Part shown: positions 1 through 64,000 of the stretch, in pieces
Position numbering within the stretch: the stretch's first letter is position 1
Layout of the letters: each line of letters begins with the position of its first letter
Origin: Eledone cirrhosa
Lineage: Eukaryota
Assembly: GCA_964016885.1 (NCBI GenBank)
Contig: OZ024743.1
Coordinates: 213,342,001 to 213,406,000, forward strand
Direction of reading: 5' to 3'
DNA length: 64,000 nt
Program-made: the position numbers and the translations under genes
The notes under the pieces: model-generated
What the model was told of the DNA's origin: nothing
Seen by the model: the letters and a program-made list of their open reading frames with translations, nothing else
Database searches by the model: none

Positions 1-250
1 AGATAGGTAGATGGATAGATTGGCAGATAGAGAGAGGTATATAGATTGGTAACTAGACAGGTGGATGTATAGATAAATAGATTGATTGGTTGATAGATAA
101 AGATAGATTGCAAACATACATAAACACCAGGATCCACATAATCATGAAGAAATACATAAAACCAAACACGTAAAGAAACATTCTATGAGACACTATTTTT
201 CTTTCTGTCTCGGTTTCGGTTTCTCTCGCTATCTATATTTAAATAATACG

Positions 251-380
<130 letters not shown>

Positions 381-409
381 GACCCGCCCCCCCACATATA
401 TATATAACA

Positions 410-575
410 AAGAAAGTGTGGTAAGGAACCAGGTGGACCATACCGCACCAGAGTAGTCGATACTTAGAGTAGTAGAGTGGGTAATAGGAAAATAGTCAGG
501 ACCCCGACGGCTGAGCTCCGGCCGTTTCGACAGCTAGATCCGAACTAACCCAACCGTCGGGACTCTTTTCCTATA
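410..575. mobile_element. Short repeat family A between CA/TA tracts; second copy at 56262-56450
   Basis: Both copies share gtaaggaaccag.tggaccata.cgcaccagagta...gtagtagagtgggtaataggaaaat...ccccgacggc.gag...gccgtttcgac. Confidence 0.7.
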
Positions 576-599
576 TACCTATATATATATATATTATAT

Positions 600-1288
<689 letters not shown>

Positions 1289-1309
1289 TACATATATATA
1301 TAGTTGTTA

Positions 1310-2528
1310 TATAGTAAGCTGTATTATTGGTTGTGCAAAACGGTCCAATAAATTTTTGTTAGCAATATTAAGTTCTCCACGCTTTAGTATATCTCCAATT
1401 CCATTCAAGGGAACAGCTAGATGATGTAAAATGGAGTATTAGTATCAAAATGAAAATCCGAAGGCAAGGTAAAATTTCCAATCATTTTAATCACGACACA
1501 TGTTTCAATAAGAGATAGATCGATCGTGAAGCCATGATCAATTATCACTGATCTCATCAGGTGAAAATGAATTGTCTTCAAATTCTTGATATGAGGGAGA
1601 AAATTAGCAAATCTCACTCACAGAATTCATTCTCTCATATGAAAATCAAGCAGTCTAAATGCGGCGACTGCTATCAACTTCAGTTAAGGTCATAAAACAA
1701 TCATGTTTCTACTCGGCCTGTTTCCACAGAGTTCTCACAGCTGAGTGCCTTTTAGAATACCTAGTTAGTAAATAGTTAGAATGATTAGACACTCAGAATA
1801 CCTAGTTAGTAAATAATTACACACTCAGGCAAGACCGATTACGCGCATTTACATTTACCTTTATCCCTAACCATTGAGTTCTCTCGGTTGGGATATAGCT
1901 AGACGTATTGCACACTCAGTTAAGACCGTTTACGCTCTCTATACATAACTCTACACACAGTACCCGTTTTCTTTAGAATTGAGTTCCCACAGTTACGATT
2001 GGTCACGTTCCTACCGATTGAACACTATTCTTGGTTTTGATCATCTAACCATTGAGTGCTCACAGTTACGGATTGAACAATAATACTTACACACCACTAA
2101 AGGGCCTACACACATCCTCTAGGCTTTGCTATCCTTTGTTATTTTACTTTACCTTTTGTGTTGGATAACACACCTCCACCACTTAAATACCTATCTTAAA
2201 AACCCAAGGGCCCATATGACGAAAAATCGCACTTACTGACACCTTAACCCAAATACCCAACCCTACACTGAGCCCCTTGCTGGCCTACATAGCGGTTGCT
2301 TGCACGCACAGATTTGGGGACTCGGATTCTCAATGGGACAGCGGTACATACTGAGTTCGATATGAGCTGATTGCTTGCTCTTCACATGGATGTGTATATA
2401 CCCAGACATACCCTTCTTTGGACGATACGGATGTGTATATACCATAACATACACTATTTGGAGATACGGATATTACAATTAAATCTATACACGTATAGCA
2501 GAACACTGAACTGAATTTACTTACTTGT

Positions 2529-2559
<31 letters not shown>

Positions 2560-3183
2560 GGGGGGCTATAGTTGACCCAATATTTCCAATTTGCATCGTC
2601 AAATTGAGATTTAACCAATGTAATATTGGTTGTTTTGTAAACTAACTTTTCGGTGAATGCTATGTTGGTATATTCTTATATTTATTGTTTTTTTCTTTGA
2701 CATCGCTTCGGTGTGTGTGTACCCACTCACACTAATTGTGACCGTCTATAGTTCTACAGATCTGATACTGTGTTGATGTGTGTATATATTTATATATATT
2801 TTTTCTTTGACTTCGAGTCGGTGTGTGTGGGTGTTAAGTGTGTGTGTACCCACTCACATTAACTGTGACCGACTGTATTTCTACAGATTTGATTAATGTC
2901 CAGCGTCTTTTGCAGCTATTGGGATATAGAAACATGATTGTTTTATGACCTTAACTGAAGTTGATAGCAGTCGCCGCATTTAGACTGCTTGATTTTCATA
3001 TGAGAGAATGAATTCTGTGAGTGAGATTTGCTAATTTTCTCCCTCATATCAAGAATTTGAAGACAATTCATTTTCACCTGATGAGATCAGTGATAATAGC
3101 TTCACTATCGATCTATCTCTTATTGAAATATGGCGTGATTAAAATGATTGGAAATTTTACCTTGCCTTCGGATTTTCATTTTG

Positions 3184-3187
<4 letters not shown>
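1310..3187 (-). mobile_element. Fold-back Penelope-like element with ~265-bp inverted arms (1442-1711 / 2927-3187)
   Basis: Arms are reverse complements; both carry a hammerhead core; flanked by (TA)n; the left arm has an extra tail. Confidence 0.8.
1491..1564 (-). ncRNA. Type I minimal hammerhead ribozyme (predicted)
   Basis: Minus strand reads UCAC-CUGAUGA-(stem II)-GAAAC-AUGU-GUC/GUGA: intact core, stem I UCAC/GUGA, palindromic loop III. Confidence 0.75.
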
Positions 3188-3225
<38 letters not shown>

Positions 3226-3417
3226 CTTCTACAGGACTAGAAGTGTTTCTTTCGTATGAAATAATTAGGAATATCTTGATGATTTCATAAAAATAAAACT
3301 GTTCTAGTGCTGTAGAAGTCATTTCCATATATATTAAAGCTACCTCTACTCAACCAATGTACTGAGTAACTTTTTAAACTGTGGTTACTCTCCGACACAA
3401 CACGGGAATGTACATAT

Positions 3418-3486
<69 letters not shown>

Positions 3487-3589
3487 ACACTCACATACAT
3501 ACACATGTATATATATATCCGGATATGTAGATAACGGTTGAAAGAAAAGAGTACTTAATACCAAAGTATATATATATATATATAGAGAG

Positions 3590-3710
3590 AGAGAGGTAGA
3601 ACATTGGAAGTAATATCCGTAGTGGTAGAGCACTCAGTCCATGAGACGTGTTAGGTAGAAGTGGTAACACAACAGTTCACCATACCGAGAACAATTGTTT
3701 CACCTTTGCA
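3590..3710 (-). mobile_element. Repeat family B fragment (other copies at 10838-10910 and 33374-33585)
   Basis: Shared ctcgtcccatggactgagtgctctac.act.cggatat motif and gttcaccataccg.gaacaattgtttc. Confidence 0.7.
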
Positions 3711-3869
3711 CCAAATAATTAATAATAATGGAATACTATAAATAATATGAAAGAAAATCGAGTAAAATACTCTCGATGACAATACATTGGACATTTTATT
3801 TATAGATATAACTAAATATATATCAAACATAAGAACCATAACATTTAGATGGAATAAGTATGATATATA

Positions 3870-4125
3870 TCCACAATGGCTGATTGAAAACGCACGTGTT
3901 TTTTTTTCTACATATTTTCCCGCTCCTTCTTACTCTCGATCTTTCTATTTCCCCTTTTATTTCTCATTGTTTTATTTCCTCTTTTATTTCTTATTCTGAT
4001 GAAAGATTAGTGTCCGAAACGTTATCCCTCTTTCCCTATTATTTCAAGCGTTAAAATAATATGTTTCTTCACTGTACTGTGTCGTTCGCTTTGTTAAATC
4101 TGTTTCTTTTTTACGCACATGATAT
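3870..4125 (+). mobile_element. Repeat family C, a ~230-bp solo pLTR-like unit with a hammerhead core
   Basis: CTGATGA-aagattagtgtcc-GAAAC-GTT at 3996-4023; homologous to 45170-45395, 60180-60410 and 61000-61215. Confidence 0.7.
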
Positions 4126-4443
4126 ATATCACATTGATCTGTATTCTAACTAAAAAAATAATTGCCGATAATTAAGGAAAAATGTATTAAGAAAATAATA
4201 AGAATTGAGCAACGGTCTTGCAGGAAAAGAAATATCTAGTAAACATCATTATTACTAATAATGCTGAACGTGACTATGATGATTTTGTTGACGACATCGC
4301 TGATATTAATAATGATGCTAATAATAATGATGATGACTCGTTAGGAGTTTTTACATTCTAATGCATAACAGAAACCAAACGAGTCTCTCTCTAAATCTCC
4401 CCCTCTTTCCCGCTCATTATCTATGTATGCACGGGTATAACAG

Positions 4444-4539
<96 letters not shown>

Positions 4540-4614
4540 ATACACGAGAACTCTATAAGAAACAAAAATGATAAAAATGAAAGAAAGATGTAATACCTAT
4601 GCGTATATGTGGGT

Positions 4615-4659
<45 letters not shown>

Positions 4660-4741
4660 AACATATATATAACTGTTGTACCAGTGCGTACAGATAATGA
4701 GAGGGAAAGAGAGGAAGAATTAGCGAGAGAGCGAGAGACTA

Positions 4742-4799
<58 letters not shown>

Positions 4800-4844
4800 A
4801 TTTGTGTCTGTGTGTGTGTGTTTGCATGTATTAGTGGATATAGG

Positions 4845-4918
4845 GGCCGTTTAGATCAATGGTTAAGAGAACTCGATCAGTATTTGAAAGGTACGGTGTT
4901 CGATACTTCGTAGCGGCT
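4845..4918 (+). pseudogene. Degenerate tRNA-like sequence (tRNA pseudogene or SINE head)
   Basis: Acceptor-like ggccgtt/agcggct pairing, A-box-like tagatcaatgg, B-box-like gttcgatac, ~74 nt. Confidence 0.45.
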
Positions 4919-5352
4919 GCTAGCCGCTTTCGCCGTCTATTTTTACCCGATTTTCTAACCTATTATCTATAGCAATCAACTGTGGTTACAGTCATTTCCT
5001 GCGCCTGAGATTTCTACCTTTTCTTAGCAACAAAAACTAAATTTAGTTTTAGTTGTTGCTTCCGTTTTCATCCCTCATTTTCAACTTGAATTATTTGGGA
5101 TTTCTAAAACGTTTTAGAAATTTTAACTCAGTCTCAAAAGTTTTATATATATATATATTTATTTCCCATTTCCTCTTTCCTTCTCTTTATATATTTGCCT
5201 ACATTTATTTTATAGTTCCTACTAGAGTTAAGAGAAAGTGCGGCAATGAAAGCAAAACGGACGACGTAAAACGGAAATAAAAAAGGAGAGAGAATAGAAA
5301 ACCTAACGCAAGGTGCTGGAAGTAGCAACTCCACCAGCAATGAAAGAATTAA

Positions 5353-5402
<50 letters not shown>

Positions 5403-6169
5403 AGGAAACTAATAAAGAATGAAGTTGAATTATGTAGACTAGACTATAGAAGTAGACTATGATTCATTAATATATGTAGACATTTTGTGAAAGAGCAGTT
5501 TTGTTTTAACTTTCGTTTCAATTAACGGAATCAATAGTAGCAACAACAGCAATAATAAATACACCCAGAGGAACAAAAACACAACATCAACAAGAAAAAC
5601 AATAACAGCATGAATGACGACGACATCAACGACAGTAGCAGCTAAGATAATAAGAAACCACCATCATACTAAACACAATCAGCGTCATTTTTCAAAAGAC
5701 AATAGGAAAAACACTGCATAAACTAACTAGGACAAAATCAATTTGTCTGAAGCTACAAGAGCTCCACCTATGTGAAATTGTGACAAGTAATCTAGTGCAG
5801 ATGAATAATTGAATAAAGGAATGTATTAATGATTGAACAGTATATGATAAAGGTGATGTTGTGGACTCCATTATATTACTCTAAAGATAGTTAAAGCTTT
5901 AGTTCGGTTAATCATATTCTTAATAATTACAAAAGATCTATAACACAGATCGTTAACTCCAGTTTTCCAGTGAAAGCCTGGTTAACTATTCTAGAAAATT
6001 AGATGTGCTACTGAGGCATGAATCATTAAGTGTTCTACCTTCATTAAACGAGAAAATCGATAAATTGGCCAGATTAGGATATAGGTAAATATATGGCATT
6101 TCGGCAGTTTAGACGACGAGTTTTCCAGTTGTTCGATAAACAGAACGGCCAGTTTATAAAACTAACTTG

Positions 6170-6400
6170 CATGTGGCTAAAGATTCTACAGGCATGCGTG
6201 CTCTTAACATAATTTTCAAAGTGGCTCAGCTAGATATTGTATGAAAAGGCTGGTTTTTTAAATTTCAGATGCAGTTCATCTGATGGGCTTCCAAACGGTT
6301 TCCATCTACTCAATTTCATTCACAAATCTTGTGGTAAATGACACCTGATTAAGATGCCGTACAAGATGGACGCAGCGAGGCTAGATGGTAAAAAATGTAT
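6170..6400. mobile_element. Degenerate interspersed repeat (related pieces near 50740-50900 and 54690-54850)
   Basis: gatgggcttccaaac.gtttc...cattcacaa is shared with 54800-54840. Confidence 0.45.
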
Positions 6401-6532
6401 TTTTCCTAATCAGGGCATATTAAACACAAACACACGCACATGCATAAGTACGTATCATCCTAATCATGAGAAAAACCGTTTATATAACGAATATGAAGAT
6501 TTTTATTTTATTGGTGCACAACTTTTGTGACA

Positions 6533-6624
<92 letters not shown>

Positions 6625-6628
<4 letters not shown>

Positions 6629-7077
6629 AAGACATATATTGAGTTAGAAACTCAATATAGTCTGTTACAATAAAATAGCTCTAGGAAAGAGATTTTTCCG
6701 AGCCGTATATCATAATTGAATATAAAAGAGATAAACACAGACATATACATATATGTGTTCAAATCGTAAGGGACCAGGTTCGCTAAGGTGAAAAAAATAC
6801 ATACTAACTATGGACAATAGGGTTTGCCAGACTCAATTTAAGAATAAATCAAGAAAATAAATACAAACCGGAATTATGGTAACTACCGGGTGATCAGTAG
6901 TTACCACGATTCCGGTTTGTATTTATTTTCTTGCTTTATTCTTAAATTGAGTCTGGCAAACCCTATTGTCCATAGTTAGTATGTATTTTTTTTCACCTTA
7001 GCGAACCTGTCCCTTACGATTTGAACACATATATGTATATGTCTGTGTTTATCTCTTTTATATTCAATTATGATATA
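6625..7077. mobile_element. Fold-back family D: near-perfect palindrome with ~180-bp arms (6706-6886 / 6897-7077) plus a left tail
   Basis: Reverse-complement arms around ggtaactac...gtagttacc; homologous to 45397-45665 and 46078-46455; (TA)n flanks. Confidence 0.85.
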
Positions 7078-7093
7078 TATATATATTTATATA

Positions 7094-7175
<82 letters not shown>

Positions 7176-7284
7176 GCGAGAATCGTATTTTTCGGCTATT
7201 GGAAATTAGCGAAAAACAACTTCCGAGTTGTGTGGCAAGCGCTCCATAGAAGCTAGTGAACTAGAGCAACAATATATATATACA

Positions 7285-7870
7285 TTTTGAGTATATGTTG
7301 GTTGTTTACCGACACCTCAATATGCGGATTGGAGCACTCGACGAAGTACCCAGGTTGGTTTGGTTACTCCGGAGTAATGTAAAATAAAATAATTAAGTCA
7401 AATATTTAAAATTTGGCTTCGTTTATTAAAGATGTACTGTTATATATATTTCAGTGACAGCCATCATTGGCTGTGACCTCTTCAGGCAGTCCGAATTGGT
7501 GTGGTAGAGACAGGTACACATGTTGTTTGAGAAAACATTGCTATAGACCTTTGACTGAGGAATGTTCTCAGAACTGACCAATGGGAGGAGAGAGTGTCCT
7601 ATGATGCTGAAATTCGTTTGTTCGAATCTATATGATTCCAGTTCCTCAAAGAAATAACAACCCAACCAGGAGCTGGACATATCGGAGTATTGACGGAGTA
7701 AAACACTTTAACAACATGTGTACCTGTCTCTACCACACCAATTCGGACTGCCTGAAGAGGTCACAGCCAATGATGGCTGTCACTGAAATATATATAACAG
7801 TACATCTTTAATAAACGGAGTACATCTTTAATAAACGAAGCCAAATTTTAAATATTTGACTTAATTATTT

Positions 7871-7877
<7 letters not shown>
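7285..7877. mobile_element. Fold-back element with ~150-bp arms (7380-7527 / 7710-7877) and a hammerhead in each arm
   Basis: Plus arm: ACUGC-CUGAAGA-ggucacagcc..ggcugucacu-GAAAU-AUAU-AUA/ACAGU at 7747-7801. Confidence 0.8.
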
Positions 7878-8241
<364 letters not shown>

Positions 8242-10664
8242 CATATATACATATATTGTATAGCTTATCCGTGTTAATCTTCATTCATTCGTGGATATGT
8301 AAACATTGGGGGTAATCTATATATTTTGATACCTTGTATAAGTGATACATTAAAAAACTGCCTGTTTCATAGGAAACTTTGCAAAATGCGCGTATTCTCC
8401 ATTATCAGAAGTTGTACGTCTATCTTTTCATACCTAAACAACTGTTTTGGATGCTAAATAGACTCGGATGTGGAGTCCCTGTAAGAACATTTTATATCTA
8501 CTTTAGAAGTAATCAAAATAATCAACATAATTGGCAGTCGTCGTTTCCAAGGCCGATGTTTATTGACATCGAAGCGAACTTGGCCTAAAGATGACTGGGT
8601 TTATTGTTTTCTTAATTCTATTTTTATATGATTAGCAGTATACCTTCTTGTACATTTAGTCATAACCTCACAACATCGAAGCATGCCTGGAGCTATCTCC
8701 CGCACTTGCCAATATGATGAAAACAATATTAGTTATTAACTAATGCTGCTCTTTCTCATCGCATACATTTACCGCCAACCGTTTTATCGTATTGTTCATT
8801 TAGTTAGTGATTCTCCGAACAACACTACAGAAAGAACGGCTAACTCTCTACTTCGCTGATGTAATCAGATAATATGGAAACATACCTGGAATCGTCACCC
8901 CATTTTGTTGATATGTTTAGAATAGTACCTCAGTATCTCTCATTCTTTTTTCCACATTGCATAATTATTTCCTGTTCGCCTTTTAATTCTCTCTGCATAA
9001 AATAATTTAAAACCAACGTACGTATTAACCCTCAAACAATTTTTTCAATACATACACAGTATTAGAAGCAGTGCATTTTGTTACATTCTCCAAGCCTTTA
9101 TAGACTCTGTCAGTTGCTATTTTTCATCTGTGTGTAAATACAAAAATATTGATGTTGTGTTGGATATTCGAAGTATGATTACATAAAATATCCCGTTTGT
9201 GTTAGAGTGAAAGCTTCAAAACTGGTCTATTATGTTGATTGTCGAGGAGAGTAAAAGTAATTTTGTATGTTTAGTATACTCAGAAATATATATGTCTATA
9301 CAGAAAACTTTCATCTATCCATTCCTCCACCCATCCATTCAGCTATTCATCCATCCATCTATTTATTCTTTACTTCATATGCAAAATCACAAACCTACAT
9401 ACATATATGAATATATGTAACGTTGACACATATAAGCGTGTGGGTTGTGTATTTGTTTATGAAGGCTCTTGTAAACGTTAGTCTGTGTCGTATCTAAAAT
9501 ATTACACATCATTTGGTGCACAAACTCAATATCTGTAATAGTATTAGATTCTGCTACAATAAAGTTACTAGTGAAAGAAATATAACACATATTTTCGTTT
9601 TCTTTTAGCTGGAGTTGAAGTTGAATGAGATAATGGCCAAATACTTCCTAATAATAGAGTGCCAGTAAATGTCAACTTCGTGATGCTAAATATTTGGACT
9701 TGTGATATCGACACGGTCTCTTACGATTGCAGTGTGGCGTTTACTGAATGACTTAATATACAATACTCTCTTTAAAATAAAGAGGAATTTTATTCATAGT
9801 TAGCATACATTTCAAACTTTGAGACTGTTTCTTCTAAAGAATGTTAAATTACTAAGAAGAAATGTCACAAGGTAAACAATCATTACTGTAATATACGGAA
9901 AGGTAAAGAACATTCTTGGCGTCGATTGATATTGTAGCAGAGTTATAACGGAACGGATTACCGGTCTAAATGTCGGCAGTTCGTATCTTGTTACTGACGT
10001 AGGTTTGTGCCCATGACAAAGGAGACGGAAGAGGGATTAGGCAATTAATATTCTGTTATCAGTCCATATTTTAGTTTTATCCCGCCCAGGAAGATTTGTG
10101 CAAGAAAAAAACATTAATGCAACAGGAGAAAAATTATAGGGCAATTTAAAATCAGACTAATATTTTCCGTTTATTTTGTCAAGACTCATCTAGTTCACTC
10201 CCTCTAACTTTGATACTGAGGAGACAGTGGTCAAGATACTTATTTCCTTCTGAAACAATGCATTGAAATCTAAGTATGTTTCACGTGTTGCCACAATCCA
10301 TCATTGTCAACAGCCTAATCTATGTAGATTAGGCTTATACATAGTATGTATAAGCCTAATCTATGTTTCATGTTATTGTAGTGCCGAGGTTAAGGTCCCT
10401 TCTTGTAAGAATGCATTGAAGATTTATTTAAAGTGTATTATTCATTAAAAATCAAGTAGATAAGTTGATAATCCGTCTCACTACAGCCGTCACTTATAAT
10501 CAAGCATGATTTGGTAACATGTACCATGCTTTTGCTAAGAGTTTCAGGTGCCAATGCAACCACTAGTAGATACAGCTGACACACTTTCGATCCAACCTCC
10601 CTTGATCCAGTGGTACATTTAGGATCTAACAGCTAGAAAGAGATAGGGCTGCATCAGCACTAGA

Positions 10665-10800
10665 CAGGTATTTTCTTTATCGACCCCGAAAGGATGAAGT
10701 GGATCTCACAAGGAATTGAACTCAGAACACAGAGACCTAGAATAAATGTTCAACTCTAACGACTCTAGAAATTCGACCGTATTAGATAATTCATTTAAAG
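10665..10800 (-). mobile_element. Degenerate tRNA-derived SINE
   Basis: Reverse complement of the core ttcatcctttcggggtcgataaa and of ctgagttcaattcc. Confidence 0.65.
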
Positions 10801-12689
10801 CGGCACACACACACTCACACACATGTTTATATATATAGACTTCTACCAAACTCGTCCCATGGACTGAGTGCTCTACTACTGCGGATATAACCCACCAGTG
10901 TTTTGCCACTATATATATATATATATTTCGAACTTGCTTTCAATAGAACTACCCGACGATTACGATATGTGCGTGGAAAATTCGTTTCGGAGGAAGTCCC
11001 AGCGCTCATAAGAAAGTGGGACCAATATAGAATTAGTTAGACTCACAGCAATCAAACGAATCTAAGAATTCCAACACCAACAGTTTAACTAAGAAGGAGT
11101 TGAAATTCTTACACTTCCATCATCTGGACCAAATTGGTTTCTAGTAAATTAGGACTGGCGAACCTTTAAACAGGTACTCCTAATGACAGTCAAAAATTCT
11201 CGTCATGTCTTTGTAGAAGCAAAGTCGTGCGCCTGTGTTTGGCAGTTACTCGACAAGAAATAGGCTATTCAAGGGAAGATGCTAAAAATACCAGGATCTT
11301 GCTCGGCCAATCAAAGCAACTCAACCTATTAAGTTATGGTATCGGGAGTGAATTACAATACGGAATTTAGATCGATATAATGCTAAAGGCACCCAAGCAA
11401 CGTAATTATTTCGATCTTCTTTCCTATAGAACTGCTCAACAACAACAATAGCACGTTATATCATTTTATTAAGGATGATTTATATTTCCTTATTAATTCT
11501 TTACGTTTTGTTTGGAACAACAGAGACCCTAACTCTATATTACTGTTTTAAGATATTCATAGTCTCATCTTTAGAATAAAAGTTAATGTTTGGAAAGAAC
11601 TATGGAGGGCGGGGGTCTAGTAAAATAATCTACACAGGAATTAGAAATTCAACGGTTAAAGCATGGCAATGTTTTCTTTATTGTTTTCGCATATTCTGTG
11701 CGTTAATGTTTAATTTGTACCCTGATAATAACAAAATAACCTGCACAGTGATTTTATATACAATAACAATATTATCAAGTAATATTTTTCTAACCTATTT
11801 TGTTGTTTTCTATATAGAGTCCCATATTTTATATATTAATATACATTTATTTTATTATAGAAATTATTCTAGAGACTTCAACTTAACAAAATTCTCGTTA
11901 CACAATGGTGAACATCATCTTCCATTCAGTATACATTTACATTACTATGCATAATATTGTACATATTTATTTCATTAAATGATATATATTTAACATATAC
12001 CTTATGATATATCAACTAAAAAATACTATTTCTCAGATTTAACGACGGAAATGCGAAACAAGTGTCTCAGTCACGACCATACATTTCATTTGACAATTGG
12101 ATATGATAGGGCACGAACTGTCCACTATTTAGCAGTTAATCTGTCACTCTATCAATACAGCAAATATGCTGCTTACAGTTTAGATAGTGAATAACAATAT
12201 AAGAAGAAAATAATAAAAATAATATATATATATAAAAAGAAATAGTTATTGAGAGAATTGAGGAAGCGGTGGAAGAGTGACCGAGCAAGTATTAGGCTCT
12301 GAAATAAATTGATATATTTCTCTCTGGATATCCTTTGTCTAAGCTGGAAAGAACAGATTTTATTTTTTTTACATTTGTTGATCTTCAATAAGCATTATTG
12401 ATCTGATGTTGACAGCTCAGAATGAAACTTCAGACTTTGTGGCATTTCATGAAATAGCATAGATAAAAACATTGACTTCTTTTGATCCACAGAGAAAAAA
12501 ATAGTCCTTTGTTTTTGTTTTGTTTGACTTGGCTGAAAGGATCAAATGTTGTAGTTGAGTGGATGCTGAAGTGATATAACGCTAGCGGTCGAATGATTGA
12601 CAGTGCGTATCACCTCTGTCTCAAAATTCTACGTGACTTAGTGTTGCTATGTGGAAATAGGTTAGTTACTACATTGTATTATACAATCC

Positions 12690-12830
12690 AAGGCGGCGAA
12701 TTGGTAGAATCGTTAGAACGTCGAATAGAATCGACTCTCTGCTCTCTGAGTTCAAATTCCACCGAGGTCAACTTTACTTTTCATCCATTCAAGGTCGATA
12801 AAATGTACCAGTCAAGTACTGGGCTCGATT
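12690..12830 (+). mobile_element. tRNA-derived SINE, older copy
   Basis: aaggcggcgaattggtagaatcg (A box), gagttcaaattcc (B box), core ttttcatccattcaaggtcgataaaatgtaccag. Confidence 0.8.
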
Positions 12831-13715
12831 CTTCCTCTATATCTTTTTCTCACCTCTTATCTCCCACTTTCTATCTTTCTCTATAAAAAATTTGCTGTAT
12901 TTAGACCTGTGAGGAGATGGGCTCCACCAGGTCTAAAAATGCCCAAGATGCGCCCTATACAATACGGCGCCCTTTACGACTCTCAAGAGTTACGGGGCCA
13001 TGCATGCGTGATACAACCCAGTGCTTTGTTAGGCCTCAGCACTGTGTTCAAGTTTATTTGTTCTCGATGGAACTTATTTATGTTGTTGTGCTTTCGTGAC
13101 AAATCGACAAATCAGTCCTGTAATTGTTTTGAATCATGGTGTATCTAGGATAAGATTATCATATATGTCCCTTCAATTTAAAGACGGTATTAGATTTGAA
13201 AAGGTTTTGGCTGCGATATCTAACCGGTTGAGTTACAACGCAGATATACCCTTTTCGCAAAAGTATTAACGAGACAAGTTAAGAGAACTGCTTCTAAGTG
13301 CGAATCGTAGCCATTTCGAGTTGATATACAAAGCAAGGAAATATACCGCCTGCTTTGCGGATCTCGCCTCAATTTCTTCTGTTTTTTTGTTGAGACAGAC
13401 AAATAAACAGACATGGAATTCTCATTACATTTGAACCTGCTATCTAATTTGTCCTTTTTTTTTCTTATTTACAAGTCAAATATGTGCCAAAACATTTTCC
13501 AACATGTGTTGTTGTTTAACTGTTTTTGTTTAGTTGTGCGTAGTTTATTTATTGTTTGGCGTCACGCTGTTGAAAAGGGAGGTAATTAGCCATGACGAAT
13601 TTATTGAGAATTCTGTTACTAAATAAAATATGCCGTTTTATCGCCTTTGCACATTTTACCAGATGTAAGCATATGGTTTTATAATATATATCTTGGCATA
13701 CAAATACACACATAT

Positions 13716-13754
<39 letters not shown>

Positions 13755-13769
13755 TGTACATATGAGAAA

Positions 13770-13960
13770 AGAAGGCAGGACCGTAGAGCGTCGTACAAAA
13801 GCCATTGCTGTATTTTAGTTATTTTCTGAGTTCAAATTACGTCAAAGTCGATGTTGTGTTTCATTGATCTGGGATCCAGAATATGACTAGTAGTGAAGTA
13901 GTGAGCTCAGGTAGGCTATTCACTGCCATGGGATCTGGTGCCTTGAGCCTAAGATAGATA
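13770..13960 (+). mobile_element. Highly degenerate SINE
   Basis: ctgagttcaaattac B-box region and a tail-like ggtgccttgagcctaagatag. Confidence 0.45.
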
Positions 13961-14224
13961 TCAACGTTTTCCTGTGAGTCTATACTATGTATTTATGTAA
14001 GCTTTTTCTTTGAGATTTATTCAGTTCTTTGCAGAATTGACAACTCACTAACAAGGTGACGATATTTATTGGTTGAGTCAAAGCAGTTTGAAGGTTTTGT
14101 AAATATGTGAGTCTGTCTAGGCATATATGTAAATGTTTGAACTTAGTATCATGTTATGAGTGGACATGTCTCTCTAGAAAATAGAAATGCAAGCGCACGC
14201 ATGTGCGTATAGGTGATCAGTTTT

Positions 14225-14258
<34 letters not shown>

Positions 14259-14792
14259 GTATTTCCGCATGGGTATATTCTCCCCGGAGAATATTTAGAG
14301 TGCTTTCCAAATACTCACTGCATCTTGTATTAACTAGATTTGAACCTAATACTGGTATTAGAATTAAATACATTATGCAGCCTGGGTCTCTGAATTTCGC
14401 ATTTGTATGTATATAAAGAAAGCCAGAATATATATAGTTCCTATTTAGTACCACTGCATTTATCTAATTTTCCAGTAACTTTAGTCGATGGAAGAAATCA
14501 ACACGCGGATAGAAGATATTGAATTATCTAAATTTGTGCAGAGTTAGATCGTATGTACAAAAGCACAAAAACTTCCTCTTATGTAATTTGTCAGCATCAT
14601 CTCATATGTCGATGTTAACAAGAGAGACATGGTAGTATTGGAAGTCCAACAATCTCTAACAAATGAACATGAACTGTATTACAATTGTAAATAATATTCT
14701 ACTAAGATATCTAATGACATGTTCACACGTAGAATCGTGCCTTATTCAATGTAGTGGCCTTCAATAATTAACACTGTAAACATATTTGAAAG

Positions 14793-14945
<153 letters not shown>

Positions 14946-15082
14946 ATGAGTGAATATAATGTGTATATAAATATATATACATATATAGATATATTATATT
15001 CACTCACGGGTTTATACATATATACATAGATATACATTTATACGTACATTACACACTCTCACACAGGTAACTATCTCGCTCT

Positions 15083-15128
<46 letters not shown>

Positions 15129-15872
15129 CGTATAAGTATAATTCGGTTTATTAGTCTAAACGAAGTACATGATCAATACCTTTTATCATGTAGTTTTTTT
15201 TTCTCTTTTTGATTTGTCCACTAAGTAAACACGAGAAGTAAACCACAAACGAAAATAAGAAATACACATGAATATAAGATTAAAGGAATAAAATATGAAA
15301 TAAAAAGGAATAAAAGAAAAACTACAAAAACTAGAGTAATAATTGTTAATGTGTCTTACATTTCAAGATATAGGAACAAACAGTATGAATGTACGCTTTA
15401 ACAGTATTATAGCCTTCGAATACTTTCAAACATACTCCATTGGAAGGTGTTAGTTTTAGCTAGACGTAATTTCGGACTAATTCAGCTGAAAATGGTAGGA
15501 GAGAGAGACAGATATATTTTACAAGTTTCTGTCGAAAGAAATAAAAAAAAATATTATTTCAAATATATTTTATCTGTGATTCCGTTCCGTGCTGTGCTGT
15601 GCTGCACTGCACGTTGTCTTTGAACGTTTCTGGAAGCGTACCAGGTTTTGTCATTTTCTATGAGAAGTGGTTCCTCACTCCTTGTTCAATCTTGCTCCAT
15701 GTCCGAGGAAAAGATTCGCTGTGAGTTGTTTGAACACGACCTATCTCATGGTGCCTCGCAACCGATATTCATGCATATGTACATGTATACAGCGAGAGAG
15801 AGAGAGAAAGAGATAGAAAGAAAGGGAGAGAGAGAGAGGGAGAGAGAGAAAGAGAAAGAGAGGGATAGGGAT

Positions 15873-15923
<51 letters not shown>

Positions 15924-16122
15924 AGTATAAAAAAAATAAAAAGAAGATGAATCAGCAAGGTAATGAAATTTATGCTTATTTATCGAAGGATGAAATATAC
16001 ACTTGACCAGAACGCTGGGACTAATATCACGTGACGCTCTACCCAACGCTTTGTAAATTCGCTGCCTATATTTCGAAGATGCATACATACATGCATACGT
16101 AAAACATAAAAAATAACATGCA

Positions 16123-16300
16123 TACGAGGGTCGGCTGGAAAGTTCATAGACTGACCAAGATTCTCTCATGGAATGACAAAATGAAGTTTATTTTTTTTCA
16201 TAATCATTGGATAGAAAAAATGCAGTTATTAAGACGTGTTGAAAGTAATGAGTGCAAGATTTCACAGCTCTAGCATCACCTTCATAGTCAACCATCATAC
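16123..16300. mobile_element. Mariner-like non-autonomous fragment (other copies ~27755-27960 and ~53365-53560)
   Basis: TA followed by the mariner-type terminus cgagggtcggctggaaagttc; ctctcatggaatga.caaatg.ggtttattttt shared by three copies. Confidence 0.6.
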
Positions 16301-17080
16301 AGGCAAGTGCTAATCTCGAAAATCGGAACAGTATATACATGCAGGGCATTTTAAAACATCAATATGCCACAATTCGCCGTCGTTAACTTAATTCCTGAAA
16401 TAAGCTATTTTCTTTGGAAAAATTCACCAAATTAACAACAAAACAAAACAAAAGCAACGAAAGAAAACATATATATTCGCACAGATACATAACAAGCATC
16501 GTGAAGTTTCGGAAATATCTTGCATACACATTCTTATTGGTTATACGATGCGCTGAGAATGATTATTGGTAGAAAATTCACATAAACGTATATCAATTCA
16601 CAGCTAAACAGCTTCGATAATATATTCTAAATAGCATTGAGTTTACCGAAAAACTGCTGGTGTATATAGCAATAGTTATTGAGACTCATGTAACATCAAC
16701 TGGTTTTCAAGTGATATATACATACCAATTGAAGAATAGGTTTCCACAATTGTCGTAACAATCGGAAACAAGATATAGAAGACTCCAGATACCCACAAAC
16801 GTCCCTGTACATACAGGCCTGATTGAGCTACGTATTTGAACAAAGATATAGGGAAGGAATATTCGGCACACCGACAAATGCTTAGCTATGGTTATAATTC
16901 TCATAATCTTGAGAATGATACTAATACCGACAAGAAATGTAGCTGTTTTTCTAATGCCTGTCATATCACTACACAACGTTGTGGTAGTAAAGCTTTTATT
17001 TATTGGTCTTTTATTTGTGTAATAGTCACAGATTGATCAGTATTCCAGGAAACATGTATGCGTGAATGATTTATATGATT

Positions 17081-17112
<32 letters not shown>

Positions 17113-17122
17113 TGTATGTATG

Positions 17123-17150
<28 letters not shown>

Positions 17151-17153
<3 letters not shown>

Positions 17154-17730
17154 CATGTATCCCAGTACAACCTGTCCCATGGTCGGGTCGTTGGCGACTA
17201 AACTGGCAACCCCACCAAGGTTTCTTGGTGAGGAGGGTGACTTTGGACATCCTGCAGGACTAAAAACAAAACCTGTCAAAGGGCAGAGAAACTCTTAAGA
17301 GTCAATGGCCATCCAAAATCACCGGGAGAGATGACCCCTTAGACTTTGTCAAGGCAGAATTCTAGGAGAAGGAAAACTCTGATATAACGCCTGCAACCCT
17401 GATGATATCCAATGATGTTGACTTGTTCTTCTTTTTGGTAAATATCATCTTGGTTAAGAGAGTGGGAATGGCTTTGTGCAGTGTCTTTGCTCACTATAAA
17501 AGCTTCACGGCACAGGCATTGCTTTATATCTGGAGATCTCTCTGCACTTGTCGTCACATGGTACCATGGGCCCAGCACTGTGTCAATAATTGTCACAAGT
17601 GTAGTGTTTGTACCAAAGTTTACAAGTCGCTGGCCGGACTGAAAAGTCACACTCGTTCAGCGCATCGGTAGGGGTTCTCCTACATGGATATAAAGTAATG
17701 GCCGTACTCGAAAACGAGTTGGCAGCCACC
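17151..17730 (+). mobile_element. Non-autonomous RTE derivative, copy 1 (5' end ~25 nt short)
   Basis: Highly similar to copies 2 and 3; ends in the C2H2 codons CSVCTKVYKSLAGLKSHTRSAH, a stop, and the RTE-type 3' hairpin; (TATG)n on both sides. Confidence 0.85.
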
Positions 17731-17810
17731 ATGTATGTATGTATGTATGTATGTATGTATGTATGTATGTATGTATGTATGTATGTATGTATGTATGTAT
17801 GTATGTATGT

Positions 17811-18414
17811 CAGGTCACCAGTTGGTGCTACTGGTAACATGCATCCCAGTGCAACCTGTCTCATGGTCGGGTCGTTGGCGACTAAACTGGCAACCCCACC
17901 AAGGTTTCTTGGTGAGGAGGGTGACTTTGGACATCCTGCAGGGCAAAATAAAACCTGTCAAAGGCCAAAGGAGCTCTTAAGAGTCAATGGCCATCCAAAA
18001 TCACCAGGAGAGATGACCCCTTAGCTTTTGTCAAGGCAGAATTCTAGGAGAAGGAAAACTCTGATATAACACCTGCAACCCTGATGGTATCCAATGATGT
18101 TGACTTGTTCTTCTTTTTGGTAAATATCATCTTGGTTAAGAGAGTGGGACTGTCTTTGTGCAGTGCCTTTCCTCACTATAAAAGCTTCACGGCACAGGCA
18201 TTGCTTTATATCTGGAGATATCTCTACACTTGTCGTCATATGGTAACATGAGCCCAGCACTATGTGTCAATAATTGTCACAAGTGTAGTGTTTGTACCAG
18301 AGTTTTCAAGTCGCTGGCTGGACTAAAACGTCACACTCGTTCAGCGTATCGGTAGGGGTTCTCTTACATGGATATAAAGTAGTGGCCGTACTCGAAAACG
18401 AGTTGGCAGCCACC
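17811..18414 (+). mobile_element. Non-autonomous RTE derivative, copy 2 (~604 bp)
   Basis: caggtcaccagttgg...ctcgaaaacgagttggcagccacc; last His of the finger changed to Tyr; (TATG)n flanks. Confidence 0.85.
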
Positions 18415-18476
18415 ATGTATGTATGTATGTATGTATGTATGTATGTATGTATGTATGTATGTATGTATGTATGTAT

Positions 18477-20051
18477 ATTGAACAGGGCTTGGATCTGTAT
18501 CAGGTTTTTGTCGATCTGACAAAGGCTTTCGATACTGTCAACAGAGATGCATTATGGAAGGTTCTCCAGAAACTTGGTTGCCCTGATAAGTTCCTTGCTT
18601 TAGTTAGGTCTTTCCATGACGACATGAAGGCTTGGGTTAATGTCGGAGGTAACATGTCGGAGCCTATCTCAGTAAAAAATGGAGTGAAACAGGGGGATAT
18701 TCCAGCACCGACCCTGTTTGCCATATACTTTGCAATGGTTTTCTGTATTGCATTCAGGAATTGCGAGCATGGTGTTTACATCCGATATCGAACCTCAGGC
18801 AGCATATTTAACATCAGGCGCTTTGCTGCGAAGACAAAAGTATTTACATCAGTCATAAGAGACCTCTTGTATGCAGATGATTGCGATCTTGTAGCGCACA
18901 CAGAGAGTGATATGCAGCACATTTTGAATGTATTTTCTGACGCTTGCACTGCCCTGGGTTTGACTGTCAGTCTCAAGAAAACCGTCGTCATGTACCAACC
19001 TGCACCTGGTGGGCAGTACACTGAACCAAACATCTATGTGTATGGCAAACGACTTGGAGTGGTTGATCAGTTTGTCTACCTGGGAAGCACTGTCAATCGA
19101 TACGGCAACCTTGACAGTGAAATCTCACTTAGGATTAGGAAAGCAAGTGATGCTTTCGGAAAGCTAGAAAGGCGACTCTGGGGTCGGCGAGACATATGCA
19201 GGAGGACAAAGGTAAAGGTGTACAGGGCATGTGTACTCTCTTGTCTTCTTTATGCCTGCGAGACCTGGGTCACATATCGACGCCACCTTAAGCAATTGGA
19301 GCGTTTCCATCAGATGTGTCTCAGACGGATACATGGCGTTCGCTGGAGGGACCACATCAGTGATGTCGAGATTTTGGAAAGCTCTATGTGTGACAGTATA
19401 GAAGCTCTTGTGCTTAAGCAGCGACTCCGTTGGAGTGGTCACCTTGCCAGGATGAAGGATTCTAGAATACCAAAACAACTCTTCTATGGAGAGTTGGTTA
19501 AAGGAAAACGACCGCCACATAAACCAAAAAAGAGGTATAAGGATTCCTTGAAGGCCTCTCTGAAAGACGCTAACATCTCTGCTGATACATGGGAAAATGT
19601 TGCTGCTGATCGTAATAAATGGAGAAAGACTGTATATGAGGGAAAAGTTGCCTTTGAGGCATCTCGAATCGCACACGAGAAAGTAAAGCGGGACGTGAGG
19701 AAGGGTATTGCTGTTGCACTTCCAGACGGCGAGGGTCCTCCTATGTTTCTGACATGCAGCGTCTGTGCGAGACTCTGCCTAAGCAAAGCTGGACTCGAAA
19801 GTCATCTTCGCAGTCATAAAGTAAGACCAGTGGTTGACTACCAGGCTGCTGTTGGAGATGCTACTCATCATGCTTGCCAAACATGTGGTAGAGAATGTAA
19901 ATCAGCAGGAGGACTCAAGCGACATGCAAAAGTACACGAACTCCAACCACAGCCGACTATTCCCAGTAAATGTTTTGGTTGCCGACTCTGTGCAAGACAT
20001 TTTGGATCATTGGCTGGGCTAAAAAGCCACATTCGATCGCAGCACTGTTAG
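18477..20051 (+). CDS. RTE-type reverse transcriptase (N-truncated, uninterrupted) with three C-terminal C2H2 zinc fingers
   Basis: FVDLTKAFDTV, GVKQG, LLYADD, FVYLGS, LRWSGHLARM; fingers CSVC..HLRSH, CQTC..HAKVH, CRLC..HIRSQH. The listed ORF start at 18423 is translated microsatellite. Confidence 0.93.
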   Translation: MEQGLDLYQVFVDLTKAFDTVNRDALWKVLQKLGCPDKFLALVRSFHDDMKAWVNVGGNMSEPISVKNGVKQGDIPAPTLFAIYFAMVFCIAFRNCEHGVYIRYRTSGSIFNIRRFAAKTKVFTSVIRDLLYADDCDLVAHTESDMQHILNVFSDACTALGLTVSLKKTVVMYQPAPGGQYTEPNIYVYGKRLGVVDQFVYLGSTVNRYGNLDSEISLRIRKASDAFGKLERRLWGRRDICRRTKVKVYRACVLSCLLYACETWVTYRRHLKQLERFHQMCLRRIHGVRWRDHISDVEILESSMCDSIEALVLKQRLRWSGHLARMKDSRIPKQLFYGELVKGKRPPHKPKKRYKDSLKASLKDANISADTWENVAADRNKWRKTVYEGKVAFEASRIAHEKVKRDVRKGIAVALPDGEGPPMFLTCSVCARLCLSKAGLESHLRSHKVRPVVDYQAAVGDATHHACQTCGRECKSAGGLKRHAKVHELQPQPTIPSKCFGCRLCARHFGSLAGLKSHIRSQHC

Positions 20052-20059
20052 TTGCTATC

Positions 20060-20101
<42 letters not shown>

Positions 20102-20180
20102 GCTTATGTGCGTGCGTGTGTGTGTATATATATATGAATATGTATATTATTATTGTTGTTGTCTTTATTATTATTATTGC

Positions 20181-20238
<58 letters not shown>

Positions 20239-20314
20239 TTTTTTTTATTTTTTTTTTTATTTTTTTTTTTATTGTGCAATGGCCATACTCGATAACGAGG
20301 GGGCAGCCATCATC
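18477..20314 (+). mobile_element. 5'-truncated RTE-clade LINE
   Basis: RT ORF followed by a 3' UTR ending tggccatactcgataacgagggggcagccatcatc and then (ATGT)n. Confidence 0.92.
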
Positions 20315-20744
20315 ATGTATGTATGTATGTATGTATGTATGTATGTATGTATGTATGTTCTTCTGGTTTTATAATTTCACAATTTTTTTCCCAATAGAGA
20401 GAGAGTTGGTTTCTAACATAGACACAAGACTCTCTCATTGGAATTTACACAACATCAACTAGGTAGTTTATGTATGCATGCATGCGTAGATATGGATGTT
20501 ATTGTATGTGTGGATGTGTATGTTTTGAGTTGTATGTGTGCATGTGTATATGCTTTATATCTGTACACGTGTATATGTAGTTATTAGATGCAAAAGTTTT
20601 GGAATGTTTTACATATTTTTACTGTTCCATTAATGGATTGTACTTGTAGTTTCCTAACTAGTTGTGTTCTTTCTGTTCCTGTGAAGCCTAGCTTCTCAAG
20701 ATTTGTATTGAGGCAGTTACAAACATATCCCAGTGCCCCAATAA

Positions 20745-22483
20745 CACCGTTAACAAAAACAAATTTTTTCTCTGTTCCTGGCTTGTAATCACTTTTTTTG
20801 TGTTGTTTAGGTCCCAAATAAATAAAAAAGTGCTATTAAACAGTTAAAAGTTTGGGTTTGTAAAAATTCTAACTATTCACTAGAATTATTTGTATGCTGG
20901 ATTTTACGTTGTATGTAAGTTTAATTTGCTTATGTTAAATGATTTTTTTTTATATATGTTTCAGGTTAAATTAAAATTATAAAATAAAGAGTAATATCTA
21001 AAGAAAATTATAAAAGTGCAATGAAGTATAAAGTTGTTAAAAAGTGGATTAAAGAGATTTATTGATACTGGATTTTCGCACTCTGAATAAAGGGTAAGTT
21101 GTGTTTTAAGCATTTGTCTCCAGGATGAAGCAGTGGAACTTGGTCAAGGAGGAGTGCAGGTGACAAGTCAGAGAAGTCGACATGAACCTTTCTCAGGCTT
21201 TTACACTCTTAGGGATGGCCTCTGCTTCTGCCATGACGTGCCTGGACTGTTTGACGTCATTGGGGTGCAATTTGTGCCCAAGGAGTGGCGGCTATTTATA
21301 GACAGCTCCACCACAAGTTTGAAGGCTGTCCTCCTCCACAATGGAAACAAGTTCCCGACAATGCCCCTAGATCATTCAGTCTGCCCGAAGGAAGATTACT
21401 AGTATGAAAGTCCTCTTGGAAGCTCTGCAATACAGCTAGTACAATTATGAAATCATTGGATTCTTCAAGATGGTGGCTTTCCTGCTTGGACTCCAAGGAG
21501 GCTTTATCAGATTCCAATGCTTCCTCTGCCTTTGGGACAGCAGAGCCACCTCTGACCACTACACAAGAAAGAACTGGGAGCAGCGAACAGAATTTGTAGT
21601 TGGGACCCGGAACGTCATGAGGGAGCCACTGGTTGATCCCAGGACTGTGCTTATGCCGCCACTGCACATTAAGTTGGGGTTGATGAAGCAGTTTGTGAAG
21701 GCTCTCAACCAAGAATCAGCCGCTTTTAAGTACCTTCTTGAGTTCTTCCCCAAGTTATCTGAGGCCAAAATCAAAGGTGGAAATTTTGTTGGACCTCAGA
21801 TAAAGAGGGTGTTTGAGTATACCGAGTTCTCCAATAAGCTCAATAGGATTGAGAGAACAGCATGGAACTGTTTCAAGGCAGTTGTTAAGAGCTTTCTGGG
21901 AAACTACAGAGCTGAAAACTACCAGCAACTGGTGCAGGATCTGATAAAGGCTTTTGGCGCCATGGGATGCAAGATGTCGTTTAAACTCCATATGCTGGAC
22001 GCTCACCTGGACAAATTCAAGGACAATATGGGCGCCTATTCAGAAGAACAAGGCGAACGATTCCACCAAGATGTGAAAGAGATAGAGCGGAGGTACCAGG
22101 GCCACTACAATGAAAAAATGACGGGGGACTATATCTGGGGGCTAGTGCGGGAATGCGACCTGGACCAAAACAGCAAATCCAGGAAATCCAGTCATTTCTG
22201 ACGTGTATAAGTTGCATTATAAGTGTTATTTGTTTTTACTTGCTTGTTTTTGATAGGCTTGTGTAATAAAATAAATATATACTCTGTTGATTTAATTATA
22301 TGAACTAATAAATTAAAAAAAAATGTGTTTTTTCTTGAAAAATATGAAAATTTCGAAATATCAAACCCCTGACCACAAACCCAAACTTCTGATTAAATAA
22401 TAGTGTTTTTTTTATAATAATGGGATATAGCAAACCATGAAATGACACTTAGAACCGGGGAACAAAAAATATGCTACACGGTG
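20745..22483 (+). mobile_element. Chapaev3-type (CMC) DNA transposon, internally deleted, 1739 bp
   Basis: Termini CACCGT...ACGGTG with a 3-bp TSD TAA (20742-20744 and 22484-22486); removing it restores MPVIIGALG in the host retrotransposon. Confidence 0.8.
21133..22201 (+). pseudogene. C-terminal part of a Chapaev3-like DDE transposase, with a stop near 21400
   Basis: EWRLFIDSS..SLKAVLLHNGN, GLQGG..CFLCLWDSR, PPLHIKLGLMKQFVKAL, SEEQGERFHQD; family assignment from recalled motifs plus the TSD. Confidence 0.8.
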
Positions 22484-25400
22484 TAATCACAGGCATAAAT
22501 CTGAAGGTGTAATCAGGGTGGAGTATCTGCAGATTTCTCATCAGTTCTGCATAAATATTCTCCTTTTCGCTAATCTTTGATATTATATTGGCATCTTCTG
22601 GGCAGCTAATTTCCACTACTTTGCATGCTTTCTTCTCCCTGTCCCATATCATAATATCTGGTCTGTTATGCCTACATTTTATTGGGGTTTTTACTGGAAC
22701 ATTCCACCAGTACTCTTTCATATTATGTACGTGGATGTCTCCCACATTGCTGTAGCTTTTAATGTGTTTATTATCGGGGCTATCCTTTTTATGAACTGCA
22801 TTGTACAGTGTTTTGGCCACTCCATCATGCCTCATAGGTAGATAGTACCGCGATGGCATCTTTTGACAGCTGCTGATGACATGGGTGATATCCTCGATGT
22901 TAGTTCTGCAGAGTCTGCAATTGTTATCACATCTAGGTGTTTTGCCTGCATCCCTATCTCTTTTGTGAATCAGGTATTTCGTGTTAATCTCCTGTTCTTG
23001 GATTGTAAAAGCGTATCCTTCAAAGTGGGAGCCAATATAGCGGTTGTTGGGCCAAGATAGACTATTTTCCTTATCTATATTACTCTCACTCTGGAGCTTC
23101 CTGGCAACATATCCATGCATGATTTTTTTGCTGATAACCATACAATTTTTCATCCATGGATTCACTGCGATACTGCTGAGCGACATCCCTGGGTGTGAGT
23201 TTTTGATTATCACACAGGGAATATCTCTCGAGGAGTTCCTTCCCAACTCTCATGATCTTATCTGTTTCATGCAGATAGACTTGCTCGAGAGACGGGCTCC
23301 TACGCTACGAGGTTCGTAGATGTTGTCGGGGAGATATGATGCGACATTCAAATGCTGTCTGGACTGATGTTAGGCCTCTGCCTCCCTGCGTACGTTTCAA
23401 GTAAAGGCAGTCTATGTCACTGTTGATGTGGAAGTTTCCGGAGTTGTTTAGTATTTTTAGAGTACCAGCATCAACTGCTCGGATTTCGTCTATCGTCCAA
23501 TTGAGTATTCCAAACGTTGGTGTTTGGACAGGCACAGCAAACACATTGTGAGCCACTGTTTTGTTTTGCGCAGAGAGTTCCGATGACCAGGTCTTTCTTA
23601 ATAGGGTGTAGTATTCCCTGGTTACGCATTCTTTATTACATATACCATTATAGGATATGTTCTCATCTATCCCCAGGTATCTGTAGCAGTCCTCATCAGA
23701 TATCGGTGAAACAGTTAGGCCATTAATGACAATGTTGCTAGATTAGGTTGTTGTTTTTCCACGCTTTACAATCATCTATGGGCATTTATCTTGGCCAAAC
23801 TCAATTCCTATATCCTTTGAGAACGTTGTAACCAGGTCAAGATTTTTCTTCATCCCATCCATGTTCTTGGAATATAAATTATGGGTTAGGTTCGTATGTC
23901 TGTCCTCCTGTGAGCCAATGATGTATCCCTCACATTTCCTGAGCAGAAAGGACAAGGGCTTTAATGAAGAGATGAATAATATCATAGAGAGACTGTCCCC
24001 CTGAAATATACCCCTGCAATATTTTATTTTATCAGTGAAAATAAAGTCCTCCCTCTCTGTCTTTAATCTTAGGATAGTAGCCCAAGAAGAAGACAGCCTC
24101 TCTATGGCTCTGACAATAATGCCTGGGACTTTAGCAAGTTGGAGGGCCTCTATCATCCAAGAGTGGGGAACAGAATCGAAAGCTTTCCTGTAGTCCAGCC
24201 AGACTGTAGTCATATTCCTCCTAAGTTGTCGCACCTCCGACATAGAAGTTTTGTTGATTAGGAGTTGTTCAGCACATCCCTAAACCCTTTCTTTCCAGCT
24301 GCTTGTTCATCTGTGATGATGTTATTATTTTCACAGTGATCTTGGAGGAATAGGTTCAGGCAGGCTGTATACATCTCATACATCAGATTCTGGCATGCAA
24401 TGGGTCGGTAGTTTTTTGCCAAGTGGGTGTCTTTGTTCTTGGGGACCAGTAATGTTTGTGCTAATATCAACCATTCTGCTATAAGTCTATCTTCCTTAAA
24501 AACTTATTGGTAGAGGTCAGTAAGATACCTCCGATAAAATATCAGTTTTTTGTACCAGCAGCTGACAATCATGTCTCTTCCTGGTGTTTTCTTATCTTGG
24601 AGTTTTCCTATCACAGTCTCAAGGGTACCCTCACTTATTTCGTATGTTTTTGTTGTAGTGTAGGAGCAATAGTTCTTTGGAATTTCTCTTAGCCACACTG
24701 CATATTGGTTGAAATTCTTCTTTTCACCCCATATTTTGCTCCAAAAGGAATTTATGTCTTTCTGGGATGGGGCCTCAGTGACACTTATTATTTTGTTCTT
24801 CATATCTCTATAGACTGATGTTTGGTTTCGTCTGAATCTTTTATTAAGCAGTTTTCTCTCATCTACCTTCTTCAGGTATCGGCGTTTTTCGCTAACAGCT
24901 CTCAATTCTTGTTTGAAGGTGATCAGATTGAAGAGTTCTGGTTCTACTGTTACCATCGCCTCTATTTTTTATTTTTCACTCTTTGTTGGTGAGGAGTGAG
25001 GTTTTTTTGTGTTTGTTTGCATGTAAGGAACATTGTCACACATCCTATGGTTTTTCGTAGGTCAGCAATCTTTTTTTCTATTTTAGTTATATGTGATGGT
25101 ATTTTTGGTGGTGTTCTGTTCTTGTTAATATCTCTGCTATCACCAAGATAATGCTTCACTGTCATTGCTAAGGCATATAAACAGGCGTTGATTTGCCAAA
25201 ATGTTAGGGTTTTTATCTGTCGTAAATATTCATCCCCTATTTCGTCAATAACACGTAATATTTCATTATTTGTTTTTTTATTAAACATTGTCGTTTTAAT
25301 ATGTTCAACTAAAGAGATGAATTAATTTCTCTCTGGAAGATTTCGTTGAGGGAAATTTTCAATTGTTTATACTTTTGATTATTATCATTATCGATAGTAT

Positions 25401-26205
25401 TTTCCACAACAGTCGAGGTAGACTCGGATGGTACACGTGGTGTCAAATTTCTTTGATTATTATTATTATTTCTTCGATTATTATTATTACCGATAGTATT
25501 TTCCCCAGCATTCGAGGTAGACTTAGATGGTACAGGTGGTGTCAAGTTTCTTACAGGCATAGTTGTTTCAAGGCACTGTTCGACCTGGCTGCTAGGAAGT
25601 CTAGTAGCATGGCGACCTGTAGCACGTGTTGTTGATAACATGTTTGTTGTGGGGGACTTACAATTAATACTATTTATCTTATTCTTACGTTCAACAAACG
25701 TCGCTTGTTGGCGTAATTGTTTCGCTGTGAAATAATTTAGCTCTGGGTGCATTCGTCCCAGTGTAGCTTCATTCTTTTCATATAGCCAATGGAGAGATTG
25801 TTTTTTGCCATTTTATAACAATTAAATAAATCACTATTAAGTTCGCAACTCCAGGAGAAATGCGATTTATAATTTCAGTCTCTTCTGTAGCTACAACTGA
25901 ATAGAGTTTGTTTATCTTTCTTGTTGGTTGTCTTCGATACTTCCTTAATTTTGTTGTGGATGTTGTGTTCAGCCATGCTGTTTGTAGCAAATCCTTGTAA
26001 AATGAATTATGTATTAAGTCGGACATCTCTACGAATTCGAATAAAAGGTGTCTTCAGAAGATATAGTTAGAAGAATAACCAGTTGTTGTGGCATTATTGT
26101 CGGAGATAGCATTCATCTTAAATTTAATAAATAGTCTCCCACGCCAAAATATGCGACTTATCGTGTTGACTGTATGTATGTATGTATGTATGTATTTTTA
26201 TATGT

Positions 26206-26810
26206 CAGGTCACCAGTTGGTGCTAGTGGTAACATGTATCCCAGTACAATCTGTCTCATGGTCGGGTCGTTGGCGACTAAACTGGCAACCCCACCAAGGT
26301 TTCTCGGTGAGGAGGGTGACTTTGGACATCACGCAGGACTAAAAACAAAACCTGTCAAAGGGCAAAGGAGCTCGTAAGAGTCAATGGCCAACCAAAATCA
26401 CCGGGAGAGATGACCCCTTAGCCTTTGTGAAGGCAGAATTCTAGGAGAAGGAAAACTCTGATATAACACCTGCAACTCTGATGGTAGCCAATGATGTTGA
26501 CTTGTTCTTCTTTTTGGTAAATATCATCTTGGTTAAGAGAGTGGGAATGGCTTTGTGCAGTGCCTTTGCTCACTATAAAAGCTTCACGGCACAGGCATTG
26601 CTTTATATCTGGAGATCTCTCTACACTTGTCGTCACTTGGTACCATGGCCCAGCACTATGTGTCAATAATTGTCACAAGTGTAGTGTTTGTAGCAGAGTT
26701 TTCAAGTCGCTGGCTGGACTAAAAAGTCACACTCGTTCAGCGCATCGGTAGAGGTTCTCCTACATGGATATAAAGTAGTGGCCGTACTCGAAAACGAGTT
26801 GGCAGCCACC
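26206..26810 (+). mobile_element. Non-autonomous RTE derivative, copy 3 (~605 bp)
   Basis: Same start and end as copy 2; intact finger CSVCSRVFKSLAGLKSHTRSAH. Confidence 0.85.
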
Positions 26811-27015
26811 ATGTATGTATGTATGTATGTATGTATGTATGTATGTATGTATGTATGTATGTATGTATGTATGTATGTATGTATGTATGTATGTATGTAT
26901 GTATGTATGCATGTATGTATGTATGTATGTATGTATGTATGAATGTATGTATGTATGTATGTATGTATGTATGTATGTATGTATGTATGTATGTATGTAT
27001 GTATGAATGTATGTA
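26811..27015. repeat. (TATG)n microsatellite closing the insertion nest
   Basis: Directly visible. Confidence 0.97.
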
Positions 27016-27449
27016 TGTGTGTATATTATGAGTCGTCCAAGAACCACATTCGTTAGCACATCAATTAACACATTCTAAAACCTTATTCCTAAACCTCAAC
27101 CAATGCTGAAAGTCTATCCTAAAGCAGGCTCTTTAAAACTAAAATAGAATATACACAAAATACAAATGAAAATAAATGCATGAATACATATATATATTAA
27201 TTTATCCTTTTGTTTACATTCGTTTTGTCTTACTTGATACATATCAGTAACAGAAGTATGTAAAGTCACCAAATTATCGAGGGTTTCAAAATAAAAGCTT
27301 ACAAGAATAACACTACTTGTAAAGTCAAGTTAAAAGAATCTGAAAGTGAACCAATCAATTCAATATAACAGTTGTGTGAGGCCAAAATAATTTTTGCAAC
27401 CTTTGTTAATTTTTATGGATATCATTCGTTGAAAAGACATTATTTGTTA

Positions 27450-27732
27450 CCTTCTTCTTCTTCTTCTTCTTCTTTGCCCACTTATTCCTGAGAGGGTCGG
27501 AGGCAGAGTCCTCAAACACTTCTTTCAGCGGGTCCTGTCAGAAACAACCGTCTCCAACTGATGCCCAAGAAAGACTAACAAAGCTCATGGATGCTATCCA
27601 ACTATCCTGCTAGTTATCTACCCCTGGATCTTATGCTGGCTGGATTTGCCTGTAAAATCTGTACAGCAATTCTTTCCTGAGACATTCTAACTACATGCCC
27701 ATGGTATCGGATAATCTAGTGGAGGATGTTAG
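27450..27732 (-). mobile_element. Old 5'-truncated RTE-like LINE 3' end with a (GAA)n tail
   Basis: Minus frame RYHGHVVRMSQERIAVQILQANPASIRSRGR*; 11-bp TSD attatttgtta at 27439 and 27733. Confidence 0.75.
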
Positions 27733-28921
27733 ATTATTTGTTATCAATATATATAGTCAAAGGCCGACTGAAAGTTTCCTAGGCTGAAAAGTCCATACGT
27801 GACGAAGATACTCTCATGGAATGATCAAATGAGGTTTATTTTTCAACATAGACCATGGAAAGAAACAATGCAGTTATTAATAAGAAGAGTTGAAATTAAT
27901 TCATTAAATATTTCACAGCTTTAACATCACTCCTTCATAGTCAACCTATGAACATTTCTGCCATCTCTCGTGTGATAAGTGTGTGGGTGTGTGTGTCTAT
28001 GAAGTGATAGGGGGAGTGAGATTTTGGTGAGATTTTGTAATTAGTACCAACATTCCAAGTGCCTGCACGCTCATAAATCAATCTTGAAATATGTACGTAC
28101 ATAATACACACATGCATACATACGTACACACATTCGTATGTACATACATACATACACACACAATACATACCTACATGCATACATACATAATACATACATA
28201 CATACACAGATACATACATAATACATACATACATACACACATACATACATAATACATACATACACATTTCCATAGAAAAATACATAAATATTCATAAACA
28301 TAGGTATTTACATATACGCAGATATATTCATATACTCCCACATAGAACAATTTGCTTAAATGCATGCAGTATTAGTGAACTTAATTTCTTTGAAAACACA
28401 ATGATATCCACACTGTTTATATTAATTTTTCCTTGTATATTTTGTTTCCTCTCACTTCCATTTTGTTTCCTTTCACAACACCCAACTAAGTAAATATTTT
28501 ACTTTCATTTCTGTGTAAATGTTGGTTGGACATTAAAACACGTCATTTAAAAATAAATACAGTAAGTGTGAAGAAGAAGACGACGACGGAGAAGAAGAAG
28601 AAGGGTGAAAGGAAAATAAAGCAAAAAACCCAAAACAAAAAAAAACAACAACAGCAACAACAAAGCGCAACAAAACAAAGAAAAAAAACCTACGAAACCC
28701 CCTCCCCCCCCATAAATACGAAGCAAAAACAACACCAAGAGAATGAAATGAGTCTTAAGCAAAATGTACGTTCAATTATTTTAGTTTTGCTTTTAATATA
28801 TTTTATATAATAACTCGACTGTTTGATTTTTTTCTTTACTTTACTTTTTGACAAGCCGATGTAGTCTTATCGTTTATTTAAGATTGCAATCAGGTAAGAA
28901 AATTGAATGCGAAAGCCTCAA

Positions 28922-28953
<32 letters not shown>

Positions 28954-29514
28954 CCATCATCATCATCATTGTCATCATCATCCATATCGTAAGCATTATT
29001 ACCAAAAAGCATCAGCTGTAACAATATTGCCATTGCCATCCACAACAGCAGCAAGAATAATAACAGTCAATAGAAGTAATAACAGCAACAACGACCTCAG
29101 CAAAGACAAAATAATGTCAACATGAATAACTGCAAATTATGCTGCAATAATCCCTTCTTTCATAAATATATGCAGTGCAGCAGATGGCCGTGATAAGAAA
29201 CCTGTTCAACTATCAAGCGACTTCTTGTTGTTTCGTCTCTCATCCACGCAAAGCGGAAGAAAATACTTCATCTTCGTTGACCAAGTGACCTGAGTCGTAA
29301 AAAAAATGATAAAAAAGCGCGTTTTATATGTAGGAATCTAATATCATTGTTAACAAGAGTAGAACGTTTTAAGTTTAAAGTCATGGTACAACTAACCAGT
29401 TTTGACCATAAGACCTTTCACGTCTAGTAACCCCATATCTGTGAAGTATTTAAAACATCTTAGATAGCGATGCATATGCTTGCATGTATATGCAAATATT
29501 CCATGACTGTGAGC

Positions 29515-29628
29515 ACGTATGGTAGCCAATGATGTTGATCTGTTCTTCTTTTCGAATACTTGTCATCCATGTTTAGAGAGTGGGATTGGTCCAGTGCAAG
29601 ACCTTTCTTCACTTAAAAGCTTCATTGA
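29515..29628 (+). mobile_element. Diverged fragment of the 5' region of the non-autonomous RTE family
   Basis: atggtagccaatgatgttga..tgttcttctttt...agagagtggga.tgg...gtgca...cact.taaaagcttca matches 26481-26586. Confidence 0.65.
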
Positions 29629-30076
29629 TCTGAACGTGAAATAGCAATAACATCAATACTAGTAATTAAGGACAAGATAAAGACATACAGAGACACATAA
29701 GAACTAAACTAATAAATCAAACTAGACACACAGATAGAACAAGCAACCAGCTAGTAACAAGTAAATAAACATATAAAACACACACACACTGATATAGCGC
29801 ATGCGCAACCCAAGTAGACAGCACGGAGCACACAAAAATAAGATGGTGTAGGACAGAACAAAAGAGAGACACAAAATAATAAATTAGTCAGTGAAGAGGT
29901 CATAGAATGTGTGACGAAGGAGCTTTGACAATAAACAAATGAACAACCATCCGGTTATTAAACTAACCAACTGGAAATTTGTAATAAAGTGAAGTGAAAA
30001 CTAACAAGTGTGTGTTTTTTATTGGCAGCATTACCCTCCCAAAGTATAATACTATCTTGTATTATTATGACATCAT

Positions 30077-30287
30077 AAGAAGGGCGGTGGATTGGCAAAG
30101 GGCGGTGAATTGGCAGTATCGGTAGAGGGTCGGACACCATGCGTTGACGCATAGAATTACAGCCCTTGCCATTCTGAGTTCAAATCCCGCCGAAATTAAC
30201 TTTGCCTTTCATCCTTACGGGGTCGATAAAATAAAGTACCAGTAATACACTGGGATAATTGCTGGCCTTGTGCCAAAAGTAGAAACA
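30077..30287 (+). mobile_element. Young full-length tRNA-derived SINE
   Basis: A and B boxes, conserved core gcctttcatccttacggggtcgataaaataaagtaccag, 16-bp TSD attattatgacatcat. Confidence 0.92.
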
Positions 30288-30319
30288 ATTATTATGACAT
30301 CATGGCCCACCCCAAATAT

Positions 30320-31033
30320 AACAATATCTGTTTCGACACACGATTTCATATCAACAACCTTACATTAATTCCTGAGCTGAAATACGTTAATTCCTGAGCT
30401 GAAATACGATTCTCGCTAATTTATATTTGTATTAATCTCCAGAGTCTAGCTATTGAGCAGTTAATTTTATTGATTTTTTTAGTTGCTTCTATTGACTGTT
30501 GAATAGCTCTGTTATATTTAACCATTCTGTCGAGAGCTTTATTCGATTTGTGATATTTTGCATTCTCGCAATATTATACACAACTGAATTCATTCGCCTA
30601 ATATAAGTGTTGCCTCCCTTACTGAACTCCACGTGGGGTCAGTAATAGCCACACTTATGTATATTATTTGGAGCAAAAACCCGTTGATAACACGGCTTCC
30701 TTGTTCAATCATCTTACCAGAAGCCCAACATTCTTTATGTAGGCGGACAGTACCTGATTTTGGAGTCGCAGAAACCAAATACTGGATTTTACCAACAGTC
30801 CAGGGTCCGGGTAAATTATCAATCACATATATTTTTATTGTTTGACCCGAATTACTTGGTCGTTTGTTTTGGCTGTGCGGATGATCTGTTTAACCATCAT
30901 CTCAGTGTGTTTGGCCCTTAACGTATGTTGTAGCTCTGATTCACATGAATTATTGAGCGCTTGCCACACATATCGGACGTTGATTTTCGTTAATTCCTGA
31001 GCTGAAATACGATTCTCGCTAATTTATATTTAT
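30320..31033. mobile_element. Unclassified element with ~45-bp direct repeats; related piece at 7172-7260
   Basis: cgttaattcctgagctgaaatacgattctcgctaatttatattt at ~30385 and ~30988. Confidence 0.5.
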
Positions 31034-31072
31034 ATATATATATATATATATAATATAAGATCAAAAGATATA

Positions 31073-31180
31073 TTGTTGTTGTCGTTATTATTATTGTTGT
31101 TATTATTATTATTATTATTATTGTTATTAATGTATATGTGTGTATGTATATATATGTGTGTGTGTGTGTGTGTGTATGTA

Positions 31181-31213
<33 letters not shown>

Positions 31214-31246
31214 TTTTTTTATTTTTTTTTATTTTTTATTTATTTA

Positions 31247-31283
<37 letters not shown>

Positions 31284-31323
31284 CTCTCCTCGTCCAATGG
31301 CCATACTCGATAACGAGGGGGCA

Positions 31324-31330
<7 letters not shown>
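31073..31330 (+). mobile_element. 3'-UTR-only copy of the zinc-finger RTE
   Basis: caatggccatactcgataacgagggggcagccatca is identical to 20277-20312 and is preceded by similar (TAT)n, GT and T-rich tracts. Confidence 0.8.
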
Positions 31331-31385
<55 letters not shown>

Positions 31386-31787
31386 ATGTGTGCGTGTGAT
31401 GAGCGCGCGAGCGCGTATCCGTGCACATATTTGGACTTATAAGTCACATTTTAGAACATGCTTTACTCTCTCTCCGTCTTCCCATTACCAATCTATCAAG
31501 CATTTTCTCTGCAGTGTTTACTTTGATGTCACATGCGTGGATGTAAGAAATATAAAATAAAAATAAAACTCAAGTACATTGGATGAAATACCACAACACA
31601 GCGTACACACATATGCATGAATGTACATAACACACCTACACAAAAGCACAAACACACACATATACATACCAGGGCACAAACTTACATTGATATAAGCGCA
31701 AATAAACACACATAAACACACATACATACGCGCGACCACAAAGACACAAACATACACAGAAATATATATATTTCCCGTTTACATTTT

Positions 31788-31825
<38 letters not shown>

Positions 31826-31856
31826 CATATGTATATATATATATGTGTGTTACATT

Positions 31857-31961
<105 letters not shown>

Positions 31962-32007
31962 AATATATATATTTATATATGTATATATATATATGTATGC
32001 ATGTATT

Positions 32008-32062
<55 letters not shown>

Positions 32063-32095
32063 ATATATATATATATAATATATATATATATATAA

Positions 32096-32153
<58 letters not shown>

Positions 32154-32206
32154 ACACACACACATATATATATATGTAATGAAGCGTAAACTTAAAAAAT
32201 ACGTAA

Positions 32207-32573
32207 ATGAAAGATGTGAAAATATTCGTGGTAACACTTCAATAATGCTTCAAATGTGTGAATTGTGAAGTCCCAGTAACAGAACTCAACGAAACGTACA
32301 CTTACATTTTCCCTCTCTCTCTTTCTTTCTCTCTTTCATCGTATATATATATCTATATATAAAGAGAAAGAAATAGAGAGACGAAAAATGTACGTTTCGT
32401 TGAGTTCTGTTACTGGGACTTCACAATTCACATATTTGAAGCATTATTGGAGTGTTGCCTTTCATCCTTACGGGGTCGATAAAATAAAGTACCAGTAATG
32501 CACTGGGTAATTGCTGGCCTTGTGCCTAAAGTAGAAACAATTATTGGAGTGTTACCACGAATATTTTCACATC

Positions 32574-32579
<6 letters not shown>
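32207..32579. mobile_element. Fold-back element with ~95-bp arms; the right arm is interrupted by a SINE
   Basis: 32207-32300 is the reverse complement of 32389-32579 once the SINE is removed. Confidence 0.8.
32457..32539 (+). mobile_element. 5'-truncated SINE
   Basis: Core and tail only; 14-bp TSD attattggagtgtt. Confidence 0.9.
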
Positions 32580-32611
<32 letters not shown>

Positions 32612-32616
<5 letters not shown>

Positions 32617-33309
32617 AAAGTATAGAGGTGTAACACACGAGTTGTGATATATTAGTAAAAGGAAAAGAAAATGCTGACAGATTTTTCCCCAGTGAAAAAT
32701 AGTTTAATTAGGAATAAGTAAAAATTAGTAATAAGTATTGGTTAGTATTCAGTTTTAGTTCTAAGTTTTACAGTCCCCTTTCCATAATTTAGAGATCTTC
32801 TCTACCTTGGGGCCTTCAGTCTTATTGTTGATTTCCAGGAGGATCTCTTCATCGATGGTTTTGATATTTTCCTCATTTGTCTGTGTCCTCAATTTAAGAA
32901 GTTCAATTTCTGTCTTCATTTTTTCCAATGCCATTCTTTCCCTAAGGTGTCCTTGAGGTTCGGGTTCATTTGGAATGAACTTTATTTGTATTTTACGGGG
33001 GAGAGTTAGAGGGGTTGAGTTGGGAAAAAATGAAGGCAAAAAATGAAGACAGAAATTGAACTTCTTAAATTGAGGACACAGACAAATGAGGAAAATATCA
33101 AAACCATCGATGAAGAGATCCTCCTGGAAATCAACAATAAGACTGAAGGCCCCAAGGTAGAGAAAATCTCTAAATTATGGAAAGGGGACTGCAAAACTTA
33201 AAACTAAAACTGAATACTAACCAATACTTATTACTAATTTTTACTTATTCCTAATTAAACTATTTTTCACTGGGAAAAATTTGTCAGCATTTTCTTTTCC
33301 TTTTACTAA
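32612..33309 (-). mobile_element. Fold-back element with ~272-bp arms (32652-32924 / 33038-33309) carrying a coding fragment
   Basis: Near-perfect inverted arms; minus ORF ...LPRKIQIKFIPNEPEPQGHLRERMALEKMKTEIELLK... Confidence 0.8.
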
Positions 33310-33373
33310 ATATATATATATATATATAAAACATATATAAACATATATATATATCTCTCTCTATATATATAAA

Positions 33374-33579
33374 TGGTTACACAACAGTTAGTTCACCATA
33401 CCGCGAACAATTGTTTCCCCTTAGCGGATCCTCAGCTCGTAAATTACGAGGTGAGGATCCGCTAAGGTGAAACAATTGTTCTCGGTATGGTGAACTAACT
33501 GTTGTGTAACCACTTCTACCTAACTCGTCCCATGGACTGAGTGCTCTACCACTACGGATATTACCTTCCAGTGTTCTAC

Positions 33580-33585
<6 letters not shown>
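33374..33585. mobile_element. Family B hairpin element with 69-bp arms centred at 33443 and a hammerhead in each arm
   Basis: Arm consensus CGAG-CUGAGGA-uccgcuaagg-GAAAC-AAUU-GUU/CUCG. Confidence 0.8.
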
Positions 33586-34815
<1,230 letters not shown>

Positions 34816-34898
34816 TACACACATATATATATGTTTATATATATATGTGTGTATATATACATATATATCATATATATATGTTTATATATATATGTGTG

Positions 34899-34930
<32 letters not shown>

Positions 34931-34955
34931 TATACATATATATATATATACATAT

Positions 34956-34998
<43 letters not shown>

Positions 34999-35044
34999 TA
35001 TATGTATATATACATATATATGTATATATACATAAATATGTATG

Positions 35045-35090
<46 letters not shown>

Positions 35091-35092
35091 TT

Positions 35093-35141
<49 letters not shown>

Positions 35142-35267
35142 CTACAGTTCCATCACATAAGCATTGCGCAACACTAGGCAAAGACTAATCCTGGTTTCTG
35201 CAAATAAATTACTAATTATGGAAATAAATTCCGACCAGATTATACCATGATTCTGCCAAAACAATAA

Positions 35268-35452
35268 TGGATTGGCAGTATCGGTAGAATGTCAGATGCC
35301 ATGCTTTGTAGCATCGAGTTACGGCCCTTTATGATCTGAGTTCAAATCCCGCCAAGCTTTACTTTGCCATTCATCCTTAAGGGGTCGATAAAATAAAATA
35401 CCAGTAATGCACTTGGATAATTGCTGGCCTTGTGCCAAAACTAGAAACAATT
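35268..35452 (+). mobile_element. tRNA-derived SINE
   Basis: A and B boxes, core and tail as in the copy at 30077. Confidence 0.9.
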
Positions 35453-37056
35453 AATATAAAAAGCAAAAAAAAAAGCAAAAAAAAACAAAACACGATGAAT
35501 TTCATTTAAGGATTTCATAACAAATGTGTCATGAAACTGAAGTTCTTCAACTAGTGCTCATTTTCTTGTCACCCTATCATTATTTTGTTATTCAGTACAA
35601 TATCAAGGTACAATTACTTGTGGGTTGGGTAATAAATCATACCATTGCTAAATAGTAACAAGGTGACGTCTTCGAACAGTTGGTTATTATGTAAGTGGCT
35701 TATTCGATGTTTAGCCCACAGTCTGCCTCTGTTGTCGCACCTCTTTCTTTCGTGCGCCAGGTATTTCGTTAGTATTTCCTCTCATTGGATTACAAACGCC
35801 TCTCCTCCCAATAGTAAACCGGTTGTTGGTCAAAGAAGACTAGTTTGGTTATTGATATTCTCACTTTGAAGATTTCTGACCACATAGCCAAGCAGAACTT
35901 TGCTGATATATATAGATTTTCATACGTTGCGGTAGTGTCGTGCAATGCTCCTGGTTGTGTGTTTGTGGTTATTATTTGGTGAGTATTTCTGAAAAAGCTG
36001 CTTCTCAGCTCTTATCATGTTATCTGCCTCATGTAGATATATGTGGTTAGTAAATGTTGTCGAAGGGGTACAATGTGACATTCAAAAGCAGTTTGTATCA
36101 ATGTAGTTACGTACGTACGTACATACGATTGTATGTATGTATGTATGTATGTATGTATGTATGTATGTATGTATGTATGTATGTATGTACGTACGTATGT
36201 ATGTATATATGTATGTATTTATGCATGTATGTATGCATGTATGTATGTATGATGTACGTAGTTACGTGTGTTTACCTGTATGTATGCATTTATGTATGTG
36301 TATGTATGTATGAATGTACATCCACATACACACTAACACACACACACACACATATATGTATATCTGTATGTACATATTCATGTGTGTGAGTTTACATGTC
36401 TGTGTGCAGCTATGTTGTTTTCTAAGCAGTTATATAAACAAATGGACGTATGCTGGAATATTTAAAGTGTATATTTGATTCTTAATGCTACAATTTTAAA
36501 TTGGAATGAAACAAAGAATTTTAAACAGAGAATAAAATATAAAAACGTATTCTAGAAGAAAATACAACGGAAGAATTCCAATTCTATAGTTCTTTCCTGC
36601 AAATTCTATTTGTTAATCAAAGACTTATTCGCTGATATCTTTTAAAATTGTTTTGATTTTTCTTGTTTGAAATATTTCTATTTGATTTAATTCTTGATAT
36701 TATGAATAAATAAACATTACATTTCCATTCTTAGAGAATCCTGAATTTCAAACTTCTATAAAAGTTAATTTATATTTTTTCTATGAATATGTATCTTTGT
36801 GTTTTATTAGAAGATTGTAATCGTATTTTTTTTCATTAGATTTCCTTCCTTGCTTTATATTAATTTATTTTTAATTTACAGAATTTCCAAATCTCGAAAG
36901 TTAGAAAAACAGTAACAAAAGTTCTCTATTGAATACATTTGATTTTATTAAAACTACCGTTAGAACTATTAGTAGAGGTAGTTTTTTCTTCTCTATTTCA
37001 GTAATTCAATCTGTAAAAGACATATTGCCAACAGGAAAGATAATAGAAAATAAAAT

Positions 37057-37121
37057 TACTACTACTACTACTACTACTACCACTACCACTACCACTATCA
37101 CTACTACTACTACTGCTGCTG

Positions 37122-37201
<80 letters not shown>

Positions 37202-37216
37202 GCTGCTGCTGCTACT

Positions 37217-37305
<89 letters not shown>

Positions 37306-37377
37306 ACTCTACTACTACTACTACTACTATTAATGCCTCCACCACCACCACCACCAGACCACCAACACCACCATCAA

Positions 37378-37427
<50 letters not shown>

Positions 37428-37428
37428 T

Positions 37429-37460
<32 letters not shown>

Positions 37461-37485
37461 ATAATAATAATAATAATAATAATAA
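37057..37485. repeat. Compound (CTA)n/(CCA)n/(AAT)n microsatellite
   Basis: Directly visible. Confidence 0.95.
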
Positions 37486-37919
37486 CATTAAGAAGACGAC
37501 GAAGAACAAGAAGGAAATGTTCAAGAAATCGAAGAACAAAGACCTATAAAAGGAAAGAACGAAGATAAATAAAAATCAATAAAAATATTTTTCAAAACTA
37601 CTCCTTAAATGACATTTTCCTTTAATGATGAGCTATATTTGAAATAATGTATTTGTGTTTTTAAGTGTTAATAAAGTGGAAGAGATATTTTATATAATGT
37701 GCATATTATAGAATATCTCCATCTACTCATATTATGTATAAAACGTTTGCATGTTGGGATTGTAACGAATTCACACCTCATAATCAAAAGCAAACAGAGG
37801 GATATGCATTTCTCAAATATAGAGAAACGAACATAAAATGTTATATAGAAATGTTATAGATACAATAGTTTTAGAGATCTGTAAACATAATAAATATTTT
37901 ATATTTGAGCAACAAACGA

Positions 37920-38485
37920 CTGGTACTGGATGCGACATAGTTATGGCCCTGTGAATTCTGAGTTCAAATCCCGCCGAGGTTAGCTTTGCCTTTCATTCTT
38001 ACGGTGTCGGGAAAATAAAGCACCAGTAATACACTGGGGTTGATTTAATCGAATTCCCCGCCTTCAAATGAATGGCCTTGTGCTTAAAGTATAAACAATT
38101 ATTAACCCATAACTGGATTGGCAGAATCGGTATAGCGTCAGACAACATACTTAGTGACATAGTGTCATGGCCCTTTACGTTCTGAGTTCAAATCCCGCCG
38201 AGGTCGATTTAATCGACTTTTCCTTCCGCCAACATTGCTGGCCTTGTGCCTAAATGAGAAACCAAGGGCGGTGGATTGGCAGTATCAATAGGGCGTCGGA
38301 CAAAATGATTTGTGACGTAGAGTTACGGCCCTTTGCGTTCTGAGTTTAAATAACCGCCGAGGTCAACTTTTCCTTTCATCCTTACGGGGTCGATAAAATA
38401 AAGTACCAGTCATGTACTAGGGTCGATTTAATCGATTTCCCCTTTCCCTTTCCCACAAGACTTGTCTAAAGTAGAAATAATTACT
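37920..38485 (+). mobile_element. Three SINE copies in tandem
   Basis: Three ctgagtt.aaat B-box regions and three ttgt(g)..taaa..a.aaa tails. Confidence 0.85.
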
Positions 38486-39714
38486 AACCCTTAACATTTT
38501 GTAATGATGTAGCAAAATATATTTAAAACAGGTCTGTTAATTCATAAGTTTATAGTATTTTACTGGTGGACAGATCGTTGTGAAAAATTGCCGAATTAGA
38601 TTAAAGACTTTGATTTCTTACGTGAGGCAGTCAGATTACTGTTTGGTACTTTTCGAGAATATCTTGTTAATGAGGTTTCATGTGGTACAGGATGTTAAGA
38701 GTTGAGGAAATATAAAGTTGTGAATTAATTATAGTTGAAAATTGAAACCGTCTCGTTAATTTGGCATAATAGAATCTATTATTTTTCAGTTTTCGATACA
38801 ATGAATACACTATAGTATTAAATATTAAGCCATGTACTATAACACAATATATTGTTACGGATCGAATGGGTAATGTTCAGTTTATTCAACAAAGGATATT
38901 AAAGCATTGTTTGTGGATTACACACACACACACACACAGACACACACGCACATAGTATAAATATCTTTAAATAAAGAGAGATAGAAGGAGAGAGCAGAGA
39001 GCAGAGGGAGGGACTGGGTCTTCGTGTGACAGAAAAATATGGCTCCCATTAAAATGTAAATTATGTATTTGCTGTAAGTGTAAAATGTCAAAAAGAATTG
39101 CAGTAACAAACAAATAACAAACAAAAAAGTTGCATTTTCAGTTTTTTTGCTCCATTATATTTAATGTGTTTAAACAACTTGGAAGTGTTCTGCCCAAGAA
39201 TGGATAACTGAAAGTTTCAAATTGAATAACGAAAAAAAGAGCTACTCTTGGCCATCTTTATCAACAAATATCTAGTAGTTACGGCATTGCAACAGTCTAC
39301 TGGATCCCATATTTGTTACCCGTTGCACACGTTGAATCAAATCAAAGTTGAGAGAAAATTAGGTTTCTATACATCTTGAATAACACTCGAAATTCGAACC
39401 AGCTATAACATTCATATCGATCGGCTACCTACACACTTGAAAAACAACACCGCATTAGCGAAAAGAGCAGAAAGAGTGCTGGAAAGAAATTCGTAATAGT
39501 AGGAGTTACTGTTGCATCGTGCAATTATAAAAGACAGTAAAACGAGGAAAAAAATCCAGCACAACCTGCATTGACTACAGAAATGCATATGGCGGCATTC
39601 CATATTTCTAGATACAGGAATCACTCCACATTAAGAAATCATCCCCCCAAAATTAGTCAAGCTGTAGTAAAATAAAAATAAAAATACCATATCAGTAAAA
39701 AACTAATGAATAAA

Positions 39715-40165
39715 ATTTTCCAGGGAGACTCATTATGCCGCTAATTTTTTGTCTAGCAGTGACCCCACTAATAAACCTTCAGGGAGTAAAGATGATACGG
39801 ACTAATTATAAATCATCTCTGTATATGGATAACCTAAGAATATTCAATGAGGCATAAAATTGAATTAGAAAACTTTCTAAAAGTTGTTAACAAATTCAGC
39901 TAAAACAAGAATGAGTATGGGATTAGACAAATGTGCCAAAGCTACTATTAAAAGAGTAAAAATAATCGTCCCCGAAAATAATACACTCGGCTTAAACACT
40001 GAAATCAGAGAATAAAATCACAACCACCCAGAAAACTTTCTAGGAATATAAGGAAGAATATAAGGAAACAGTTCGACAAATATTAAAAGCTGAACTCAAT
40101 GCTAGAAACAACATAGTAGGTATAAATGCACTGACCGTATCAGATACAAATTATAGCTTTAATAC
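39715..40165 (+). pseudogene. Old degenerate R4/Dong-like RT fragment
   Basis: Frameshifted FQGDSL, NHL..MDNL, GLDKCAKATIKR, LKAELNARNNIVGINAL. Confidence 0.7.
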
Positions 40166-40228
40166 AATAATCAGAGAAGTGTGTATGTGCAGAAGGATAG
40201 GTGATGACTCAAGATCGAAACTCAAAGT

Positions 40229-41116
40229 CAGTGGCGGACTGGGTCTAAAAATATTGGTTGCCAGGAGATGAAGGGGCTCACCTACATATAGAATGCTATC
40301 ATTTAATCTAAACTATAATAAAGTAAGGAGCGCGGGACTGCGTACGGTTTATAATTTTTTTATCACATTAGTAAAATAAGTTGGATTACTTTGAATAAAT
40401 AATTGTTTCTACTTTAGGCACAAGGCCAGCAATAACCCAGTACATTACTGGTACTTTATTTTATCGACCCCGTAAGGATGAAAGGCAAAGTTAACCTCGG
40501 CGGGATTTGAACTCAGACTGTAAAGGGACGTAACTATGCTAGAAAACATGACGTCCAACTCTCTACCGATACTGCCAATTCACCGCCCTTTGAATAAATA
40601 ATGAATGAATATTACATAATTTATCTACTGAATTTCGTGGCTGTTGATTAAATATATTTTGTTTATTTAAAGATTCACTTCTCTAAAATTTCTGAAATGT
40701 CAGCACTTCCGGTTGGCTATCGCTTAAGTAAACATACTAATTTTATCCTAATGCAGTTTATATATAATATCGTCTATTTTAATGTATCATGGATTACGTT
40801 ACTGATTAAATAAGACAGCGTAACACAGTCTTCGTTCAATTTCTATGCATTATATATTGTCAATTACGATTTTATTTGATGTATCATATTTACATGTATA
40901 ATATCAATATACGCACTTGCGTATAATATCAATATACACACTACACATGCTAGCAGAAAACCACCCTAACATTTTCAAAAAAAAACATAAGTGGAAAAAA
41001 ACAGTTCAATCAAATGTTTTGCGAAAAAATATCTTACCTTCTCCAATAGAAAAATATGTATTTTCCGAAATTCAGAGTCTTTCAATAATGACCTTTAGTC
41101 TTTCATCACACTCACT

Positions 41117-41118
<2 letters not shown>
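40229..41118 (+). mobile_element. hAT-like left end, first copy; paralog at 44391-44640
   Basis: cagtggcggactgggtctaaaaa.attggttgccaggagatgaag and the downstream aaaaatatcttaccttctccaata block are shared; no right TIR found. Confidence 0.55.
40404..40590 (-). mobile_element. Young full-length SINE
   Basis: Reverse-complement SINE; ~15-bp TSD ctttgaataaataat. Confidence 0.9.
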
Positions 41119-41212
<94 letters not shown>

Positions 41213-41935
41213 AGATTTGAATGGATACAGTTTAGTTGAAAGGAATTTATTGACACGTGTTTCTATAACAGTTACATAACCTGAAAACAGCTGCTATCTA
41301 CAAAGTTTTAGTTATGCAGACATTCAATATTTCAATGTTATTATTTACTGTCATTTCATCAGAATAATATTACTGAGGACCTATTTGGTTTTTATAGAGA
41401 ATATTAGGAGGGAGGGGTGAAGTTGTTAGAAGAATAGTTGAGGGAGTGGTTTTTTGATAGCAGTGAGAATTTTTGGTGGCAGTGAGTAATTAGATTCCCA
41501 TCTGTTGTTTTGACATTTTTATAGAATATATTATTGGTTATTTTTCTAAATCTATAGAAGGATTAGAAATAGTAAAGATATGCGTGGTTGGTTTTGTGTT
41601 TGCACTTAATTAACATTCAGACTTAAATTTTTCTTTCAAGTGTACGTATCCTTTCACCCACGCATTCACACACAAATATATTTGCACACCTCTACAAAAT
41701 ACATATACTCACATTCACATAGTAACATGTTCATACTTACATACATATACACATGCATACATATATATATATACACACATGTATTTATGTACATACATAC
41801 GCGTTCATGTGTATACATTTTCATACTCAACTTATCTTTATATACACACGTATAGACACACACATATATACATACATACTCTAGTCTATGTGTACATATA
41901 TACATATACATACACATCTATATATATATATATAT

Positions 41936-42480
41936 AATAAATCTCAAGATTACACAATTTGCAGAAATTTTGGCTCCTGGAAAAGCTTTGGGTTTTAGCT
42001 AATTTCTCCTATTTTAGGGTAAACTTTTGATCGCTATCCCTGAGCGTCCAAGCTTTTTCTGCTAAAGTTGTTACATTTCTTTGGCTCTGGTGTTGTATTG
42101 AGTAAGAATGCCTATATAATCGAGATTTAAATTGTGTAATCTTGAGATTTATTACATAATCACAGACAAGAAGAAATTGCTGAATAACAGAATTGAACGA
42201 ACATTATTCTGCCGTCACAGAACTAAAACCCTTTTTCCCACTACAAGCCGAATATTACATAAAAGAGGGACATCCCCCCAACTATATAAACCTCAATCTA
42301 GTTAGAAAAATATAAAAACAATCTCTTCTCAACATATATTAATAACCTTAAATTACCACACTAATAATGGAAAGATATGCTGATGAGAATAGGTGCAAAT
42401 ATGCGATAATGAATGTGTCTAAAAACGTCCATAAGTATGTATATATATGTGAAAATGTATATAAATAAGTAAATATATAT
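41936..42480. pseudogene. C-terminal half of a Penelope-like GIY-YIG endonuclease with a 5' inversion, followed by a degenerate hammerhead
   Basis: Minus: LYRHSYS..RNVTTLAEKAWTLR..FTLK*..FCKLCNLEIY; plus: KLCNLEIYYII..LLNNRIE..FCRHRTK; then UAUG-CUGAUGA...AAAAC-GUC/CAUA at 42376-42433. Confidence 0.78.
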
Positions 42481-42530
42481 ATATGTTTGATGTGTATAGT
42501 TAGATGTAAGTATATTCATGTATTAAAGTG

Positions 42531-42602
<72 letters not shown>

Positions 42603-43155
42603 GATGTGTATGTATATGTATATATGTACACATAGACTAGAATATGTATGTATATATGTGTGTGTCTATACGTGTGTATATAAAGATAAGTTGAGTATAA
42701 AAATGTATACACATGAACGCGTATGTATGTACATAAATACATGTGTGTATATATATATGTATGCATGTGTATATGTATGTAAGTATGAACATGTTACTAT
42801 GTGAATGTGAGTATATGTATTTTGTAGAGGTGTGCAAATATATTTGTGTGTGAATGCGTGGGTGAAAGGATACGTACACTTGAAAGAAAAATTTAAGTCT
42901 GAATGTTAATTAAGTGCAAACACAAAACCAACCACGCATATCTTTACTATCTCTAATCCTTCTATAGATTTAGAAAAATATCCAATAATATATCCTATAA
43001 AAATGTCAAAACAACAGATGGGAATCTAATTACTCACTGCCACCAAAAATTCTCACTGCTATCAAAAAACCACTCCCTCAACTATTCTTCTAACAACTTA
43101 ACCCCCCCCCCCCTCCTTATATTCTCTATAAAAACCAAATAGGTCCTCAGTAATA

Positions 43156-43276
43156 TTATTCTGATGAAATGACAGTAAATAATAACATTGAAATATTGAA
43201 TGTCTGCATAACTAAAACTTTGTAGATAGCAGCTGTTTTCAGGTTATGTAACTGTTATAGAAACACGTGTCAATAA
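43156..43276 (+). ncRNA. Type I hammerhead ribozyme with a ~90-nt stem II domain (mirror copy at 41247-41367 on the minus strand)
   Basis: UUAUU-CUGAUGA-a-augacagu...acuguuau-a-GAAAC-ACGU-GUC/AAUAA. Confidence 0.72.
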
Positions 43277-43423
43277 ATTCCTTTCAACTAAATTGTATCC
43301 ATTCAAATCTTTCTATTTTTCTCCGGATTACTTTTGGAACTACAACTGGAACCGCCGAGCAAACTCTACGTGAGCTGTCAATCTACTGTGTGTAATATTT
43401 ATATTACAACACAACGGAAAATA

Positions 43424-43501
<78 letters not shown>

Positions 43502-43616
43502 ATAGATATATGGGAGTGCGTGTATATGTGTGCATATAGATGCGTATATATAAATTTAAATATATGTATACATAAGTTGTTTTCAACTTGTACAAAAATC
43601 TAGGGATTTAATTGAT

Positions 43617-43680
<64 letters not shown>

Positions 43681-44390
43681 CACACATGCATATACATATA
43701 TATATGTATATGCATGTGTATATGTATATATATATATGCATGTGTATATGTATATATATATATATATATGCATGTGTATATGTATATATATATATGCTTG
43801 TGTATATGTATGTTTGCATGCATGCATGAATACACTAAGCTTTACATTTAGTAGAATGTACAACCACTAATTCCAGCTACTTGTACTATCATATATTTTG
43901 GTTTCTATCAATTACCCGGGGAATTGGTTGACCAAATGCTTTGCTTACTTGTTTTATTTATTTAAAAATACATTTTATTCTTTCTCTTAGACTTCAGTTG
44001 TTTTTTGAAAGCAAATCATTGGGCTCTAAAATACTACAGTGGGCCCTGCAATGCTACTGCGATGATATTGTAAAATAAAAACTGAAAAAAGATAGGTTGT
44101 TCCTCTCGACCAGGATTGAACCCAAGACTAGGATCTCCAACTACTCTAGTATCTATCGACAGTCCAACAAGACAGCTACGAAAAGATACTGAAAATTCAT
44201 ACTTATAAACCTACTTTCAAAATTTTCAAAAGAAAATCATGTGTTGTCGTTCATGTCTTTCTTAATGTTATTGCTCGTACTTAAGGTCGACTCCTAAATC
44301 ATTTGGGTGTTCCATAAACATATATTCATATATATGTTTTTGCATGTCAGTTAGATTCTAACTTACAATGATTGGCATTATATATATATA

Positions 44391-44640
44391 CAGTGGCGGA
44401 CTGGGTCTAAAAACATTGGTTGCCAGGAGATGAAGAGGCCTACATATAGAATGCTATAATTAAATTTATAATGAATAAACATCATTTTCAAAAAATACAA
44501 AAGCAGAAACAAAACAGTGCAATCAAATTTTTGCGGAAAAATATCTTACCTTCTCCAATAAAAAAATATCATGTACTTTGCGAAATCGAGAGACTCAATA
44601 ATGACCTTAGCCTTTCACACTCACTCTTTCTCTCTCTCTC
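44391..44640 (+). mobile_element. hAT-like left end, second copy
   Basis: Matches 40229-40310 and 40970-41118. Confidence 0.55.
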
Positions 44641-44641
44641 T

Positions 44642-44690
<49 letters not shown>

Positions 44691-45169
44691 AGAGATGGTC
44701 ACCAATTTTAGAAGGCTGCGTTGTTTTACGATTTAGAGGGGAGTTCGTTTCCCTAGCTTGGCTGGTAGAACATCTCTTCTATTTGTTGTTAGGTGTAGGT
44801 AAACAATTAAGCAAAAAGAACATACCTCGAGATTATATGTACATGAGCATTTTAATCAGAGCAATAAACAAAACAGGTTATCATATCAGTTGCTCCTTGA
44901 TTGGGTATCAAATCGTAATTATCATTTTGTGGCACTGTTCAAATATCCCTTGACCGCATGGTGTGATATCGCTGTTTCGCCGCCGTGAAACGCGTCTGCT
45001 CGCATCAACACACAACGTCCTAGAGAGTGTATTCAGCTACTGACGTCAGAACATGACGTCAGAACTAAGGGCAGTTAATCGATTTCCTCCAAAGTCAAAG
45101 CTAGGTGGCGTGATCTTCTACACACACATTTATATATATATAATATATATATATATATAATATATATAT

Positions 45170-45395
45170 AGTCAACATGAATGGACTTGCTATTTTTATC
45201 TAAAGACATTTTTTCCAATTCCAACTCACCCATCCCCTCAATCTATTTTATTTCTCATTCTTTCTTCTGATGAAGGACTAGCGTCCGAAACGTTAAGACC
45301 CTCTTCCTGCTATATCAAGCGTAACCTAATATATACCTTCCATATACTGTACGGCTTGTGTTGTTATTTCTGTTTACCTTTTATTTATATATATA
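45170..45395 (+). mobile_element. Family C unit with the best-preserved minimal hammerhead (45263-45298)
   Basis: UCUU-CUGAUGA-a-ggac-uagc-gucc-GAAAC-GUU/AAGA. Confidence 0.8.
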
Positions 45396-45396
45396 T

Positions 45397-45752
45397 AAAT
45401 CGTAAGGGACCAGATTCGCTAGGGTGAATAGGATACTAACTATGAACAATACGGTTTGCCAGGCTCAATTTAAAATAAAAAAATTAAGAAAAAGTACAAA
45501 CCGAAATTGTGACAACTATCTTTCTTTAATCATTCTTTTAAATTGAGACTGGCAAACCCTATTGTTCATAGTTAGTATCCTATTCACCCTAGCGAATCTG
45601 GTCCCTTACGATTTGAACACATATATGTATATATCTCTGTTTATCTCTCTTTATTATATTGAATTATATATATATATATATTTACGCATACACACGAACT
45701 TCTGACCAAATAATGTTAAAGACATCTGTCAAATCAATTAGTGGTGAACGTG

Positions 45753-45800
<48 letters not shown>

Positions 45801-46455
45801 GCACATATACATTCATATATATATATATATACACACACGTACACATACACATATAAATATATATATATATGCACATATACATTCATATATATATATACAC
45901 ACACGCACACACATACATATAAATATATATATATATGTACAATGTCGATCAGAACCCTAGGGATTTTTATACAAGTTGAAAACATCTTATGTGCACATAT
46001 TTATAAATCTCTATATATATACACATACACACGTATACACGTACTTCCATATATAATATATAACCATACAGCCCCTTGTTAGTATCCTATTCACCCTAGC
46101 GAATCTGGTCGCTTACGGTTTGAACACATATATGTATATATATCTGTGCTTATCTCTCTTTATTATATTGAATTTTGGCAATATCGGTAGAGGGTCGGAC
46201 GCCATGCTTTGACGCATAGAGTTACGGTCCTTGCCATTCTGAGTTCAAATCCCGCCGAGGCTAACTTTGTCTTTCATCCTTACGGGGTCGATAAAATAAA
46301 GTACTAGTAATGTACTGGGTTATTTCTGGCCTTGTGCCAAAAAGTAGAAAGAATTATATTGAATTATATTATATGTCCCGAAATAGTTTTTTTCTTGAGC
46401 TAATTAATTGTAAGAGGTTATTTTGAGTTTCTAACTCAATATATACTTTTGATAT
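45397..46455. mobile_element. Family D pieces: palindrome at 45397-45665 and a further arm plus tail at 46078-46455
   Basis: Homology to 6625-7077 (aaatcgtaagggaccag.ttcgcta.ggtgaa..., gagtttctaactcaatata). Confidence 0.8.
46175..46352 (+). mobile_element. SINE inserted in a family D element
   Basis: 13-bp TSD attatattgaatt. Confidence 0.9.
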
Positions 46456-47714
46456 ATATATATATATACATGTGTGTGTGTCTATATATATATATGTTTG
46501 CATGAATGAATACAGTAAATTTTATATTTAGTATAATGTACAACCACTGATTCCAGCTACTTGCACCATCATATATTTTGGTTTCATTCCCTGGGGAATT
46601 GGTTGACCAAATGCTTTGCTTAATTGTTTTATTTATTTAAAAAAAAATTTATGCTTTCTCTTAGACATACGTTTCTAGATACATATGTATATAGTCTCGT
46701 AAATATGTAAATTTCAATGAGAGCCGGCTGTTTCTCTATTGGTTAAAAAAAAACAAAAAAAAAACAACAACCAACCCCACCAGAGGATAAGCCTTATTTG
46801 GGAATGTTAAAATGTATTCATCGTGTTTCCCTACATCCATTTGATATCTGAATACCCTCTTCTGTCTGTACAAGCTTCATTCTTTCCTCACAATCATCTT
46901 GGTAATATTTGCTCTAACTTACGACCTTTCTACGGCTCCCCCTTTCCCACTCTCTCCTGATTTTAACTTATCTTTCTCATTACATTCTATTTCTTCTTCT
47001 CCTCTCTAATTTCTCAGTTTCATTCAAACAGTTCACATTATTATTTCTTATTCATTCTTCGCGTTTTGAATTCATTCTTCTAAAATATATTGATCAAGGA
47101 AACACAAGAACAAAAGGAAAGAAAACGACTTCCCAATCAATATACCGTTCTCACTCACTTTCTTCTCATTCTTCATCCTTGCTCCTTTATCTCACAGTAA
47201 ACACCATGTTTAAGACATTACATACTGTAAGCATCGAATAGAAGAAAATGCTAAGCGCATTATGTCCCCAACACACAACCACCAACAGCTCGACGTGCAT
47301 CTTGGGAAACCAGCTTTTCATTATGACTCAGTCATGTTCTCAATCCCACCACTCTCTTTTTATATAAAACATTTTTCCACATTTGTTTTCAGCTCGTGAG
47401 ACCGACACAAATTTTTCATCTATAATTTGTGGCTATTATCTCGTTTATCATTTCTTCAAAACGTACTTTTCTACACACACACACGCACGCACACACACAC
47501 ACACATATATATATATATTTGTCTTTCTCTCTCGCCCATTCTCTTTCTTTCATCCCATATTTATGTGTGTTATTATGCGTCAGTGTCTATACGTATACAA
47601 ATACATAGGCATATACCACTTATATGCAGCAAGAGGCAAATATTGGAATGAATTCCATCTTTACATTATCTCCAAAATTACCTATCACATAAATTATATT
47701 ATTATTATTGGTAC

Positions 47715-48519
47715 AAGGGTTGTGGATTGGCAGATTCGGTAGAGCATCGGGCACCCTGCTTCGCGTCAGAGAGTTACGGCCCTTTATGTTCTGAGTTCAA
47801 ATCCCACTGAGGTTAGTTTTACCTTTCATCCTTACGGGGCCAATAAAATAAAGTACCAGTAATGCACTGGAATAAATTTAATAGACTTTCCCCTTCTCTT
47901 CAAATTGCTGGCTTTGTGTCTAAAGTGGAAACAATTATTATTGGTAAAATCTGAAGCGAAGAATCCTTAGAGCGTTTAACAAATTCTTTGTGGCATTTAG
48001 TTTCGGCTCTTAGTGTTTTGAGTTCCAGCTTTGCCTTTCATCCTTTGGAGATCGATAAATTGAAGTACTGGAGTCGATATAATCGACTTTACCACTCCCC
48101 ACAAATTGCTAATCTTGTGCCTAAATTAGTGAATTGGCAGTATCGGTAGAGGGTCGGACATGCTTTCCAGCATAGTTACGTCCCTTTACGATCTGAGTTC
48201 AAATCCTGCCGAGGTTAACTTTGCCTTTCATCCTTACGGGGTTGATAAAATAAAGTACCAGTAATGTACTGAGTAATTGCTGGGCTTGTGCCTAAAATAG
48301 AAACAATTATTACCAAAGTCTGTGGTGAATTGGCAGTATCGGTAGAGGGTCAGACATGCTTTCCAGCATAATTACGTCCCTTTACGATCTTTGTTCAAAT
48401 CCCGCCGAGGTTAACTTTGCCTTTCATCCTTACGAGGTCGATAAAATAAAGTACCAGTAATGTACTGGTAATTGCTAGCCTTGTGCCAACAGTAGAAACA
48501 ATTATTACCAAAGTCTGTA
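47715..48519 (+). mobile_element. Cluster of four SINE copies; the last two form a near-identical tandem pair
   Basis: Four cores; the last two both end agaaacaattattaccaaagtctgt. Confidence 0.88.
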
Positions 48520-49815
48520 GCGTACTTTTCTCTATTCCGAGTGCTATTTGAGATCAAATTTAAGTGGTCCTGATTTTAATTTTCAAATTCATCGACACAT
48601 TTACCTACAGTACCTTTTGAATACAGCTATATTTGAAAATAGCTATATTTGATATAACTCTGTGATGACTGTAGTGTTCTTAAATGTTAGATGTTGAGTG
48701 TTGAGGCATAATGAAATAATTTCATTTACATTCTCATTTATCCACCCGCAGATGAAATGATTCTTCAACGGAATTATGTGTGATTGTACACATATTTGAC
48801 AGTGCAATGATGGCGCCATAGTTCTCAACAGAAGTGGAATATCCACATGTACGAAGATATATCTGCAGATTATTGTAAGGTAATTCCAGAAGAAATACGA
48901 CTAGTTATTATTTATGGATATGAGCATTTTCCAATAATACAATCGCAATGGGTTAGATAAAAATGTGCTTATAGAGAAAACAATATATACCTACTTAGCT
49001 TTGTATTCACATACCCAACTGTGGTACTACATATCCATACTACCATGTAAACATACACATTTACATATTCACACGTATATCCATCTTTGCCGGATATAAA
49101 AATACAAAAGTGGTTAGGATTTTTGTCTTATGGGAACTGAAAAATTTGCCCAAGGTATCGTAAAATTTGATTTTAAGTTAGCCAGAAGTATTTATTAGAT
49201 TTGATTTGGAAAAATTCCAAACTAGAAGGTATATATTTTCTACTACCGTACGCTAGCCTCGAAAAATATATCTAATGTGCAATAAGACATTTTCATAGAA
49301 TAAAAACAAAAAACATTCATAAGCATGCAGGACAGGGAGACACATACACACGCACGTTCGCAAACCCATATATATATATATATATATATATACATACATA
49401 TATATATAATTTTGCATTTGATTATATTATATATATATATATATATAATTAAATGCAAAATTAAAATCGAAACCTATACGAGTGCTTTTATGCATGTGAC
49501 ATGTATTAAACCCAAAATAAATATGCGTGCTTGTGTGCATATGTGTATGCATATGTGCGTGTATTTATACACATGGGAATGCTTGTGAATGAATAGGTTT
49601 ATGAGTAACTATGTATTTATAGTAGGTAGTGCTATCTACACGTGCTATCTACTCAGTTCGATAGAATCAATTTTATAATAGTTTAGTGAGCTCCACAAGT
49701 TGTAAAGAATGAAACATAATTATATACGCACACAGTAATCCACACACACACACACGCACCCACACACACACACACACGCGCGCACACACATACATACACA
49801 CACACACACATACAT

Positions 49816-49873
49816 TAAACGACGGAAAAAGAAGTTGCCAGCGGTCGATGGCAACTTCTTTTTACGTCTTTTA
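49816..49873. repeat. Short palindrome inside a (CA)n region
   Basis: aaaaagaagttgcca-gcggtcga-tggcaacttcttttt. Confidence 0.75.
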
Positions 49874-49957
49874 TAGGTCTTCACCCTATTTTATAAGCCA
49901 TTTCATACCATCGCTGCGCTTGAGCACATCACTGCTTTATACCTATTCACACGCGCG

Positions 49958-50051
<94 letters not shown>

Positions 50052-50437
50052 TACACACACACACATATACACACACACATGTATATATATATTTGAATGT
50101 CTCTCAATTTGCACTTTTTTTTCGATTGTTTCTAATGGTATTGTAAATAATATGTTTCTAGATAGTTTGCAATTACATGGGAACAGTTCAGATTAGAAGT
50201 ATTGATTAAATCAACCCCAGTAATTGAGTGGTACATTACTTTAATAAGCCCAGAAGGATCAAACGCAAAGTTGATTTTGGCGTAATTTGAACCCAGAACA
50301 AATTTAATAATAGCATTTTGACTCTCTAACACTTCTGCCAATTCACTAACCCTCATAATAGGCAAACAAGTTGGTAATATAAGCCTCCAATATCAGAAAA
50401 AATTGGCCCCCACCCATATATATATATACATATAAAA

Positions 50438-50515
50438 TGGTGTCCCAAAAGATGTATACACACTTTGATTAGAATGCTGTTGAAGTGAGTATACATATTT
50501 TTGTAACACCCTGTA
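50438..50515. mobile_element. Tiny Tc1/mariner-like MITE
   Basis: Imperfect TIR ggtgtcccaaaagatgtatac / gtatacatatttttgtaacaccctgta in a TA context. Confidence 0.5.
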
Positions 50516-50542
50516 TATATAATTAGAAACTATTATTGCCAT

Positions 50543-50715
50543 GGCAGTATCGGTAGAGTGTCGGACGCCATGCTTTCCAGCATAGTTACGTCCCTTTACG
50601 ATCTGAGTTCAAATCCCGCCGAGGTTGACTTTGCCTTTCATCCTTACGGGGTCGATAAAATAAAGAACCAGTAATGCACTGGGTAATTGCTGGCCTTGTG
50701 CATAAAGTAGAAACA
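50543..50715 (+). mobile_element. SINE
   Basis: 11-bp TSD attattgccat. Confidence 0.9.
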
Positions 50716-51262
50716 ATTATTGCCATATATATATAGGACGGCCTCTGTGCAGGTTCTGGATACCAAAGTTCACTAAAACGTTACTGGTCTACCCAAGATT
50801 ATGGTAGAAAACACACATCAAAGGATTGGAAGAATGTGGTTGAACCGGAAACAGGTGGCTGGCTTGTGACGTGAACTGCTTAATCGCCCACCTATGTTTG
50901 CATCCATATATATTGGTGTGTGAGACATTAGTGAAAGTTATTTTCCAAGAATAGAAAAGAGATCTACTCCAATAAAAACTATATGATCACGAATTTGTAA
51001 ATATATATCTACAATCTAGACTTTACAGTCACGAAACGCAGAAATGAGCACAATATAAAGAAAATTCTCTACGCTAAACATTAGAAGAAAGAATCTAACT
51101 CTTTTAATACTAAGATGAATTTTAGTTCCAAACATGGTATAAATGTAGTGTCGATATGAAGTTTAGTACACCACTTTGATATAAATATGTATCAACGATC
51201 CAACGAAGGTGCATCTAGGGTCCTAATCTCCCTTCTAGATGTTGCTGATAAATCATCCTATA

Positions 51263-52089
51263 TTCGACAAAAACCAAATTACAAATATAAAACATGGAAA
51301 ATTAGTGATATATGAAGCTGGTATATATGCCTCAGTGATTGTCATTTGATGTACAGTATATCAGTGGCGAAGGGTAATCTGCAAAGCAGGGCATGCAATC
51401 CAATCGCCATGGCGGAAAGTGGGACTGTACAGCCTTACCCCACCCCCCATTCCCTCTAAATGACCCTCCCGGTCAAAGCCGCATGTAGTGTTATCTAGTG
51501 TGTGTGTGTGCATGTGTGTGTGTTATCTTTTTATGTGTCTACGATTTAGTAAGCAGTCAAAATTCTGCTTGCCCCAAAGCTGTCGTGTGTTTGTGTGTGT
51601 ATGTGTGTGTGTGTTATCTTTTTATGTGTCTACGATTTAGTAAGCAGTCAAAATTCTGATTGCCCCAAAGCTGTCGTGTGTTTATGTGTATGTGTTTGTG
51701 TGTATATGTGTGTGTGTGTGTGTTATCTTTTTTTGTGTCTATACGTTTTAGTAAGCAGCCAAAATTCTGCTTGCTTCAATCGACGCAATGGATCAACTCA
51801 AGATTCTATAACGCATGCACTGCATGTGTTGCATGCACGGACCCTTCGCCCCTGCAGTATATGTATAATTAAATTCTGTGGCTATGTAATATTTCTTTTC
51901 TATTTAATATTTGAAAATATTTTCTTCCTATATTAATCTCAATATTTGTTTCCTTCTTTACTCTAATATTGTTGTCTTAGGTTTAATATGATCATTGCAA
52001 TAACATCGTATAGCGCCGTTGTTTGTAGGTCTCCAACGAGCCTGTCACTGGTTCAGTTTATTATCGCTCGTTGTCTGTCTGTCTGTCTG

Positions 52090-52146
<57 letters not shown>

Positions 52147-52802
52147 ATATATATATATTATACACCGAACCAGTGGAAACCTGTAAATAACGGTGCTATA
52201 CGCTTTTATTGCAACGATCATATTAGAGTGAGAGAGAGATTTAGAGAGAGTGATTAAGAGAGAAAGGATAGGTAGATAGATAGATAGAGAGAGAGAGAGA
52301 CACTCAGAGAGAGAATGAGCGATTGTATGCAGCTATACGGCCTGCATAAACATCGCAATCAAATATCCCTTAAATCACACCCTACTGTGTCAACAAAACG
52401 ATGACTGTTTGGCTACACGTCGTTTAAAAAAAAACAAAAAAAACAGCTGAAAAGACTTTGATCATAAATGTGCAAGATCAGTAACGTTTCGAAGTTAAAC
52501 AGCAATAACACTCTCGAAAGATGATAAAAAAGCGAAATAATAAAACCCGATAAAAACGTTTTACATAAATTTTAAAACCCATTAAACTTAAGACAACAAT
52601 ATTAGAATAAAGAAGGAAACAGAAATATTGAGATTAATATAGGAAGAAAATATTTTTTAAATATTAAAATAAACAAAGAAATATTACATAGCCACATTAT
52701 TTAATTATAGATATACTGTGCATCAAATGAGTATCACTTAGGTATATATACCAGCTTCATATATCATTGTAATTTTCCATCTTTTATATTTGGTTTTAGT
52801 CG
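51263..52802. mobile_element. Old fold-back structure with ~225-bp arms (51263-51990 minus the MITE / 52580-52802)
   Basis: tgatatatgaagctggtatatat and aatattttcttcctatattaatctcaatatt recur in reverse complement. Confidence 0.7.
51362..51854. mobile_element. hAT MITE, 493 bp
   Basis: 14-bp TIR cagtggcgaagggt / acccttcgcccctg (13 of 14), 8-bp TSD cagtatat, three internal ~90-110 bp repeats. Confidence 0.88.
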
Positions 52803-52803
52803 A

Positions 52804-52932
<129 letters not shown>

Positions 52933-55387
52933 ATGAAAAACAAAACCCGCCACAGGGCAGACGAACTCAGGAGAGTCAACGGCCATCCAATAAACATTTT
53001 TTTCCCATTTCTTTTTTGTGTGGAGAGAGAGCCTCCATGTCTTTATTAAGACATCTCTCCTTTCTGCACAGCATTCCGTCTATAGCAGTTTGTCTCAACT
53101 ATTATTTATAATGATTTACTCTTATCATAGTCCCTTACATTGGGGAGACTGAATTTGAAATTTACCAAGTTTCATAAGATGCTCGAATTTTCACACTTCT
53201 AGCATACAATTTTCAAATAGACGTAACTGGTGGTTAGAGACCCATTGATCATAATCGTCAGTGCACTCGCAAATATCTCTGTCTATATCGTCCATTTCCA
53301 GAGGTCCTGATCTCGATTTTCTCAATTAATATTTATAGTGATAGACTAGTGTAGTAATAATATACTAGGTTTGGCTGAAAATTTCAGATTGAAAAGTTCA
53401 TTGGTTGACCAAATACTCTCATGGAATGATCAAATGCGGTTTATTTTTCAACATAGTCCCTAGAAAGATACAATGCAGTTATTATTAAGAAGAGTTGAAA
53501 TTAAAGCAAGCAAGATTTCACAGCTCTAGCATCACTCCTGCGAAGTCCGCCTATGAATTTTTCGGTATGCACAAATCCTCCCCCCCGCATATATATTTCG
53601 TCGTGTGGATAAGAGCCCACGTATTTACATATTTCATACACTTTAACTTTCATATTATTCGTTCGTGCAGTCTCATATACACGCAAATACTAGCACATCA
53701 AACACCTTTTCTCAGTCAACATCTCAATAAACACAGTCCAATAGCTAGAAGCAGCGGAAAAAGAAACGAATAACACATACACACACACACAATGCGCATA
53801 CACACGCACACAATACACAAATAAACATACAGCAGACACAAACATACACATACATATACATCTATATTTACATTTTATTCCCATATCTGTAAACTGGAAG
53901 TATGAATAAACATTGAGTCATATCGTGTTGAATAACAAAAGATTTGAAACCGTGTAGCGCCTATCGGGTGTTCTAACTATGTTTGCACTACGTGTGTCTC
54001 CAATCTATTTGTCTTATATTGTATTTCCGGCAAGCCCTGCCAGTGTTTGTCGATTTCCAATGTTTTTCGTTTACATTCATATTGACCCATATTGATATAT
54101 CGCTTCGCTTTCTGTCATTTTCTACTTACTATGTTTTTAAAATGTTGTCTTGTTCTAATTTTTACTTTATTACCTGCAAATCTAAACTGTATAAACATGC
54201 TGAACCGCAACACATACAGCAGAAAAATATTCCAAAAGACTGAAAAAACAAGACAAAAATTTCGAAAAAAACTCCACCAAACTGTAACCGTTCCTACGTC
54301 TACATACTCACTGCAAGTATAAGCTTCTAAAAAAAGAAAGAAAATAAATAGCTGGAGATTGGACATAGTAATAATGAGTTCTAATTCTGGTGCAAGGTGA
54401 GCAAGGTTGAGGAGATGGAAAAAACGATCATATTGACCGTAGTAATTGACTGTTATAATCGATTAATGAAAGATGGAAGGCTAAGTTAACATCTTTGGAA
54501 TTGGAACTCAGAATTTAAAGAGTCAGAATTCGGAGGTGGCAATGGTGGAAATCGAACAACGTTGCTATTTCGAAGCATCAATTCACATCTAACTAAAATA
54601 TTGAAAATAGAAGAAGAAAAATAGACGTCGGCAGGTTTTCATGTTGAGTGTTATAGTGTTTCGGTGACAAGAACAGCCTTTTAGTGAAATTATTGTACAC
54701 GTAAATGGTTGAGCATTCTCAGCGTAATTCTAAGGGAGATTCAGGTTGAAACAGTGTATAAAAATGCGGCCGTCCCTTTGAATTAAACGCACATTCAATT
54801 TGATGGGCTTCCAAACTGTTTCTCTCATTCACAAGACTTAGGTTGACATTTAAATATTCTGACATCACAACATGGTATTTGGCTTACAGCAGTATTTGTG
54901 ATATTTATCTGTGTGCATATTTTAATTAACATTTTCACCTGAGATCGTGCACTGTCGTGACTTTAACATTTATATATCAACGTAATCCAAGACTATTTAA
55001 ATTGCAAATGTTAATTGAATATTTTACCCCTTCTTCAGGAAGTAGAGCACTTATTAATGTTAATTTATTAACAGGGTGCTTTTGGGAACTGCATGCCTAC
55101 CAATTCATATCAGTTTGTATCTGACATAGATCTGTGGTCTAATGTTATCTGGAAAGAAAATGAAACAACAGCAAAAAAACAGCAAAAAAACATCAAAAAA
55201 AAACAGCAAAAAAACAGCAAAAAAAAACAACAAACCCCCAAAAAACAACAAAAAAAGAACAGCACGAACATCAACTGGAACATAAAAAGAAAACCTTAAA
55301 AGCAAAATGAATGCTTCACTTTCTGAAGGGATGACTCAAGAAGAAAAAGAAAAAAACGACGACGACGACAAAGAAGAAGAAGGGTGG

Positions 55388-55477
55388 AAGAAGAAGAAGA
55401 AGAAGAAGAAGAAGGATAGAAGAAGAAGAAGAAGAAGAAGAAGAAGAAGAAGAAGAAGAAGAAGAAGAAGAAGAAGA
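55388..55477. repeat. (GAA)n microsatellite
   Basis: Directly visible. Confidence 0.95.
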
Positions 55478-56103
55478 ACTATACATGCCTGGTTCCAGCT
55501 TCAAAAGGAAATCATTCATAGATATACTGTGATTTCGTATATATGGTTACTTCACAATTACCATGTTTTACGCTGATATCATGATACTCTGAAACATCGA
55601 TGATCAATTCATAATAGAAGCAAACGAGGATTATATACACAGGAGGACGAAATGTAATGGTCTGTGTGATGTGGCCGTTTTCGGATCATTAAGAAATAGC
55701 ATTGACAACAACATAATAAAGAAAAGTAAGATACCAAATTAACTTAAGGCTAAAATAATTAATTACAATGTAGAGAGATGTAAATGTAAGCAAGATTTTG
55801 TTAAGCAAATTAGTGACAAGTCCTGTAGATAATCATCAAGTAGTAGCGGCGTTAGTGATTAGTACAAAAAAAAAATGACAATTGATACATGGTAAACAGA
55901 GTAAAGAGAGGATACAAATACAAGAAAGAATATGACTTACTGTTGAGGAAAATACAGGAACCAATGCTTACATTTTACAAGAAGACTTTGAAAGACGCCC
56001 AATGGCGATTCATTAACAACGTCATACGCAATATGCCGACAGCTGATATATATATATATATATATTTCTATTTTATGGAAAGAATATATATATATAGGCG
56101 CAC

Positions 56104-56172
<69 letters not shown>

Positions 56173-56261
56173 AAAGGTGAAGTTAGCACGGGAAATTTTC
56201 TGTGCTATTTCCAATATTACATTTTCTCTATATCCACTGTTTTGTAATATATATATATATA

Positions 56262-56450
56262 ACGAAGGAGGTGTTGTAAGGAACCAGATGGACCATAACG
56301 CACCAGAGTACTCAATACTTAGGGTAGTAGAGTGGGTAATAGGAAAATGTTTAACCCCGACGGCAGAGGCCAAGCCGTTTCGACGGCTATTTCAGTCAAG
56401 AAATAGCCGTCGAAACGGCTTGACCTCTGCCGTCGGAGTTAAACATTTTC
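56262..56450. mobile_element. Family A copy ending in a hairpin with 51-bp arms (56343-56450)
   Basis: gaaaatgtttaac...ggctatttc-agtcaa-gaaatagcc...gttaaacattttc. Confidence 0.8.
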
Positions 56451-56767
56451 ATATATATATATATATATATATATGAAGACGCACACACACACATACACAG
56501 ACACATAGACACACGCACGAGCACGCACACACACAAAAACACACACATATATATACATATATATAAAGAGTGTTTGGGAGATAGGGAGAGAAAGGTAAAA
56601 ATGACTCAAACAATAAAGGAAATACAAAAGGGAGAGGCAATTGCAAAACGTGTGAAGTTAAAACAATGTGTACCGTGAACATATTTAACTCGAATGAAAT
56701 AAAAAGGAAAGGGTCTGATGTTGGGTAACACACTTCAGCGAAGTATAGTAAAACGAGAAATAAGAAT

Positions 56768-56977
56768 GGTTTCGTATATTGGCACATGGCCAGCAATTTT
56801 GGGTGAGGGGAAAGTCGATTAAATCGACCCCAGTGCGTCACTGGTACTTTATTTTATTGACCCCATAAGGATGAAAGGCAAACTTAACCTCGGAGGGATT
56901 TGAACTCAGATTATAAAGGGCCGTAACTCTATACTGCAGAGCATGGCGTCCGACCCTCTACCAATACTGCCAATCCA
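56768..56977 (-). mobile_element. SINE
   Basis: Reverse-complement A and B boxes and core; aagaatg on both sides. Confidence 0.88.
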
Positions 56978-57084
56978 CAAGAATGAAATGAGAAATGTGT
57001 TAGAATGATAACAAATTAAAGAGAGAAAACAGTGCCCAACACGGAAGTAAAGCTAAAATATTCATTTTTATTACGATAAATTGT

Positions 57085-57125
57085 GAGCCTGATGACCCTG
57101 TGCGAAACTCCAGAGTATTTAGCTT
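57085..57125 (+). ncRNA. Possible hammerhead core next to (TA)n
   Basis: CUGAUGA-cccugugc-GAAACUC-CA-GAGUA; stems I and II are weak. Confidence 0.4.
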
Positions 57126-57156
57126 TAATAAAATTGAATATATATATATATATATA

Positions 57157-57227
<71 letters not shown>

Positions 57228-57363
57228 GTGACGATAAGAAGTGAGATTTGCAGCTTGTTATGAAACTTTATTGCATATTACAACTGTTTCGATATCGATC
57301 AGCTCGTGTTTAATCAGGCGATCGGATCCTGACACCTAATCGACACCTCTTCAGATATGCGAG

Positions 57364-57457
<94 letters not shown>

Positions 57458-58390
57458 CATATATATATGTATGAATGTGTGTGTGTGTGTATGTGTGTGT
57501 GTGTAAGAGTGTGTGTGTGTGTGCATAAAGGTATATGTACATATGTATATATGTAAATATGTATGTGCATACGGGTGTCAAGAAATTCCACAATCGATCC
57601 ATCGAACGAAAATATGGTGTGATATAATTATTTCCTCCTATTTTCCCAGTCGACTTTGCCTCTCCTTTCTCACCGAGTTCAATTAAATAAGTGCCAGACA
57701 AAGAATTCAGATTGATATCATCGATTCTAATCGATTCTAACCGTAAAAAATGGCTTCTTGGCTTGGTTGAAGTCCGAAGACTAAAGCCGGTCAGGAATAA
57801 AAAAGCCTCTACAAATTGAACCTTAAAATTCCAGTCCATTACTATAACTCGATCAAGGTGTAGATCGATGTCAATGATTAAGGTATCCTAAACACAAATA
57901 CAAAAAAAACAAAACATAATATTAAAAAAAATGCAAACCAAATAAACAGGAACATAAAACCAATGCAATAAAAAAATCCTGGAGCGTGATGTACAACTGC
58001 ATGAGTCACAAAGAAGACAATATTATCAGCAAGTCAATGCTTTTCATGGATTGGTATTGATATTAATCCACAGAGAGGTATGCTAATAAATGTGTTTTTA
58101 TCATGATATGACTAAGTGAAAACATCTGAAAGATTTCTCGAATGTCTTTTATGTATTTCATTTATTTCCTTCAGAGAAGAAAAAAGTATAAGAAAAGAAA
58201 AAAGAAAAGAAAAGAAATGAAGGTAGAAAAATAAAAAAAGAAGAGTAAAGATATAGTGTTAGACAAATAGAGAGGAAGAGAGATAAAAGGTGACAGAGAA
58301 TGTGTGAGAGAGAGAGAGTGTGAAAGAGAAAACGAGAGAAAGAGAGAGTGAAAGAGACAGAGGGAAATATATATATATACATATATATAT

Positions 58391-58473
<83 letters not shown>

Positions 58474-59124
58474 TAGAGAAACAAATATATATATAGAGAG
58501 AGAGGAGGTGGAGATGAAAAAAACCGTTATGAGAAAATACTTGAAAATCCTCATTTGATTTATTTGTTTTGCAACACTAAGGTAGAGAAAATCCCTTAAT
58601 CTTTAGAATTCAAAAGCATAGAATTAAAATAAATAAATAGATAACTTCAACAGAAACAACACAACAACGACAAGAACAGCAACAACAGCGGCACCAATAA
58701 TGATAAAAAGAAGAAAAAGAAGAAAAAGAAGAAAAAGAAGAAAAAGAGAAAAAGAAGAACAACAACAATAAAAAAAATAAATTTAGATTGTGGATTATTG
58801 TTTTAAATTATGTCGGGAATCAATTGAATTGAATATTAAAGCATGATCGATAATATTGATCAGAAAAAATGTGGTTACTTCTATTGGAAGATATGAACTT
58901 AATTTGAAGCTTGATTGTTTTTTTTAAATATTTTTTAATAATTTCACTTTAAAATGATGGAGCTTTAGTTTTGCGAAAATTAGCCAACTTTGTTCGGAAG
59001 AGGTTAACATTTGGGTAGTTGAAACCGAGCATATCTTTTCAATCTTCAATTTTCTGTTCAAGTCATTTAATTCCAGTGTTATCACTAATACCCTGAGAAA
59101 ATCTAAGTTTAAAGTTTGTCTCGA

Positions 59125-59370
59125 GCCCTGAGGCTCATCAGGCCGGTACTTATTCCGTTTTTCGTGGCTTTAAACAACTAAATAGGACGCCATTCCATCG
59201 CAGGGCTAACCCCCAGCTATTGCTGGTACTCATTTTCAGATTAGTTTACTGGAGCAACGTACAAAAAAGTATTTTGCTCAAGAACACAACTCACAACCCA
59301 GTTCAGGAATTGAATCCACGACTTTATGATCGTAAGCCCAACACACTTACCATTAGGTCGCGTGCCTTTA
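59125..59370 (-). mobile_element. Second tRNA-derived SINE family
   Basis: Minus strand: cctaatggtaag...ggattcaattcc tRNA head followed by gtgttcttgagcaaaatac. Confidence 0.7.
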
Positions 59371-60179
59371 CATTCTTAGAAAGTATTGAATATTATTTAC
59401 CCCATGTAGAATCTTTGCATCAAATAGTTTGAGTGGTAGACTTAATCCATCAACCGGTTTAACATACTTAGGTACCTTTAGCAGACTCCAATCTGTTTCA
59501 AGCATTCAAGCCAGATCTCCGGTTTGAAAATAACTTCATTCATCTTTTCACACTCTAGGAGTTTCTATTAAAAGGTCATGAAGACTATCTTTCTCTACCT
59601 GACCAATCAGTAAAAAAACAAAAAAAACAAAAATCATAAAAAAACGGATACTTTATAAGCTTGGCGATGACCTTAAATAATATTCGAGATGCTGATATTT
59701 AAATTTTTAGTTTGCTTTTCGGTTAAAGCATTTCCAAAGTAGAATCACGTAAATATTCACACCTCTAGACGTGTATCAACCACAACAAGGAAACATGTAT
59801 TTGATGACTATATACACCTATTTGCTCTTTGTATTCTTCTATATATCTGAATTAATTACCAACCCGAGTGTTAATTTTATCTAAATGAGTATGTTCATTT
59901 CAGAATAGTACTGAGAACGAAAGGGTATATATAGCCATTGTGGTTGGTTGGATGACATACACGTCTTCTCATGATATACACATCTTCTCCAATTAGATCC
60001 GAAAATCGATTAAACACGTTTATCAATTTTTCAATTTACAGAGAAATTTGTATTTCCTGGCATATTTACATGCCTATATATTAGATATGTGTATATTTCT
60101 ATACAAGTTGGTGCATTCTCGGTTACACATTCTGTATTTATACAGATATAACTTTATCATATATATATATGTGTGTGTA

Positions 60180-60410
60180 TGCAAAGAGTAAAGGGAAACA
60201 ACTAAGAAAACAAGACAGTACAAAAAGGAAATATATTAGTTTAACGCTTGATATAGTAGGAAAAGTGTCTCTATGTTTTGGACACTAGTCCTTCATCAGA
60301 AGATAGAATGAGAAATAAAAGATCAAATTGAAAGATAAACCATTAGAAGTGGAACAGGCGGAAAAATGTTTGAGAAAAAAATACTTGTGTATTCAATCAG
60401 CCATTTTCTT
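60180..60410 (-). mobile_element. Family C unit; hammerhead GAAA mutated to AAAA
   Basis: gttttggacactagtccttcatcagaag. Confidence 0.75.
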
Positions 60411-60933
60411 TATATACATGTATGTATACAGTTGGGCGGTACATAAAAATGTTCAATCCTTAATTAAATGAATATTTAATGTATGGAAGTAGATTATAAA
60501 TAAAGGATGAAATAAAGGATGGCAGTGATTTTCAGATTTCAGCGAATGCACGTGCGCTCAACACATACTTATACGCACGCGCACAAACATGTCTTCATAG
60601 CCAACCATCAGCTGTTAAAACTGTATGGTCTCATTAACTGATATATACCAAACGCTTCTTTAGAAAAAGGCTATAAACACGCTCTGTAAAGGTTTAATTG
60701 AATGCTAAGCTATATCGGAACAATACATCACATTTCTTAACAAAGCAACACAAACATTCACGCACACTCACACAAACACACTCACTCAAACACACACACC
60801 TTTACGCAAACGCACACAGACACATGAACATACCCAACACATCAAAGAGAATATTTATTCGTTCAATAATATAATTAGATATAATTCCTAACACGTATAT
60901 TTGGGTTCAACGACCGAAAGATCATTTACCATG

Positions 60934-60967
<34 letters not shown>

Positions 60968-60999
60968 ATACACACACACACACACACATATATATATGT

Positions 61000-61215
61000 A
61001 AAAGGTAAACAGAAATAACAACACAATCGGTACAGTATATGGAAGGAATATATTAGGTTAACGCTTGATATACCAGGAAGAGGGTCTTAACGTTTCGGAC
61101 GCTAGTCCTCCATCAGAAGAAACAATGAGAAATAAGATAGATTGAGGGGACCGGCGGTTGGAATTGGAAAAAATGTCTTTAGATAAAAATAACAGGTCCA
61201 TTCATGTTGATATAT
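61000..61215 (-). mobile_element. Family C unit, close to the 45170-45395 copy; core reads CUGAUGG
   Basis: tcttaacgtttcggacgctagtcctccatcagaaga. Confidence 0.8.
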
Positions 61216-61295
61216 TATAACAAGCTGAATGAGTTGGGGTGTATATAAATAAAAATACATACATTGGTATAACCAACTTCAGACTGAATCCATCT

Positions 61296-61340
<45 letters not shown>

Positions 61341-61376
61341 CCCTCCGCCATTCAGAAATGCTTCCACCGCCACTGC

Positions 61377-62445
61377 CACACTCCCCCCGGCCTGAACTCC
61401 CCACCCTTATTCCTTTAGCCTTCGACTGCCCCCCTCCCCCCACACGTATCCCCCACTAACACCACTAACACACCCCTCCCTTTCTCTAACACTCACTCAT
61501 CCCACTAACACCTCAACTAATACACACACACCCCCGCCACACTCCAACTTTCACACCTACCCATCCTCGCCCCTTTACCATTCCACCCTACTGCTGCTAT
61601 GGCCTCTGACCACCTCCCAGCACACACAGACACACAGCACTCCTACTGCCTTGACCACTTCCTGTTGCGCGCGCACCCCACATCTCCCCTCTTCCGACCA
61701 ATCTCTTCACGGATTACTCGTATGTGGACCTTGACCGCGGAATCAACTACCATCCTAGGATTTTACCAACCTTTCCACCACATCTTCTTACGGAATCACC
61801 TTTACGACTCACCCCCCCCCCCCCAAAAAAAAAATGTTTCCCACTCGCCACCTACACCCACAACACGCTTAAACACCACACACACGGGCATTCCACCACA
61901 TATTTACACATTCAACCTCCGGATTCCTCCCCTACCCCTCTATCAACACACGCACACACACTCCGACCTACACCCCACCCCACACACACCTCTTCCTGAA
62001 CATGCAACCCCGTTCTTCCCCCAACCCTTGCTTTCACATACACACACAAACACACACACACACACACACACGTACACCTACACACACACACCACCTTCAG
62101 CCCTCCCCGCTCGGACACCCCGTCTCCATCTCCCTACTCCACGCGCCACCACCCCTACACGCCCCACACCCTTCCACCACCTGTTTTATCCCATTTTAAT
62201 TTTATTTTGATCATGCTTTTATTTTTAATTTCATTCGCACCGTTTCCTCCCACCCCTTTTTCGCTATATGTCTCTCCACCACTCCCCTACACTCCCTTTG
62301 AACTCTCTTCCCACACACTTTACACCTGATGAAGGGCTTTGGCCGAAACGTCGTTCCCCACCACCACCCTACTCTCAAGAGCGTGAAATTAATAAACATT
62401 CGTTGTACTGCCTCTCTGTTTTGTTCCTGTTCAAATTTTCCATTA
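61377..62445 (+). mobile_element. C-rich Penelope-like 3' region with a hammerhead core at 62326-62352
   Basis: CUGAUGA-ag-ggc-uuug-gcc-GAAAC-GUC, then aataaa and (TA)n. Confidence 0.65.
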
Positions 62446-62468
62446 TATATATATATATACACATATAG

Positions 62469-62700
62469 CAGTGGCGGTGGAAGCATTTCTGAATGGCGGA
62501 GGGCCAAATTTGGACAATTTAGTTGTATTGATTAGTTTAGCTCTTTGTCCTCTAAAATGGTCAGAAAGTTTCGATATGCGATAAACATAACATGTACATA
62601 AATTATAGCGCATATGCAAATAAATGTGTGTTTTAGTAGTTTAAGGAGAAAATATAATTATTGCAGGGGGCATGCCCCTCCCCTCCAGGACCAGTACCTC
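62469..62700 (+). mobile_element. hAT-like MITE left end; its inverted terminus also occurs at 61337-61376
   Basis: cagtggcggtggaagcatttctgaatggcggagggccaa. Confidence 0.6.
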
Positions 62701-63443
62701 TGTATAACTATAATCAAAAAGAAAAATATGCTCATTGCCCTATCCGAAGGTGTTAATACATCGAACTTCGCATTTGGTAAGAAACTGGTATTACACCTAA
62801 TATATTCATCTCAAATATATATATATATAGTAATAATAATAAATTTGAAGACTAAATCCAAAGAGGGCTCGAAAAGGATAAATATATATCAAATATATAA
62901 GAACCCTCGACAAATATTTATTAAATAACAGCGATTCTTTGGTTAGAGTTTAATCTGTTATTTTAATAAATATATATATACATATACATACATAGATATA
63001 TACATTGATTTATTATGGGTATTGGTGAGCTTTATTACTCTACTTCGGTATTGCGTTTTCATTCTTACGTCCGTCAATAATTTACATATTCTCAGGTCAT
63101 GAAAAATAATCCCCATCCCCCGCTTATCAATTTCTCTGATTCCTCACCCCGGTTTTTATTCCATGTCTGTATATCTACAACCACCAAATTCCTACACCTC
63201 TCTGAAACGACTACACGGTATTCTGTTCTATATCAATTACCACTTGATATAGACGTGAATTACTTCGCTCCGGATTTTTACGGATTATTGTCAAAAAAAC
63301 TGTGAGTTCTTTGCTCAATTTAATAGCATTGTTTAGTTTAACGCCTTGCCTGGGCTGTCAGACGTTGAGTCAACTAATTTTCGCCCCTTTCTGGGGCGAA
63401 ATTTTCATTTTCATCTCAAAACTGTGTAGACTTGGTATCAGCA

Positions 63444-64000
63444 ATGGATGCCATTTCCACCTCGCACACTGTCGTGAGTGCCACGCCCACTAAGAAAAGT
63501 GGTGGATGGAAGGTAGGAGTACAAAGCTTGCAGCCTTCCCCCCTCGCATTATCGAAAAACGTTGAAAATATTGAAACCACGAAACCAAACCCGGTAAATA
63601 ATACCAGCACCAACAACAAGAACAATGACAATAACACCACAACCAACAACTGCAACAATAGCAACACCAAGGAAAACATGAACAATATTACCAACAGTGA
63701 CAGCAACAAAAAAGACAACAACACCAAAACAACATTCGCACAGACTGTAAAAAAAAACGAACTATTTACGCCAATCGACATAACAAATGCTAAACAACTA
63801 TTACAAGACGCAAAACAATTCGTGACTCTTGGCGAAAACGGTGCTTTTAGCATCAATTCTCCACAGGAATTACGTAGAGAGGCTGTCCTGAAAACCACAG
63901 TTTTCAGGACAATATCGAACGAAACAAGAAAACCAGCTCAATTATCACAAAATGAAATTATGCTGGTTCTAAAAGATGCAATGAAGGACTTAACCTTCAT
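63444..64000 (+). CDS. Open frame of at least 185 aa running off the window; probable ORF1 (gag-like) of a non-LTR retrotransposon
   Basis: MDAISTSH... Asn/Thr-rich linker, then TFAQTVKK...LRREAVLKTTVFRTIS...; no stop before the window end, so it is absent from the ORF track. Confidence 0.5.
   Translation, partial: MDAISTSHTVVSATPTKKSGGWKVGVQSLQPSPLALSKNVENIETTKPNPVNNTSTNNKNNDNNTTTNNCNNSNTKENMNNITNSDSNKKDNNTKTTFAQTVKKNELFTPIDITNAKQLLQDAKQFVTLGENGAFSINSPQELRREAVLKTTVFRTISNETRKPAQLSQNEIMLVLKDAMKDLTF

Follow-up and report, generated by a model that had tools for sequence, protein, structure and literature searches.

Opposite-polarity stacks of RTE-type and R4/Dong-like retroelements in (TATG)n arrays of Eledone cirrhosa

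A single locus in the genome of Eledone cirrhosa holds six (TATG)n tracts that alternate with three ~605-bp non-coding RTE derivatives, one zinc-finger RTE and one R4/Dong-like element. The locus lies in the window, as we call the whole stretch of 64,000 nucleotides that was analysed, and very probably arose through independent insertions stacked in (TATG)n by two groups of elements of fixed opposite polarity, both likely choosing the array via their own proteins.

Organisation of the locus

All tracts read TATG on the plus strand and together hold ~124 units. The first one (A1, 17083..17152, 17.5 units) is followed by E1 (17153..17730, +), a non-autonomous bipartite RTE derivative truncated at its 5′ end (~25 nt missing), by A2 (17731..17810, 20 units), whose final TATG is already nucleotides 1-4 of the next insert, and by E2 (17806..18414, +), a full-length ~605-bp non-autonomous RTE derivative with a 5′-UTR-like part, a C2H2 remnant and a 3′ stem-loop. 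After A3 (18415..18476, 15.5 units) we find the RTE-type LINE E3 (18477..20314, +), 5′-truncated, with an open RT frame and three C-terminal C2H2 fingers, whose 3′ end is separated from that of E4 by A4 (20315 to about 20358, 11 units). The R4/Dong-like E4 (20358..26170, −) is full-length and decayed, with RT, CCHC and restriction-like endonuclease, and has A5 (26171..26195, 6 units) at its 5′ end, followed by E5 (26201..26810, +), a full-length non-autonomous derivative recognised by alignment with E1 and E2, and by A6 (26811..27024, 53.5 units).

An earlier note on this DNA had proposed this order of arrays and five retroelements, with the four RTE-family inserts sharing one orientation, which agrees with our data: all six tracts were found in place, and E1, E2, E3 and E5 are all on the plus strand, with E4 on the minus strand. 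Its inventory was however incomplete, as a sixth element, a DNA transposon of 1.74 kb (20745..22483, +), is nested in E4, and one boundary had to be moved, since the TATG directly before TCAGG is the start of the short element in 63/81 copies and not part of the array. The nested transposon has CACCG...CGGTG ends (CAC...GTG) and a TAA duplication (20742-20744 and 22484-22486), and would have entered E4 after the insertion of E4 itself. CAC-starting inverted repeats, a 3-bp TWA duplication and the length of 1.74 kb liken it to Chapaev3 transposons, as far as these are described in the available part of PMC3014272; unlike them, its transposase-like frame is broken and gave no Pfam match, so that the likeness comes from ends and duplication. 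The locus of the window is one ordinary stack among many in the genome.

Identity of the stacked elements

The RT of E3 matches PF00078 (E 7e-19), its frame carries three C-terminal C2H2 motifs (stop at 20049-20051), and its 3′ UTR contains simple repeats and terminates in GCAGCC(ATC)2. An intact APE+RT+ZnF copy, 98.5% identical to E3, occurs elsewhere in the genome, and the intact copies L094 and L098 (1,211 and 1,207 aa) have the single ORF of RTE elements, with an N-terminal APE endonuclease (PF03372) and RT (PF00078). A short 3′ repeat end was also found (...GCAGCC(ATC)1-2, with (ATC)1-2 in 29/30 copies), together with short target-site duplications, scored on copies of the short element. 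The best solved-structure relative of the protein is L1 ORF2p, and the RTE assignment of E3 derives from domain order and ends, the trees holding only unnamed relatives and the matches including none of the named RTE references (RTE-1, BovB, Rex3). One APE+RT frame, short duplications and frequent 5′ truncation are shared with RTE-clade LINEs, lepidopteran RTEs and RTE-2_OV included, in the portions available of PMC2887409 and PMC9115989. RTE-2_OV of Octopus vulgaris (1,109 aa), likened here by its description in the latter, possesses a C2H2 finger too, and its 3′ UTR is rich in microsatellites. In the accessible text of PMC2887409, RTE insertion sites are described as non-specific, a habit more than a defining feature of the clade, from which the elements reported here depart.

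A metagenome scan with a single protein as query gave no relative, and an alignment-based scan recovered relatives on metagenome contigs. Six of them terminate in ATGT, present as four or more units in 4, and the metagenome relatives L241 and L243 carry (TATG)n at both ends. These six and E3 form one clade (SH-aLRT 99), and two or more fingers occur in 85/99 rows of the clade enclosing E3 and in 0/53 outside. The preference for TATG is likely an inherited trait of this multi-zinc-finger RTE branch and not a quirk of one genome. In 4/6 of these metagenome relatives the contig does not include the 5′ end, and their ATGT could be accounted for by a tail by itself; the contigs are moreover collapsed. 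The finger helices of the E3 family bear small residues (S, A, G), and differ in this from base-reading fingers.

E1, E2 and E5 are copies of one ~605-bp element (mean column identity 95%), the family of which has at least 10,308 5′ ends genome-wide. None of the three contains an ORF of 150 aa. The element matches the RTE 5′ UTR at 73% across 153 nt, keeps a remnant of the last C2H2 finger, has a 3′ stem-loop resembling that of the RTE and ends in ...GCAGCCACC. A search for a small-RNA or tRNA head gave only repeat-driven Rfam matches, all below gathering score. The three copies thus have the make-up of bipartite non-autonomous RTEs, non-coding, with 5′ and 3′ RTE parts and without such a head, as in RTESINE, WALLSI3 and Bov-A, which also join a 5′-UTR part to an RTE 3′ end; unlike these, at least as the available sections of PMC5786205 present them, the short element retains the last-zinc-finger remnant and shares the array preference. 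The 3′ ends of the short element and of the E3-family RTE are alike and not identical, and a second short family has exactly the 3′ end of E3; the actual partner of the short element may therefore be a sister RTE. The ~605-bp elements are likely passengers mobilised by the E3-type RTE or a sister family.

Once the nested transposon is removed, E4 measures ~4.07 kb and is 92-93% identical to other copies. RT (PF00078), CCHC and PD-(D/E)xK motifs were read in translations of its broken frame, in the R4/Dong order of an RT followed by CCHC and PD-(D/E)xK endonuclease, with no APE. The assignment was made from motifs and target, no named reference being among the 120 matches listed, and the best solved-structure relatives of the protein are R2 proteins. 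The E4 family also shows the R4/Dong habit of inserting at a specific target, be it rDNA or a microsatellite. Dong, DongAg, DongBg and the ostracod Dong, in the partial accounts of PMC3812793 and PMC7998251, equally combine RT and restriction-like endonuclease, have the microsatellite at both ends and keep a fixed orientation; their target is (TAA)n, which also defines Dong in the strict sense, whereas that of E4 is (CATA)n.

(TATG)n as a probable target genome-wide

The 5′ flanks of the short element, in sampled copies from one chromosome (as in all our flank samples), are TATG-class in 56/90, TA in 24/90 and CATA in 0/90, against a background of a TATG-class flank before 1.0% of positions in fixed slices of the genome (400 kb in total); among ATRT sites in these slices, TATG flanks reach 2.8% and TA flanks 49.8%. 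Three extra perfect in-phase TATG units precede 1,657/10,308 of the 5′ ends genome-wide (~1 expected), and (CATA)3 precedes them in 16 rows, at 15 places. Relative to ATRT sites, the enrichment in TATG arrays is ~20-fold, and it reaches ~1,700-fold when perfect in-phase units are counted; 5′-truncated copies, without the leading TATG, are still array-flanked (TATG 26/37, TA 3/37, in a cluster-enriched sample). The target of the RTE-type inserts also takes in (TA)n and mixed arrays, beyond pure TATG: about a quarter of the copies are within (TA)n and ~8% within no repeat, so specificity is looser than in the R1/Tx1 models. In a small sample of random arrays, a family neighbour was found at 4/6, all four within one cluster.

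For the R4 family, sampled ends lie within TATG at 30/30 3′ ends and 30/30 full-length 5′ ends, and TATGTATG in reverse adjoins 4,088/5,552 of the 3′ ends, with 0 in the opposite orientation. Loci with both clades show only the polarity of the window in 47/49 cases, some of these loci overlapping. Perfect units on the two sides of R4 are balanced (median 4 vs 4, p 0.32), whereas the wider repeat is longer on the 5′ side (83 vs 29 nt, p 0.007), and target duplication in 2/25 copies was not above chance (1.7 in shuffles). Part of the CATA at the R4 3′ end may be a tail. The array as a landing pad, as the earlier note had it, stands as a shared and strand-polar site with 5′ flanks far from random; a purely local curiosity it is not, but a genome-wide rule.

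Junctions, tails and alternative origins

The short element is followed by ATGT in 47/81 copies and by ATAT in 30/81, no ATGT unit being present after the 3′ end in 34/81, and the repeat type on the 3′ side follows that on the 5′ side (25:3 vs 2:17, Fisher p 6e-8). Irregular target duplications without any added tail occur in 16/81 copies (shuffle mean 3.1, max 9, in 300 shuffles); all 16 begin at the first base beyond the element, and 15/16 are 8-17 nt long. Duplications in the other 65/81 were uninformative, masked in most cases by pure repeats. The sequence that follows the element reflects the target rather than a copied tail, and priming through a very short AU/AUGU overlap is possible. 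In this line, the RTE signature of Nishiyama and Ohshima 2018 (PMC6007223), as outlined in the part available, also has the first base of the duplication matching the 3′ end of the element, with a short RNA-DNA overlap proposed; that signature is a weak T-stretch, whereas the present RTE prefers a tetranucleotide array.

The most resistant of the alternatives, yet an improbable one, is that long (AUGU)n RNA tails prime on arrays and add units at each insertion, the elements building their own target. A transcript reading through from a parent copy inside an array would have such a tail, and G-T wobble would allow AUGU to base-pair with ATGT as well as with ATAT targets (77/81 junctions). Moreover, L116, L133 and L165 have long ATGT runs that are confined to the 3′ side and might be added tail; microsatellites made by tails are described for moth RTEs in part of PMC2887409, and pairing of the RNA end has been proposed for RTE site choice (PMC6007223, portion available). 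Against this stand the 34/81 ATGT-less ends, the 16/16 informative duplications beginning directly after the element, the 5′/3′ concordance, and slippage being seen only in the trinucleotide end (ACC, ATC). The claim that (ATGT)n tails extend the array is not supported by these data, and from the self-amplifying target drawn in the earlier note we retain the array left on both sides and the ~2-4 units duplicated per insertion, but not growth made by tails.

Slightly less probable still is passive association, with insertion at any ATRT followed by growth of the arrays by slippage, or with array insertions being simply retained. ATRT alone accounts for strand choice and for the (TA)n class, given that 49.8% of ATRT sites are TA-flanked; the short element itself starts with TATG (63/81), and ~124 units in six arrays suggest some regrowth. 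This would leave unexplained TATG flanks at 62% against the 2.8% of ATRT sites, arrays flanking both 5′-truncated and near-identical young copies, and R4, with different ends, in the same arrays at 60/60 ends.

Local tandem duplication or assembly error is the least credible origin, since, even if a duplicated block of such kind exists elsewhere (L057/L059), E1 is truncated and E2 and E5 are not, the three are pairwise 94.6-95.5% alike (under the family median of 96.4%), have 0-1 derived states in common, find closer matches in copies on another chromosome, rank 57th-72nd of 82 as mutual neighbours and group in 0% of 200 bootstrap trees. Tandem duplication of the three short copies was rejected on ranks, bootstrap and derived states, and the landing site passes this check too. 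In a search for an empty orthologous site, contigs from four runs, compared with 16100-27900, list no cluster-spanning joint, the unique left flank being covered by X1 only, and joints from 16152-16279 to ~27800 correspond to a repeat present on both sides. No RNA dataset appeared among the matches listed when expression was considered.

As observed, the RTE-type LINE and its ~605-bp passengers occupy the TATG strand and meet ATRT at their 3′ junction, with TATG preferred, (TA)n tolerated and a short tail-free target duplication left behind. The RTE protein would nick the CATA strand, and reverse transcription would be primed at the conserved 3′ stem-loop end with an AU/AUGU overlap of at most 2-4 nt. 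The R4/Dong-like element lies on the CATA strand, with array at both ends, its restriction-like endonuclease presumably nicking the TATG strand. Every insertion would turn one array into two that can be used again, likely regrown by slippage, so that stacks would accumulate.

Relationship to known site-specific elements

Among APE-type clades with site-specific members, only Tx1 and R1 are named in the available portions of PMC6007223 and PMC4640811. In the open literature searched, targeting of (TATG)n was found described neither for an RTE nor for a Dong element, although Repbase, subscription papers or supplements may hold such a description. The closest parallel is that of WaldoAg1/2 and WaldoFs1, also APE-type, which target ACAY microsatellites including (ACAT)n, identical as a duplex to (TATG)n; according to the part available of PMC3812793 these belong to the insect R1 clade, whereas those of the present locus are of RTE and R4 type. 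On balance, we lean towards a widespread RTE sub-lineage with two or three C-terminal C2H2 fingers having evolved (ATGT)n targeting independently, as a third APE-LINE origin beside R1 and Tx1, and sharing its target with an R4/Dong branch that was itself retargeted and uses the other strand, which gives polarised stacks.

If true, an RTE branch that targets its sites, has intact copies of 1,200 aa and is closely related to non-targeting elements would permit domain swaps, and exchanges of endonuclease, fingers and RNA ends would ask directly what determines target choice in LINEs. Moreover, an APE and a restriction-like enzyme acting on opposite strands of one duplex would be a natural comparison. 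Repeat-flanked RTEs could also be read anew, the microsatellite being here the target and not the product, a reading that would bear on repeat annotation and on microsatellite markers in such large genomes.

The retroelement cluster of the window

The sequence of the window confirms the six (TATG)n arrays and five retroelements at the positions given by the earlier note. E1, E2 and E5 are three copies of the same non-coding element of ~605 bp, and E3 corresponds to the 3′-terminal 1.8 kb of a LINE, with 98.5% identity to an intact copy elsewhere, whose 1,211-aa frame contains APE, RT and three C2H2 motifs. On the minus strand, E4 (20358-26170) is a decayed R4/Dong-like element of 4.07 kb with RT, CCHC and PD-(D/E)xK motifs; R2 proteins are the closest to its protein among solved structures, and Argonauta hians is named on one match to the R4 protein. 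An 80-bp internal duplication (25374-25453 and 25473-25552, 87% alike) lies in its 5′ part and recurs in other copies. E4 is interrupted at 20745-22483 by a DNA transposon, recognised by a duplicated TAA, by other R4 copies that are uninterrupted at the site and by its absence from the contigs of four runs. Its CAC ends and TWA duplication agree with Chapaev3 as described in PMC3014272, and would fit a Chapaev3-like element. Older, more diverged pieces akin to the short element, the RTE 3′ end and the R4 frame occur at 29519-29624, 31211-31377, 35740-36039 and 52925-52990. Related copies of a high-copy repeat stand in equal direction on either side of the cluster (16131-16293 and 27781-27946), with a start resembling a mariner-type end. 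A 173-aa stop-to-stop frame (63419-63937, minus strand) has a weak Pfam PF03563 match (E 7e-4, under the curated cut-off), which is probably due to chance.

The earlier note had considered local tandem duplication as an alternative origin of the cluster. In an alignment of 83 short elements (3 local ones plus the 80 of 90 sampled with both ends present and normal length), E1, E2 and E5 show 94.6-95.5% pairwise identity and are not each other's closest relatives: they rank 57th-72nd of 82 as mutual neighbours, each pair has 0-1 derived states in common, and 0% of 200 bootstrap trees group them. Independent insertion of the local copies is thus supported. Local duplication does happen in some stacks, as indicated by a block of R4 pieces and a short element that recurs roughly every 2.4 kb at L057 and L059, near 20.77 Mb on contig C1. 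The R4 element has 92-93% identity to other copies and the short elements about 97.5% to their family majority; together with the 98.5% of E3, these divergences suggest that R4 may have inserted before the short elements, and the RTE last. Two distant sampled loci, L004 and L125, hold identical short-element copies, a sign of recent activity.

Target of the RTE side

A count of the short element's 20-nt 5′ motif across the genome gives 10,308 occurrences. In the first 90 copies listed, all from contig C1, the 24 nt ahead of the element's own leading TATG belonged to the TATG class in 56 and to the TA class in 24; 3 were TG, CA or mixed, 7 were of another kind and none was CATA. In 40 fixed 10-kb genome slices used as background, the TATG class lies upstream of 1.0% of positions and 2.8% of ATRT sites (the junction motif of RTE-type 3′ ends, covering ATGT and ATAT), and the TA class upstream of 7.6% and 49.8%, which together with the flank counts indicates that the element prefers TATG and merely tolerates TA. 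Moreover, three more in-phase TATG units precede 1,657 copies genome-wide (about 1 expected), and (CATA)3 was found within 8 nt of the motif in 16 rows, or 15 places. Among 37 5′-truncated short copies, a sample enriched by its choice via neighbours, 26 follow TATG, 3 TA, 1 CATA and 7 other sequence, mostly internal deletions. For 12 long RTE copies, the 5′ junction was inside an array of TATG or TA/TG units in five and inside a short tract in one, the remainder being one 5′ inversion, one copy outside an array and four unresolved cases. The landing pad proposed in the earlier note recurs beyond the window, with 5′ flanks that are far from random, and TATG targeting by the RTE side is supported.

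Also present in TATG/TA arrays (L063, L066, L068, L073, L079, L083 and others) is another non-autonomous family, about 600 bp long, whose 3′ end is exactly that of E3; it may be the passenger that E3's family mobilises directly. At L216, L228, L233 and L235, TATG arrays follow RTE-like 3′ ends that vary in their last bases, pointing to a habit common to several sister families. At L098:1-791, an intact RTE copy has an inverted 5′ segment, in the manner of twin priming.

Tail or target

In the 81 short copies with both ends, the first 4 nt past ...GCAGCCACC are ATGT in 47, ATAT in 30 and other in 4. Both sides agree in repeat type: TATG upstream goes with ATGTATGT on the 3′ side 25 times and with ATATAT 3 times, and TA upstream 2 and 17 times (Fisher p 6e-8), in a table beside which 29 further copies fall in neither class on one side or other and 5 are 'other'-to-ATATAT. 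Non-periodic duplications of at least 8 nt, beginning at the first base past the element, were found in 16 copies (control pairing flanks of different copies: mean 3.1, maximum 9, 300 shuffles). The 30 RTE-type 3′ ends examined read (ATC)1-2, then ATGT (12), ATAT (11) or other (7). This concordance, the duplications from the first base and the ATC ends argue that the repeat is the target. The self-amplification by (ATGT)n tails put forward in the earlier note is not supported, given the 34 of 81 copies without an ATGT unit and those 16 duplications. In L116, L133 and L165, units may have been added, or these three copies may lie at the edge of an array. Priming may involve a short overlap.

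The R4 side and shared stacks

In samples of 30 R4 3′ ends and of 30 5′ ends of full-length R4 copies, every end borders (TATG)n, oriented as in the window (background 1.2-1.5%). Genome-wide, 4,088 of 5,552 R4 3′ ends adjoin TATGTATG, compared with zero that have CATACATA within 4 nt. A flank sample of 40 fetched loci (L201-L240; both ends in 32, full length in 25) gave no target duplication above chance (2 vs 1.7 in the 25 full-length copies). The wider repeat extends over a median of 83 nt at the 5′ end against 29 nt at the 3′ end (p 0.007), and perfect units show no 5′/3′ difference (4 vs 4, p 0.32). Several of the full-length copies have just 2-3 units on their 3′ side, adjoining unique DNA. 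This asymmetry may stem from binding on one side or from array growth at the 5′ junction.

Stacks like the window's are common in the genome: the other clade lies within 1.5 kb at 49 of 120 anchor loci, some of them overlapping, with the window's polarity alone in 47 of the 49, and 120 random 3-kb pieces contained RTE-type sequence in 6 and R4 in 0. At L053, L090, L104, L109, L172 and L192, another repeated end stands against (TATG)n in reverse sense, as R4 does, and is likely a second R4-like family.

Mechanism and relatives

Positions, polarity, junction motif, tail-less duplication and copy independence are established here. Target-primed reverse transcription is an established process, under which the RTE enzyme would nick the CATA strand at ATRT, with reverse transcription beginning at the stem-loop end, and the R4 enzyme would nick the opposite strand. 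Each insertion event would yield two arrays, which would likely regrow by slippage.

An alignment-based scan of metagenome contigs gave 80 loci, 55 of them with enough C-terminus to examine. In six, a similar stem-loop forms the 3′ end and ATGT comes after it, with at least 4 units in L241, L243, L244 and L245, two in L264, and one before the contig end in L242. Three fingers are present in five of these six, and (TATG)n is also present at the start of L241 and L243. The remaining 49, several of which stop short of their 3′ end, have (CAA)n, (CAT)n, (CATA)n, (TGA)n, (CA)n or no repeat. E3 and the six relatives form one clade in an RT tree (32 rows, quick search, SH-aLRT 99). In a FastTree tree enlarged with 120 protein matches to 152 rows, the smallest enclosing clade has 99 rows, 85 with at least two fingers, against 0/53 outside, in a set biased towards the multi-finger clade because the matches came from a finger-bearing query. 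The ATGT-ending clade appears linked with multiple C2H2 fingers, and target reading by these is putative.

Relation to known elements

In the available parts of the sources, RTE sites have no apparent sequence specificity, with the RTE repeat inside the duplication (PMC2887409); site-specific members among APE-type elements belong to Tx1 and R1 only (PMC6007223, PMC4640811); and Dong targets (TAA)n and Waldo (R1 clade) ACAY (PMC3812793, PMC7998251). In octopus, RTE families and Dong-R4 families are both active, one RTE has a C2H2 finger, and the accessible portions of both reports give no target preference for them (PMC9115989, PMC13282606). Bipartite RTE derivatives were already known (PMC5786205) and the repeat of moth SINEs with (ATGT)n was interpreted as a tail (PMC8010984). 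No description of a (TATG)n-targeting RTE or Dong was found in the openly accessible literature searched. Microsatellite-targeting non-LTR elements are a known kind; the surprising part is the RTE branch.
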